DNA from: Candidatus Hodarchaeum mangrovi
Lineage (GTDB): Archaea; Asgardarchaeota; Heimdallarchaeia; Hodarchaeales; Hodarchaeaceae
NCBI GenBank assembly: GCA_016839515.1
Contig: JAEOUE010000198.1
Location: 1 to 49,930 of the forward strand
DNA: 49,930 bases
Direction of reading: 5' to 3'
Below are positions 1 to 49,930 of this stretch, piece by piece. The notes below the pieces were generated by a model, which worked only from the letters and a program-made list of their open reading frames with translations, did no database searches and was not told the origin of the DNA. A program made the translations under genes and the position numbers. How positions within the stretch are numbered: position 1 is the stretch's first letter; every line of letters starts with the position of its first letter.

Positions 1-1
1 C

Positions 2-345
2 TAAGGATATTATGAGGTTTAACCACCAGAACTTGTAAAGAAGGAGATATCTCCTCCTTTTGAACCTGAATTTCGTAATGGAAGATTTTATGCTAAGGAA
101 GTTAGATATAATAAAGGCTAGTTTTTTACTCATCCAATTTCTATTAATAATACTCATTCCTTAAATTAATTCGACGTAATTGTAAAGAAGAAATTGGATC
201 ACTACTTATAGGAACGTCTAACGAATCTATCAATCCATAATAGAAATTCAATCCCTATTAAAAAAGTAATTAGATAATAGATTCGGAATTTGGTACAGAT
301 CTAGGTTGTGATCTAAATGTTAATTAACCCGACTTCACTCATTAA
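2..345 (+). pseudogene. Decayed M20-family metallopeptidase (ArgE/DapE/dipeptidase-like) remnant, truncated by window edge
   Basis: Frame from nt 5 reads GYYEV*PPELVKKEISPPFEPEFRNGRFYAKEVRYNKG*, matching the M20 pattern GHYDVQPP...PPFEP..RDGRLYGRGA.DNKGQ. A shifted frame at 181 gives CKEEIGS (EEIGS motif), and an LHS (DLHS-like) occurs near 330-341. The right boundary is approximate. Confidence 0.65.
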
Positions 346-510
346 CAAATTATCTTTCTATAATTGGATAGATTTTGCTAAGACTACCTTTAACCATTTA
401 GATTGCTTATAAACAACACTCTTATGAATTAGTTCCTGATGAGTTCTGTAGTTAATGGATTATTCTCTATACTGTAACCTTTTTAAGTTAGTAAATGAGA
501 TGAAATAATT

Positions 511-1290
511 ATGACCCATCTTTATTCAGATGATTTTGAAATTAGGAATGTCACAGAGATCGATCTTTCTGGAGGCACATTGATTGAATGTTTTCCCAGC
601 ATCAGTAGTCTAGCATTGATCGTTGCCAATATACTTCTTGAGGCTGATGGTCGTCCTGAAAATTGGAAATACGACCAAGTTGCAGTTGGCGATAGTAACC
701 AATTGCCCACGATATGTGTCGTTTATTATAATAAACCTAAGTTTCCTATTCGTATTTATGCCAATAAAGAGACAAAAAATGCTCTTTTAGTTTCAGAAAT
801 CCCACAATATCCACCAATTACGCGAGAGATTGGTAGAAAGATTTTCCAATGGGCAAAAGAAAAGGAAATAGAACGAATTGTATCCATTGATGGCTTTTTG
901 AGTGATTATACTGATTCTCCTCAAGAATTACCTATGAGAGTATTTGGAGTCGGTACAACAGATAAATGCCGTACTGAGTTAAAAAGTAAACGTGTTAAGT
1001 TATTAGATCAAGGTGTCATCAAGGGGTTAAGTGCTGTGCTTCTAAATGAAGGCTGGTTTAATAAATCTGATGTCATTGTTCTCCTAGGAGAAGTACGTCA
1101 ACATTATCCTGAAATTCGTACAGCTGCCCGTCTGATTGAAGTTTTAAACCTTTTAGTTCCTCATTTAAATGTGCACATTGAGCCTATTTTAGCTCAAGCA
1201 GAAAAAATCGAACAATTGGCTGTTTCGATGCGCGATCAAGCAACAGCAGCTCTTGAACCTAGTAAAGATTTTGACAAGACCTATATCTAA
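511..1290 (+). CDS. Proteasome assembly chaperone, PAC2 family (PbaA/PbaB-like)
   Basis: PAC2-type segments (LIECFP, PIRIY, LVSE, IVSIDG, GVIKGLSAVLL, YPE..AARLI); C-terminal TYI resembles HbYX. Confidence 0.8.
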   Translation: MTHLYSDDFEIRNVTEIDLSGGTLIECFPSISSLALIVANILLEADGRPENWKYDQVAVGDSNQLPTICVVYYNKPKFPIRIYANKETKNALLVSEIPQYPPITREIGRKIFQWAKEKEIERIVSIDGFLSDYTDSPQELPMRVFGVGTTDKCRTELKSKRVKLLDQGVIKGLSAVLLNEGWFNKSDVIVLLGEVRQHYPEIRTAARLIEVLNLLVPHLNVHIEPILAQAEKIEQLAVSMRDQATAALEPSKDFDKTYI

Positions 1291-1448
1291 ATCAGCAATC
1301 ATTAATTACGAAAGAATAAAAATTTTCTTCTGTTCCTTTTATTTGGAACTAAACCAAAGAAGTGGACTAGATGAAAATCAATTTTTAAAGTCATTAAAGC
1401 TAATTCTTTAAGGCATAATTAATAAATTTAAAATCTCTTTAATAATTA

Positions 1449-2075
1449 TTGGAATTTAAAATGTTTCCATGGTTTTGGTTTAGTGTAATAATGGAGGTTA
1501 TAATACTAGCACCCTATTTCTGGTCTTTAGAACACACAAAGTTACAACAAAGATTTGGACTTGAAAAAGGTATGAAGATTGGAGCTCTCCTTGGACTTAT
1601 CTCAGGGTGGGGATTTTTTATATTTTTGTTTGGAATTTGGCTTTCACCACAACCAAGATTCGTACTTCCAATTCTTCAGGACCAATCTCTTGTGGTTCCA
1701 ACTATTAATTTTAAAATCCCTTTTATTCATCTAATTATCTTTCTCCCAATTATCATTATAGTGTTATGGATATCATTAAAAGGTGTATTAGAAGTTACTC
1801 TAAAAGTAGCAGAAACACATAGAGCAGAGAAAGTTATTACAACTGGAGTTTATTCAGTAGTTAGACATCCTCAATATGTTGGGGCACTATTAGCACATTT
1901 AGGCATTTCAATCCTACTTTCTGCACTGTATGCTCTACTTCTAACACCTTTTTTGGGAATTTATATTTATCTCATCTCATGGAAGGAGGAAAAGGAGCTG
2001 ATAAATGAATTCGGAAAGGAATACGAAGATTATAGAAAGATGGTTCCAATGTTTATCCCAAGAATAGATCTTTAG
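1449..2075 (+). CDS. Isoprenylcysteine carboxyl/phospholipid methyltransferase family membrane protein (ICMT/PEMT-like)
   Basis: Several TM segments; TTGVYSVVRHPQY and EEKEL..FG.EY..Y...VP motifs. Confidence 0.85.
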   Translation: MEFKMFPWFWFSVIMEVIILAPYFWSLEHTKLQQRFGLEKGMKIGALLGLISGWGFFIFLFGIWLSPQPRFVLPILQDQSLVVPTINFKIPFIHLIIFLPIIIIVLWISLKGVLEVTLKVAETHRAEKVITTGVYSVVRHPQYVGALLAHLGISILLSALYALLLTPFLGIYIYLISWKEEKELINEFGKEYEDYRKMVPMFIPRIDL

Positions 2076-2119
2076 ATAGTTTCTGGATGATACTAGAAAT
2101 GGGATCTCTATGAATCCAT

Positions 2120-2449
2120 TCAATCTTGTTGAATCTGTTCCAAAATTTGTTTTAGGCATTTTGTATAATTTATCAAGGCGTTTCTCCCCTTAGGGGTGAT
2201 ATGAATGATCGTTCTTGGACGAACATCAATAAAGGTCTTTTCCTGTTTGATAAATTCCTCTTGGATTAGCTTGGTCAAATGAGTGTTCAGATTTCCAGAT
2301 GTAACACCCAATCCTTTTTGAATTGTTCCAAAAGTTAATGAAGAATTTAAGTGCAGTAGTGTAAGCACTCCAAGTCTAACTGGTTCATGAACTGTGGAAT
2401 CAAGCTCATTAAGAGGTATGTTTTCTCTTAACAAATTTGTTTCCTTCAT
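2120..2449 (-). CDS. Winged-helix transcriptional regulator (ArsR/MarR-like)
   Basis: HEPVRL...LTF..IQ..LGVTSGNLNTHL..L...PRT...IT.KG pattern. Confidence 0.85.
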   Translation of the reverse strand: MKETNLLRENIPLNELDSTVHEPVRLGVLTLLHLNSSLTFGTIQKGLGVTSGNLNTHLTKLIQEEFIKQEKTFIDVRPRTIIHITPKGRNALINYTKCLKQILEQIQQD

Positions 2450-2479
2450 ATTAATTCACTTTCCAAATTTTAACTTGAT

Positions 2480-3166
2480 TTATTTTTCTTTAGATACTGC
2501 TACAACCTTAACTAGGTTCATTCTGAGAAATATACTTAATAATATCAAGATTAGACCAAAAATTAGACAGAACATAAACATCGCTATTTCTAGGGGGAGA
2601 ATAATAGAAGCAGATAAGCCTAAAAGTATTGAAAAACTACCATAAATAAACATACTAAGACGAATCAAGTTAATATTTGTTTCTGAATAGAATATTTGTC
2701 CTGCAAGAATAAATCCAGATCCAACTACAATACCCCATATACTTGGAATCCAAATTTGATTATCAATACCAATTAATAGAATACATAAATGAGTTATAAG
2801 AAATAATATAGAAATAAGCATTGCTATTGAACGGTAAGCTCTATTCCAAAGGATAATAGAATGAGTATTAATTATATAAATACCTAAACTCACAAATGGA
2901 AGCAGATAGAATAACCAAATCGAGATGAAAAGAATAGGTTCAGATGATATACTTAATTCAGGAATATTAGTGGCTTGAAGAATAAAAAAAGTGGCATCTA
3001 CTCCCAAGATGCGATAACAAATATATTCTATAAAACCACCCATTATTGAAATATAGCCTGCAAATGTTAAGACAATTAAAAATCTGTGAAATTCTACCTT
3101 TTTTTCAAAAATTACAACTCTATCAAGAATTTCAAGTTGGGGTCTGAATTCTTTTAGGATATCCAT
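2480..3166 (-). CDS. Multi-pass membrane protein, co-oriented with the wHTH regulator
   Basis: 228-aa ORF with about six hydrophobic segments, 30 bp upstream of the regulator. Confidence 0.7.
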   Translation of the reverse strand: MDILKEFRPQLEILDRVVIFEKKVEFHRFLIVLTFAGYISIMGGFIEYICYRILGVDATFFILQATNIPELSISSEPILFISIWLFYLLPFVSLGIYIINTHSIILWNRAYRSIAMLISILFLITHLCILLIGIDNQIWIPSIWGIVVGSGFILAGQIFYSETNINLIRLSMFIYGSFSILLGLSASIILPLEIAMFMFCLIFGLILILLSIFLRMNLVKVVAVSKEK

Positions 3167-3369
3167 TTCTTTATTCCAGCCTGAATGATAGAAAATAATC
3201 CTCTTATAACCTTTTAAATACTACTTTGTGTAGCAAACTATTTTTCTAGGACAATCACTCTCCAGCGAAGATTATTTTGCTGGAAATAGTTTAATTGGTA
3301 TTTTTAAGGCTATTAATTTTAGTGTCATTCATATCGAAAACGATAATACTAGAAATGGAGAAAAATGAT

Positions 3370-3753
3370 ATGAATATTTTAATACATATACTGATTACAG
3401 TTCTAATAATTCATTTGATGGATTTATCAGGAATTGATGTTTTATGGGCACTATTATTTGGTATACTGATTGATCTTGACCATCTGGTCAAAATTCCACT
3501 TTATGTAAAACAAAATGGATTTTCTGTTATTCGGTATTGGAATTGGAGAACCCCATTACAAGAACCTATTTCTCTCCTGTGGGTAATTCCTTTAAGTGTG
3601 TATTTAAATACATTTGTACCAGTTCTATTCTTTTTATCACATATAGCTCTAGATTATATTAAAGGATTTGAGAAAAAGCCTTTCTTCCCCTTCTCTAATT
3701 ATACGATTAAACATCGAAAAAATAGGTTTAAACATTTGGAGGCGATTATCTAA
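3370..3753 (+). CDS. Membrane-bound metal-dependent hydrolase (YdjM-like)
   Basis: N-terminal His, DLDH and SHIALD motifs. ATG 3370 is preceded by GGAG (3357-3360) and preferred over the track start at 3295. The stop overlaps the next start (TAATG). Confidence 0.7.
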   Translation: MNILIHILITVLIIHLMDLSGIDVLWALLFGILIDLDHLVKIPLYVKQNGFSVIRYWNWRTPLQEPISLLWVIPLSVYLNTFVPVLFFLSHIALDYIKGFEKKPFFPFSNYTIKHRKNRFKHLEAII

Positions 3754-4307
3754 TGCATATTAGAATACCTAAAGTGAAGGAAAAATATGATCAAATGATG
3801 GATCCAATAGGGATATTATTTCATGATTACTTAAGATTAACCCCTAATCAAATATCTTTCATTGGATTTACGATAGGATTAGGATCTGTAATATTAGTGT
3901 TACAAAATGAATGGCAATTGGGACTGATAATAATGTCAATATCGTTATTTTTTGACGGAATTGATGGGAATGTCGCTAGAAAGTATGGTCTTACAAGTCA
4001 AACTGGAGAAAAACTTGAATTAATTTTTGATCGGTCTCTAGAAGTATTACTTTTTTTAGCATTCACACTAGTCATGGATATTTCTATAATTTTATTCGGA
4101 CTATTAATCTATTCTATTTTAATTATGACCTCATTAAGAGATAAAACAAAATTCGATCCAGGGATGAAGAGAATAGTACTATTATTTGGTTTTATCATCA
4201 GTTTTGAATCTTTATTTCATCTGATTTTTCTAGTCCACCTTTGTTCTTTTATTTTGCAGATCATTATCCTAGATTATCAACATACAGGAGGAGATATACC
4301 ATGCTAG
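3753..4307 (+). CDS. CDP-alcohol phosphatidyltransferase family protein
   Basis: TPNQIS and DGIDGNVAR-x8-G...DR signature. Confidence 0.88.
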   Translation: MHIRIPKVKEKYDQMMDPIGILFHDYLRLTPNQISFIGFTIGLGSVILVLQNEWQLGLIIMSISLFFDGIDGNVARKYGLTSQTGEKLELIFDRSLEVLLFLAFTLVMDISIILFGLLIYSILIMTSLRDKTKFDPGMKRIVLLFGFIISFESLFHLIFLVHLCSFILQIIILDYQHTGGDIPC

Positions 4308-4882
4308 ACCTCAATATCTTTGAATCAGTGATCTTTATTCTTCCAGCATTTGTAGCGAATGCAGCTCCAGTATTTTTAGGAAGAGGGTCTCTATTTAATT
4401 GTCCAATTGATCGTGGAAGACTATGGTTGGATAATAAAAGGATACTAGGAGATGGGAAAACAATCCGTGGATTCATAGGGGGAGTATTAGCAGGAATTCT
4501 TACTTCAATGGCGATACTATATTTCTCACAACTTTTCTCGATAAACCTGTATTATCTTACTATAATTAACCATATGGTTATAAAATTCTTCAACGGGAAT
4601 ATATACACAGTTAGTGCATTGATTGGATTTTTATTAGGATTTGGTGCTTTATCTGGAGATATAATAGGAAGTTTCATTAAAAGAAGATCTGGACTTAAAA
4701 GAGGAGAGTCTTTTATGTTTATGGATCAACTTGGATTTTTAATAACTTCAATTTTATTTGTCAGTATTGTAGTTCCCATTCCACTGACATGGTTGATCTT
4801 CCTTGTCCCAATTACCTTATTCTTACATATTAGTTTAAACTTGATCAGTCATTATGTTGGATTACAAGAAGCACGCCTTTAA
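4301..4882 (+). CDS. carS: CDP-archaeol synthase
   Basis: PAFVANAAPV, PID.G, GDGKTIRG, GDIIGSFIKRR, DQL motifs; strong SD AGGAGGAG (4286-4293) supports ATG 4301 rather than 4241. Confidence 0.9.
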   Translation: MLDLNIFESVIFILPAFVANAAPVFLGRGSLFNCPIDRGRLWLDNKRILGDGKTIRGFIGGVLAGILTSMAILYFSQLFSINLYYLTIINHMVIKFFNGNIYTVSALIGFLLGFGALSGDIIGSFIKRRSGLKRGESFMFMDQLGFLITSILFVSIVVPIPLTWLIFLVPITLFLHISLNLISHYVGLQEARL

Positions 4883-4887
4883 TCCCA

Positions 4888-4900
4888 CTCTTCTTTTTTA
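4888..4900 (+). terminator. Putative oligo-T terminator after the lipid operon
   Basis: CTCTTCTTTTTT immediately after the carS stop. Confidence 0.4.
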
Positions 4901-5141
4901 AACTTTACAAAATGGATTAGATTTTATTAAAGTGAATATTCTATTTATTAACGAAAATTTCATCTCATCTTAATATTTATATTTTATCAAGGACATACAT
5001 CTCTGAATATATTAACTCACTCTGATCATATTAAGCCCTGTTCCTTCAATCTCTTGCGTTAAGTTAAGAAATTCATATAATAAGAATCTCACCAACCCAT
5101 AGGATAAGTTAAAATATGGTAATCATTGATGATATAGACAA

Positions 5142-7106
5142 ATGGTGAATAAGAAAAAAATTCAGCATTTAATTGACCAAAATCAGTTCAATGAAGCATT
5201 AATGATCATTTACAATTTAGAGAATACCAATGATATAGATTTGGAAAATTCTCTAACATTAGAATTCCTTAAATGTCAAATATTAGCTAATATAGGAAAA
5301 ACTATTAAAGGTCTTGAATTAGCAGATAAGGCTCTAATTGTAGCTCGTAATCAGGTTCCAAAAAACCAACAATTACTAGTCGAAGCCATTAATACAAAAG
5401 CTGAGACATTGAGAAAGGCGGAACAATTTACTCCTACATATTCAAGACAGAGATTAATGGAATATCTCCAATTACTTGAAGAAGGAGAACAAATAATCGG
5501 AAACATTTCAGATAGTGAACCAATTGAAATAACAGAACAAAGAGCTACATTATACAGGAATAAAGGATTAATTTACAGTTCATTAAGAAAGTTAGACTAT
5601 GCAGAAAAATGTCTTCAGGAAAGCATTGCACATTATAAAAAGATAGGAAACCCAAAAAAAATCTCTGAAATACTTGTAGATTTAGCTGAGATATTTGGAA
5701 TAAAAAATGAATATAAAAATCAACTAGAAATACTGAATGATTGTTTGAACCTCTGTGAAGAACTTCAGAATAGGGAAGGAATAGTTGAAACCCTCTGGCA
5801 TTTTGCTAGAGCTTATCAAAGAAAGGGGGAACCAGAAACCGCTTCTGTTTATATTCAGAGGAGTTTGCAGCTAGTAAATCAGCTTCCAAGGACTAAACAA
5901 GTAGCATCCCTTCTTTTTAGAATTGGAGATTTTTATTTTAATTTCAGTAATGAAAACGTTATCGTGCTTGATGCTTATCAAAAGAGCTTATCAATTAGTG
6001 AAGAGTTGGATGACAAAGAAGGGATTCAATTTTGTCTCCACTTATTAGGAGATTTACACCAATATACAAAAGGAGATTTAAATAAAGCTTTAGAATACTA
6101 TGAAAGAAGTATGGGGATGTTTAAGGAAGTTGGTGTAAAGATTGTTCATGCCTGGAATTTATTAGATATTGGTAACCTTTATCACCTCAAAGGAGACGTA
6201 GATCGTGCACTTATCTGCTTTCAAAAAGCTCTTCCAATATTGGAAGAGATAAATGATGATTTTTATTTTTGTCAAACGTTTCTTCATATTGGCCGCGTTT
6301 ATCGTACAAAAGGAGACACACATAGCGCATTAAACTATTATAAAAGATGTTTGAAATTATTAAGAGAGAAAAAATTACTTGCGGGCCAAGAAACTGAAGG
6401 ATTAGCTTATTATGAGATAATCACTATAATGCTAGACATTAATAACGTTAATGAAGCGAAAAAGTATTTTGGACTTTTCACTCAATATTATGAAAGGAAG
6501 GAAGTGATTAAACAATTCCTCAATCAGTGGTATAAACTAGCAGAAGCCTTGATATTGAAAACTAGCAATCGGATCAAAGATAAAGCCTTAGCTCAACGTT
6601 TATTTCAAGAAATAATTGATGATCCATATATAAAACTCAATTTATTGAACTATTTAGCTGATTCAAAAAGAACAGCTATGTTAAATCTCTGTGAACTCTT
6701 ACTTTTTGAAATAAAATTGTCACCAAATGAAACAATAAAAGAAAGTGAAGTTTTCCAAGAACTCAAACAAAGGCTAAATAATTTTGCTTCATTAGCTTAT
6801 GAACAAAATATTTTCCCCTTATATGTTGATGTAACAATCCTTAAAGCAAAATTAGCGTTAATTGATGAAAATCTTACAGAAGCAATGCAGCTTCTAATTC
6901 AAGCTAAAAATATAGCAGAAAAAAATGACCTCCAATTTTTATACAAAAGAGTAGTAAGAGAAGAAAAGCAAATTAAAAAGCAATTAAGTTTATGGGAGAA
7001 TCTAATTAGAGAGAATAGTCCACTGTTAGAACGTCTTGCACAAGCTCAAATAGAAGAGTATATCTTAAAAGTTAAAAGAATAATCAATCTCCCAGATGAA
7101 TTATAA
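5142..7106 (+). CDS. Tetratricopeptide repeat protein
   Basis: Repeated TPR units (LG..Y...GD...AL.YY..SL). Confidence 0.85.
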   Translation: MVNKKKIQHLIDQNQFNEALMIIYNLENTNDIDLENSLTLEFLKCQILANIGKTIKGLELADKALIVARNQVPKNQQLLVEAINTKAETLRKAEQFTPTYSRQRLMEYLQLLEEGEQIIGNISDSEPIEITEQRATLYRNKGLIYSSLRKLDYAEKCLQESIAHYKKIGNPKKISEILVDLAEIFGIKNEYKNQLEILNDCLNLCEELQNREGIVETLWHFARAYQRKGEPETASVYIQRSLQLVNQLPRTKQVASLLFRIGDFYFNFSNENVIVLDAYQKSLSISEELDDKEGIQFCLHLLGDLHQYTKGDLNKALEYYERSMGMFKEVGVKIVHAWNLLDIGNLYHLKGDVDRALICFQKALPILEEINDDFYFCQTFLHIGRVYRTKGDTHSALNYYKRCLKLLREKKLLAGQETEGLAYYEIITIMLDINNVNEAKKYFGLFTQYYERKEVIKQFLNQWYKLAEALILKTSNRIKDKALAQRLFQEIIDDPYIKLNLLNYLADSKRTAMLNLCELLLFEIKLSPNETIKESEVFQELKQRLNNFASLAYEQNIFPLYVDVTILKAKLALIDENLTEAMQLLIQAKNIAEKNDLQFLYKRVVREEKQIKKQLSLWENLIRENSPLLERLAQAQIEEYILKVKRIINLPDEL

Positions 7107-7186
7107 AATATTTATCATAATTAATTCAGTGTAAAATTTGAAATATAAACAAATTTTCATTACTAACAATGAATTAAGATGTCGGA

Positions 7187-7468
7187 TTGAGAAAAATGAC
7201 TTCTAGGAAATTAATTGGACCTATCTGTCAAAGCTGTGCAGCACCTCTCAAAAAACTTGAACATAAAGGCACTGAAGCTAATGGAACACGAAGTGATGAG
7301 TATTGTAGTGATTGTTATGAAGCTGGTGAATTTCTTGAACCTGAGATCACAATGAAAGAGATGATCGAGCTGAGCTTATCTACTACAGCAAAGGAACTTG
7401 ATATTACAATAGAAGAAGCAAAGAATTATCTTCAATCATTGTTCCCTACACTAAAAAGATGGCGATGA
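7187..7468 (+). CDS. Zinc ribbon domain protein (Zn_ribbon_2-like)
   Basis: CQSC..P...GTE..G..S..YC..CY..G.F..P and C-terminal P.LKRW. Confidence 0.85.
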   Translation: MRKMTSRKLIGPICQSCAAPLKKLEHKGTEANGTRSDEYCSDCYEAGEFLEPEITMKEMIELSLSTTAKELDITIEEAKNYLQSLFPTLKRWR

Positions 7469-7651
7469 GACTTATCAAAAACAATATTATGATCTTATCA
7501 CTTTTTAAGTACTTTATTGGCTTAAAAAAGGTCTTATAAACCTAATCTATAGATTATTATGACAATTCTCTCATGTAGAGGATAAAAATAATTATTACAA
7601 CTTCAGATATTATTTGAATATAGATGATCTTTTATATTTTTAAATAGGATT

Positions 7652-9202
7652 ATGTTTCGTATTTTGATTGCTGGGATAGTTATGAGAATTAATAGTCTTC
7701 TAAATGGCTATTGTCGGAAAGTTGGCCCTATTTTGATGGTTCTTTTACCTTTAATCATATTATACTTTATGATTTTAGGTAATTTTCTTCCTACAGCTAA
7801 TGAAATGAAAATAGCAGCCCTTTTCTGGACCTTATTGCTTCTTAATGCATTTTCTTATTTAATTAATGGTTTATTCATACGAAGGAGCTTCAAAACAGAA
7901 ACACGAATGAAAGCAGAAGCAGGATTCCCTGTTGACAGTTTAGAAGGATATAGTGCCGTAACTAACTTTACAACCCAAGTACTATTGAATTCAACGATTA
8001 TTGCTCTTGTTATCTTTCTTTCATGGATTCTTATCTTAATTGTTGTATTAGTTATTCCATTTTTACAGGTTAATGAGGATATAAATACCCTAGTCACACA
8101 AATCCTTGGACAAGACTTCTCAGCTATAGAGGGAGTAATTCTTAGGCCTATTTTGATATTTAGTGCCATTGGGTTAGTTTTAATAGCTATCGGGATTTTA
8201 TTACTCCTTAAAATACCAGAAAAACCCAGTTTTGAAGTTGGTGCGTTTTTAAAATTCTATTATCCTCAACAGACCCCAATCATCTTGGATAATCTACTCA
8301 GTGACGCAATTTTAGCCTTTTTAGACCCAATAACAAAAATGCACTTTGATGAATGGACAGAGCTTATTGATAAGTCATTGAATGTCAATTATGAACCAGA
8401 AGTAGAAAAAAAGACTCGTGTTGAACGAGCCCGTGAAAAAATTTTATTATTATTCTATATTAAACAACGAATGCCTTTATTACTTACAGAAGAGGTTTTT
8501 CTCAAAGAATTGCTAGAAGTTATCTCCTCATCACAAATGCCTGAATTCTTAGCAGGAGGAACCTCTGGTATAAATCTATTGATTTTAAATGATATTTTTA
8601 ACCAACTCACTCCAAGAATTCCTGAAATCTTCAAAATGATTGATCGATTAATTATTGAACTAACAGATAATTTAGGAGAATTTTTAGGAAATAATGACAT
8701 TTGGGCTAATATTGCTGCTCCTGAAAAAGTTGTGGGAAATGAAAACCCGTTCCGAATTTTGTCTTTCACCCTGAATAAAGATGTATCTCTCTATTCAAAT
8801 AGAAAAAGATCTTTAAATTTTCAATTATCTGCTCCCACAAATCATTATATGGAAAACCTCAACATTTCTTTAGCTGCTGATGAAGCTGAAGACTTTCTAA
8901 TTGACAAAATACCCCTTCCTTTTATCTCGGAGGGGAGTCAGGATATTCTTGGATTATTGACCCGAATTTTGCAAATTGGAGATGCAGTTTGGTTCACTGT
9001 TGAACGAAAATCATTCGATTCCCATCTTTTTCATCTGGCTATTAACGAGGGTGCACGAGGAAGTATTTTTGGTGAAACGATTGCAATTAATGTTACACGT
9101 GATTTAATGTTCTATATTCGTACTTATGGTGGTAAATTAAGTGCCCTTTCGGGACTCCTACTCCCCATAGGATCAATAATTCTCCAATATCTATTACCTT
9201 GA
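7652..9202 (+). CDS. Hypothetical membrane protein (N-terminal TM bundle, large soluble part, C-terminal hydrophobic helix)
   Basis: 516-aa ORF; hydrophobic segments only, no recognised motif. Confidence 0.65.
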   Translation: MFRILIAGIVMRINSLLNGYCRKVGPILMVLLPLIILYFMILGNFLPTANEMKIAALFWTLLLLNAFSYLINGLFIRRSFKTETRMKAEAGFPVDSLEGYSAVTNFTTQVLLNSTIIALVIFLSWILILIVVLVIPFLQVNEDINTLVTQILGQDFSAIEGVILRPILIFSAIGLVLIAIGILLLLKIPEKPSFEVGAFLKFYYPQQTPIILDNLLSDAILAFLDPITKMHFDEWTELIDKSLNVNYEPEVEKKTRVERAREKILLLFYIKQRMPLLLTEEVFLKELLEVISSSQMPEFLAGGTSGINLLILNDIFNQLTPRIPEIFKMIDRLIIELTDNLGEFLGNNDIWANIAAPEKVVGNENPFRILSFTLNKDVSLYSNRKRSLNFQLSAPTNHYMENLNISLAADEAEDFLIDKIPLPFISEGSQDILGLLTRILQIGDAVWFTVERKSFDSHLFHLAINEGARGSIFGETIAINVTRDLMFYIRTYGGKLSALSGLLLPIGSIILQYLLP

Positions 9203-9226
9203 ATCAACAATGAAATAATCTCTTTA

Positions 9227-11107
9227 TTAACGATTCCATGAGTCCTTAGCATAAGAGGTCTTTATCAAGGTGTATTCCTCATCAGGAATTCTAAATCCAA
9301 CTTTTGCTAATATATTTGATGTGCTCTCACTTGAAGAAATCCATCGAATTTTCCAGCCATCATGATTTAAACGAATCTCAACATCAGGAAGGTTACCCAA
9401 GAGATTGTGATCAAATTGGATAATATCTTGATAGGCTCCTGTCAATGCAATTGCTAGATATGATTCATTCAATCCATTAACATTCGCAACAGGTATTCCC
9501 TGTAACTCTTGAGGTTCAGGGAAGCTTAAAAGAAAATTATCATTTGTATGGAAAAGTTTTTTGTTTCTTTTTGTTAAGAATCGGTTCATTTCCCCGTCAG
9601 AATCACATGTAATATCTACTAAACGAAGTAACGTCTCTGGAGGGAAGTTAAGAAATTCAATAGGAAATATTGGAAAATATTGATTCACTAAAACATAGTC
9701 ACAGGCACTGTTAAACACAGAGAAATTTCCTATTGCAAATTTTGATGCGACGATTAATAATTCATTTACTTGAGGTTCCTGAAGAATTTTTGTAATTTGG
9801 GCTGAATCAAAATGCTTAATTATCTTTTCTCTGAATTTTAGTCTTAAAAAACCAATTAAGTGTTCATGATTCTTCAATTCGACCATGTTTTTACATTTAC
9901 TAGTTACTTCAATATCAAAATCTTTGAAATTCTTGTACAATAACATGAAGTCATCTAAAGATTGAATAGAATCAATTTTTTTCTTCCAACTGTAATAATT
10001 TTTCCCTAATACTTCTCCTTGAGGGTAAATATCTTTAATTTCAAGAATTTGTACCAAAACTAATGATGAAAGTGCAGTAATTCCCCTACCTACTTCAATT
10101 AGAATATTAGGATGGGTATTCTCTTCAATATTTGAAATGATTCCTTTAACTATATTTTGAACATAAAATTCTATAGTATCTGGTTCTTGTACAGTAACTA
10201 GACCTTCATAATCAATTGGGAGTCCTCCTCCAAAATTTAAGGTTTGAAGGTTATCATAACCTTCTTTTCTTAGAAAGGTATAATAAGATGTAAGATATTC
10301 AGCTAACGCCTTAAAATCAGTTAATGAAGTGATTTGTGATCCAATATGAGCATGAAGAGCAAATAATATGTTTTTCTTTTTCTTGGATATAAGAAAATTA
10401 AGAATTTCATCCAGTTCAGCGATAGATAAACCGAATTTAGAGTCTCTACCCGATGAGTGAGCCCAATGCCCTGAAACTGGAATATAGGGCTTTAAACGTA
10501 AACAAATTTTTGAGTTAAAATCAGGATCAATTTTATATAATGTTTCAAGTTCTCGAAGTGTTTCAATCGATATAAGGATATTCCATCCCTCATTTAGTTT
10601 TCTTAACGCAAGTCCTAAATAATCCTCATCTTTAACACCATTGCAAACAATAAGATGTTCCCTCTTCTCTTTTAGAGCTTCGAGAGTTATAATAAATTCA
10701 GCTTTAGTTCCAGCTTCTAGCCCATACTGAATAATTTTTGAATCTAAAACGGTTTTAATTGCATGGGCTTGTTGATTAACCTTTATGGGGTAAACTGCGT
10801 GGAACTTACCCTGATACTTAAATTCATTAAAATTTCTATTAAATGAGGACACAATTTTTTCAATCTGATATTCAACCAATTGAGGAATTCTCAAAGTCAA
10901 TGAGGGTGCTTGTGTAATATCTCCTAATTGCTCCTTGATTTGTGTATAGACTGTTTCCAAGATTGTTTTAATTGAAATGATTTGTCCTTGAATTTTTAAA
11001 CATAATTCCCCTTTTTCATTAATATCTAGAAAATGAAACTCTCTAAAATTTTTGCCAATACCATAGAGAGCTCATGAGTCTTCTATTGTCCAATTTATCT
11101 CATTCAC
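9227..11107 (-). CDS. speA: Biosynthetic PLP-dependent arginine decarboxylase with an in-frame TGA at codon 12 (recoded gene or recent pseudogene)
   Basis: YPIKVNQ (PLP Lys), GLEAGTKAE, CNGVKD, SKFGL, HAHIGSQI, GGGLPIDY, TCDSDG, GAYQ. The frame stays open upstream of 10960 except for TGA at 11074-11072 and reads MNEINWTIEDS*ALYGIG...FLDINEKG from GTG 11107. Confidence 0.85.
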
Positions 11108-11300
11108 CTAGAGTTTTCCCACCAAAATTTTCAAATGTCCTTAATTTCTATTTAATTTCTATCCTTTAAAAGATCTAGGTTTCCCGAGTTCTACATTGAA
11201 AGAATTTAAAAGATGGACCTCTCTTTCTGAAAGTAGAACTTCTCCTTTAAGAGAATTTAAATGATAAAATTAAGATGGAATTTCTATAAGAGGGCATTAA

Positions 11301-14069
11301 ATGAAGATAAGTCAAAAATTACTCATCACCTTTATTACTTTATTAATTATTCCAGTATCGATCCTTGCCATATTGAGTGGAATACAGATCATTTTACTTA
11401 GTGAAGAAAACTCTAATGATTCAGCAAAGGCACTCAAGACAGACTCATTAGAACAATTACAACGAATGGTACAAGATGAAGGTATTTTTGTAAATGAAAC
11501 CTTTAAACAATGGATTTCTGAGGTAAAAATGCTTGATAATTATACTGAGGTATTATTCAATAATGAAATTAATATTACTCCCCAACACACTTATTATTGG
11601 GATAAGGTTCTTGAGAATACGAATTCAGGGCTGGTTGTCCCAGGGCTAATAAATAATTATAATTATGATCCCCCGGAAATATCTTGGGATGTAAGCTGTT
11701 ATTTTCTACCAAGAGAATATGCACCAACCCCAGCAAATCCATTCGATTTAAGTCTGAAGATGCAAACAATTTTGAATGCCTCTTCAAATATGGATAATGC
11801 GTTTAAGTCCCTTCATGCGGCGAATACTAATTATGTTTGGATTTATGCTGGATTTGAAGGAGAAGGGCATCTCTTTAGGAATTACCCCTATAATAATTTA
11901 GAATATTTCTTAGATTATTATGATGACGGAACAGATTATGATCCTTTACAAGAAGAATGGTATACTACTGCTACTACTCTTCTCAATGAGACAGCTAGTG
12001 CCTTTATAAGTCCTTATTGGGATCCAGCGGTAGGTTTGATTATTTCTATCACTCGTCCTATGCGTTATCAAAATGGAACGTTATTTGGCGTTGTTGGCGC
12101 AGATATTACGATTACTTCAATAGTTGAAGAAGTCCTAGGAATATCCTTCTTGGATAATGGTTATGCCTTTCTTTTGGGGAGTGATGGGTCTGTTATTGCG
12201 CATCCTGAGTTGGATCAAGAGGCAGAAGAACTTCCTTCAATAGGTGAATTAGAATTCATAAATATGGATGAACAAAATTCGTTTGAAAGTTCAATAGTTT
12301 CTAAAATGACACAGGGTTTATCAGGAACAGATTCTTTTCTTAAGAACGGAAAATCTTGGTTTATTTCCTATGCACCAATTACAGTAGCAGGTTATTCCTT
12401 AGGTATTATGGTTCCTGAATCAGACATCATTGCTTCTGCTGTACAAGTTAGGGAAACAATTTCAGGATTAACAGTTCAACAAACATTTCTTTTTGCAGTA
12501 ATTCTAATCATAATTCTCACGTTAGTAGTAGTTGTGGGATCCATTATCTCAAATCGTATTGTACAACCAGTCAACGAATTAACTCGTATGGTGAATTTCA
12601 TAGCAGAAGGAGATCTATCACGGGATTTAAGAAGTAGTGCTTCTTCCATGGGAAAAGAGGTGGCTACGTTACATTCAGCCTTTGATAATTTATTAACTTC
12701 CTTACGGTTTGGAAATACAGATTATTATCGTGGTGACTTGAAACGAGCATATCAGAATTATAAGAAAGCACATGAACTATTTACAACTACAAAGAATGAA
12801 AGAGGAATTGCAATAGCTACAAATAATTTAGGAAACATTTATCGTGCATGGGGAGATTTCGATAAGGCAAAAGAAGCATACTTTGAAGCCATTCGGATAG
12901 GAGATATTCAAAAAGATAAAAGAGGATTAGCATCACGATTTAACAATTTAGGGATACTCTATCTAGATAAGAAAGACTATAAATTAGCTTTACAGATGCT
13001 TGAAACTGCTAAACAGTATGATGAAGAGACTTCAAATGTCAAAGGATTAATCACACGATTAGGAAATATTGGTATTGTCTACGAACGATTAGAAGACAAA
13101 AACAAAGCTGAAAAATTCTTTAAGGAGGCAATGAACCTAGCAGAAAAGAATAATGACACCCGAGGACTGGCAAATACCTATCTCACCTATGCAATTTTCT
13201 TTATGGGACAGGGTAAGTATAAAGAATCATTGGAATACTTATTAAAATCCTTTGATTTAGCAAAATCTATTGATGATGTCCGATTAGCATTGCATTGTTT
13301 AGAACGTTTAAGTACAGCCTATGAAGAACTAGATCAGCCCACAGATAGTCATAAAGCCAGAATTAGTGCTGAAATGATCCGAAAAAAGATTATGCATCCA
13401 AAGATGGCGTTGTTTGTCCTTGACTATAGTGGATCAATGGAAGGACAAAAAATCCGTTCAGCTGTTCGCGGAGCAACAAAGCTCTTCGAAGGTCAAATAA
13501 ATCCTCAAGATAAAGTTGGAATAGTAATCTTCAATAATCAATCAAGGACAATTTTACCCTTGACACAAGTTGAAGGGAATGAAAAGAATATACTACGGAA
13601 GATCAAAGAATTAAGATATCCAAGTGGTATGACAGCTTTTTATGATGCTCTAGGAGATGCACTAAACTTTCTGAATAAAGAGAAAGGTAATGAGCAAAAA
13701 TGGCTAATTGCTTTAACAGACGGTGAGGATAATTCCAGTGAACGCTTCTCTATATTACGTCATGGTCGAAGAACTTTTGAATTTTTTACAAAATTATCAG
13801 AGAAAATTGGAGTAAAAGCTACTTCAATTCCTGATTTTATTGATGAAAATCTATTAACTATTAATATTGCCATTGTAGGCGTAGGTGAGGAAGTAAGAAG
13901 AATTGCCAGGCCCTTACAAGAATTATGTAATGCTACTCCACGGGGTAGATATATAGATGTTTCAAAACCAAGTACCCAAATAGAAAGAGCTATTGAGGAA
14001 GCATTCGAGGAGATTAAAGATGCAATCGGACAGGTTGACGTTGAAGGATTTGATGTGAGTGAGGACTAA
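11301..14069 (+). CDS. Membrane sensor: TM-dCache-TM-HAMP-TPR-vWA
   Basis: dCache motifs (YDPLQEEWY, SPYWD, GVVGADI, GYAFLL...VIAHP), HAMP (PVNELT...IAEGDL...EV), TPRs, and vWA MIDAS (LDYSGSM, TAFYDAL, LTDGEDN). Confidence 0.88.
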   Translation: MKISQKLLITFITLLIIPVSILAILSGIQIILLSEENSNDSAKALKTDSLEQLQRMVQDEGIFVNETFKQWISEVKMLDNYTEVLFNNEINITPQHTYYWDKVLENTNSGLVVPGLINNYNYDPPEISWDVSCYFLPREYAPTPANPFDLSLKMQTILNASSNMDNAFKSLHAANTNYVWIYAGFEGEGHLFRNYPYNNLEYFLDYYDDGTDYDPLQEEWYTTATTLLNETASAFISPYWDPAVGLIISITRPMRYQNGTLFGVVGADITITSIVEEVLGISFLDNGYAFLLGSDGSVIAHPELDQEAEELPSIGELEFINMDEQNSFESSIVSKMTQGLSGTDSFLKNGKSWFISYAPITVAGYSLGIMVPESDIIASAVQVRETISGLTVQQTFLFAVILIIILTLVVVVGSIISNRIVQPVNELTRMVNFIAEGDLSRDLRSSASSMGKEVATLHSAFDNLLTSLRFGNTDYYRGDLKRAYQNYKKAHELFTTTKNERGIAIATNNLGNIYRAWGDFDKAKEAYFEAIRIGDIQKDKRGLASRFNNLGILYLDKKDYKLALQMLETAKQYDEETSNVKGLITRLGNIGIVYERLEDKNKAEKFFKEAMNLAEKNNDTRGLANTYLTYAIFFMGQGKYKESLEYLLKSFDLAKSIDDVRLALHCLERLSTAYEELDQPTDSHKARISAEMIRKKIMHPKMALFVLDYSGSMEGQKIRSAVRGATKLFEGQINPQDKVGIVIFNNQSRTILPLTQVEGNEKNILRKIKELRYPSGMTAFYDALGDALNFLNKEKGNEQKWLIALTDGEDNSSERFSILRHGRRTFEFFTKLSEKIGVKATSIPDFIDENLLTINIAIVGVGEEVRRIARPLQELCNATPRGRYIDVSKPSTQIERAIEEAFEEIKDAIGQVDVEGFDVSED

Positions 14070-14082
14070 GGAGGTATAAACA

Positions 14083-15567
14083 ATGGTACGAAGTATAAGG
14101 GAAAATATTGTGATTAGCTTTGCAGTATTCAGTTTAATTTCATTAGTCCTAGTTGGTGGGCTTTCATTAATTTTTATTAGTCTCATTGGGCAAACTACAA
14201 CGGTAATGAGTACTGATGCTTTAAAAACCCAGATAAAAGATAATATTGAACAAACTGCAGAACAAAATGCCTTAGTTATTAATCGAAAATTATCCAATGC
14301 AGAAGCCATGGTCAACGCAATGGCTGAGGAATGTGAAAACCTCTTCCGGCCTACCTCACCATATAATTATCGGCGTAGCTACTATGATTACTTTTTCGAA
14401 TATGATCGGGGTTTACAGAATTTTCCGAATGGGACCTATCTTGATCCATATTATGGAGTATATTTGTCCTGGGATTATTCTAGCTTTTATTTCCCAGGTT
14501 CTAGTAGTAGCAACTATTTGACTCTATTAGAGGCTGATAGCCAACTTAATGACACAGTAAGCCGTACTGCTAATATGGATGTCATTTTCAAACTGATACA
14601 TATTAATATGCCGGAAATACGATGGTTATACATTGCCTTTGAACACGAGAACTTATTTATTAATTATCCGGGCTCTGTCGTTGGTGGCACTGATATTGAA
14701 CGACAAACGGATCCATTTACTGCTACTGAAGAGGACTGGTACACAGAAGTTCGAAATGGATTTGGAAATATAGTTTTTACTGCCCCGTATTTTGACCCTA
14801 TAGATGGTGCATTATTAATTACAATTGGGAAAGCGATTTACCATCCTGGGAATCAGAATTTGCTTGGATGTATTTTTGCAGATATAACAATTGAGAGTAT
14901 TAAGGAAAAGATTATTGATATTACTATACTTGAAACAGGGTATGCAGTATTAATACAACAATCTGGATTAGTGGTTGCTCATCCTGAATGGACGGCAATA
15001 AACCCTAATGTTGATCTTCCTTCAATTGAAGAAGTTGAGATCAACTTTGATGGAAGTCCTTCGTTATTACTTGGACATTTAACAGTTATTACCAGTGGAG
15101 AATCTGGAGTTGTTGAATATGTTCGTAATACTCAAGCACGATATATCGCATTTGCTCCTGTTGGAAAAGGAGATTATATCTGTTTAATAGTTGTCCCAGT
15201 CAGTGAAGCAATTGCCTCCGTTGCACCTCTTCAAAATAGAATTGAAACAGCGACTCTCAGTGCGTTAATACAAGTAGTAACTATCATTGCCATCGCCGTA
15301 GTTGCTTCATTATCAATTGGAATATGGTTGTCTAATAGAATTATCAGGCCGATCACAAAGTTGACTAATATTGCTTCGAAAATGGCTACTGATAAAATTC
15401 GTGAGGATATTCTTGGAGAACTTGATATTCAAATAGATAAAGAGCTAGAGGCTCAAGAGGACGAAGTTGGTGATTTAACTCGAGCTTTTAAGGGAATGTT
15501 ATCCACTCTAAAAACTGAAACAAAGAAAGATCAAAAGGGACTTGATGATTCATTCTGGGATACCTAG
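14083..15567 (+). CDS. Membrane sensor: TM-dCache-TM-HAMP with no output domain
   Basis: SD GGAGGT at 14070-14075; FTATEEDWY, APYFD, ADITI, GYAVLI...VVAHP, HAMP (PITKLT...DEVGDLTRAF..M) and a short acidic tail. Confidence 0.88.
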   Translation: MVRSIRENIVISFAVFSLISLVLVGGLSLIFISLIGQTTTVMSTDALKTQIKDNIEQTAEQNALVINRKLSNAEAMVNAMAEECENLFRPTSPYNYRRSYYDYFFEYDRGLQNFPNGTYLDPYYGVYLSWDYSSFYFPGSSSSNYLTLLEADSQLNDTVSRTANMDVIFKLIHINMPEIRWLYIAFEHENLFINYPGSVVGGTDIERQTDPFTATEEDWYTEVRNGFGNIVFTAPYFDPIDGALLITIGKAIYHPGNQNLLGCIFADITIESIKEKIIDITILETGYAVLIQQSGLVVAHPEWTAINPNVDLPSIEEVEINFDGSPSLLLGHLTVITSGESGVVEYVRNTQARYIAFAPVGKGDYICLIVVPVSEAIASVAPLQNRIETATLSALIQVVTIIAIAVVASLSIGIWLSNRIIRPITKLTNIASKMATDKIREDILGELDIQIDKELEAQEDEVGDLTRAFKGMLSTLKTETKKDQKGLDDSFWDT

Positions 15568-15569
15568 AT

Positions 15570-15588
15570 CTTTTCCAGTTTTTTTTTC
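15570..15588 (+). terminator. Putative oligo-T terminator
   Basis: CTTTTCCAG followed by a T9 tract directly after the stop, between convergent genes. Confidence 0.45.
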
Positions 15589-15636
15589 ATTAGAATTAAT
15601 TGAAATTTACATTGAACCTAATTTTTCTTTACAAAA

Positions 15637-16941
15637 TTATTGTAGTAATGAAAATTCGTTTGCATAACAGAATGGACATTCAACATAGCCAACTGATTCT
15701 CTTTCGGTGTAACACTTCTCACAAAGGAATCTTAAACAGGCTTTACACTGATGATGAGATTCTAACACCGATTTAAGCTCGTTACATGACATACAGAAGA
15801 ATTTATCAGTTGAAATTATTAATAAGTCATCGAGCGCGATATCAGGGGTTCCATACATGTCAATTCTTCCCCCTAACTGTCCACTGCTTTGAAATGCAAG
15901 AATATCTGTATAAAAATCATTATAAGAAATAGGATAATTCGTAGAATCAACATATTTTCTGTGGAGTCGTGAAATTGGTATCCCAGATACTCCAAAGCTC
16001 CTAGATAATTCTAATATTAATGGACGTAACTCAATAAGATCTACACCTGCTTTAACAAGCTGAGATTTGCTAATAACCTTTCCATCCGGATCTATTAATT
16101 GTACAATCACACGATAGATAGAAATAGTTCCTTTTTTAGTCAATATAACGAGAGAATCGTTTTCAGAGTCAAATAATTTCCCTGTTACAATAATTCGTAT
16201 TCGTTCAGCATCTTCATACTCATAAAGAAGTGCTGGTTCTCCAGTTAGAATCCAAATCGAAATTTTATTATCAAATGATGTAACTAGGAAACGATGAATA
16301 CCCAAAGCTAGTAGAGTTCCGCGAGAAATTTTCCTTCCTAGAGTATAACTTTGTTCTATTTTGCCACGAAGATTTAATATATGTACTTTACCATCCTGCT
16401 CCATAATAATTGCTTTATTCTTTCTGTCAGACTCAAAAGTACCAATTATTGCACTAGAAATTCGTGAAGGAAAAGTTTTTCGCCATAAAACAGAGCCATT
16501 ACTCGTTAAGAGAATAGCAGTATTGGCTTGGGCTATAACAAGCGCTTCTGATTCTTTATCATCCTCAAAATCCCCTAAAGAAATACTTTTTATGGAATCA
16601 CCTAAATCAGTTGCCCAAACTAGTTTACCTGAAGTATTAATAACACGAACCAAGCCATCCAAACCCCCTGAAATTAAATTTTTACCTTTAATGCTTCCAA
16701 TTGCTAAGCAGGTAAACTGGGTTGACCAATCCAGAGATGATTCCTTAGTACCATCAGGACTAATAATATGAAGCTTATCATCATAACAACTCAAAACGAT
16801 TTGAGGTAATTCCTTAGTTATTTTCCCAATAGTGATAGCATAACAATCAGAGGGTGGCGAAAAGAATGAAACCTTTTCTAATTTAACTTGATAATCCTTT
16901 AAAGAGGATTTTATTGAATAATCTGCCATAATTGGATTCAT
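15637..16941 (-). CDS. Beta-propeller protein with C-terminal 8-Cys zinc finger (FYVE/RING-like spacing)
   Basis: WD/FG-GAP-like blades (LISGGLDGLVRV...GKLVW; GDFEDD; GSVLWRK) and C-x2-C-x12-C-x2-C-x4-C-x2-C-x11-C-x2-C at the C-terminus. Confidence 0.75.
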   Translation of the reverse strand: MNPIMADYSIKSSLKDYQVKLEKVSFFSPPSDCYAITIGKITKELPQIVLSCYDDKLHIISPDGTKESSLDWSTQFTCLAIGSIKGKNLISGGLDGLVRVINTSGKLVWATDLGDSIKSISLGDFEDDKESEALVIAQANTAILLTSNGSVLWRKTFPSRISSAIIGTFESDRKNKAIIMEQDGKVHILNLRGKIEQSYTLGRKISRGTLLALGIHRFLVTSFDNKISIWILTGEPALLYEYEDAERIRIIVTGKLFDSENDSLVILTKKGTISIYRVIVQLIDPDGKVISKSQLVKAGVDLIELRPLILELSRSFGVSGIPISRLHRKYVDSTNYPISYNDFYTDILAFQSSGQLGGRIDMYGTPDIALDDLLIISTDKFFCMSCNELKSVLESHHQCKACLRFLCEKCYTERESVGYVECPFCYANEFSLLQ

Positions 16942-17239
16942 TCCAACAAAAGAGAAATTAATCTCTATTTAATTCGTTAATTTATTACGATATCACTTAA
17001 ACTAATCGATTACAGAAATTCATTGATGATAATTTCCCTATTCTCTTAACTACACTTAATCCCTAAAAGCCAACCTTTTACTTTATTTAGTTTAAATCTA
17101 AAATAATGCACATAATCTCCAGTTTTTTGTCTCTAAATTTAACTTATTCCAATCTTTGAGAAAATTGCATCCAAGATTACCCTTATAAATTAGCTAAATA
17201 CATTTAATTTGGATATTATTCCAATGATGTAGATTGAAA

Positions 17240-17368
17240 ATGGATAAGAAAAAAGCACAACAAATAAATGAGCAGAAAAAAGCTCAAAAAAAGGCTGAAT
17301 TTGACGCTTTCCTAAAAAAGAAGAAGGCGGAACGAGAAGAAAGAATTAAACAGGTAAGTAGACCATAA
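17240..17368 (+). CDS. Small Lys/Glu-rich protein (42 aa), not in the ORF track
   Basis: MDKKKAQQINEQKKAQKKAEFDAFLKKKKAEREERIKQVSRP; charged helical pattern in an otherwise intergenic gap; no obvious SD. Confidence 0.5.
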   Translation: MDKKKAQQINEQKKAQKKAEFDAFLKKKKAEREERIKQVSRP

Positions 17369-17573
17369 AAGGATAATTGTAAAAAAATTTTATTTTTGGT
17401 CTGTTTCTAGCAATGTTCTTGTCATAACTGATACAGCTGATATGAGGAAGGGAAGAAATTTTTCATTAAAGTAATGTACTTAAAAATTAGAGAATTATAT
17501 ATGCAGATATAACCTAAGACCTTCATTAGGTTTTTTACCATTATCCTTAAGGTTATAAAACTCTTTAGCCTTC

Positions 17574-18297
17574 TTGTACGTATACTTTATTCCATTTATT
17601 AGGTTTTTTAAGGAAACTGGAGAGCATATACCTTTAATCATTAAATATAAGGTAATTTCTTGTCTTATAACACTAATTATCCTTTTTCCAGTCATTTTAG
17701 TACAAAGATTCACTAATATTAATATTTTCCCCGCTTTACCCGAAACTCGTTCCTTTTGGGCATATAGTTATATAACACAAGAATTGTCCCAAGTAGATGC
17801 TAGGTTGCTTGGAAGTAATAACTTTTGTACCCTTTATATGGATAAGGAATGTATTACCAATTTAGATAAAGCATCCATTATTGCAAAAATGGAGGACTTT
17901 TGTAATAAATTTGATAAAATCTCCACAGGGGAATTTAGGTGTCATATTTGTCATTCATACTTCCTATGGGGGGATATTTCAACAACACTTGCGTTATGAA
18001 GAAGAAAGTACGGTCAAAGATTTATTCTGGTGATTCTCAAATAATGAGACTTATTCAATTCTTTATTATATTTCGAAAAATACTCCTATTGCTCCAAAAG
18101 AATAGGGACCAAGGCCTATAATTGAGATTAAAATCACATTGGAAGAAGCGATAAATACCACATCATCCTCAGTGACCAGTCAAACCACTGGATCTACAAA
18201 TACTCTAGGTTTTTCAAATAATTTTCCTCTATTATTAATCATTTTTCTAATTCTAGCTCAGTTAATAGCCTTTATATCTTCAAAATCCAAAAGGTAA
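17574..18297 (+). pseudogene. Disrupted secreted/surface-anchored protein (possibly metallopeptidase-like)
   Basis: Frame 3 gives a signal-like KYKVISCLITLIILFPVILV, then ETRSFWAY..QVDARLL..FCTLYMD. After about 17920, frame 1 continues with stops at 18031-33 and 18103-05, then a Thr/Ser linker, TLGF, a TM helix and a basic tail (KSKR*). Confidence 0.55.
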
Positions 18298-18833
18298 TAA
18301 AAATTGACTTTGTTTTTGGACAAAAATTTGCGAAGGATCTCTTTATTATGAATACGGTTTAGTATAACGAATAATCCACAAATCTGTCCTTCATAAGCCT
18401 TAATAGATTGAATAATTGGATCTTTACTCGCTCCTGATGTAATTACATCGTCTACAATTAATATTCGTTTTCCACGAATATCTCCTTCAATTAATTTTCT
18501 TGTTCCATGATCTTTCTGTTGCACTCGGGTTAAAAAAAAGGATTTTTCTAATTCTAACGATAAAGCGACTCCAAGAGGAATCCCTGCTAATGGAGGAGCT
18601 GTTATTCCTTCAATTGTTTGAATAAGGTGATTGGCGTCCAAAAACATAGAAGCAATTTTAATCACTCTTTGAAATTCCTTTGGAAAGTTAGGGAGGATTC
18701 TCAAGTCTATATAAATTGAAGAAATTGTGCCATCTTTGAGGAGAAATTCCCCAGATTTAACAATATCTAGTTTTTTAAGAATATGCAATAACTCTACTTT
18801 TAAAGCTGACTCCAGAGGGATCAAAAAGTTCAC
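18258..18833 (-). CDS. pyrE: Orotate phosphoribosyltransferase
   Basis: GEFLLKDG.S..YIDLR, K.HGT...IEG, PRPP motif ILIVDDVITSG. Confidence 0.93.
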   Translation of the reverse strand: MNFLIPLESALKVELLHILKKLDIVKSGEFLLKDGTISSIYIDLRILPNFPKEFQRVIKIASMFLDANHLIQTIEGITAPPLAGIPLGVALSLELEKSFFLTRVQQKDHGTRKLIEGDIRGKRILIVDDVITSGASKDPIIQSIKAYEGQICGLFVILNRIHNKEILRKFLSKNKVNFYYLLDFEDIKAIN

Positions 18834-18902
18834 CCAACATTATAATCTTTTTTTTTATTATAAAAACACTTTTTAAAAAGCTTTTAAAGAAAGGATCTGA
18901 CA
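18834..18902. promoter_or_regulatory. Compact divergent promoter region pyrE/pyrF
   Basis: 69-bp AT-rich gap containing TTATAA/TTATAAAAA TATA-like elements. Confidence 0.4.
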
Positions 18903-19691
18903 GTGCAAACGGATACTGAAATGACCTTTAATGCCTTACTTCAATTCTCAAAGAAGAAAAGCAATAGTAGAATTTGTGTGGGACTCGATTTAGCTACATA
19001 TGGCAGTAGGGAAAGTAATACTTTAAAGAAGGAACAAAATAAGCTTGAAATAATAATCAACTTAATAAATAATTTAGCACCTGAATGCTGTGCCTTTAAA
19101 ATCAATCGCCAATATATTCTTGATCTTTCTATTGAAGAGATCCAGCTAATTACAGAAACCGCTCATAAATTTAAAAAACCAATTATTATTGACCATAAGC
19201 TCTCAGACATTGGGTCTACAAACGAACAAGCAATATATCGTTTTTCTCAAGAAGGATTTGATGGTTTTACAGCTAGTCCTTATCCAGGTAATATTCAGGA
19301 AATCGCTCAAATGGGTCATTCAGCCATGCTAGCTTCTTTTTTTCTAGTTCTAATGTCTAACCCTGAAGCTATCTGGGTGAAAAATGCTTATTTAGATGGA
19401 TTAGCAATTTTTCAATATATAGCTCGCTTAGCAGATAAATTTGCTGATGGAGTTGTTATTGGAACCACGGGTCATATTACAGAAAAGGACTTACAATTAT
19501 TAAAATATGAACTTCATAATAAAGTAATACTAGCTCCTGGTATAGGAGCTCAAGGTGGAAACATGAAAATACTGCTCGATTTATTTGAGGAAGATGTTAT
19601 ATTCAATGTAGGTCGTTCCATTATTTATGATAGAGATCCACTTACTAAATTAAGGAAATTTAATATTGAAGTGAGTGAATCAGGTTTTTAG
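18903..19691 (+). CDS. pyrF: Orotidine 5'-phosphate decarboxylase
   Basis: CVGLD, AFK, DHKLSDIGST (DxKxxD), LAPGIGAQGG, NVGRSII. Confidence 0.95.
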   Translation: MQTDTEMTFNALLQFSKKKSNSRICVGLDLATYGSRESNTLKKEQNKLEIIINLINNLAPECCAFKINRQYILDLSIEEIQLITETAHKFKKPIIIDHKLSDIGSTNEQAIYRFSQEGFDGFTASPYPGNIQEIAQMGHSAMLASFFLVLMSNPEAIWVKNAYLDGLAIFQYIARLADKFADGVVIGTTGHITEKDLQLLKYELHNKVILAPGIGAQGGNMKILLDLFEEDVIFNVGRSIIYDRDPLTKLRKFNIEVSESGF

Positions 19692-20937
19692 ATTGCTTTT
19701 AACTAATTCTAAAGTAAAAATCCAGGATAAATATCTCAGAATTAATATTTTAATTAATGAGGAAACAGGTGTTATTCAAAAAACATTTCTTCGGGCCCCA
19801 AACTCTAAACAAAGAAGCGAACAGATATTTAATCTCAAAGGGAAATTTGTTATTCCTGGACTAGTTGATATTCATTCACATTTAAGAGATTTTGAAGAAT
19901 CATCAAAAGAAACTTTACTCACAGGAGCGAAAGCTGCTGCCGCTGGTGGGTATACTACTGTTTTTGATATGCCTAATAAAATACCCCCAATGCTCAACTT
20001 GGAGGATCTTGACAGATTCACTAAAAAAGCTAATAAAATTTCTTTTATAACAATTATTCCATATTTAATGCTTAATTCCGATACAAATTCATATTTACTT
20101 TCTAATTATTCATTTTTTAAAGCATATTTCGGAGATACTACAGGAAATTATCAAACAACTGAAGAAGATATTCTCAACTTTATAAAAGCAGAAGGTAAAT
20201 TTCTTAGTATCCATGCGGAAGATAATGCATTAATTGAACTTAATACAAAGAAGTATAATGATCGAGTAAAACATCATTGTGAGATAAGAGGGCCCTCAAC
20301 AGAAACAAAAGCAATTAACAGAATTATTACACTTAAAAATTCCTTAAAATCAAATTCATCGATACATTTTGCCCATATTACCTTAAAAGAATCTGTAATT
20401 TCTCTAATTTCAAATTTTTGCTCTTTTGAAGCAACTCCACACCATTTAAGTCTAAATCGAGATGATTATGAAAGATTAGGTACCTGGGGGAAGATGAATC
20501 CACCATTACGTTCCAAGAAAGAACAACATGATCTCTGGAATCTTTATCTAAATGCTCAAATTCCGATTATTGCTACAGATCACGCCCCACATACAAAGAA
20601 TGAAAAACTTGAGGTTTTCTTAAGTGGAATACCAGGACTAGAAACAGCACTTGCTGTAATATTGAATAAGCTTAAGCCAATCAGTGAGAAAAAGATGGAT
20701 TTAATCATGAATACTTTTTCATTAAATCCACGAAAGTTAATGGGATTAAGTAACTCCTCTGGAATTCAAGAGAATGAAATAGCAGATCTTACAATTATTG
20801 ACCCCTTAAAAGAAAAAACTGTTTTAGCTGATGAATTAAAGACTAAATGTGAATGGTCTCCATGGGAAGGACAGAAATTGTGCGGATGGCCTGTTTTAAC
20901 TATTCATAAGGGCCATATTTCATTTAATGAGATTTAG
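19675..20937 (+). CDS. pyrC: Dihydroorotase
   Basis: PGLVDIHSHLRD, GGYTTVFDMPN, HAED, EATPHHL, KMNPPLR, ATDHAPH; pyr context. Confidence 0.92.
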   Translation: MNQVFRLLLTNSKVKIQDKYLRINILINEETGVIQKTFLRAPNSKQRSEQIFNLKGKFVIPGLVDIHSHLRDFEESSKETLLTGAKAAAAGGYTTVFDMPNKIPPMLNLEDLDRFTKKANKISFITIIPYLMLNSDTNSYLLSNYSFFKAYFGDTTGNYQTTEEDILNFIKAEGKFLSIHAEDNALIELNTKKYNDRVKHHCEIRGPSTETKAINRIITLKNSLKSNSSIHFAHITLKESVISLISNFCSFEATPHHLSLNRDDYERLGTWGKMNPPLRSKKEQHDLWNLYLNAQIPIIATDHAPHTKNEKLEVFLSGIPGLETALAVILNKLKPISEKKMDLIMNTFSLNPRKLMGLSNSSGIQENEIADLTIIDPLKEKTVLADELKTKCEWSPWEGQKLCGWPVLTIHKGHISFNEI

Positions 20938-21781
20938 ATTCAAAGATATATTTAGAACCATTTTTGTTTCTCCCAAAAAACCCAAAATCAGTAACTTTTA
21001 CTAATATATCACCCCGAAAAACAGGACCATCACGACAAATGCTCAATCCATTAGCATCCAGAATACATGATCCACAAATTCCAAATCCGCACTTGATATA
21101 GCGATCTGCAAGATTAATTTGAGTAACAGGGATTAAGTCGTATAGTTTTGATATCTCTAGAACATTCTTTAACATCAATTCGGGACCACAGGCATAGATT
21201 TCTATTGTGGACTGATCAAAAGGATGATTTGCGAGGACATCATTCATTCTATCAGTAGGATATCCAGTATAACCTTCACTACCATCTTCAGTGCAATAAA
21301 TTAATTGATTCAGGGGAAGCTTTTCTAATTCTTTCTTAAAGAGAATTTCATTGTCCGTTTTAGCACCATATATTAAAACAACGTTCTTATCCCTTTTTAA
21401 ACATATTTCTGAAAGAAGATAACGAAGAGGAGCCATACCCATACCTCCTCCAATAATTAGAGCAGTCTTTTTTTTAGTTAGCCTGAATCCATTTCCAAAT
21501 GGACCTCGTAAACCGATTAAGGTTCCAGGATCGATATTGATCATGTTTCTGGAGGTTTGACCTAAGTCACAAATAGTAAAGAAAAGATGTTTTTTTTGTC
21601 TTTTACTAATGGAAATCGGAATCTCATCATCATTTGGAAGCCAAAGCATAAAAAATTGACCGGGTATCGTCGCAATAAACTCATGAAGATGGAATTCAAG
21701 AGTAGCTGTTTTCACATTTTCTTTCTTCTTCGAGATCACTGGTAAACTTCTTGGGAGATCATATCTTACCATATTATTCAT
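20924..21781 (-). CDS. pyrK: Dihydroorotate dehydrogenase electron transfer subunit
   Basis: PGQFFM, RGPFGNGF, GGGMGMAP, ACGP, and 2Fe-2S motif CGFGICGSC...C.DGPVF. Confidence 0.93.
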   Translation of the reverse strand: MNNMVRYDLPRSLPVISKKKENVKTATLEFHLHEFIATIPGQFFMLWLPNDDEIPISISKRQKKHLFFTICDLGQTSRNMINIDPGTLIGLRGPFGNGFRLTKKKTALIIGGGMGMAPLRYLLSEICLKRDKNVVLIYGAKTDNEILFKKELEKLPLNQLIYCTEDGSEGYTGYPTDRMNDVLANHPFDQSTIEIYACGPELMLKNVLEISKLYDLIPVTQINLADRYIKCGFGICGSCILDANGLSICRDGPVFRGDILVKVTDFGFFGRNKNGSKYIFESKSH

Positions 21782-22700
21782 GTACCAATCCTCTTAATGA
21801 ATAAAGGGAGGAAGAATTTTCTTCCAGGTACCCTACAATCCCTGTTATAATTTCAGTAGTTAGGTCTAGAGCTGAAGCCCTCACCAAGGCTGAACCTATT
21901 TGTACTGCACAGGCTCCTGCAAGAATATATTCTATCACATCTTCCCATTTCCATACCCCTCCAACCCCAATTAAAGGAATATTTTTACCAAAATAATCGA
22001 ATAGATCATAAATCATCCTAACTCCAACTGGTTTAATAGCTCTTCCAGATAATCCTCCTCTCTTATTGCTAAGGAATGGTTTTTTTATTTGAATATCAAT
22101 ATATAGGGCTTTTAGAGTATTTATCGCAACAATAACATCTGCTCCAGAATCCAATGCAACTTCTGCAATTGGAATTATGTCTGTGATATTAGGAGTTAGT
22201 TTCACCCAGATTGGGATTGAACTACACAATTTTACTTCGGATATAATTTCAGAAACAACTTCTGGATCTGTACCTATGGCTAATCCAACTTTATCTGCAT
22301 GGGGACAGCTTAAATTAATCTCAAATGCAATTGGTTTAGGTAATTCAAATTCTTCAAAGAATGTAATAATTTGATGAAACTCCTCTGGGGAGGAACCAAA
22401 AACTGAAATAACATATTTAGTATCTTTATCAATATTTTTAAGCTCCTCTCCAAATTTTTCATACCCAAGATTTGCTAAACCAACAGCATTGATCACGGAT
22501 TGAGTCTCAGGAATATAAAAAACGCTTGGATTCGAGTATCCGTCTCTTGGTTCTAAACCCACTGATTTTGTTACAACCGCCCCAAAACCTTCATGATAAA
22601 TTTTGTTTAATGTTGAATAACTTGAACCAAGTATTCCAGAAGCTAAAATCAATGGATTTCTTAATACAATAGACCCAATAGTTGCTTCTAATTGATTCAA
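21774..22700 (-). CDS. pyrD: Dihydroorotate dehydrogenase, family 1B catalytic subunit
   Basis: NPLILASG, TKSV, INLSCPH, VKLTPN, GGLSGRAIKP, IGVGGV. Confidence 0.95.
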   Translation of the reverse strand: MNQLEATIGSIVLRNPLILASGILGSSYSTLNKIYHEGFGAVVTKSVGLEPRDGYSNPSVFYIPETQSVINAVGLANLGYEKFGEELKNIDKDTKYVISVFGSSPEEFHQIITFFEEFELPKPIAFEINLSCPHADKVGLAIGTDPEVVSEIISEVKLCSSIPIWVKLTPNITDIIPIAEVALDSGADVIVAINTLKALYIDIQIKKPFLSNKRGGLSGRAIKPVGVRMIYDLFDYFGKNIPLIGVGGVWKWEDVIEYILAGACAVQIGSALVRASALDLTTEIITGIVGYLEENSSSLYSLRGLVHE

Positions 22701-22703
22701 TAA

Positions 22704-23204
22704 TTAAGACACCATTGTTAAGGTTTGAAAGACATCAAATATCTTATCACAGTAGATACATCGCAATTTTACTGATTCATTAGTACCATTACTTTTTATA
22801 ACTTTGAATTCAGGTTCAACATCTTCATGTAACTTAGTAATGCAGGAATGACCTGGACATTGAAATAATCCACGAGTAAACTCTGGAGTCTCCAATCGTA
22901 CTTTTCTAATTATTTTATAGTCCTCAATAACTACCAAATTACTTCCAGCTATTAATAATCCTAGCATCTCTAGATTAAGATCTGATTCCTTTATATTTCG
23001 TATTTTTAAAACATCTTTTCGTCCTAATCGTTTAGATGAAACATTTATTGCGACAAATACAGAGTGTGGATAATGATTATCAATTTTCAATGCCTGAAGA
23101 ACTAAAAACGCGGTTCCAGCAGGAGTAATATGATCAATAACAATTCCATTATCAATTTTATTAACTATTAATTGCTTTTTATCAGCCAACTCATCATTTT
23201 CCAT
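22704..23204 (-). CDS. pyrI: Aspartate carbamoyltransferase regulatory chain
   Basis: I.NGIVIDHI, S.RLG.KDVLKI, Zn site CP...CIT and LRCIYC. Confidence 0.95.
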   Translation of the reverse strand: MENDELADKKQLIVNKIDNGIVIDHITPAGTAFLVLQALKIDNHYPHSVFVAINVSSKRLGRKDVLKIRNIKESDLNLEMLGLLIAGSNLVVIEDYKIIRKVRLETPEFTRGLFQCPGHSCITKLHEDVEPEFKVIKSNGTNESVKLRCIYCDKIFDVFQTLTMVS

Positions 23205-23211
23205 TTGATAG

Positions 23212-24156
23212 TCACTTCCTGTGTTCTAACAATTTTTTAAGAAGAGCCATCCTTGTAAAAACTCCATTCTTAGCTTGTTCAAAATATAATGCTTGTGGAA
23301 GTTGATCGATTGCATAAGGAATTTCATCCACCCGAGGAAGAGGATGCATTATGATAAGTGAGTCCTTGGCAAGTTTCATTAAGGATGGATGAACTTGATA
23401 TGAACCTTTAACTTTATTAAACAACATTGGATCAGGGAATCTTTCTTTTTGGAGTCGTGTAATATATAATACATCTAACTCTCCTATAATTTCACTAAGA
23501 TTTTCTAAGTTTATAATGTTGAGGTTGGAATCTTCTAAATCATAAAGAAGCTCTTCTTGAAGACTTAGTGTAGGATGGGAAATCGAGTAAATTGTATTTT
23601 TTCCAAATTTAGATAAGGCAAAAAGAAGAGAAGAAATCGTTCTGCTATATCTTAAATCACCAACTAATCCTACATTTAATCCATCCAATCGCTTTAATTT
23701 TTCATGAATCGTAAAAATATCCAAAAGAGCTTGAGTTGGATGTTCCTGACTTCCTGAACCTCCTGAAATCACTGAAACACCTTGACGATCAGCTATTTTT
23801 GCTGCCAACTTTGCAGAACCACGATGAGGATGACGGAGTACAATACAATCAGAGTAGCTAGCAAGCATGGTGATTGTGTCAGATAAAGATTCACCTTTTT
23901 CAATTGATGTCCCAGCTTGACTTGAGAAGCCCATACAGGTACCTCCAAGTCTTAACATTGCACTTTCAAACGAGAGACGTGTTCTAGTACTGGGTTCCCA
24001 GAATGCTAAAGCTAATATCCTACCATTAAGTAAGTTGGAATATTTAGAGGGAAATTTCTTAATCTCATAGGTCTGGTTGATAATTTCCTGAATATATTCT
24101 TCTTTCATGTCTCGTATCCCAATTATATGGGAAACTGTTTCTTTTTGATCATACAT
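23212..24156 (-). CDS. pyrB: Aspartate carbamoyltransferase catalytic chain
   Basis: EPSTRTRLSFE, KGESLSDT, HPTQALLD, TRLQKER, MHPLPR. Confidence 0.97.
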   Translation of the reverse strand: MYDQKETVSHIIGIRDMKEEYIQEIINQTYEIKKFPSKYSNLLNGRILALAFWEPSTRTRLSFESAMLRLGGTCMGFSSQAGTSIEKGESLSDTITMLASYSDCIVLRHPHRGSAKLAAKIADRQGVSVISGGSGSQEHPTQALLDIFTIHEKLKRLDGLNVGLVGDLRYSRTISSLLFALSKFGKNTIYSISHPTLSLQEELLYDLEDSNLNIINLENLSEIIGELDVLYITRLQKERFPDPMLFNKVKGSYQVHPSLMKLAKDSLIIMHPLPRVDEIPYAIDQLPQALYFEQAKNGVFTRMALLKKLLEHRK

Positions 24157-24162
24157 ATGTTT

Positions 24163-25779
24163 TTATCTCCGTTTATATTTTTGACAAGCTCTAACAAATG
24201 CAAGGAAGATTGGGGAGGGATTTTCAAACCGTGATAGAAATTCAGGATGATATTGAGTTCCAATAAAAAATGGATGGTTATGGTATTCTCCTATATGAAC
24301 AACAGATTCATCTGCAGATTTTCCTGAAAAAACAAACCCATGTGATTCAAATTGAGTTAAATAATCAGGATTTATTTCATAACGATGACGAAATCGCTCA
24401 TGAATTATTGTTTGTTCGTAGATTTGATGTGCTAAAGTTCCCTCTTGAATTTTCACAGGATAAGACCCTAATCGCATGGTTCCTCCCTTACGATAAACTT
24501 TCTTTTGTGAGGGGAGGAGATCAATAACAGGATATTCAGTATGCAAGTCAAATTCAGTTGAATTGGCATTCTCTAATCCACATACATTACGAGCAAATTC
24601 AATAATAGCACACTGTAAACCTAAACATAATCCAAGAAATGGAATACCTTTCTCACGAGTCTCTTTAATTAGTCTGATTTTCCCTTCAATTCCTCTTAAT
24701 CCAAATCCACCTGGAATAATAAGACCATCACATCTACTCAATTCGTCAATGATTTCATGATTATTTTCATCTGTAGTCTCTATTAGGACTGGGGTAATTC
24801 CCACTCCTAAATGAGCGCCAGCATGAGTTAAAGCTTTAGTTACTGATACATAAGCATCTCCAAGCTGAGTGTACTTCCCTCCTAATCCAACTCGTAGTTT
24901 CTCAGTTGGATAAGAAATAGAGAAGACTAATTCTTTCCATTTATCAAGATTTGGGATTTTTTGGATTTTCAAATTCAATTTTTGTGATACACTATTTAAA
25001 ATATTTTCCTCAATTAACAGGAAGGGATAATTATATGTAACTGGTATATCGTGACCTGAAATAACATTATTTATAGGCACATTACAAAACATTGCAATTT
25101 TTTCACGAACATCTTCACTTAATGGGGAATCTGTACGACAGAGGAGAATATCAGGTTGAACTCCCATCCCCTGAAGGATTTTAACGCTTGTTTGGGTTGG
25201 TTTTGTTTTCTGTTCTCCCACTACTTTCAAAGTTGGAACTAGTGTAACATGAACCCAGCATAAATCGGTAGAATTTACTTTCAAACTTAACTGTCGCATT
25301 GCTTCAATAAAATACGAGTTTTCTATGTCTCCAACCGTTCCACCCACCTCAACAAGTGTAATATCGGTAACTTCATCCTTTTGTCGAATCCATTGAATTA
25401 TTTCATTTGTTACATGGGGAATAAATTGAATATCCTGTCCTAAAAATTCGCCTTGCCGTTCTTTCTCAATAATTAAATGAAAAATCTGACCTCCAGTTAA
25501 TGAAGACCATGAATCTAACGATTTATTTAAAAAACGTTCATATTCACCAAGATCCATATCAGTCTCGGTTCCATCATCTAAGACAAAGACTTCTCCATGT
25601 TTGAAGGGGTTAATAGTTCCAGCATCAACATTTAAGTAACCATCAAATTTTATTGGAGTGGTTCTAAATCCTGAAGCTTCCAAGAGTTTGGCTAAAGAAG
25701 CAGCAAATAATCCCTTTCCAAGTCCTGATAGCACACCTCCAGTTACTATTATGTATTTATGCAGTATTTTAATCACCAA
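24163..25779 (-). CDS. pyrG: CTP synthase
   Basis: TGGVLSGLGKG, HGEVFV, GGTVGDIE, KTKPTQ, GLCLGLQ, RHRYE, QYHPEF. Confidence 0.97.
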   Translation of the reverse strand: MVIKILHKYIIVTGGVLSGLGKGLFAASLAKLLEASGFRTTPIKFDGYLNVDAGTINPFKHGEVFVLDDGTETDMDLGEYERFLNKSLDSWSSLTGGQIFHLIIEKERQGEFLGQDIQFIPHVTNEIIQWIRQKDEVTDITLVEVGGTVGDIENSYFIEAMRQLSLKVNSTDLCWVHVTLVPTLKVVGEQKTKPTQTSVKILQGMGVQPDILLCRTDSPLSEDVREKIAMFCNVPINNVISGHDIPVTYNYPFLLIEENILNSVSQKLNLKIQKIPNLDKWKELVFSISYPTEKLRVGLGGKYTQLGDAYVSVTKALTHAGAHLGVGITPVLIETTDENNHEIIDELSRCDGLIIPGGFGLRGIEGKIRLIKETREKGIPFLGLCLGLQCAIIEFARNVCGLENANSTEFDLHTEYPVIDLLPSQKKVYRKGGTMRLGSYPVKIQEGTLAHQIYEQTIIHERFRHRYEINPDYLTQFESHGFVFSGKSADESVVHIGEYHNHPFFIGTQYHPEFLSRFENPSPIFLAFVRACQKYKRR

Positions 25780-26073
25780 ATTAATATAAATATATATATT
25801 TTATTTTATTAAATCAATCTAATATTAAGTCTTTTTTAAGGCTAATTTAGGAATGAAATCAATCTATTAATACTAATTCTTAAGGTAATTAAGTAAATAA
25901 TCCAAATCAATCTTTATTTTGAAAATAAAATATAAGATGATCGACCTTTTAATATTATAGTCTCACTTCCAATATGGTCTTTTGTAGCTATTGTAAAAGA
26001 AGTAATATATTTTATTATTTCCAAAAGAGAGTCTAATGCCAGTACCTCATTCAAAGGATTATAATTTGCTGAG

Positions 26074-27471
26074 TTGAAGCAAATGGATGTTTATGATATA
26101 ATCATTATCGGAACAGGACCCGCAGGAATATTTTCAGCCTTAGAATTAATTACTGAACCGATCAAAATTCTAATGCTAGAAAGTGGACATAATCTAAAAC
26201 ATCGCATTGGAGGAAATCAGGTCATGCAAGGGTGGGGTGGAGCGGGTTCTTTCTCTGATGGAAAATTAACATTAACTCCTGACGTAGGAGGATTTTTGGC
26301 TGACTATTTACCTTTAAGAACTCTTGAAAACTTAATTAAAGAAATAGAAGATATTTATCTAGAATTTGGAGCATCACCTGATCGATTAGTAACTGGTGAG
26401 GGAGAAGCCATCAATAATGCACGAAAAAATGCTCTTAAAAATGGAATTACTTTGGTCCCTTACAGACTTTTACATATCGGAACAGATGTATGTGCTGAGA
26501 TCCTTGCACGAATGCATGACTTCTTGACGCATACAACAAAGGTAAAAATTAATTTCGATGAAACAGCTAGAGGGATTAAGATCGGGGAAAAAAATATTCA
26601 TGGAGTTACTACCGATAAAGGAGAATATTGGGGAAAAAACATTATTATGGCAACAGGGCGGTCTGGAGCTGCTTGGATGCGAAAAGTTGCATTAGAACTA
26701 GGATTAACCATGGAAAGTAATCCAGTTGATATCGGAGTCCGTGTAGAAGTACCAGCGGAAATATGTTCGCATTTGACTGATTTAGTTTACGAGTTTAAAG
26801 CAAAATACTATTCACCCACCTTTGAACAGGAATGTCGTACATTTTGCGTCTGTCCAAATGGTGAGGTGACCAAAGAGGTAGTATACGATCCAGAAACAAA
26901 TGACAAATTTATAACTGTAAATGGACATAGTTTTTCAAGCAAGGAAAAACAAACTCCTAATACTAATTTTGCTTTGTTAGTCAGTAGTAGATTTACAGAA
27001 CCTTTCGATGATCCCTTAGCTTATGGCCGTTCAGTTAGTAAATTAGCAAATCTCTTAACCAATGGAAATGTTATTGTACAAAGGTTATCTGATTTAAAAC
27101 GTGGTAGACGATCAAATTATGAGAGAATCCGTAGGTCTGCAATCACCCCCACACTAAAAGATGCAATTCCAGGAGATTTATCATTTGTTCTTCCTTATCG
27201 TCATCTCTGTAGCATATTGGAAATGATAGAAGCGTTAGATACCATAATCCCTGGAGTTAATTCAAATAATACACTTTTATATGGTGTGGAGACAAAATAC
27301 TATTCAAATAAATTGAAATTGACAGAAGAATTAGAGACTGAAATAAAAGGATTATATGCCATAGGTGACGGAGCAGGTGTGACAAGGTCGTTGGTTCAGG
27401 CAAGTATTTCTGGACTAGTAGCCGCTCGTTCCATCAAAAAAAAATTGAAAATGGAACCTAGCGAACTATAA
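26074..27471 (+). CDS. FAD-dependent oxidoreductase (uncharacterised dehydrogenase family)
   Basis: IIGTGPAG, GGAGSFSDGKL, HIGTD, RTFCVCPNG, NTNFALL, GDGAG. Confidence 0.88.
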   Translation: MKQMDVYDIIIIGTGPAGIFSALELITEPIKILMLESGHNLKHRIGGNQVMQGWGGAGSFSDGKLTLTPDVGGFLADYLPLRTLENLIKEIEDIYLEFGASPDRLVTGEGEAINNARKNALKNGITLVPYRLLHIGTDVCAEILARMHDFLTHTTKVKINFDETARGIKIGEKNIHGVTTDKGEYWGKNIIMATGRSGAAWMRKVALELGLTMESNPVDIGVRVEVPAEICSHLTDLVYEFKAKYYSPTFEQECRTFCVCPNGEVTKEVVYDPETNDKFITVNGHSFSSKEKQTPNTNFALLVSSRFTEPFDDPLAYGRSVSKLANLLTNGNVIVQRLSDLKRGRRSNYERIRRSAITPTLKDAIPGDLSFVLPYRHLCSILEMIEALDTIIPGVNSNNTLLYGVETKYYSNKLKLTEELETEIKGLYAIGDGAGVTRSLVQASISGLVAARSIKKKLKMEPSEL

Positions 27472-27520
27472 AGCAATAAGATTAGAAAATTATGAAAAAA
27501 TAAGGGGAATTTTTATTCCT

Positions 27521-28885
27521 TTAAGATGGCAGAGTTTTTCCATTAATTGGTTTTGGTTTTATAAGGAGCAACAATAAGACCATTGCAAAAATGACCAATA
27601 TACCTGAAGATAAGAAAGCTATACCAGGACCAAAAAATAAAAGATTGTTTCCAAAATCAAAATTATAAGGAAGAAAGAGGTCATATAACCAACCACCTAG
27701 AATAGGCCCTAATACTGAACCGAAATTATTAGAAGCTTGAACAACACCAAATTCTTTCCCACGTACCTCTTCAGGTATCAAATCACTTTGTAAAGAACGG
27801 AACGACGGAGTGAAAATACTAAAAAGAAACCGTGTGAACGTAAAAACTACTACGAGCATAAATATAGACATTCTAAATCCAATCAAAATCATTACAAAAC
27901 CTCCAAACATCCCTGAAATCCAAGTAGTCCTTTTTTGACCAAATTTGTCGCTGATTGTTCCGCCAAGAGGGGCACCTAGTAATGCCAGTGCTCCTATTAT
28001 ACCTATAACTAAAGCAATCTCTTCGGGGTCGAGAAAGTACATTTCTTCGATAAATAAAGCAGCTACTGGAATCAATAGAGAAAGTCCCAATCCGTTTACT
28101 AATGCTACGAGATAGAGTGTGTAAATACTGCGATTTCGATAACCCTCCGTGGCAGTTAAGACCCTAAAAAGAATTTTTGGACTCTGAATGATTTTTTTAA
28201 TCATTGCTTTTGTTGAATTCAGATATAACTCTTTTATTGACATCCCAGGAATCACTTTAGGATCTTTTACCCAAAAAAGAACCATTAATGTTGATGTAAC
28301 GCCTAAAAAACCCACACTGATGAATGTTAACCGATATGAAAGTGTTTCAGCAACAAATAATCCTTTAGAAAAAAAGGAAAAAAGACCAAAGCCTAGAAAA
28401 GGTCCTAAGGTTACGCCTCCTAACATTGCAAAGATATAGAGACCCAGATTTCTTCCTCTACTCTTCTCATCGGAAATATCAACCACTAAAGCTTCACCGA
28501 TAGCCCAAACAGAGGCAGTACCAATTCCTTGGATAGCTCGTAATGAAAATAATGTCAAAAAATCCGTTGCGAATCCATAGCCTATCATTAAAATGGTATA
28601 AAGGGTCATTCCGATCAATATTAATGGTTTACGTCCTGTCATATCTGATAATTCACCAAAAGCAGGTGTCAGAAATACTTGAACAAATTTCGAAGCAGCA
28701 ATAATAAGACCAATCTGTATTCCGATTCCAAAAACAAGAAAATTTAAAAGCTTAATTTCGCTTAAAATGTCATTTGCATAAATAGGAAAAAAGGGAGTTA
28801 TTACTGTATACCCTGTAACAATAATAAAAGATGCAAGATAAAGTGTAATAAGATTTCTTTTCGGATTAATTGAATATTCAGTCAT
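27521..28885 (-). CDS. MFS transporter (DHA1-like)
   Basis: Motif A (GELSDMTGRK; GTISDKFGQK), about 12 TM segments, GPILGG. Confidence 0.92.
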   Translation of the reverse strand: MTEYSINPKRNLITLYLASFIIVTGYTVITPFFPIYANDILSEIKLLNFLVFGIGIQIGLIIAASKFVQVFLTPAFGELSDMTGRKPLILIGMTLYTILMIGYGFATDFLTLFSLRAIQGIGTASVWAIGEALVVDISDEKSRGRNLGLYIFAMLGGVTLGPFLGFGLFSFFSKGLFVAETLSYRLTFISVGFLGVTSTLMVLFWVKDPKVIPGMSIKELYLNSTKAMIKKIIQSPKILFRVLTATEGYRNRSIYTLYLVALVNGLGLSLLIPVAALFIEEMYFLDPEEIALVIGIIGALALLGAPLGGTISDKFGQKRTTWISGMFGGFVMILIGFRMSIFMLVVVFTFTRFLFSIFTPSFRSLQSDLIPEEVRGKEFGVVQASNNFGSVLGPILGGWLYDLFLPYNFDFGNNLLFFGPGIAFLSSGILVIFAMVLLLLLIKPKPINGKTLPS

Positions 28886-28912
28886 TTATCTTATTTCCAA
28901 AGAAATAATTTA

Positions 28913-31300
28913 CTATACTCGTTGTATAATTTTTATGATACCTTGTCCCCCGTCAAGTCGGACCTTATCACCTGAATTTAGTCGTAATGTAGCATCACCA
29001 CATCCAACAACAGCGGGAATTCTTAATTCACGAGCAACTATGGCCGCATGAGCTAAAGGAGAGCCAACGTCAGTAATAATAGCCCCAGCTCGGCCAAATA
29101 AAGGAGTCCAACCGACATTTGTTGTTCGTGTAACTAAAATTTCGCCTAATTGAAACTTATCTCCCTCTTTTGGGTCACGAATGATCCTAACAACACCTTC
29201 AATTTTTCCACTTGATCCAGGAAGCCCAGTAATAATGTCAGGATCCTTCTCAACCTCTTTTCCAATGATAATATGAGAATCAAATAAATCTGATCTATGA
29301 TTTGGATCAGCGTTCCATTCAAAGGGATCAAACCTTCCATTTATAAGGGAGGGATAAGGTGGTAATGCTTCTAGTTTTTGATAAAATTCTTTACGAGAGT
29401 TCAGGTATTCTAAAGCACTTGTATCAGTACCTAGGAGAATTCCTAATAATTCCTCAATAGTTAGAAGAAAAATTTCAGATCCCAAGCCCGTAAGCTTCCC
29501 TGCTTGTATGTAAAAAAATCGAATCATCCATATAGAACGAGTTAGTTCAGACCGTATGTCTTCTCTAATATGCATTTCTTCCAAAAGAGTTTGAATTTTC
29601 TGTAAATAGTTTTTAACTTTTTTAGGTTTCACTTCCTCTTGAAGTTTCTTAGTAGCTTCCTCAAACTCTTGAATCCTGTTTTGGAGAATTTGATCATAAT
29701 TTAAAGGAGAATAATTCTTTAATTGTTTTTCAAGCCATTTGGGTTCTTCAGCTGGACGGGAGTATCTAAGATAATTTTCAAAAGGATCACGATGACCGTA
29801 TCGATCCAGATATTTGTCATGAGTCATTTTTCCTTCAAGAATTTCTCTTAAGCCAATTAAAGGTCCCAGAGATTCTAATTTTGTAATATCCTTGGGAATT
29901 CCTTGAATCAAAATATTTGAAAACTCTTTACCAACTATTTTTCCTAATTCAATGCTCAAATTATTATACGGATTGTAAAAAACTTCGTTTGCTACTTTTA
30001 TCATCCAAATAGCTTCATGGTAGAGGGGTTTAAGCTCATTCGTCCAAAGATGAGCTAATTCAGCTTTATCAGATTGTTCTTTGATTTTGGTTTTAATTTC
30101 TTGACAATTTCCCTTAAAATTCTCAAGGAACTCAGGTATCTTCTTCTTTAACCTTCTTACTTTAAGCTGCCATTTAAATTCATCAGGAATGATCTTTGTC
30201 AGAATAGTACCATATGAAACATGAAAAGTAGGTATTATAACTTCAGGGGGAATTACACCGAGAGCTTCACTAAATATATCTCGAATTCGGTCATCGCTAT
30301 ATCTAAATCTCTTCATCGCACTAACCATGACACTACCATTTGAATAGATTCTCCCAGCAATATTTGCATATAATTTATGGGGAAGAAACCATTCATGTTC
30401 CATCACTTCATTGTTGTAAATGTCCCAAAGAGACCATTCTGAGGGATAGAGGATTTCAGGAAGGATCTCACCAACACCAGCAAAAGCCCAGAAATAATCT
30501 CCCCTAAGACTCTCGTTCCAATAAGCAGTTTTGGGATCATACCCAAGTAAAGTTGTTATTGGTCGAGATTGGAGTATATAAACTTTACCTTGACTAACAG
30601 CCCATTCAATATCTTGAGGAGCACCTAAATCTTTTTCAACCTGTTTAGCTAAGGAATATAAGTGTTTAGCAAATGGTTTGAACTCTTCTGGCCCAGAAAA
30701 AGTTCCTTTTGGACGTTGAAATCGAAATTCTAATGCATCAGATTCACCAGAGACCAGTTGATCCCCCAAACCATGAACAAAACTTCCCGACATAGAATTT
30801 ATACTCCCTGTGATAGGATCAGCGGTAAATAGAACTCCTGAGACTTTTGCATGTATTAATTCTTGAATAATAACTGCTATTTCATGTTGAAAATCAATTC
30901 CTTTACGTTCGGAATAGCTTACCACACGTTCAGAACTTTTCGACTGGTATACTGTATGTATTGCATCATAAATCTGATTGTTTGTTTTAACACTTAAAAC
31001 AGTTTCAAATTGTCCTGCAAACGCTGCAGAGGCAGAATCTTCAGCTAAAGCAGAAGAACGAACAGCAAAGGAAATATGAGCATTTTTCGTACGAAATTCT
31101 TGTATAAGTAACTGAGCTTGAGTCCATGCCTCAGGTTGTAACTTATCAGCTTTAAAAGCAGTAGCTAGAATAACAAATCCGTTGGGAACAGGATAATTTC
31201 GTTGATATAAACGAGCAAGAGCACCTCCTTTTCCTCCAGCTAGAGTAAAGGTTTTTTCATTGAGATCTGCAAAAGAGATTACATATTTTATATCATTCAT
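28913..31300 (-). CDS. PEP-utilising phosphotransferase with rifampin-phosphotransferase/PigC-like architecture
   Basis: N-terminal ATP-grasp (GGKG, VRSSA..ED, FAGQFET, DIEWA, LQSRPIT), central helical domain, C-terminal phospho-His swivel (HAAIVARE). Confidence 0.88.
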   Translation of the reverse strand: MNDIKYVISFADLNEKTFTLAGGKGGALARLYQRNYPVPNGFVILATAFKADKLQPEAWTQAQLLIQEFRTKNAHISFAVRSSALAEDSASAAFAGQFETVLSVKTNNQIYDAIHTVYQSKSSERVVSYSERKGIDFQHEIAVIIQELIHAKVSGVLFTADPITGSINSMSGSFVHGLGDQLVSGESDALEFRFQRPKGTFSGPEEFKPFAKHLYSLAKQVEKDLGAPQDIEWAVSQGKVYILQSRPITTLLGYDPKTAYWNESLRGDYFWAFAGVGEILPEILYPSEWSLWDIYNNEVMEHEWFLPHKLYANIAGRIYSNGSVMVSAMKRFRYSDDRIRDIFSEALGVIPPEVIIPTFHVSYGTILTKIIPDEFKWQLKVRRLKKKIPEFLENFKGNCQEIKTKIKEQSDKAELAHLWTNELKPLYHEAIWMIKVANEVFYNPYNNLSIELGKIVGKEFSNILIQGIPKDITKLESLGPLIGLREILEGKMTHDKYLDRYGHRDPFENYLRYSRPAEEPKWLEKQLKNYSPLNYDQILQNRIQEFEEATKKLQEEVKPKKVKNYLQKIQTLLEEMHIREDIRSELTRSIWMIRFFYIQAGKLTGLGSEIFLLTIEELLGILLGTDTSALEYLNSRKEFYQKLEALPPYPSLINGRFDPFEWNADPNHRSDLFDSHIIIGKEVEKDPDIITGLPGSSGKIEGVVRIIRDPKEGDKFQLGEILVTRTTNVGWTPLFGRAGAIITDVGSPLAHAAIVARELRIPAVVGCGDATLRLNSGDKVRLDGGQGIIKIIQRV

Positions 31301-31422
31301 CTATAAATCCCTATCTCTATAATTCTCATATTAATGCGATAATTTTCATAGAATTGCAATTTAATTCATTTACCTGCAAAAACTATTTAAATAATTTATG
31401 ATGATGAATAAATAAATAATTT

Positions 31423-31980
31423 TTGACTTCAAGGATGGGTAAATTAATTTCGACTGCTAATCTTTCAGATAATTCACTTACGGACCCCGAAAAGAGATTT
31501 ATAGAGTTTTTGGGCCATGCTTTTGAAATACGACGATCCTATAATTTTGGCCGTATTTTTGCATTATTAATTCTTAGAGCAGATACTCAGGAAAAAGGAT
31601 TAGACCAACAACAAATTTTAGAGAAAATTAATTCGAATTTTAGTAAAAATAAAATATCAATAAGTACTGTAAGCCGTGTCCTTAAATCTTTGGAGTTATC
31701 TAATTATTGTGAGAGTATACCAACAGAAAATCGCCGTCGAAAATACTTTACAACATCTAGTTTTAAAGAATTAACACTTATGCGTCTTTCCCAAAATTTT
31801 ATTGAATGGAAGAAATTTACAGAAGATCTGAATTTAATAAAAACTAGTATTTCACCTAAAGACACAAATAGTGCGTCTATGCTCACATTAGTTGGAACTA
31901 TTCACTTAATTTACCAAATTATTGTTGAGGATTATGAAAAACTTCTGAAATCAGTTTCAGAGCGGATTCAAAATCTTTAG
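31423..31980 (+). CDS. Winged-helix regulator (GbsR/MarR-like)
   Basis: GRIFALL...SISTVSRVLKSL...RRRKYF; divergent from the phosphotransferase. Confidence 0.7.
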   Translation: MTSRMGKLISTANLSDNSLTDPEKRFIEFLGHAFEIRRSYNFGRIFALLILRADTQEKGLDQQQILEKINSNFSKNKISISTVSRVLKSLELSNYCESIPTENRRRKYFTTSSFKELTLMRLSQNFIEWKKFTEDLNLIKTSISPKDTNSASMLTLVGTIHLIYQIIVEDYEKLLKSVSERIQNL

Positions 31981-32064
31981 AAGTGTCATCTTTTGGATTA
32001 AAATAATACATAGGACTATTAACAAAACATATAAAAAAGAAATTCCTTCCCCTTTAAACATATC

Positions 32065-32571
32065 CTATTCTATAGATACCTTCTTTACATCAGGAGGAGG
32101 AGGAATCTTTGATTTGACAAATATTTCTAGAATACCGTTATTAAATTTAGCTTTTACTGAATCAGATTCTATTTCAGTTTCGAAATCTATTTTCTGCTTG
32201 TACATGTGTTCTTTTGAAGTAGTTTCTAGATTTATATATTTCTTCGTTGTTGTTAACTCGATTTCTCCCTTTTTTACACCAGGGAGTTCAGTAATGATCT
32301 TCCAAGTTTTAGTGTTTTCGTCATATATCTTTTCAGTTGAAGGTACTCGCCAACCTTCTTGGAGCATTTTTCCTGTAGTTGGGTCAACATTTCCAAAGTA
32401 TCGGAATACAGGTTTTTCCAGGGAATTGTCCCAATACATCTTGAAACCCCAAGTTCGTGCTTGGTCAGGATTTTTGGAAAGCTCATTTACTGATTGCTTG
32501 AACATCTTTTCAAAATCTCGATTTAATTCTTCAAAAATACGATCCCAATCTTTCCAGAATCGTTCGAACAT
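32065..32571 (-). CDS. Small heat shock protein (archaeal Hsp20)
   Basis: WGF...KP.FR.FGNV archaeal N-terminal pattern; alpha-crystallin ELPGVKK and AKFNNGILEI; C-terminal V-S-I. Confidence 0.92.
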   Translation of the reverse strand: MFERFWKDWDRIFEELNRDFEKMFKQSVNELSKNPDQARTWGFKMYWDNSLEKPVFRYFGNVDPTTGKMLQEGWRVPSTEKIYDENTKTWKIITELPGVKKGEIELTTTKKYINLETTSKEHMYKQKIDFETEIESDSVKAKFNNGILEIFVKSKIPPPPDVKKVSIE

Positions 32572-32853
32572 AATTTTCCCTCTTTTATTTTTCTATTAAG
32601 TATTAATAGACCTTTTATTTTTGATTAAGGTCAAGTAATAGTTTTTAAAATAAAATTTATATATTTAATGTTCACATTTTTAAAAAATTTTTCCTTTTTT
32701 CAGATATTTCTATTTTATTTTCTTCTAGAGAATATAAATAACTGGATATAAGGTCTAATAAACTTATAATTCGTAAAAAAATAGTTTAAAGGCTTTAAAT
32801 AACCGAAAAATTAATAAAAAAAAGTTTCCTCTCTTCCCAATTTGCTAAAAAGT

Positions 32854-33027
32854 TTAAATGTCCATGTAATTTTCTATTTTTCGCTTTATTGCAACTAATT
32901 GATTGTCGCTATAAGCTGTTATTTGATGTTTCTGCAATCCATGAGCTTTTACTTTATTAAGAACTTCATTTGTTGTTGGTGCGATGATATGTCGTCCACA
33001 CATATTACATTGATATGATTTTCCCAT
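32854..33027 (-). CDS. Small metal-binding protein (DUF1059-like, C2H2), 57 aa, not in the ORF track
   Basis: MGKSYQCNMCGRHIIAPTTNEVLNKVKAHGLQKHQITAYSDNQLVAIKRKIENYMDI; CxxC...EVL..V..H....H. Confidence 0.7.
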   Translation of the reverse strand: MGKSYQCNMCGRHIIAPTTNEVLNKVKAHGLQKHQITAYSDNQLVAIKRKIENYMDI

Positions 33028-33040
33028 TTGATTTTCCCAT
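33016..33040. repeat. 12-bp direct repeat TGATTTTCCCAT x2 duplicating the start of the small ORF
   Basis: Copies at 33016-33027 and 33029-33040. Confidence 0.85.
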
Positions 33041-33611
33041 CTTTTGGAGATTAGTACTCCGATTAAAATCTTTTATTTCAAGTATAAAAATATTTCTAAG
33101 AGCTAAAATTCAAAATTTTAGACTTAAGGCAATATTTAAAGAATTGATCAATAATGACTTGAAATTTACATATAGGTAGGGGGGATAAGCAAACGGGTCA
33201 GGTATTCTGTTTCTCTTGAATGTTTTGGACCCATTATATCAATATATTTCTTTCACTAATTAGGATAATAATATTCCAAATTAATAATATTATTTATTAT
33301 TCCAGATGAAATTAATACAAATCCTGCCACGGGATTGGATGGCGTGTAAATAATACCAATAATCAGAATTATTTAAAATAGAAGTAGTCCAATTTTTGGA
33401 GAAATTAGGAATTTGAGTATATTATCACCCTCAAAATAGAATTTTAAATACAAAATAGGGTATTATTTATTGATGTTAATTTATTTTACCATCAAAAATT
33501 CAAGAGCTCAATAATTATCGGATACTATAAATTATCTGTAAAAACAGATTAATTCTTCATAAAATCTAATTATTTATCTTTTGAATAGTAATCTTATCAC
33601 ATTAAATCAGT

Positions 33612-34541
33612 TTATCTTAAATATTTTTGTCCCATCCTATCAATAAATTCCTGTCGCCAATCTGAATAATAATAACCTTCCCCTCCGGTAATAATCTCAC
33701 ATGAAATTACAGAAGGATCTTTTTTTAGTAATTCTTCTGTCCTTTGAATATTTTTTATGGAGGGACTATAAAATATAACAATCACCATAGGTTTATCAAT
33801 AACAATCCATCCAACCCATACATTAGGATAAGTCTGAAAGAGATTTTGGAAAAAAAACACTTTATTTGTATCTTTCATAATCGAGATAAAAGCTGTAAAA
33901 ATAATAAGATCTTCTGAAGATCCTGGAGAAAGAATTAAGGGAAAATAGATAATCCTTTCTTCTATTAACTTTGCAATTCGCTTTTTAAGGGTTCTTGTGG
34001 AAATTTGTGTTTTTTGGGAAAGGTCTTGATAGGTCATACGTCCATTATTACGAAGTATAGAAACTAGATAATAATCGATATTAGCAATCTTAGGAGGATT
34101 TATTAATGGGGAGGACATTAAAAGGAATATCTCAACCTTTTGAACAAAAGGAGCTGTTTTGACAAAGTTTTCAAGATAAACTATCTCTGAACTTGATCGA
34201 TACGTAAAAACTACAATTAATTGATTATTCAAACCAACTCCAACTAAAAAAACTAGAGGATTATTCCCAATAGTATCTATAACATCTTTAATTTCTTCTA
34301 CATCTGGTCCAATGCTTATTCGGGCCAATGCGGTTTCTTCTCCTAGACTTCCAGGAATTAATTCGCAAGAATAGCCACGAATTACTCCTTCCTGCTCCAT
34401 TGCTTGAATTCGGTTTTTTACTGCATTTAACGATAGCTTCATCTTTTTAGCAAGTGTACTTAAGGGAATTCTTGCATTTACATTAATTATTTTTATTATT
34501 TCTAAATCCTGAGCGTCGATTTTAAACACCAAAAAAGTCAA
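33612..34541 (-). CDS. Tandem Lrp/AsnC-family transcriptional regulator
   Basis: Two HTH-AsnC units (D..II..I..NARIPL..LA...V..RI..M...GVI; D...V..LR.NGRMT...LS...RI.KL). Confidence 0.88.
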   Translation of the reverse strand: MTFLVFKIDAQDLEIIKIINVNARIPLSTLAKKMKLSLNAVKNRIQAMEQEGVIRGYSCELIPGSLGEETALARISIGPDVEEIKDVIDTIGNNPLVFLVGVGLNNQLIVVFTYRSSSEIVYLENFVKTAPFVQKVEIFLLMSSPLINPPKIANIDYYLVSILRNNGRMTYQDLSQKTQISTRTLKKRIAKLIEERIIYFPLILSPGSSEDLIIFTAFISIMKDTNKVFFFQNLFQTYPNVWVGWIVIDKPMVIVIFYSPSIKNIQRTEELLKKDPSVISCEIITGGEGYYYSDWRQEFIDRMGQKYLR

Positions 34542-34732
34542 GGTAATTAAATAGTAGGATCATAGGAAATCCTTAAAGAATTTTTTCAAAAGTTGAACTT
34601 ACTACTGCAAAAAATGGAAGGAAATAATGATTATTTTACCGATTATGTTTATGATTCATCAAACAAACCTTTTATTTCTGATATTTCCTCTAATTAATTA
34701 GAGAAATTCAAATTTTTAAGGAAGGAAAAAAG

Positions 34733-34957
34733 ATGCAACAATCAATTACAAAAGAAAAAGCGATTGAACTTTGTGAAGTGGTACGGATGAGGAATAAAAG
34801 GAAACTTCTGAGTTTTGGTAAAATCCAATGTATTTTTTGCTGGAAATTTGGAACTAAAAAAGATAATCAGGGAGAAATTATCGTACACAATATTTGTGCT
34901 TTTAATGATGGATGCTATCAAGTAAGCAAACTTGATAAAGATCTTCAGAAGACCTAA
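34733..34957 (+). CDS. Small Cys-containing hypothetical protein
   Basis: 74 aa with CIFC and further Cys; purine-rich AAGGA upstream; divergent from the Lrp gene. Confidence 0.6.
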   Translation: MQQSITKEKAIELCEVVRMRNKRKLLSFGKIQCIFCWKFGTKKDNQGEIIVHNICAFNDGCYQVSKLDKDLQKT

Positions 34958-34972
34958 TAGAAAATTGTTTTA

Positions 34973-35446
34973 TTAGAATACAAAATCAATAATAAAGACT
35001 TCTTGTCCTCCTTGAACTCGGAGAATAACGGTTGCAGAGTTTTCTGAATAGAGTTCTTGATATTGAAGTTTTAAAGGAGTCAAATCAAAAATTTTTACTT
35101 CTGTAAACCAAGCTAGACAGGAGTCATTGTTAGAATTATGACTAAGGAGAATGTTAGTCTGAATAGGATAGGATTCCATATATTGTTCTGATCCAATTAG
35201 AAGTAACTCGTGTTTTTGACATCCACCACCATACGAAAAATTAATACTAAGATATTGATTACTAATCTTAAGATTATTGATGTAAATAGAATCTCGTGGG
35301 GCTTCTGCATATAAATTACAGTCTAAAATTATTTTTTCATTATTCAAAAATAGATATGGATTCGATATTACAAATAAAAAACCCAACATACTAGAACTTA
35401 CTAATAGAAGAAAAATTCCACCTAAAATTTTTAAAGAGATTGCCAT
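34973..35446 (-). CDS. Secreted/membrane-anchored hypothetical protein (NigD C-terminal-like)
   Basis: N-terminal hydrophobic segment; YGGGC..H, ESYP.Q, H..N.D.C.A, FDL..L. Confidence 0.6.
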   Translation of the reverse strand: MAISLKILGGIFLLLVSSSMLGFLFVISNPYLFLNNEKIILDCNLYAEAPRDSIYINNLKISNQYLSINFSYGGGCQKHELLLIGSEQYMESYPIQTNILLSHNSNNDSCLAWFTEVKIFDLTPLKLQYQELYSENSATVILRVQGGQEVFIIDFVF

Positions 35447-35569
35447 TTGTCATTACTCTAGAAATCTTTCACTAATTCTAAATTCATGTTGACAATTAAT
35501 AATTCATTTTGTGTGGAATATCACTCATTCTCCAGTTATAAGAAACACAAACTATATTTTTGAAAATTC

Positions 35570-35989
35570 TTAGCTAGACAAACGATAAATAATAACTAAT
35601 ATACCAAATCCTAATATTAACAATATAACTCCACCAATGGTTTTCACCCAGTCATCAAGTTGTCTTTTCATAAAATCTTGAGAGAACTGATTGGGATTAG
35701 GGGTTCGCATTCGCCCTGCTTGAATAGTTACAACTGTTCGTGCTTGTTGGTTTACGCAACCCGTGAAAACAATAACTAAGAAACCAATTAGGACACAAAC
35801 ACCACCTATTAGTCCCACAAAATCAGAGAGAAAGTTTCCAACTGAAAAAACAAGTTCATTATTTATAAGAAGCCATATATAAATCCCTAGACTAATCAAA
35901 AAGCAAATAAATATTAATTTCAGAAAAAACTGAAGTATATTGTACATATCTCTTTGCCAAGAGTATTTTGATAACTTTAATTCATCCAT
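35570..35989 (-). CDS. Three-TM hypothetical membrane protein
   Basis: Three hydrophobic segments in 139 aa. Confidence 0.6.
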   Translation of the reverse strand: MDELKLSKYSWQRDMYNILQFFLKLIFICFLISLGIYIWLLINNELVFSVGNFLSDFVGLIGGVCVLIGFLVIVFTGCVNQQARTVVTIQAGRMRTPNPNQFSQDFMKRQLDDWVKTIGGVILLILGFGILVIIYRLSS

Positions 35990-36270
35990 TAGAATCCCGA
36001 ACTAAGGATATTTAATATTGATTTACATGAAATTGAAAAGGATAATAAATTTTTAGAATAGAAATTAATAACCATTATTGTAAATTTCCTGAACGTATTA
36101 TATTTTTTCTTTTTTTAGATTTTATGGAAAAACTTAGTCTAAGATTTTAGTTAATATCCTTAGATCATCAAACTGTTGAAAAGGTAACGACTATCATCGA
36201 ATCCCATATCTAAAGATTAATAAGTTACAAATAAGCAATTCTCAAGTGGAATTATTAGGAGTTTTTATCA

Positions 36271-36372
36271 ATGCCACGACCTGTTAAAAGAATAGATACA
36301 GAAACAAAAGAAAATGCAACAGAAGATGCTGAAGAAAACACCGATACTGTCCCCATTTCTAAACATTATTGA
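36271..36372 (+). CDS. 33-aa acidic peptide heading the JAB-E1-E2-E2 cassette (candidate modifier/precursor), not in the ORF track
   Basis: AGGAG (36257-36261) 9 nt before ATG; MPRPVKRIDTETKENATEDAEENTDTVPISKHY; 45 bp upstream of the JAB gene, same strand. Confidence 0.7.
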   Translation: MPRPVKRIDTETKENATEDAEENTDTVPISKHY

Positions 36373-36417
36373 TTATATCTTCAAACTTTCTTTTTAATCG
36401 GTGAGGGCTGAATATTA

Positions 36418-37329
36418 TTGACTAACAATCATGAAACAATATCATATTCCCTCCAAATTCTTAAATCTGTTTTTAATGTAATGATTAATGAAGCAGAAAA
36501 TAGTAATGGTGTGGAAACTGGGGGAATGTTATTTGGACGAGTTGGAAAACAAAATAAGATTTCTGTATTAAAAACTGTTATCCCTCCCATTGAATTTTGT
36601 ACCAAAGAGAGATACTATTATGAAATCGAGCCTGAGTACGCGAAGAAAGTTGTTAAAAATGAACCTTTATTATATTTGGGGAATTGGCATAAACATTTAG
36701 GATTTGGTGGACCAAGTAGTGGTGATATAGGGGAGGTTGAAGAATTCTTTGAGAAGAATCCCCATTTAAACTTAATTATGACAACTATTCTTGATTATCG
36801 TTCAATCAATGACCATGAACTAATTATTGAAGTTTATGAACGGAGCACTAATTCTTTTCAACCTTTTTCAATTTATTGTATTGATTCAAATGATATTTCA
36901 ATTCTAGAGTCAATTACTTTTGACGAACAGGAGAACAAAGAAATAGGAATCTCAAAAAATAAGATTGAAAGGATAAAAAAAGAGCTAGCCATTGTTTATA
37001 AAGATCTATTCAGTATTTCAGACATCCATGAGTTTTCAGGTTCAACTCCTGGAGAAAAAATACTTTCATTTCCATATTATTTTAAGATAAATGGTATTTC
37101 GCTAAATTTATTGATTTTACTTTCAATTCCCCCTGAATATCCTGATGGACAACTCTTTATTGATATCTCTTCTCTCGATATGTCACGAAATTTCACCTTT
37201 GATAAACACCCAGCCTCGGTTATCGATGAGGAAGAACTAATCAATCCCTTTCTTTCATTATTAAAAACCACTTTAGAAGATGAAGTTCCTGAAATGTTAA
37301 AAAAACCATTATGGAAAATAATGCAATGA
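36418..37329 (+). CDS. JAB/MPN+ metalloprotease fused to a C-terminal E2/RWD-like domain
   Basis: ETGG and GNWHKH-x5-PS-x2-D JAMM motif; C-terminal LSIPPEYP motif; SD GGTGAGG at 36400-36406. Confidence 0.85.
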   Translation: MTNNHETISYSLQILKSVFNVMINEAENSNGVETGGMLFGRVGKQNKISVLKTVIPPIEFCTKERYYYEIEPEYAKKVVKNEPLLYLGNWHKHLGFGGPSSGDIGEVEEFFEKNPHLNLIMTTILDYRSINDHELIIEVYERSTNSFQPFSIYCIDSNDISILESITFDEQENKEIGISKNKIERIKKELAIVYKDLFSISDIHEFSGSTPGEKILSFPYYFKINGISLNLLILLSIPPEYPDGQLFIDISSLDMSRNFTFDKHPASVIDEEELINPFLSLLKTTLEDEVPEMLKKPLWKIMQ

Positions 37330-37344
37330 TTATGGGGCATCATT

Positions 37345-38571
37345 ATGCGATTAATAGTTTATCCATCCTTTGAAAAACGCTTTATTGGTTATAAAAATCA
37401 TTCACATATTTTCTTAGTTTATGGCAAGGTTTATGACGATTTTCAAGTGGTTCATTTAATTGATTTAATATCTACCCCTAATTCACAGCTAATTGGTTAC
37501 CTAAAAGTTGGAACCTCTCAGGAGGAAGAACTATATCGAACAGCGAAGGAATTGGATTACCCCTACCTTTATTTTATTACAGAATCACGAAGCTTAGAAG
37601 GATTATCAATAAATCTCTTTAAAAAGGACGAGACGATCCTGAATATCGAGTATGAGATTGAAAAGCTAGATTTATCACGATTATTTGTTAGAATAGATCA
37701 AAAAGAAACTCCATTAAATGCATTAAGAAACAAAAGTGTTGCAATCATTGGTCTTGGGTCAGGTGGATCCCTACTTGCCCTTTATCTGGCGAAATCTGGC
37801 GTAAAAAACTTCATTTTTATTGATGATGATCAATTAGAAACACATAATATAATTCGCCATCTTTGTGATATATCACAGATAGGTAGATATAAAACATTGG
37901 CAGTAAAAGATTATATCCTTGCTAGGATTCCTGATGTAACGATCCAAACTATAGAAAGAAAATTTCTTCTCGATACAAAGGAAGATTTTGATTATTTTCT
38001 GACTCTCCTTGGATCTATTGACCTTATAGCAGCTGTTTCAGGAGAACATGATGTAAATTACGCGATTAATGACTTTATCCATAGTAATCAGCTACCTATC
38101 CCTGTGGTATTTGCAGGAACTTTTGAAGGAGTTAAAGGAGGATTAATGTTTAAAGTTGACCCCCGAAACAGTGATTTTTGTTATCATTGTATTTATGCGA
38201 GACCAGAAAATTATGGAAGTATCCGTACAAAGGCCATTCCGACTACTGAAGAATTAGAACGAAAAATAAGCTATGATAGAACCATGCAAGAGCAATTAGC
38301 ACAACCAGGATTAGGTTTAGACGTTGATAATTTAACAATTTTATTGGCAAAATTCTGTTTAGACATCTTATTAACAAACATACCTCATGGATTATATCAA
38401 TTTCCCCATAATTTCTATATGTGGTTTAACCGAACGATCTTAAAACCCAATGGAGAGGTTAAGTTTGATGGAATGGAACTATATTATTATGAAGATTTAG
38501 ATAAGGACATTTCTTGTCCTTATCACGGGTTTGAGATAAAACAAACAACAGAAGTTGATAAAACGGAATAA
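37345..38571 (+). CDS. ThiF/MoeB/E1-like adenylyltransferase
   Basis: IIGLGSGGS, IDDDQLETHNIIRH, IGRYK, CYHC and CPYH Zn ligands. Confidence 0.92.
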   Translation: MRLIVYPSFEKRFIGYKNHSHIFLVYGKVYDDFQVVHLIDLISTPNSQLIGYLKVGTSQEEELYRTAKELDYPYLYFITESRSLEGLSINLFKKDETILNIEYEIEKLDLSRLFVRIDQKETPLNALRNKSVAIIGLGSGGSLLALYLAKSGVKNFIFIDDDQLETHNIIRHLCDISQIGRYKTLAVKDYILARIPDVTIQTIERKFLLDTKEDFDYFLTLLGSIDLIAAVSGEHDVNYAINDFIHSNQLPIPVVFAGTFEGVKGGLMFKVDPRNSDFCYHCIYARPENYGSIRTKAIPTTEELERKISYDRTMQEQLAQPGLGLDVDNLTILLAKFCLDILLTNIPHGLYQFPHNFYMWFNRTILKPNGEVKFDGMELYYYEDLDKDISCPYHGFEIKQTTEVDKTE

Positions 38572-38577
38572 AGTATA

Positions 38578-39012
38578 ATGTTGATGCGAAAAAGTTTACC
38601 AGAACGTGAAATCCCTCATATCACAAAACTTTTTCCTACAATTAAAAAAAAGGACTTTCGAAAGCTACCAAATGGAAATTATTGCCTACAAGTAAGTTTC
38701 AATACAACAGGGAAATATGCTTGTGGATTTTTTGATGTTTTAATTGAATATCCCTATAATTATCCAATGGCTGGTCCTAAAGCTTGGATCCAAAGACCTG
38801 ACATTTCACGAAAGACCCCCCATGTTTACGAATGGGATAAAGAAAATCATGCGAATATCTGCTATAATCGACCTAAGAAAGATTGGCATTTTAGTTATAG
38901 CTCCTATGAAGCCTGTTTGATGATTGAATCGTGGATTACAACCTACTGTCGCTGGATAAAAACCCAAATATGGGATTGGCCAGAAGCTGGTATGTTGGAC
39001 CATTTATTTTGA
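38578..39012 (+). CDS. Ubiquitin-conjugating E2-like protein 1
   Basis: TGKYACGFF.VLIEYP.NYP..GP, PHVY...NIC(95)Y, downstream W. Confidence 0.85.
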   Translation: MLMRKSLPEREIPHITKLFPTIKKKDFRKLPNGNYCLQVSFNTTGKYACGFFDVLIEYPYNYPMAGPKAWIQRPDISRKTPHVYEWDKENHANICYNRPKKDWHFSYSSYEACLMIESWITTYCRWIKTQIWDWPEAGMLDHLF

Positions 39013-39035
39013 TTGTAAGAAGGAGAAAAAAGTAA

Positions 39036-39440
39036 ATGCAACGGACTGTTGAAAAAGAACTCCACGAATTGAAAGGGGTATTTCCTTCCATAACACGAGA
39101 TGATTTTTATCGGTTATCAAATGGAAATATTGGTGTTCTGGTTAAATACCTAACTACAGGACCATATGCTCGTGGAACCTTTGTTGTACTGATAGAATTC
39201 CCCCATAATTACCCCAATGCGCCTCCTCATGCTTGGATTGTCAAACCAAAAATTCATCCCAAAACTCATCATATCTATCGCAAAGATGAATATGGTCAAA
39301 CTGAAATATGTTATTTACGACCGCAAAAAGATTGGCATTATTCATTTACTGCTTACGACGCAGCTATTATGATCCAAACCTGGATTTGGGCATATTGTAA
39401 ATGGCGGAAAACAGGTAAATGGGATTGGAAGGAAGCTTAA
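39036..39440 (+). CDS. Ubiquitin-conjugating E2-like protein 2
   Basis: TGPYARGTF.VLIEFP.NYP.APP, HHIY...EIC(92)Y; SD AAGGAG; clear paralog of the upstream gene. Confidence 0.87.
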   Translation: MQRTVEKELHELKGVFPSITRDDFYRLSNGNIGVLVKYLTTGPYARGTFVVLIEFPHNYPNAPPHAWIVKPKIHPKTHHIYRKDEYGQTEICYLRPQKDWHYSFTAYDAAIMIQTWIWAYCKWRKTGKWDWKEA

Positions 39441-39580
39441 GTCTTCATTCAGTTTAAAGACGCAAAAGTTTATCATAAATTTCATAAGACTATTCCTAAA
39501 TGTGAATTGCCACAAGCACTCTCTTAATACATAATAAGTTATACCTTTTTTTACCAAAATTATAACTCAGGAAATAAGAC

Positions 39581-41083
39581 TTGGGTTTGAGAATAATGAA
39601 TGAAATTATTTTTGCTTGCTTAGTTGACTTTAGATATTTCAATTTAGAATCAATCTTATTTGCTACAAGTATCCGAGAATTTGGAGGAAAGCTAGCAAAT
39701 ACTCCTATCTGGATGTTTTTTGATTCTACTGAATCAAGTCCAAAATCAGTAACTGAAAATAAACTAAATGATTTGAGAGTACAATTATTCCCCTATACTC
39801 ATGAGCCCAATCAAGAACGATTTCCATTTCTTAATTGGGTATTTACTGCCTCATTAGCTGAAACAAAAGCTAAATCCAAAACTAAAAATTTAGCATGGCT
39901 AAGTCCTGAAACATTAATTCTAAATGAGCCTTTTGATTTAATCTTACAGGCAGATAAAAAACTTGGATTTCGACCAGTTCATCACACTCTGATTGGATCA
40001 GTAATTACTGAAGAAGTAGATCCTTATTGGAAAACTATATACAATTTATGTCAAGTTGATGCAACAAAAATCTTTCCAATGAGAACTCATATAGATGGAA
40101 AGACCATTCGTCCTTATTTCAATGCTGGATGCCTTGTTGTAAACCCTAATCATGGTATACTAAACCTATGGTTTGAAAAATTTAAAGAAATTTTCCCAAG
40201 ACCAGAGATGAAAGAATTCTACAAACATAATGAACTCTATGCAATTTTTACTCACCAAGCCATTCTTGTTGGAACTGTAATCTCGAAATATGATTTAGAT
40301 GAAATTCAAGAATTACCTTTTACCTATAATTATCCGCTGCATCTTTATCATGAGGCCCGTGAAGAACTACGCCCTTCAAGTATTAAAGATTTAACAACAA
40401 TTCGATACGAAAATCTAGCTGTGTTAAAAAATTCAGAATTTGCTAAACCAATTATAGAATGGGTTAATAATCAACTGGATATTCTAAATCCAGACATATC
40501 ACAATTTGGGAAATACTCATTAGGACCAAAACCCCTTATTTTTCCTATTCCTATCTCTTTAGTGGGAGCACTTGTAGCAGGAAAACCTAATTTTGAAACA
40601 ATTGGGGATGTGGGAATTATGGGCTTAAACCCTCCCCTTGTTTATGTCTCCTCTCATAAAGAGCATTATACTAATCATGGAATCCTACGAAACCAAACCT
40701 TCTCAATTAATCTACCTCCAACTTCTTTATTGCCTCAAACTGACTATTGTGGGGTTGTCTCAGGAAAGGATGTTGATAAGTCACAACTTTTCACTGTATT
40801 TTATGGAAAACTACACAATGCCCCAATGATTGTTGAAGCTTCTGTTAACTTGGAATGCAAAGTAATAAAAGAATTCTCCATTCAAAATCGACAAATCTTC
40901 ATTGGAGAAGTAGTCCAGTCATACATTGATGAGAGGTTGCTAGAAAAAAAGGGGGATGAATTTAAAATTAAGGATATGATTAATATAGATCCAATAATTT
41001 ATGGACTAAATAATCGCTATTACAGTATTGGTAAAGAAATTGGAGTAGGATACCATGAATACAAGAAATTTAAACCTGATTAA
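39581..41083 (+). CDS. Fusion of GT-A (GT8-like) domain and flavin reductase-like (flavoredoxin) domain
   Basis: N-terminal SIREFGG, PYFNAGCLV, YNYP; C-terminal P.PI.LV, NPP, H.T..GI....FSIN.P, DYCGVVSG..VDK, APMI.E...LEC, FIGEVV. Confidence 0.75.
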   Translation: MGLRIMNEIIFACLVDFRYFNLESILFATSIREFGGKLANTPIWMFFDSTESSPKSVTENKLNDLRVQLFPYTHEPNQERFPFLNWVFTASLAETKAKSKTKNLAWLSPETLILNEPFDLILQADKKLGFRPVHHTLIGSVITEEVDPYWKTIYNLCQVDATKIFPMRTHIDGKTIRPYFNAGCLVVNPNHGILNLWFEKFKEIFPRPEMKEFYKHNELYAIFTHQAILVGTVISKYDLDEIQELPFTYNYPLHLYHEAREELRPSSIKDLTTIRYENLAVLKNSEFAKPIIEWVNNQLDILNPDISQFGKYSLGPKPLIFPIPISLVGALVAGKPNFETIGDVGIMGLNPPLVYVSSHKEHYTNHGILRNQTFSINLPPTSLLPQTDYCGVVSGKDVDKSQLFTVFYGKLHNAPMIVEASVNLECKVIKEFSIQNRQIFIGEVVQSYIDERLLEKKGDEFKIKDMINIDPIIYGLNNRYYSIGKEIGVGYHEYKKFKPD

Positions 41084-41196
41084 TTTAATTTTTTAGAAAA
41101 ACCAACCATATTTTGAAAAAGTCAAATAATCATCATGAGAAAATTTAATTACATCCAGTTCGTTCATGAAAGAATAATTGAAAATTGGTGAAATAG

Positions 41197-41550
41197 ATGC
41201 CCATCATTACAATTATACTAAATGATGCTCCTTATGGTTCAGAAAGGACTTATAATGGATTAAGAACTGCAATGACTTTGCAGAAAGAGGATAATGTCAA
41301 GGTCAACGTGTTTCTCTTTGCTGATGCAACTTTTTGTGCCCTTGAAGGCCAAACTACCCCTGATGGTTATTATAACATCGGAAGGATGATTCGATATATA
41401 GCTAAGAAGGGGAAAGTCAGTTGTTGCAGCTCATGTATGGATGCTAGAGGAATTGGTAAGGATATTCCTTTAATCGAAAATGTCCAGCGAAGTTCCATGA
41501 ATGAATTAAAAGAATGGATTCTTTCCAGTGATAAGGTAATAAACTTTTAG
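41197..41550 (+). CDS. DsrE/DsrF-family sulfur relay protein (YchN-like)
   Basis: APYGSER.YNGLR, VFL.ADA, Q.TP.GYYNI..M, C.SC.DARG; SD GGTGA. Confidence 0.9.
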   Translation: MPIITIILNDAPYGSERTYNGLRTAMTLQKEDNVKVNVFLFADATFCALEGQTTPDGYYNIGRMIRYIAKKGKVSCCSSCMDARGIGKDIPLIENVQRSSMNELKEWILSSDKVINF

Positions 41551-41554
41551 CAAG

Positions 41555-42769
41555 TTAGTCAATTACCTTAAATCGTCTTTGAATTTCTTTTAAGATTTTT
41601 AAGGAGTGATCAATGTTTTTCGTTTCAAGAGCTAGTGTAACAACAACAAAATTGAATGGGAGATTGGGGGAATAACGGTCAACATTAACATCAATAATAT
41701 TCGCCTCTTCCTTTGATATCACACTTAATAGTGATTCAAGTCGTCCTGGTTTATCTTCTAGCAGAACTTTCAATTCACGGTACCGTCCTGATTTGATCAA
41801 TCCTTGAGTAATAATCCGACTGAGCATCGTTATATCTACATTACCTCCACTCACCACTAATACTACTTTCTCGTTTTCTTTGGTTATCTGTTTATACAAT
41901 AATGCAGCTAAAGCAACGGCACCTGCTCCCTCTCCAACTGATTTACACCGCTCTAACAACAAAAGCATGGCATTAGCTATCTCCTCCTCCTCAACCAGAA
42001 CAATATCATCTAATAAAGACATAATGTGTGAAAAAGTGAAATTACTTGGACTTTTGATAGCTATCCCATCTGCAATAGTATTACCTTTTTCTGTATAAAT
42101 CAATTTTTTTTCTTTAAAAGATCGATAGGCTGCATCCATAACCTTAGATTGAACTCCTATTATGCGACATTCTGGTTTTTTAGACTTTATTGCAGTTGCA
42201 ATCCCTGAAATAAGTCCACCTCCTCCAATCGGGCATATTACTACATCAACATCAGGTAAATCCTCAAATATTTCCAAACCAATTGTACCTTGACCAGCAA
42301 CTATATAGGGGTCATCAAATGCATGAACTAGAGTATAACCTTCACGTTTTCCGACCCCCTGGGCCTCTATAGATGCTTCTTCAAAACTGTCCCCGAATAG
42401 GATCACTCTTCCTCCATATCCCTTGGTAGCCTCGACTTTTGGGATAGGAGCTCCAATAGGCATGACAATTGTTGATGGTATCTTAAACATTGAAGCTGCT
42501 AAAGCTACGCCCTGTGCATGATTTCCGGTGCTTACTGCTACTACACCTTTTTTTCGCTGTGCCTCTGTCAAATTCGCAATTTTATTGTAAGCGCCTCTAA
42601 TTTTAAATGAACCAGCTTTTTGTAAATTTTCGTATTTTATATAAACTTCACAATTGGTCATTTTTGAGAATGTAGTTGAATGGGTCAATGGGGTTCTCTT
42701 AATATTACCCTTCAAAATCTGTTGAGCAGCTTCAATATCCTTCAATGTAAGAATTGCCATGTCATTCAC
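41555..42769 (-). CDS. ilvA: Threonine ammonia-lyase with C-terminal ACT domain
   Basis: ENLQKAGSFKIRG, STGNHAQG, GQGTIGLE, PIGGGGLISG, SGGNVD, ACT (DKPG.L); true start may be ATG 42760. Confidence 0.92.
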   Translation of the reverse strand: MNDMAILTLKDIEAAQQILKGNIKRTPLTHSTTFSKMTNCEVYIKYENLQKAGSFKIRGAYNKIANLTEAQRKKGVVAVSTGNHAQGVALAASMFKIPSTIVMPIGAPIPKVEATKGYGGRVILFGDSFEEASIEAQGVGKREGYTLVHAFDDPYIVAGQGTIGLEIFEDLPDVDVVICPIGGGGLISGIATAIKSKKPECRIIGVQSKVMDAAYRSFKEKKLIYTEKGNTIADGIAIKSPSNFTFSHIMSLLDDIVLVEEEEIANAMLLLLERCKSVGEGAGAVALAALLYKQITKENEKVVLVVSGGNVDITMLSRIITQGLIKSGRYRELKVLLEDKPGRLESLLSVISKEEANIIDVNVDRYSPNLPFNFVVVTLALETKNIDHSLKILKEIQRRFKVID

Positions 42770-43032
42770 CTTTTAGAGAGAGATATTCCAATAGAATAAA
42801 TAAAAATTGATTAATAGCAAAAAATTATGGTTCTTTTTATATTATCTTGCATTTCAATGGATCATTATAAATAGCTATATAGATGTTAATTATGGACTTA
42901 TTTCATTTGATTTAATAGAATTGATGTTTTTTTATATTTTCAGAGCAGTATGGTCGTATTCTATTATTAGAATTGGATAATTTTTATCAAAAAGTTTATA
43001 TAGTTCCTTTTCCAATATTAGAATAGGTATGT

Positions 43033-43662
43033 TTGATGAGTATACAGGGATCAAAACTCTCATTGAATGATCTAACAGTACTTGGTTTAGTTAATGAATC
43101 GCAGCAGACAGGAATCACAGGATTACAACTCGAAGACACAGTTGAAAGGAGAGGAATGCGAGTTTGGACAAAAATAGGAAAATCTAGCATTTATCATTCC
43201 CTTCAAAGACTTCAGAAATGGAAATTTGCAGAAATGGAAACAATTGTAACATTTGAAGACAATATTCCTCCAATAAAACAAAAATTCTTCAAAATAACTG
43301 AATTAGGGAAAAAAGAATTAAAAAATGCAGTTTTTTCTATTCTTTCTAAACATGAAAAACTTATAGATCCATTTGATATAGCATTTGCTTTTATTCAAAA
43401 TTTAACACAAGATGAAATTTCCAATGCTTTTTCCCAGAGAATAAATTCGATAAATAATAGAGAATCTCTTTTGAAAAGTAAAATTGAAGAATTTAATTCG
43501 GCAAGTGCCCACGGTTATACTTTTGATGGATCTAAAATCTATCATAAAGCAGTTATTCAGCATATAATAGCTTTATTTACTCGTCCATTAGCCTTTGTAG
43601 AAGCAGAAAAAAAATGGTTGATAGAAACTTTAATGAATTTCAAAAAATTTGATAATATTTAG
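43033..43662 (+). CDS. PadR-family transcriptional regulator
   Basis: VLGL..E...G..L...VE.RGMR.W..IG.SSIY..L..L and ITELGK. Confidence 0.85.
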   Translation: MMSIQGSKLSLNDLTVLGLVNESQQTGITGLQLEDTVERRGMRVWTKIGKSSIYHSLQRLQKWKFAEMETIVTFEDNIPPIKQKFFKITELGKKELKNAVFSILSKHEKLIDPFDIAFAFIQNLTQDEISNAFSQRINSINNRESLLKSKIEEFNSASAHGYTFDGSKIYHKAVIQHIIALFTRPLAFVEAEKKWLIETLMNFKKFDNI

Positions 43663-43673
43663 GTAGATAAAAA

Positions 43674-44735
43674 ATGGAGTCATTTAGTTATGATTATATA
43701 ATTCCAGGATTCATACATCGTCCTGGTGTTCATTGCACATCCACAGCTCTTAGAAATATTTTTGAATTTAATGGTCTTAAAATGACTGAAGCAATGATTT
43801 TTGGTCTTGGGGGGGGATTAGGAATTAGTTACCTAAAATTTCATGGACAGGAACCCATGATTGGAGGTCGTCAGAATAATTTTGAAAAAAATCTTGCTAA
43901 AATAATGAATATACCCTATAAATTCTTTCGAACTAGTAAAGAAGAGGAGGGATGGAATAGGTTAAAAAACCACTTAGAACAAGGAAAACCAATGGCTATA
44001 AATATTGACATGGCCTATTTGGATTACCATGACGACCTTCCTAGTGAAGATTTTCATTTTGGGATGCACACAGTCGTTGTTTGTGGATACAATCCTACTA
44101 AGAATACCATTCTTATTGCTGATACAGGATTTAAAGATATTCAAGAAATTACAATTGAAAGATTATACCAAGGAAGAAATGCAAGGTATAATAGATGGCT
44201 CGATGCTAATAATTCTATTTATGAATTAGATTTTTCCCAAGATCATCCTAGTTTGAAAAAAATTATTCCCCAAGCAATTCGTAATAATGGAATTTCACTC
44301 CAAAAAAGTAATCGCATAATGAGACTATTAGGTATTCATAGTGGGGCCCAAGGAATTAAAAAATTCAATAATGATCTTGAGAAATGGGTCAATCTTCCAA
44401 AAAAAGATTTAATAATTCGTTGTCGTGATATAACAGGCTATATTTCGGAATATGGAACAGGAGGAGGCTTTTTTCGCTTTTTATACGGTAAATTTCTGAA
44501 TGAAAGTGCAGAAATCATGGAGGATGAATCTCTTCAGGTATTAAGTTCTTATTATGAAGAACTGGGACAGAAATGGGAAAATATAGCTAAAAAAATTAGA
44601 GAACTTCCTGATGTGGAAGATAAGGCAGAATCAATTCTAAGTATACAACAAAACATAGATCTGCTAATTACATCAGAAAATCAAGGTGCTGTTAAGTTGA
44701 GGAATTATTCACACCCCTCAGAAGGGAAAAACTGA
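43674..44735 (+). CDS. BtrH-like N-terminal domain/DUF4872 protein (papain-like fold)
   Basis: G.HC...ALRN, EAMIFGLGGG, HFG.H.VVV.GY, IADT, GTGGG.FR.LY..FL. Confidence 0.85.
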   Translation: MESFSYDYIIPGFIHRPGVHCTSTALRNIFEFNGLKMTEAMIFGLGGGLGISYLKFHGQEPMIGGRQNNFEKNLAKIMNIPYKFFRTSKEEEGWNRLKNHLEQGKPMAINIDMAYLDYHDDLPSEDFHFGMHTVVVCGYNPTKNTILIADTGFKDIQEITIERLYQGRNARYNRWLDANNSIYELDFSQDHPSLKKIIPQAIRNNGISLQKSNRIMRLLGIHSGAQGIKKFNNDLEKWVNLPKKDLIIRCRDITGYISEYGTGGGFFRFLYGKFLNESAEIMEDESLQVLSSYYEELGQKWENIAKKIRELPDVEDKAESILSIQQNIDLLITSENQGAVKLRNYSHPSEGKN

Positions 44736-44751
44736 TTAGGAGAGATTTATA

Positions 44752-45378
44752 ATGACAAAAATAGATTTAAAAAAAGTGTATAAAGAACTATATACTGGAA
44801 AAGAAGGAGTCTCAGTCTTAGTTGAAGTGCCAGATATGAATTACCTTATGATTGATGGAAAGGGTTATCCTGGAACGTCTCAGGAGTACCAAGATGCAAT
44901 GCAAACCCTTTATCCAGTAGCCTATACATTAAAATTTATGATGAAGAAATATAACAAAGATTTTGTAGTTATGCCTCTTGAAGGGCTTTGGTGGGCAGAG
45001 GAATTCACTTCATTTACGACTGATTCAATGGAACGCAAAGATGAATGGTTATGGACTTCAATGATTTTGCAACCTGATTTTATCACTTTGGAACATATAG
45101 ATGAAGCAATAAAGGAGCTTGAAGAGAAAAAGAAAAATCTTCCAAGCATCAAGAAGCTTAGATTTGAGACTCTTCGTGAAGGAAAATCAGGACAAATTTT
45201 CCATATTGGACCATATAATCAGGAGGAACCTAATATTGTAAAATTACATGCATTCATTAAAGAATTAGGTGGTAAATTCGATGGGAAAATTCAAAAACAC
45301 CATGAAATTTATTTAAGTGATCCTAGGCGAACCAAACCCGAGCATTATAAAACAGTAATTCGACAGCCCTTTATTTAA
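44752..45378 (+). CDS. GyrI-like small-molecule-binding protein
   Basis: DLKK, LMIDGKG.P, VMPLEGLWW, H.GPY..E, HHEIYLSDPRRT, RQP. Confidence 0.9.
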   Translation: MTKIDLKKVYKELYTGKEGVSVLVEVPDMNYLMIDGKGYPGTSQEYQDAMQTLYPVAYTLKFMMKKYNKDFVVMPLEGLWWAEEFTSFTTDSMERKDEWLWTSMILQPDFITLEHIDEAIKELEEKKKNLPSIKKLRFETLREGKSGQIFHIGPYNQEEPNIVKLHAFIKELGGKFDGKIQKHHEIYLSDPRRTKPEHYKTVIRQPFI

Positions 45379-45388
45379 AGCTGTTTTT

Positions 45389-46426
45389 CTACCATCGCCA
45401 ATATATATCTTCAGCATGGCCTAACATGTTTTCAATCCGGATGATATCACCTTCATCTAGTAGAACCTCTCCTGAATATAATCCATGCAATAGGCATGAA
45501 TTCAAAGAAATCAGTCCATAATTGAGTTTTTCACGATGAGGAATTAGTGGAACTAATTCCATTCGAAATCGATTATCATTACTTGTAAATTTCCATGGTT
45601 TTGAAGGATCTCGATTCTCATGATGGAAAACAACTTCATCTAATTTATGTACTTTACCATTATAGAAAAATATATTTTCAGTATGGGAAGATAAATCCCC
45701 AAATCCATAACCAATGTTAAAAGCAATTGGAATTCCGTCAATTATTCCACATGCTGAACCCCATAACCAATGAGTGCGATAAGGCCATATCCCTCGACCC
45801 CAATCCATTAATCCAAATGACGTTTGAGGATCGAATGTGTATTCTTTTCCTCCAAAATTTATTCCCCCTTTAGCAGGCATATAATTTACCTTGTGATTAT
45901 AATAAAAAAGCTTTGAATCCTCTTTGTAGCCTGTTACAACAACTGTATTATCCATCGAAGGATCATCTGTCAACTTAACATCACCCTGAACTATTTTTTT
46001 GCCGATTTGGATGTTATCAAGTTTTAACAACCGTAAATTTCCCCTTTTTTCGATTGTTGCATTAAATTTATTTGTAGGAAATTCTATAATGCTATCTTCC
46101 AATGAACTCTGAGGAAGCAACTTGGATCTAGTTAGAAATTTCATTGTTGCATAATCAAATCGTTTTCTTTTTTTAAAATCTAAGAAAACAAAACTCATTT
46201 GCGTCAAATAACCAATATCACCTATTGTGAGTTGTATCCCAAATTCAGGATTCAAGATGGAAAAATGATCCCATTCCTTAATTCTAATCCAACTTTTAGC
46301 AATATTCTCTTTATTATAAGTTAAAATTGGTTTTCTTGCCCATCCACGTTGATTCAATGTCCCTTTGCTTGATAATAAAGTACCAGAAACAGTAATTTCG
46401 TTCTGTAAACCCAAGTTTTTTCTCAC
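45389..46426 (-). CDS. DUF2804 family protein
   Basis: G.L...GWAR, KEWD, YN.K, DWGRG.WPY.T.W.W, TEN, PWKF. Confidence 0.8.
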   Translation of the reverse strand: MRKNLGLQNEITVSGTLLSSKGTLNQRGWARKPILTYNKENIAKSWIRIKEWDHFSILNPEFGIQLTIGDIGYLTQMSFVFLDFKKRKRFDYATMKFLTRSKLLPQSSLEDSIIEFPTNKFNATIEKRGNLRLLKLDNIQIGKKIVQGDVKLTDDPSMDNTVVVTGYKEDSKLFYYNHKVNYMPAKGGINFGGKEYTFDPQTSFGLMDWGRGIWPYRTHWLWGSACGIIDGIPIAFNIGYGFGDLSSHTENIFFYNGKVHKLDEVVFHHENRDPSKPWKFTSNDNRFRMELVPLIPHREKLNYGLISLNSCLLHGLYSGEVLLDEGDIIRIENMLGHAEDIYWRW

Positions 46427-46722
46427 CTATTTTTCCTTTAATATGATTTATTCTTTTTAAGTAAATTTTCGATTTCCTTACAAATGCAAAATTGATTTTC
46501 AGAGTGTTTAAATCCAATTTTCTTGATATTTTCTTGAATAGGCTTATAAGAAGCTTTGTGAAAGGCATAAAATGGATTTAAGAGGGTTAGAAATAGAATT
46601 TTATGATTTTACTTAATCAAAATAGGAATTTTTATTCTCTAATTGCCTAAATTCTGCTAAGTTTAAACGTATAATCTATTTTATCTCTATTAAAACCCAA
46701 AAAACAATTAGGTGAAACTAAA

Positions 46723-46887
46723 ATGAGCTCCAGAAGAAGTAGTTACAATCGTGGACCACGTGAAATGCATAAAGTAACCTGTGCAGATTGTGGCCAAGAA
46801 ACAGAAGTACCATTCAAACCAGATGGGACAAGACCTGTTTATTGTAGAGATTGTTATAGCAAAAGAAAACCACGTAGAGATTATTAA
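46723..46887 (+). CDS. CxxC-x17-CxxC zinc-ribbon protein (54 aa), not in the ORF track
   Basis: MSSRRSSYNRGPREMHKVTCADCGQETEVPFKPDGTRPVYCRDCYSKRKPRRDY; SD AGGTGA at 46710-46715. Confidence 0.93.
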   Translation: MSSRRSSYNRGPREMHKVTCADCGQETEVPFKPDGTRPVYCRDCYSKRKPRRDY

Positions 46888-46902
46888 TTCCTATAACTTT
46901 AA

Positions 46903-46940
46903 AATTGAATTTAACAGAATTCAATTCTCTCTTTTTTTTC
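46903..46940 (+). terminator. Hairpin plus T-tract terminator
   Basis: AATTGAATT-6nt-AATTCAATT perfect inverted repeat followed by CTCTC and a T8 tract. Confidence 0.6.
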
Positions 46941-46980
46941 AGCTTTAACATATAATTATTAGAAATCCTTACACAGATGC

Positions 46981-47216
46981 TGTAAAACTCAGAAAGAAAT
47001 AGATGAGTGGGGGAAAAAACTTTCGAGGATGGAGAAAAAGAACAATCTGTTCAGGAAAAAGATAAAAATGGGATTTCATGGCAAATTGTTCCTTCAGTTT
47101 TAGGCTAAATTGTACAAGATGAAAATAACAATAAATTGGATAAATTCATAAAAGTGATAATTCAAACATAAAAAATCGATATTAGAACATTAATGAGAGC
47201 ATATGAACATCAATAA
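46981..47216 (+). pseudogene. Remnant of a VOC/PhnB-type (3-demethylubiquinone-9 3-methyltransferase-like) gene
   Basis: CKTQKEIDEWGKKLS, frameshift, then EDGEKEQ...KDKNGISWQIVPSVLG*...QT*KIDIRTLMRAYE; stops at 47106-08 and 47169-71; N-terminal half absent. Confidence 0.8.
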
Positions 47217-47348
47217 TGCGAAAATATTTCTAGAAATCAAGTGATATCCGATTTTTTAACATATCATCATAATTACTAAAAATAAATTCTAGGAAAAACA
47301 GAATAAACAGTTTTTAATGTTTATACTTTAAAATAAAAACAGTGGAAC

Positions 47349-48245
47349 TTGATGAAAATTGGGTATGTAGGAAGTGCGTTTTCCTCTATTAGTTGTAAGC
47401 CTGATCGGGGTTTTCAATTAAAATCATACTCTAAGGAAAAGCTATACTCTATAGTTGATAGCAACCTCCAATGCATCTTAAAAACACTTAAATTTAACCT
47501 AAAAAATAAAATAACGTTTTATCGAATAGCTGATTTTATTCCATTTGCTTCTCATCCAACTTCTCTTCCATTAGAATCGATATTTCAGGATTTTTCACCC
47601 CTCATAAAGGAAATCGCTTTATTTATTCTAAGAAATGAATTTAGAATCTCAATGCATCCTGGTCAATATACAATTCTTAACTCTCCAAAAAATGATGTCG
47701 TAGAAAAAGCTATAAAAGAATTAGAATATGATACATTGTTCATGGATTTCATGGGATTGAATCGGGATGCAAAAGTGCAAATTCATGTTGGAGGGGTTTA
47801 TGGAAATAAGGAAAAAGCAATTGATCGGTTTATTAAAAATTTTCATTTACTTCCTAAAAATATCCAATCACGATTAGCAATGGAAAATGATGATATATCC
47901 TATGATTTAGATGATTGCCTGTTGATAAACCAGGAAACAGGAATTCCAGTAATTTTTGATGTATTTCATCATTCTATAAAAAATCGAGGAGAAACCTTGA
48001 TAGAAGGAATTAAAAGGTCAATAAAAACATGGAAGGATCACGATGGCAAATTAATGCTCGATTGGAGCTCACAAGAGCCAGAAATGAAAATTGGCCGTCA
48101 TGCGGACACTCTTAATGAAATTGAGTTTGAAGAATTTATAACTCGAACCATGGAATCTGACTTTGATATATTATTAGAGGTTCGGGACAAAGAGAGAAGT
48201 GCAATTAAGGCTGTCCAAATTTTAGAAAAATATGGTCGGATCTAG
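47349..48245 (+). CDS. uvsE: UV DNA damage endonuclease
   Basis: PFASHP, SMHPGQY..LNSP, IHVGGVYG, ENDD, FD.FHH, HAD. Confidence 0.95.
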   Translation: MMKIGYVGSAFSSISCKPDRGFQLKSYSKEKLYSIVDSNLQCILKTLKFNLKNKITFYRIADFIPFASHPTSLPLESIFQDFSPLIKEIALFILRNEFRISMHPGQYTILNSPKNDVVEKAIKELEYDTLFMDFMGLNRDAKVQIHVGGVYGNKEKAIDRFIKNFHLLPKNIQSRLAMENDDISYDLDDCLLINQETGIPVIFDVFHHSIKNRGETLIEGIKRSIKTWKDHDGKLMLDWSSQEPEMKIGRHADTLNEIEFEEFITRTMESDFDILLEVRDKERSAIKAVQILEKYGRI

Positions 48246-49617
48246 AGTGAAGAAAGAAGGTACAGCAATCTTCCTATTCAGAAGAGATCTCCGTTTATAT
48301 GATAATACAGGCTTGATTGCTGCTCTTGAGAACCATGAAAAAGTTATTCCAATCTTTATTCTTGATGAGTATCTTCTTAATAACCCAAATTTAAGTCTGA
48401 ATGCAACTCAATTTATGCGAGAATCACTTTATGATTTAGCTAATCAACTAATTGCTCAAAAGGGAAAACTTGTCATTTTTAAAGGTAAACCTGCTCAAAT
48501 AATCAAAAAAATATTAAATAATCCCCAGTTAAAAGTGTCATCTTTGATCTATAATCGTGATTATACTCCTTATGCTTTAAATCGTGACTCTAAAGTTGTA
48601 CAACTCTGTAAAAGACATAAAATAGATGTGATTCAATATTCGGATTTATTGTTAAATGAACCAGAGTCAGTTGTAAAAACTGATGGAAAATTTTATACTG
48701 TATTCACACCCTACTATAGAAATGCTTCCCAGATTCCAGTCAAAAAGCCAATAGACAATAAATATTCAAATTATTATATAGAACCTATAGAAAACGATTT
48801 AAGTTGTGTTATTGATAAAGAATTAAATTTTTATAATAATTCTATTGAAATTAAAGGTGGAAGAAAAAAAGCTCTTAACATCTTACAAAACATCCAAAAA
48901 TTCCAAAATTATTCAGCTGAACGTGATTTTCCTGCGATTCAGGGTACAACTAGACTTTCTGCTCATTTAAAGTTTGGAACTGTATCCATTCGGGAAGTTT
49001 ATCATGTAATTCGGAAGGAATCCATTGAAAGTCTTTTAAGACAATTATATTGGAGAGAATTCTATGTAAACATTGGTTATCACTTTCCTCATGTTTTTAA
49101 GAACGCATTTAAACAAAAATACAATAATCTTGACTGGAGCTATGATAAAGAGGCCTTTATTTCATGGTGTGAAGGAAATACTGGTTTCCCAATCGTTGAT
49201 GCAGGAATGAGAGAGTTAAATCAAACTGGTTACATGCATACTCGGATTAGAATGATTGTTGCCTCCTTCTTGACAAAGGATTTACTGATTGATTGGAAGT
49301 GGGGGGAAAAATACTTCGCTAAAAAATTAATTGATTTTGATATTTCTATTAATAATGGGAATTGGCAATGGGCCTCATCGACTGGAACTGATGCTCAACC
49401 CTATTTTCGTATCTTTAATCCATGGATTCAACAGAAGAAATTCGATAAAAATTGTATCTATATTAAGAAATATGTCCCAGAATTGGCACATCTTACTACA
49501 AAAGAAATTCATAATTTAGATAAGAACAGACCTTCTAGCTTAGTTAATTACCCCAAACCTATTGTAAATCATAAAAAAATACGAAATGCAGCCATAGCAA
49601 TGTTTAAGGCTTTATAA
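48232..49617 (+). CDS. phrB: Deoxyribodipyrimidine photolyase (class I CPD-like)
   Basis: FRRDLRL.DN, TRLSAHLKFG, WREFY, G.TG.PIVDAGMREL..TGYMH, NNGNWQW, RIFNP; overlaps the uvsE end. Confidence 0.93.
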   Translation: MVGSRVKKEGTAIFLFRRDLRLYDNTGLIAALENHEKVIPIFILDEYLLNNPNLSLNATQFMRESLYDLANQLIAQKGKLVIFKGKPAQIIKKILNNPQLKVSSLIYNRDYTPYALNRDSKVVQLCKRHKIDVIQYSDLLLNEPESVVKTDGKFYTVFTPYYRNASQIPVKKPIDNKYSNYYIEPIENDLSCVIDKELNFYNNSIEIKGGRKKALNILQNIQKFQNYSAERDFPAIQGTTRLSAHLKFGTVSIREVYHVIRKESIESLLRQLYWREFYVNIGYHFPHVFKNAFKQKYNNLDWSYDKEAFISWCEGNTGFPIVDAGMRELNQTGYMHTRIRMIVASFLTKDLLIDWKWGEKYFAKKLIDFDISINNGNWQWASSTGTDAQPYFRIFNPWIQQKKFDKNCIYIKKYVPELAHLTTKEIHNLDKNRPSSLVNYPKPIVNHKKIRNAAIAMFKAL

Positions 49618-49715
49618 TATAGAAAAATCTGTTATTTGATTTCAAAACATGAGATTTATTATATATTAGTTTTTAAAATCTTATAATTACAACCTATACT
49701 AAATTTTTATTTATT

Positions 49716-49930
49716 TCATTTGGTCTGTAGGCGTTTTTTCATAAACCAGAGCCAAATCAAACAAATTATTGAAGGAAATAGATAGAAATTAGTTACTTCA
49801 TTATTATATGTATTAGTACTCATAGTGGAACTAGTATCGGAATTGACTGACTCAGGACGATAAGGAAAGAAAAATTCTAGTAAATTATCTAGAGTATGTC
49901 GCCAAGAGCCCCAAGAATGCCCCTCAAATA
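49716..49930 (-). CDS. Partial (3' end) alpha/beta-hydrolase esterase with C-terminal membrane anchor
   Basis: Reads FEGHSWGSWRHTLDNLLEFFFP (esterase catalytic-His segment), then a Ser/Thr linker, hydrophobic helix and MKKRLQTK*; continues beyond the window. Confidence 0.7.
   Translation of the reverse strand, partial: FEGHSWGSWRHTLDNLLEFFFPYRPESVNSDTSSTMSTNTYNNEVTNFYLFPSIICLIWLWFMKKRLQTK

Follow-up and report, generated by a model that had tools for sequence, protein, structure and literature searches.

We report that a 33-codon open reading frame (ORF) of Candidatus Hodarchaeum mangrovi is a real gene, very strongly conserved and under strong purifying selection, which stands at the head of a cassette encoding a JAB peptidase, an E1-like adenylating enzyme and two E2-like conjugating enzymes. 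The cassette lies in contig JAEOUE010000198.1 of assembly GCA_016839515.1, which was analysed over a stretch of 49,930 nucleotides (the window, below). The encoded peptide, which is short and probably unstructured, seems likely to take ubiquitin's place as a tiny modifier without a fold. The fuller reading, in which it is a fold-less modifier that is trimmed by JAB, activated by the E1 at its aromatic C-terminus and transferred by the E2s, has in our judgement an even chance of being correct. We give a slightly smaller chance to the broader claim that Asgard archaea (of the Hodarchaeales type) and Nitrososphaerales possess an E1/E2/JAMM cascade that uses a fold-less 'ubiquitin' of 33-54 residues, activates it at a His-aromatic end and runs on an E1 lacking a catalytic cysteine.

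The peptide ORF starts with an ATG at 36271, ends with a TGA stop at 36370-36372 and translates to MPRPVKRIDTETKENATEDAEENTDTVPISKHY (Table 1). The JAB gene that follows starts with a TTG at 36418, an ATG close by being out of frame. The first-pass annotation of this DNA had placed the 33-codon ORF, an AGGAG with a 9-nt spacer and a T-tract at positions at which, upon rechecking, all letters match. Its claim that the peptide is free of glycine is also correct, so the peptide does not end in Gly or Gly-Gly. By itself, a 33-codon ORF is not above chance in this DNA. Within 30000-44000 (14 kb, about 30% GC), 121 ORFs reach 25 aa or more, and the strand opposite the peptide ORF carries two ORFs of 32-33 aa over the same bases. 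It is comparison that lifts the ORF to a gene: we count it as one because it is conserved between relatives, not because of its length. Neither Pfam nor PADLOC models matched the peptide, and Rfam and tRNA scans of the window returned nothing, leaving no known RNA element over the ORF. The peptide had been called unannotated, which is correct only in part: public collections already hold it, but as a 'hypothetical protein' or without a name. Among 24 listed runs, no RNA run contains the stretch; 20 DNA runs (6 studies) do.

Table 1. Features of the peptide-JAB-E1-E2a-E2b cassette, by position in the window
Feature	Position	Strand	Basis or remarks
Shine-Dalgarno-like AGGAG	36257..36261	+	9 nt 5′ of ATG
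33-aa peptide gene	36271..36372, stop included	+	N-terminal MPR, acidic middle, C-terminal TVPISKHY; coding-type conservation
Pyrimidine/T-rich tract CTTTCTTTTT	36386..36395	+	In the 45-nt spacer from peptide gene to JAB gene
JAB/JAMM metallopeptidase, 303 aa, TTG start	36418..37329	+	PADLOC JAB 1.6e-11; Pfam Prok-JAB below cut-off
E1-like adenylating enzyme, 408 aa	37345..38571	+	Pfam ThiF 3.6e-26; PADLOC CBASS 'E1-E2' models to 5.8e-29
E2-like conjugating enzyme E2a, 144 aa	38578..39012	+	PADLOC E2 5.8e-07
E2-like conjugating enzyme E2b, 134 aa	39036..39440	+	Pfam UQ_con 6.2e-07, above cut-off

The substitution pattern of the ORF is that of a coding sequence. In 12 sequences from the same genus, the numbers of variable columns at codon positions 1, 2 and 3 were 8, 4 and 30, of 33 each, and over the 66 pairs the mean pN was 0.050 and the mean pS 0.617. 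Each of the other five frames contains stops in 9-12 of these 12 sequences, and a GGAG lies 9-11 nt 5′ of the peptide start in all 12 loci. For the peptide ORFs of Nitrososphaerales (23 distinct sequences; see below), the corresponding numbers of variable columns were 13, 8 and 29, of 48 each. No other member of the five-gene cassette is as well conserved within the genus as the peptide, at 79-91% identity; E2b, the best-conserved of the enzymes, follows with 75-78%, then E2a (58-69%), E1 (55-66%) and JAB (42-49%). Modifiers are typically the most conserved part of their system, and by these identities the peptide appears to behave likewise.

Among the 21 other genomes in the genus, 12 have a JAB homologue, and 40 genomes searched from the remaining families in the class have none; the relatives carrying the cassette are Candidatus Hodarchaeota, Heimdallarchaeota and Promethearchaeota metagenome-assembled genomes (Asgard archaea). 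A tblastn search with the peptide placed it right before JAB in all 11 same-genus loci whose contigs include upstream DNA, a count from which the twelfth locus (L012), whose contig begins inside JAB, was left out. When 400 genomes from across the phylum were searched in six frames, the peptide turned up in 12, all of the same genus and with a single copy each. The order peptide-JAB-E1-E2a-E2b is kept in all nine same-genus loci that are sufficiently long, and three shorter contigs contain the expected parts of it.

The next closest relatives of this JAB belong to 16 loci of Nitrososphaerales/Nitrososphaeraceae, which encode JAB, E1 and a single E2 (E1 was seen in 12 of the 16; the remaining four loci break off within JAB or shortly after it). 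These loci and the metagenome loci below provide an unbiased test, the cassettes having been located by JAB before the DNA 5′ of it was inspected. A small ORF lies immediately 5′ of JAB in all 16 of them, one copy being clipped by a contig end; its length is 46-54 codons, and as a rule it runs a few bases past the JAB start. When metagenomes were scanned with the JAB alignment as seed, 56 loci came back, which we divided into clear relatives (E <= 1e-12; n=42) and weak JAB-only matches (n=14). The upstream small ORF is present in 41 of the 42 clear relatives, a count that includes two ORFs clipped by contig ends (L099 and L105) and one (L093) that is open for its last 23 codons only, although 450 nt of upstream DNA are present there; the sole negative (L087) has just 140 nt of upstream DNA. 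None of the 14 weak JAB-only loci has such an ORF. The scan also yielded two further lineages, at 43% GC, with 33-aa peptides ending in DHY and EHW. In one of these two the E2 is transcribed divergently, and the peptide still heads JAB-E1.

Searches of other collections added little to this set. A profile search of 1.84 billion representatives gave four matches, three of them true family members, and the match P0003 is a spurious repeat protein outside the family. An apparent peptide-enzyme fusion (P0024, 404 aa) is in fact an unrelated membrane protein that was clustered by artefact. No JAB relative was found in viral contigs, and a search of the ESM Atlas with a Nitrososphaerales peptide returned nothing. 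The comparable ORF with conserved C-terminal residues that the first-pass annotation had looked to upstream of homologous JAB genes was found in the genus, in Nitrososphaerales and in the metagenomes alike. Judged from these comparisons, the peptide is a real and obligate first gene of a JAB-E1-E2 cassette in Asgard and ammonia-oxidising archaea.

The five-gene cassette is constant among the same-genus loci, and its flanking genes are unrelated between genomes. In the window it is flanked by genes for a PEP-utilising enzyme, Hsp20, an Lrp-type regulator, and DsrE-like and threonine-dehydratase-like proteins; elsewhere the flanks encode cytochrome c assembly, MoxR, SDR, TPR and prolyl oligopeptidase proteins. 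We found neither a recurrent partner gene nor a defence island in these flanks, the neighbours being varied genes of housekeeping type. Its presence in about half of the genus, together with the varying contexts, marks the cassette as an accessory mobile module. Such a character suits a role in defence and is no proof of one.

Which residues of the peptide are invariant was determined by aligning 18 peptides, drawn from three lineages and chosen without regard to any motif. M1, P2, R3, D19, P28, K31 and H32 are invariant in this alignment, the residue after H32 is Y or F, and the lineages differ by an indel of about 15-19 residues in the middle of the peptide. A D/K/A/DA pattern in mid-peptide is conserved while synonymous sites are saturated. 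Across the family the peptides begin with MPR, and the C-terminal motif is [K/E/D]-H-[Y/F/W], followed by 0-6 non-conserved residues. To describe what follows the motif, we tallied 37 distinct peptides gathered by a pattern that demands an MPR start and [K/E/D]-H-aromatic near the end, a tally that is informative on tails only, invariance resting on the 18-peptide alignment. Nothing follows the aromatic residue in 10 of the 37, and 1-6 variable residues, making up 14 different tails, follow it in the remaining 27. Tails of Hodarchaeales-type peptides are S, RN, GN and F. In Nitrososphaerales, FLL and LLL follow KHY, and the tails after KHF include FNDS, YLLNDP, YSDT, YDS, YNGT, YTLQ and YNDT; the peptide P0002 has a one-residue tail, M. 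An invariant end followed by a disposable tail fits, by analogy, the layout of ubiquitin-like precursors, and the adjacent JAB would be the enzyme that trims the tail. Proteins at large often vary at their C-terminal ends, which counts against reading these peptides as precursors.

The JAB protein consists of an MPN domain (residues about 1-165) and a C-terminal alpha-beta4-alpha domain (about 175-303). Its JAMM residues E33, H91, H93, S100 and D103 are invariant in 23 JAB sequences, and its structural model (pLDDT 85.6) matches Rpn11, BRCC36, CSN5 and the Caldiarchaeum Rpn11 homologue (6fnn_B) in the PDB. The last 130 residues fold into one helix, four strands and a second, long helix, and carry a P-P-E-[Y/F]-P motif. 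Neither this domain nor the N-terminal domain of the E1 had any Pfam match at E<=10. An hhalign comparison of the JAB C-terminal domain with the cassette E2s gave a match (E 0.021, probability 2%) that is sensible in topology, pairing the helix, the strands and a P-x-[Y/F]-P motif; a kinship of this domain with UBC/RWD folds is thereby only hinted at.

The E1 has an N-terminal domain (residues about 1-110) followed by a ThiF-type adenylation domain with a CxxC...CxxH/C zinc site; the nucleotide-binding loop and the zinc site are conserved. In a structure search its best PDB match was Cap2 (7to3_A, E 9.5e-16), followed by ThiF, MccB, UBA5, Atg7 and BubCD; the MccB structures (3h5r, 3h9j and others, E about 4e-13) match the adenylation domain. 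Searched in the ESM Atlas, the N-terminal part gave only sub-threshold leads (0.76-0.79) that point to the Cap2 linker, a weak lead from models as to what this domain may be. The sole invariant cysteines in 21 E1 sequences are C279, C282 and C391; Y310 and R312 are invariant too. No cysteine lies between C282 and C338, and the crossover loop, which is modelled with low confidence, is thus Cys-free. The canonical E1 thioester is therefore excluded, and we conjecture that transfer from the E1 proceeds either through an oxyester at Y310 or by direct attack of the E2 cysteine on the adenylate. A prediction of a complex of the E1 dimer with ATP, Mg and the peptide, made with purpose-built alignments, gave scores of 0.04, 0.40 and 0.00 and was weighed neither way.

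The cysteine at the catalytic position is invariant in 18 aligned E2s. Because the JAMM residues, the E2 cysteine, and the nucleotide-binding motif and zinc site of the E1 are all conserved, the JAB, E1 and E2 proteins look active. The E2s also have characteristic C-terminal ends: in cassettes of the Hodarchaeales type, E2a has a conserved D/N-H-x-[F/L] end that is similar to that of the peptide, and E2b always ends in E-A. Inspection of ORFs and scans with Pfam and PADLOC found no beta-grasp gene, CD-NTase, effector or RING E3 in the five-gene cassette.

In the mechanism that we propose, JAB would cut off the residues past the invariant His-aromatic pair, where such residues are encoded, and it may also reverse conjugates. 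The Cap2-like E1 would bind the C-terminal stretch in extended form (T-[V/I]-P-x-x-K-H-[Y/F]) and adenylate the terminal aromatic residue. Because the crossover loop of the E1 lacks a cysteine, the activated peptide would pass to the invariant cysteine of an E2 either directly or by way of a Tyr310 oxyester, as in the Bub E1. The E2s would then join the peptide to targets, probably to lysines, and the tag might serve defence, degradation or regulation. For Bub E1s, the published account describes the absence of the crossover cysteine and an invariant crossover tyrosine that forms an oxyester (PMC11601596). The preprint on Cap2 and Cap3 describes an adenylation site that holds just residues 375-381 of cGAS, the last seven of a non-ubiquitin protein, the conserved end of the Cap2 substrate being said to resemble di-Gly, and a JAB, Cap3, that cleaves exactly after the C-terminal residue (10.1101/2022.03.31.486616). 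Cap2/Cap3 is, by analogy, a precedent for an E1/JAB pair acting on a bare tail. We know of no E1 that activates a bulky aromatic C-terminal residue, and this counts against the modifier reading.

A different assignment of roles would make the peptide a non-covalent regulatory subunit, the conjugated entity being a ubiquitin-family protein or the C-terminus of one of the cassette proteins. The peptide might then be a pseudo-substrate or inhibitor in the site of JAB or of the E1, with its histidine and carboxylate facing the zinc, or an adaptor for E2 specificity. Canonical ubiquitin-family proteins are encoded elsewhere in the same genome and could in principle be the true substrates of the cassette; the activation of an aromatic terminus by an E1 would, as far as we are aware, lack a precedent; and the D/N-H-x-[F/L] end of E2a and the E-A end of E2b offer alternative substrates, comparable to the tail of a partner protein that is used in CBASS. 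An invariant end with a variable tail, however, is expected of a processed substrate and is needless for an inhibitor. Furthermore, every lineage keeps the peptide, even those with a single E2 or with other E2 tails, and peptide and enzymes shift between genomic contexts as one unit. We regard the regulatory-subunit explanation as unlikely, although it deserves to be kept in mind. The first-pass annotation had named, beside a modifier, a RiPP-like precursor, in which case the E1 would modify the C-terminus of the peptide as MccB and PaaA do, JAB would do the trimming, and a free bioactive peptide rather than a protein tag would result. The match of the E1 adenylation domain to MccB structures and the nature of the substrate, a short gene-encoded peptide heading an operon, speak for this. 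But the cassette always includes an E2-like protein, or two, whose catalytic cysteine is invariant, and such proteins are useless to the MccB and PaaA pathways that are known to us. Neither exporter nor immunity nor other tailoring genes are conserved beside the cassette, the C-terminal Asn or Glu familiar from MccA- and PaaP-type substrates is absent, and the N-terminal domain of the E1 leads, weakly, to the Cap2 linker rather than to any peptide clamp. Because of the one or two E2s with their invariant cysteine, transfer onto a target is more likely than a RiPP; the RiPP half of the original proposal, which we consider improbable, is the weaker one.

The spacer between the peptide gene and the JAB gene bears on a further explanation, by which the ORF is a cis-acting leader that tunes the expression of JAB, E1 and E2 through its translation (by coupling or by arrest) or through termination in the T-tract, while the peptide itself is functionless. 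The tract CTTTCTTTTT is possibly an archaeal oligo-T termination signal, a run of at least five T within 60 nt of the peptide stop occurs in 8 of the 12 Hodarchaeales-type loci, and the ORF is always immediately 5′ of JAB, overlapping the JAB start in Nitrososphaerales in a way that suggests translational coupling. The amino acids, however, are conserved over the whole length and across phyla with synonymous sites saturated; the peptide stays upstream of JAB regardless of spacer, overlap or divergent E2; and a variable tail beside an invariant His-aromatic pair is unexpected for a mere leader. A leader without a functional product is, in our view, highly improbable. The overlap in Nitrososphaerales also leaves no spacer there. 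This, together with the T-run count in the Hodarchaeales-type loci, means that the leaky terminator proposed in the first-pass annotation, which was to yield excess peptide, is not family-wide: the T-tract may tune expression locally and is no part of the family's design. The core of that proposal, a disordered tag ligated through a non-Gly terminus, is supported in part: the peptide is an obligate first gene, its end, the most telling portion of it, fits 'a residue exposed by JAB', and the E1 is Cap2-like.

On the modifier reading, the known system nearest to the cassette is type II CBASS. Cap2 is the closest E1 structure, and PADLOC models of the CBASS E1-E2 and JAB match the cassette. CBASS activates a disordered CD-NTase tail, with no beta-grasp, and its JAB cuts at the end of that tail; the cassette has a JAB partner with an invariant active site, and its E1 is proposed to act on the tail of the peptide. 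Unlike CBASS, where Cap2 is an E2-E1 fusion, the cassette encodes its E1 (408 aa) and one or two E2s separately, lacks a CD-NTase or effector by Pfam and PADLOC, and has flanks that are not conserved. Its 'tail' is a free-standing product of 33-54 aa that ends in a His-aromatic pair, not in a small residue, and its E1 has no crossover-loop cysteine, whereas Cap2 is described as having a catalytic cysteine. The Bil (BilABCD) and Bub (6E/DUF6527) systems are similar in another respect, being self-contained operons of modifier, E2, peptidase and E1 with no separate effector, in which the peptidase pre-processes the modifier. Bub E1s share with the cassette E1 the lack of a crossover-loop cysteine and have an invariant crossover tyrosine, to be compared with Y310, invariant in 21 sequences. 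In contrast to the cassette peptide, which is too short for a beta-grasp fold and has an aromatic end, the modifiers of Bil and Bub are beta-grasp proteins with a Gly end. Bub further differs in having an E2 serine and a Ser-His protease, whereas the cassette has an invariant E2 cysteine, a JAMM protein as its sole peptidase and no DUF6527 match. The Bil and Bub operons are bacterial, whereas the hosts of the cassette are archaea.

Compared with ubiquitin-like modifiers at large, the peptide is encoded together with E1, E2 and peptidase and has precursor-like tails of 0-6 residues. The beta-grasp fold, however, needs about 70 residues or more, against 33 aa here (46-54 in Nitrososphaerales) and no Pfam match, and the Gly or Gly-Gly end is replaced by [K/E/D]-H-[Y/F/W]. 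Pup is a short, acidic, disordered tag that is joined via the side chain of its C-terminal Glu by PafA, with Dop as the deamidase; PafA and Dop are glutamine-synthetase-like. The cassette peptide resembles Pup in being short, acidic, probably disordered and without a ubiquitin fold, but it ends in KHY rather than GGQ or GGE, and its enzymes are of the JAB, ThiF and UBC types only, with no PafA or Dop. With MccA/MccB (microcin C7) the cassette has in common a short ribosomal peptide whose C-terminus an E1-like enzyme adenylates in the one case and may adenylate in the other, as well as the match of the E1 to MccB structures. The MccB pathway is not known to have an E2 or a JAB, whereas the cassette always has E2s with an invariant cysteine; the C-terminal residue and the length of the peptide also differ, and exporter and immunity genes are not conserved beside the cassette. 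The Asgard and Caldiarchaeum subterraneum ubiquitin operon (Ub, E1, E2, RING E3, Rpn11) is an archaeal E1/E2/JAMM set as well, but the cassette has neither a ubiquitin gene nor a RING E3, and its E1 is nearer to Cap2, ThiF and MccB than to the multi-domain E1s of eukaryotic type. We class the cassette as a candidate ubiquitin-like conjugation system whose workings would be closest to those of Cap2/Cap3 and which lies outside the CBASS, Bil, Bub, Pup and MccB families. A full-text literature search returned, from the portions of text that it covers, no description of such a peptide or of such an archaeal cassette; supplementary operon tables could list the family.

The cassette can be tested directly, consisting as it does of five small genes with a synthesisable substrate. 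If the peptide is conjugated, trypsin cutting after the invariant K31 should leave His-Tyr on lysines, a proteomic signature of about +300.12 Da (from standard residue masses). Conjugation by E1 and E2 is usually seen as beta-grasp chemistry, and CBASS showed that the disordered tail of a large enzyme suffices. If the modifier reading is true, E1/E2 machinery can do without a beta-grasp substrate, the peptide could act as a portable unstructured tag for degradation or antiviral purposes, and protein tagging would have a third solution beside ubiquitin-fold modifiers and Pup. A free-standing peptide modifier near the eukaryotic stem and in abundant ammonia oxidisers of soil would widen the range of ubiquitin-like systems, and it would inform models of the origin of ubiquitin signalling, in which the tail came first and the fold later, or the reverse.

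In the crossover loop of the E1 encoded in the cassette (residues about 283-337), an alignment of 21 homologues contained no Cys at all; the invariant residues of the loop were Y310 and R312. A loop that lacks Cys and retains an invariant Y310 parallels the Tyr-oxyester mechanism reported for the Bub E1 (PMC11601596). The partner E2s nevertheless keep a Cys. This combination would amount to a mixed oxyester/thioester relay, or else the E2 would attack the adenylate directly.

The JAB protein carries an extra C-terminal domain, predicted as an alpha-beta4-alpha unit whose final helix is long, within which a P-P-E-[Y/F]-P-x-G motif is conserved. A Pfam search with this domain matched no families, and its comparison by hhalign with the cassette's own E2s gave a weak hint of similarity. 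This part of JAB may serve for docking, as a UBC/RWD-like domain without catalytic activity. As for the E2s, all Hodarchaeales-type E2a proteins share the C-terminal sequence ...PEAG-x-x-[D/N]-H-x-[F/L], and every E2b stops exactly at ...W-x-E-A. Since the C-terminus of E2a resembles the His-aromatic end of the peptide, it could mimic that end in cis or provide an alternative substrate.

Upstream of the peptide gene, a TT[T/C]AAT[T/A] box is located 30-32 nt 5′ of the start codon in 7 of the 12 Hodarchaeales-type loci (L002-L013); the same pattern was not found upstream of the peptide gene of the window. Should this box be the TATA element of archaea, transcription would begin near GGAG, the Shine-Dalgarno-like element. 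In one relative, the Nitrososphaerales-type metagenome contig L093, the peptide ORF is open only over its last 23 codons, from an internal ATG, despite the presence of 450 nt of upstream DNA. The ORF may look short because of a frameshift or an error in sequencing, or the copy may have decayed.

Locations of the cassette features, neighbouring genes and ubiquitin-family genes
Feature	Location	Description
JAB extra C-terminal domain	window 36940-37329	JAB residues about 175-303; well-predicted model
E1	window 37345-38571	
E2a	window 38578-39012	
E2b	window 39036-39440	
500-aa ORF	window 39581-41083	immediately 3′ of E2b; flavin-reductase-like domain in C-terminal part
74-aa Cys-rich ORF	window 34733-34957	+ strand; between two minus-strand genes
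353-aa protein	window 43674-44735	BtrH_N, DUF4872 and peptidase-C39-like domains
Shortened peptide ORF	L093:1286-1357	
Canonical ubiquitin-family (PF00240) ORFs	same genome (G000), contigs C153:21767-21970 and C304:171-826	Pfam

Among the neighbouring genes, the 500-aa ORF had no Pfam domain assigned in its N-terminal roughly 300 residues and is not conserved beside the cassette in relatives, its sole match (in locus L027) being distant, partial and 5 kb off. The 74-aa Cys-rich ORF had no match in a Pfam search. In L076, a closely related metagenome contig, it is conserved (82% identity) and could thus be a genuine small gene. The 353-aa protein, which is preceded by a PadR-like regulator and followed by a GyrI-like protein, is unrelated to the cassette.

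Elsewhere in the genome of the same organism, outside the cassette, canonical ubiquitin-family (PF00240) ORFs are present, and two of these exceed the Pfam cut-off. The presence of these ORFs makes it probable that the organism possesses a separate ubiquitin-type system besides the peptide-JAB-E1-E2 cassette.

Follow-up and report, generated by a model that had tools for sequence, protein, structure and literature searches.

A conserved crossover-loop tyrosine in an Asgard E1-like enzyme encoded with cysteine-type E2s and a candidate peptide tag

To our knowledge, all E1 enzymes were believed to require a cysteine before the work on the bacterial Bub systems. The Bub E1s use a tyrosine, which the Bub study (PMC11601596) describes as the only invariant residue of their crossover loop. 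The same study reports that conjugation is abolished by Y370F in Citrobacter BubCD and by Y342F in E. coli BubBD, that the tyrosine adduct was never trapped and that a BubA-BubCD band persists in Y370F, which is termed off-pathway. Structures have been deposited as PDB 9EA4, 9EA5, 9EA8, 9EAE and 9EAV (PMC11601596). Bub operons also encode a beta-grasp ubiquitin-like protein (Ubl), BubA, and a DUF6527 protease, BubE; the Bub E2 has a catalytic serine and the hosts are bacterial.

Type II CBASS (PDB 7TO3, 7TSQ) has no beta-grasp Ubl and carries a Cap3-type JAB with an intact JAMM motif. Its Cap2 protein is a single E2-linker-E1 chain with a loop cysteine, C548, and conjugates CD-NTase. Cap2 C548A is reported still to form conjugate in vitro (10.1101/2022.03.31.486616), with the E2 cysteine substituting, so an E1 nucleophile can be dispensable.

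The ThiF, MoeB and UBA5 enzymes have beta-grasp substrates ending GG or VG, a loop cysteine and no MPN domain, and canonical thioester-forming E1s carry a conserved cysteine in the crossover loop or in an inserted domain. ThiF-fold enzymes such as MccB (with MccA) and PaaA act on a ribosomal peptide encoded alongside; what they yield is a peptide that has been modified rather than a protein conjugate, and E2 or JAB partners are lacking. In the pupylation system of actinobacteria (Pup, PafA, Dop) the tag is a short, acidic, apparently unstructured peptide and not a beta-grasp protein. Pup is attached by a glutamine-synthetase-like ligase via a side-chain carboxylate, and no E1, E2 or JAMM enzymes take part.

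Here we describe an operon of the Asgard archaeon Candidatus Hodarchaeum mangrovi, found on a stretch of 49,930 nucleotides that was analysed as a whole (the window). As in Bub, its E1 has a Cys-free crossover loop with one invariant tyrosine and is paired with a separate UBC-fold E2; as in BubCD, an MPN/JAB fold is fused ahead of the E1, in the same domain order. Unlike in Bub, the E2s are of the cysteine type, the fused MPN domain lacks a JAMM site while a separate JAB gene has an intact one, neither a DUF6527 protease nor a beta-grasp Ubl is present, a 33-aa peptide is the candidate tag, and the hosts are archaea. With type II CBASS the operon shares the lack of a beta-grasp Ubl, a Cap3-type JAB with intact JAMM and CBASS-type E2 matches; it differs in having separate E2 genes and a loop tyrosine. 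Neither a CD-NTase nor a DUF6527 protease occurs among the Pfam matches of the window's 45 ORFs, although the Pfam set may lack PF20137. ThiF, MoeB and UBA5 share with it the zinc site, the residues of the ATP site and the adenylation fold (VIA Z 25-26.5), the pairing of a ThiF-fold enzyme with a ribosomal peptide recalls MccB and PaaA, and the peptide itself is like Pup in being short, acidic and apparently unstructured.

The literature that we searched describes no tyrosine-type E1 outside Bub and no such operon. The words 'tyrosine', 'oxyester' and 'Bub' are all missing from the text of a 2025 JBC review of E1 enzymes (PMC12355090).

The operon and its peptide gene

The genes and signals that surround the E1 are as follows.

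36211..36223, + strand: TAAAGATTAATAA, a TATA/BRE-like box resembling a promoter, some 48-60 nt upstream of the start of the peptide
36256..36261, + strand: TAGGAG, 9 nt upstream of the peptide ATG, resembling a ribosome-binding site
36271..36372, + strand: 33-aa peptide MPRPVKRIDTETKENATEDAEENTDTVPISKHY, candidate tag and E1 substrate; an ORF conserved upstream of JAB
36418..37329, + strand: JAB/JAMM metallopeptidase (residues ~1-150) with a C-terminal domain of ~140 aa (Pfam, PADLOC)
37345-38571, + strand: E1 ORF, 408 aa, third gene of the five-gene operon
38578..39012, + strand: E2a, 144 aa, with His82, Cys95 (codon 38860-38862) and an extension after ...PEAG (PADLOC E2, 5.8e-7)
39036..39440, + strand: E2b, 134 aa, with His79 and Cys92 (codon 39309-39311) (Pfam UQ_con, 6.2e-7)
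39546..39552, + strand: seven-T run, a possible archaeal terminator judged by sequence only, ~105 nt after the E2b stop

The order of the operon is thus peptide, JAMM peptidase, a fusion of an apparently dead MPN domain with the E1, E2a and E2b. JAB-E1-E2a-E2b is found in six Asgard loci, with a seventh locus cut before the JAB gene, and the flanking genes vary among these loci, which identifies the JAB-E1-E2a-E2b operon as the unit. JAB-E1-E2 also occurs in all four of the Nitrososphaeraceae loci examined (15 were fetched).

The JAB gene matches Pfam Prok-JAB below the curated cut-off (E 0.0038) and the Cap3-type JAB models of PADLOC at 1.6e-11. Its JAMM motif is intact, with E25, E33, H91, H93, S100 and D103 invariant in 9/9 sequences, and the product is predicted to be an active JAMM peptidase. 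The C-terminal half of the protein gives a weak collinear match with the E2 family in hhalign (probability 3.7%, E 0.012), and a profile of this domain returned nothing under E 0.07 from the PDB sequences. ESM Atlas searches with this half and with the N-terminal domain of the E1 gave scores of 0.75-0.79, which is the chance level; their sole lead was a 'Cap2 linker' row at 0.76.

E2a and E2b are paralogues with an invariant Cys column. E2b exceeds the Pfam UQ_con cut-off (29.6 bits against 27), and H79 and C92 (E2b numbering) are invariant in 24/24 E2 homologues, for which PF26395 is the precomputed family annotation. Three bacterial E2-like neighbours have a Cys in the same column, and their partner E1s keep the tyrosine and have no loop Cys. 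The C-terminal tails of the E2s were considered as adenylation substrates and dropped once the peptide was found. E2b ends ...WDW(K/R)EA in 8/8 sequences and E2a runs on past ...PEAG; Nitrososphaeraceae and metagenomic E2s have variable tails, and one E2a-type sequence reads PEAK.

No conserved ORF of Ubl size was found in or near the cassette among flanking ORFs of at least 40 aa; the only ones that recur are a TPR protein, in 3 loci, and one of 156 aa, in 2. In this genome the ubiquitin-family matches sit next to other E1s on different contigs. Four other E1-like genes of the same genome each have a crossover-loop Cys and an adjoining Ubl gene ending GG or AG.

What may stand in for a Ubl is the short ORF directly upstream of the JAB gene, which is present in 6/6 Asgard loci that have upstream DNA, and in a 52-55 aa form in the 4/4 Nitrososphaeraceae loci examined. 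Pairwise differences fall on codon positions in the ratio 49:24:233, so that the third position dominates, and of the codon differences 199 are synonymous against 63 non-synonymous, a strong coding signature. The invariant residues are M1, P2, R3, K6, K13, A16, E18, D19, T26, P28, K31 and H32. The gene is single-copy in the genome and co-occurs with the E1 across the genus. Nine genomes other than G000 were covered by both the E1 and the peptide searches: five carry both genes about 1 kb apart on the same strand, three have neither, and in one that has the E1 the contig ends before the peptide site. A crude pattern screen of six bacterial loci gave no convincing homologue, a result that at this depth does not imply absence.

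Upstream of the peptide, the 13-mer box is identical or one base off, at the same position, in 6/6 Asgard loci, while the remainder of the upstream 99 nt is just 37% identical in ungapped comparison; it probably acts as a promoter. The sequence (T/A)AGGAG precedes the peptide ATG in 6/6 Asgard loci and is a likely ribosome-binding site. The peptide ends ...KHY. The Nitrososphaeraceae forms carry a C-terminal extension, reading ...KHF(Y/F) and then a tail, as does a single Asgard form, which reads ...KHY-RN. The peptide is the likely E1 substrate, although among such substrates an end in Tyr or Phe would be unusual.

The E1 and its crossover loop

Several parts of the E1 bear on its chemistry.

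37345..37689, + strand: residues 1-115, the N-terminal domain, with an MPN/JAB fold in predicted structure that lacks the JAMM metal site (AF2, Foldseek, VIA-wide)
37690..38571, + strand: adenylation domain, ThiF fold (Pfam ThiF, 3.6e-26)
37864..37866, + strand: Cys174 (RHLC), the one further Cys close to the ATP site
38041..38046, + strand: Gly233-Glu234, at the 'TD' Mg-binding Asp position by column comparison
38179..38190, + strand: C279-x2-C282, first half of the zinc site
38191..38304, + strand: crossover loop, residues 283-320 (38 residues), Cys-free, with low model pLDDT
38272-38274, + strand: Tyr310, candidate nucleophile and sole invariant loop residue by sequence comparison
38515-38526, + strand: C391-x2-H394, second half of the zinc site, pairing with C279-x2-C282

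The E1 belongs to the ThiF/MoeB/E1 superfamily, scoring 92 bits with PF00899 (ThiF) against a cut-off of 28.1. An AF2 model covers the adenylation domain with pLDDT 91 and pTM 0.90, and the VIA matches over residues 107-405 include UBA5 (Z 26.5), MoeB (25.5) and ThiF (25.1). We compared this protein with 120 homologues (62 close and 58 more distant), with 105 diverse homologues down to 23% identity with the query (alignment A1) and, family-wide, with representatives of clusters at 50% identity, numbering 149-151 depending on the column. Its relatives were also sought on viral contigs, where none were found. The ATP-site residues G136, G138, G152, N168, R171 and K183 are each invariant in A1 (105/105).

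Two features of the adenylation domain deserve comment. The structural zinc site is complete, consisting of C279 (codon 38179-38181), C282 (codon 38188-38190), C391 and H394. The first two are Cys in 103/105 sequences of A1 each; the second motif is C-x2-H in 60/62 close homologues and C-x2-C in 41/58 more distant ones, which makes the final ligand a His among close homologues and a Cys among distant ones. The second feature is the G233 column, which we take to be that of the Mg-binding Asp in the ThiF/MoeB 'TD' motif. It holds D in 103, G in 38 and A in 8 of 151 representatives, with 2 gaps. The adjacent residue 234 is acidic in 62/62 close homologues (E 59, D 3), and a shift of one residue, with Glu234 serving for Gly233, could restore Mg binding. 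A subgroup like P0082 reads T-G-R-H at the Mg column, has lost the CxxC and retains the tyrosine discussed below, which fits a role for this residue that is independent of adenylation.

The N-terminal domain, modelled alone, has pLDDT 84. Its top Foldseek matches, with TMq of 0.54-0.64 and a best E of 3.9e-4, all belong to MPN proteins, and its 28 best VIA-wide rows have Z 9.2-6.4; those identified include Rpn8/Rpn11, CSN5/6, BRCC36, BilC and Cap3. The JAB domain of BubCD matches at Z 7.4 (rmsd 2.8, 107 aligned), and the Cap2 linker at Z 4.7 is below the MPN proteins. Only P7, G27, D31 and P73 are invariant and the HxH...D motif is missing; when its profile was compared with that of the JAB next door, no signal emerged (probability 0.2%). 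On our reading of the model this is a dead MPN/JAB domain.

Is this E1 simply a member of the Bub family? In Foldseek the whole model gives alignments of 474-482 columns with BubCD, at E 1e-14 to 3e-13 but with a TM of 0.42-0.44 and an rmsd of 18-20 A, and Cap2 is the best Foldseek match (9.6e-17). Bub membership was rejected on the Cys-type E2s and on the family profile, which gives ThiF at 3e-31 against BubCD at 3.2e-8. The BubCD match is of 36 bits, is aligned over profile positions 134-258 only and ranks below ThiF, MoeB, UBA5, MccB, Cap2, the SUMO and NEDD8 E1s and Atg7. BubCD is also missing among the 32 matches of the bacterial representative P0131. A forerunner of Atg7/Atg3/Atg10 was likewise considered and set aside. 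Atg7 occurs in the fold-match lists of the E1, but its N-terminal domain (Z 5.8-6.3) falls below the MPN proteins, and the E1 is patchy, being found in 7 of the 201 Asgard genomes sampled, all of one genus. This patchiness argues against the gene being a eukaryote ancestor.

The loop that follows C282, IYARPENYGSIRTKAIPTTEELERKISYDRTMQEQLAQPGLGLD, contains no cysteine and no inserted domain. This had been claimed in a sequence-only reading that ran to 38330, within codon 329, and that placed the remaining cysteines in RHLC, KFCL and CPYH only; both statements hold, as the five cysteines are residues 174, 279, 282, 338 and 391. A Cys-free loop is uninformative by itself, since with five Cys in 408 residues about two thirds of 38-residue loops would be Cys-free by simple arithmetic. 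The signal lies in the comparison across the family. Just 5 of 149 representatives have a loop Cys of any kind (144 have none), and in three of these five it adjoins the CxxC and the tyrosine is still kept.

Tyr310 is conserved in 120/120 homologues and 105/105 sequences of A1, where full-length invariance is common only to Tyr310 and the six ATP-site residues; the next-best column within 283-320 is conserved in at most 53 of 105. At the aligned column 140 of 149 representatives have Tyr; in most of the nine others the alignment has slipped, leaving a Tyr 1-3 residues off, or a Cys takes its place. The sequence-only reading had asked whether the Tyr of its 'SYD' motif is invariant, and this outcome is as positive as sequence data allow. 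In the model, mean pLDDT across the loop is 76 (281-290), 60 (291-300), 64 (301-310) and 60 (311-320), against 92-98 in the flanks, a pattern that suggests a mobile catalytic loop rather than a core residue.

A proposed mechanism and its alternatives

Invariance does not establish a covalent role for Tyr310. By analogy with Bub (PMC11601596), whose E1s have an invariant crossover-loop Tyr, it would be a nucleophile; the oxyester precedent invoked by the sequence-only reading is thus real. That reading also spoke of a hybrid chemistry, which is the right framing given that the E2s are of the Cys type (Cys and His in 24/24). Its overall interpretation is partly supported by our results; it had overlooked the peptide gene, which is the likely substrate, and the dead MPN domain at the N-terminus of the E1. 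The gene set of the operon suggests protein tagging by mixed ester and thioester steps, and we lean towards a relay of the peptide from its adenylate through an aryl ester on Tyr310 to an E2 Cys.

In this scheme, of which we infer every chemical step as well as the substrate and the targets, the E1 would adenylate the C-terminal carboxylate of the peptide (...KHY). The hydroxyl of Tyr310, carried on the mobile crossover loop, would then attack the acyl-adenylate to give a peptide~O-Tyr aryl ester in place of the usual E1 thioester. The loop would swing out and the acyl group would pass to a thioester on Cys95 of E2a or Cys92 of E2b, from which the E2 would transfer the peptide onto a lysine of a target protein. 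The JAMM peptidase would trim the C-terminal extensions of precursors and may also detach the tag from targets. The dead MPN domain may serve to hold the peptide or as a docking site for the active peptidase. The complete proposal, that a genuine E1-E2 pair conjugates a 33-residue, non-beta-grasp, aromatic-ended peptide via an E1 Tyr aryl ester and then an E2 Cys thioester, is put forward more tentatively.

A feature of the loop itself counts against a nucleophilic Tyr310. The catalytic Cys of ThiF, MoeB and UBA5 is closer to the end of the crossover loop, whereas PGLG, which closes the loop, comes 10 residues after Tyr310. In the main alternative Tyr310 is essential and never acylated: the Cys of E2a or E2b would attack the acyl-adenylate directly, leaving a single covalent intermediate, and the tyrosine would orient or clamp the substrate tail, close the active site or hydrogen-bond the acyl phosphate. 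We consider this rather unlikely, but it has real points in its favour. Conjugation by Cap2 C548A in vitro proceeds through the E2 Cys (10.1101/2022.03.31.486616), and Cap2-type 'E1-E2' models are the best PADLOC defence matches of our E1 (5.8e-29). The Bub study did not trap its Tyr adduct (PMC11601596), and the P0082-like subgroup retains its Tyr despite the change in the Mg column and the loss of CxxC. On the other hand, a residue needed purely for positioning would usually give way to Phe, Trp or His in some members of so broad a family, whereas Tyr is found here in 105/105 sequences and the nine exceptions among 149 are mostly slips or Cys. Moreover, Y-to-F substitution, a loss of the hydroxyl only, kills the Bub reaction (PMC11601596).

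The E1 could also be an adenylation-only peptide modifier like MccB or PaaA, in which an intramolecular or small-molecule reaction would follow without protein conjugation and Tyr310 would be a substrate contact. MccB and PaaA are among the best PDB matches, both with the single sequence (8.5e-8 and 7.3e-7) and with the profile (3e-26 and 1.2e-22), and the candidate substrate is a short non-beta-grasp peptide. Even so, the operon has two E2s of the Cys type and a JAMM peptidase with an intact motif as constant members. The N-terminal domain of MccB, which we take to be peptide-binding, is not among the 50 VIA-wide rows listed for our MPN-fold domain, and we regard this reading as improbable. 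The best candidate for another active-site Cys, a possibility that the sequence-only reading had seen as fatal to its proposal, is Cys174. It lies three residues past the ATP-binding Arg171, next to the ATP-site motif in sequence, and is Cys in 109/120 homologues, including 55 of the 62 close ones; in the other seven close homologues it is Ser. Among 151 representatives the column is Cys in 118, G in 13, A in 12, L in 4, S in 2 and K in 1, with one gap. Being replaced in 33/151, it is not a family-wide nucleophile, and the 32 representatives with Gly, Ala, Leu, Ser or Lys retain the Tyr. Cys174 also sits on no mobile element, which leaves very little room for it as the true nucleophile of the Asgard E1. 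Least probable of all is a catalytically dead E1 that serves as a scaffold, with the operon running without ATP-dependent activation. The Gly in the Mg-binding Asp column of the E1 subfamily speaks for it, but the six ATP-site residues are invariant and residue 234 is acidic in 62/62 close homologues.

Tyrosine-type E1s and operons without a Ubl

Tagging with the peptide makes a simple prediction. After digestion with trypsin, lysines that were modified should still carry His-Tyr, a remnant of approximately +300.12 Da by residue-mass arithmetic.

The family described here is a second lineage of tyrosine-type E1s, much larger than Bub, nearer to ThiF, UBA5 and Cap2 than to Bub, and present in archaea and bacteria. 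Provided that the tyrosine acts as nucleophile, a single cascade can join oxyester to thioester steps, and the same tyrosine-type E1 chemistry would extend across at least 140 sequence clusters (at 50% identity) of bacteria and archaea. 'Ubl-less' E1-E2-JAB triads have been described since 2006. The conserved 33-aa gene suggests that in such operons 'without a Ubl' the tags are peptides overlooked by gene callers; if this is true, the 'Ubl-less' triads would conceal micro-ORF tags.

[quoted passage not shown]

The E1 belongs to an operon that also encodes a short peptide, a JAB/JAMM peptidase and two E2s. The features that we discuss are as follows.

36271-36372, + strand: peptide ORF, encoding MPRPVKRIDTETKENATEDAEENTDTVPISKHY, 33 aa
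37345-38571, + strand: E1 ORF, translated, 408 aa
38272-38274, + strand: codon of Tyr310 in the E1 translation
38578-39012, + strand: E2a, UBC-fold, a paralogue of E2b
39036-39440, + strand: E2b, a match to Pfam UQ_con at 29.6 bits (cut-off 27)

With coordinates rechecked, the cysteines of the E1 translation are C174 (RHLC), C279 and C282 (CxxC), C338 (KFCL) and C391 (CPYH). There is none in residues 283-320, the crossover loop, as the sequence-only reading had said in placing the cysteines other than CxxC in RHLC, KFCL and CPYH. The fourth zinc ligand is H394; in an alignment of 120 homologues the second half of the zinc site has the form C-x2-H in 60 of the 62 close sequences, and 41 of the 58 more distant sequences have C-x2-C. 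C338 is a cysteine in 46 of 120 homologues (MAFFT).

That reading had also proposed Tyr310 as a candidate nucleophile, to be checked by the invariance of the SYD tyrosine, and the residue is indeed Tyr in 120 of 120 listed homologues aligned with MAFFT. In an exhaustive phmmer search with the E1 against 1.84 billion cluster representatives, 5637 matched at E <= 0.001; of these, 714 reached 1e-10 or lower and 26 reached 1e-30 or lower. When the best 150 hits are aligned with the query (151 sequences, 149 covering the loop), the Tyr310 column is Tyr in 140 of 149, and only 5 have any loop cysteine. Seven of the nine exceptions have a Tyr 1-3 residues away (EEIYG, EIYK, AAYRHPG, PYNSPG, GYNQPG, GYRQPG), and the remaining two are E2-E1 fusions of ~590 aa with a Cys at the Tyr310 site (SGCSYPA, YNCGMPT). 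Across 105 curated and aligned sequences, with identities to the query down to 23%, the only invariant columns are G136, G138, G152, N168, R171, K183 and Y310, and every other loop column reaches at most 53/105. Judged from these alignments, the invariant set is the ATP site plus one loop residue, Tyr310, and conservation lends strong support to its status as candidate nucleophile. AlphaFold2 models the E1 with high overall confidence (pLDDT 91, pTM 0.90), and pLDDT falls to 60-76 exactly at residues 281-320. An invariant residue in a loop that is otherwise free and, as modelled, mobile is the picture expected of a catalytic loop.

In the column that we take to be the canonical Mg-binding Asp, this E1 has Gly233, with Glu234 adjoining. 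The archaeal subfamily reads S-G-E-H here (window 38041-38046) versus T-D in bacterial relatives and ThiF/MoeB, and the acidic residue appears to have moved one position in the archaeal sequences. One E1 subgroup in our alignments retains the Tyr yet has neither CxxC nor an acidic residue at this column.

The N-terminal domain and the partner enzymes

Folded alone, residues 1-115 of the E1 give a pLDDT of 84 and match only MPN/JAB proteins in Foldseek (best E 3.9e-4). The best 28 rows of an exhaustive VIA structure comparison (Z 9.2 to 6.4, the identity of some rows being unchecked) include Rpn8/Rpn11, CSN5/6, BRCC36, BilC and Cap3. The JAB domain of the Bub E1 BubCD is also among them, at Z 7.4 (rmsd 2.8 A over 107 residues), and lower scores go to the Atg7 N-terminal domain (6.3-5.8) and the Cap2 linker (4.7). 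The JAMM motif is absent from this domain, in which only P7, G27, D31 and P73 are invariant; by fold and sequence we read it as a dead MPN domain. Since an MPN fold lies ahead of the E1, the domain order is that of BubCD, although here the MPN domain is apparently dead and the active JAB is a separate gene. Active and dead MPN domains often form pairs, as in Rpn11-Rpn8 and CSN5-CSN6, and by analogy the dead domain could dock the JAMM peptidase or hold substrate. The peptidase gene precedes the E1, and its residues E25, E33, H91, H93, S100 and D103 are invariant in 9/9 sequences.

The E2 His (H79) and Cys (C92), canonically spaced, are invariant in 16/16 Asgard copies and in 24/24 of a wider set including Nitrososphaeraceae and metagenomic proteins. 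This bears out the earlier premise of Cys-type E2s, and the pairing is therefore of a Tyr-type E1 with Cys-type E2s. E2b ends in WDW(K/R)EA in 8/8 (window 39433-39440). E2a carries a conserved G(F/M)(W/L/F)(D/N)H(L/F/M).. extension past ...PEA in 8/8 (window 38995-39012), with K replacing the G after PEA in one metagenomic E2a-type protein. In the JAB protein, the C-terminal half (residues 165-303, window 36910-37326) is well conserved, with 37 invariant columns in 6 sequences. Its ...LILLS(I/F)PP(E/N)(Y/F)P(D/E)G... stretch shows a weak alignment to the 'LIEFPxNYP' flap of E2s (hhalign probability 3.7%), and from sequence this half may represent an E2 variant that lacks the Cys. E2 homologues P0263-P0285 carry the precomputed Pfam label PF26395.1; newer Pfam releases may group these proteins with Cap2 parts, since ESM Atlas rows mention PF26398 'Cap2_linker'.

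A candidate peptide tag

The genome has five ThiF-family genes. The other four (contigs C153, C304, C138 and C234; loci L011-L014) each encode a crossover-loop Cys and adjoin a small gene whose product ends in GG or AG. Beside three of them the Ubl endings are TTGG(+KR), STAG (two tandem copies) and IKGG, and three ubiquitin-family matches adjoin two of the four. The Tyr-type E1 alone has no such neighbour.

A 33-aa peptide ORF lies 22-52 nt before the assigned JAB start in 5/6 Asgard loci with upstream DNA. The sixth locus, L002, has a longer JAB ORF call that begins further upstream and overlaps the peptide ORF by 47 nt; its real JAB start therefore probably lies further downstream. Across Asgard loci the peptide is 79-91% identical, the JAB protein 44-49% and the E1 59-66%. 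Of the nucleotide differences in the peptide ORF, 49, 24 and 233 are at codon positions 1, 2 and 3; 199 codon differences are synonymous and 63 non-synonymous, and DNA identity is 79% in the ORF versus 37% (ungapped) in the 99 nt upstream. Two elements ahead of it, a TAAAGATTAATAA box and a TAGGAG site, are also conserved. The gene is single-copy in this genome. The E1 and peptide searches had nine other genomes in common: in five of these the two genes occur ~1 kb from each other on the same strand, three lack both, and in one the E1 contig stops before the site.

A 52-55 aa form, MPRDLK...TIPNIKHF(Y/F) plus 3-5 residues, occupies the same place in 4/4 Nitrososphaeraceae loci. It makes up 25 database clusters, 'hypothetical protein' where named, with no Pfam family. 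Twelve residues are invariant across Asgard and Nitrososphaeraceae peptides; a crude motif screen of 6 bacterial loci found no convincing homologue. The conserved K-H-aromatic end is the true C-terminus in 5/6 Asgard forms and is followed elsewhere by a variable tail, a pattern that, we infer by analogy, is that of a Ubl precursor trimmed by its own peptidase.

Relatives, distribution and mechanism

The E1 family profile matches ThiF (3.4e-31), MoeB (1.2e-30), UBA5 (8.7e-29), MccB (3e-26) and Cap2 (9.7e-25). PADLOC assigns the E1 to CBASS 'E1-E2' (Cap2) models (5.8e-29), the gene upstream to JAB models (1.6e-11) and both genes downstream to CBASS E2 models. Foldseek ranks Cap2 first (9.6e-17), then UBA5, Atg7, BubCD and ThiF, within two or three orders of magnitude. 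By VIA Z-score (UBA5 26.5, MoeB 25.5, ThiF 25.1) the modelled adenylation domain is a generic E1. We rejected membership of Bub because BubCD matches the profile at only 3.2e-8, confined to the N-terminal half of the domain, BubCD is absent from the 32 PDB hits of the bacterial representative P0131, and Pfam finds no DUF6527 match among the window ORFs.

The host is an Asgard archaeon and not a bacterium: every close homologue that has a name (56-86% identity) comes from a MAG with the label Heimdall-, Hod-, Hermod-, Thor- or Promethearchaeota, and the window also encodes a CDP-archaeol synthase and ordinary housekeeping genes. The E1 is patchy in Asgard, with 7/201 sampled genomes, all of this genus (6/10 others) and 0/190 elsewhere; no relative was found in viral contigs. 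JAB-E1-E2a-E2b is retained in 6 Asgard loci with differing flanks, a seventh being cut before the JAB gene, and JAB-E1-E2 recurs in Nitrososphaeraceae at 35-42% identity (4 loci examined of 15 fetched). Among 6 bacterial loci (Syntrophales, Verrucomicrobia, Acidobacteria, Deltaproteobacteria), three (L031, L033, L035) have, upstream of the E1, a JAB gene identified by Pfam and a gene for an E2-like protein, with an extra ~330-aa gene between the JAB and E2-like genes in L033 and L035. All three E2-like proteins retain the Cys, and the E1s of these loci have the Tyr and no loop Cys. A FastTree of 148 representatives and the genome's four other E1s is only indicative, its sample having been picked for resemblance to the query. 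It groups the Tyr family into a single clade (support 0.84), does the same for the archaeal-type group (0.998) and places both Cys-bearing fusions within a weakly supported fusion subclade (0.38).

In bacteria, the gene after the cassette often encodes a HerA/FtsK-like ATPase or a TPR protein. The ATPase (~930-960 aa) follows the E1 in L031:7018-9897 and L036:6970-9747, an arrangement typical of defence islands. TPR proteins lie 3' of the E1 in 3/6 bacterial loci (L032, L033, L034) and directly 3' of E2b in 3/7 Asgard loci (L002:10356-12071, L003:3113-4813, L007:2050-3734). The window's homologue (654 aa, 5142-7106, +) is 30 kb from the operon; this protein could be a specificity factor or target. 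After a gap of 140 nt, the operon is followed by a gene (39581-41083, +) for a 500-aa protein that ends in a flavin-reductase domain; it does not adjoin the cassette in other loci, and L002 has a 191-aa homologue 5 kb upstream.

We lean, by a modest degree, towards a pathway in which the E1 would adenylate the C-terminus of the peptide, Tyr310 would take over the acyl group from the adenylate to form an aryl ester, either E2a or E2b would receive it on its Cys, and a lysine of the target would then be modified. The JAMM enzyme would mature the peptide precursor and perhaps reverse the mark. Transfer to a thiolate is chemically reasonable, since an aryl ester is an activated ester. A serious though clearly less probable alternative is that Tyr310 is essential and never acylated, the E2 Cys attacking the adenylate directly, as is reported for Cap2 C548A in vitro (10.1101/2022.03.31.486616). 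MccB is among the profile matches, and two E2 genes follow this E1; an MccB-like enzyme that only adenylates is unlikely. C174, a Cys in 109 of 120 homologues (Ser in 7, Leu in 4; MAFFT), is a very improbable nucleophile, and a dead scaffold, set beside the invariant ATP site, is the least credible reading.

The favoured Tyr310 route has, by analogy, published precedent in Bub, as the sequence-only reading rightly noted. The Bub paper already puts a Tyr-using E1 in print (PMC11601596): Bub E1s have no loop Cys, their sole invariant loop residue is a Tyr (Y370 in Citrobacter BubCD, Y342 in E. coli BubBD), Y-to-F abolishes conjugation, and Ser is the residue used by Bub E2s. In that study, from the Corbett laboratory, the Tyr adduct of a Bub E1 was never trapped. 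The present Tyr-type E1 differs in its pairing with Cys-type E2s, a combination absent from Bub. New relative to Bub are the E1 family, its partnership with Cys-type E2s, an archaeal host and the candidate peptide tag.
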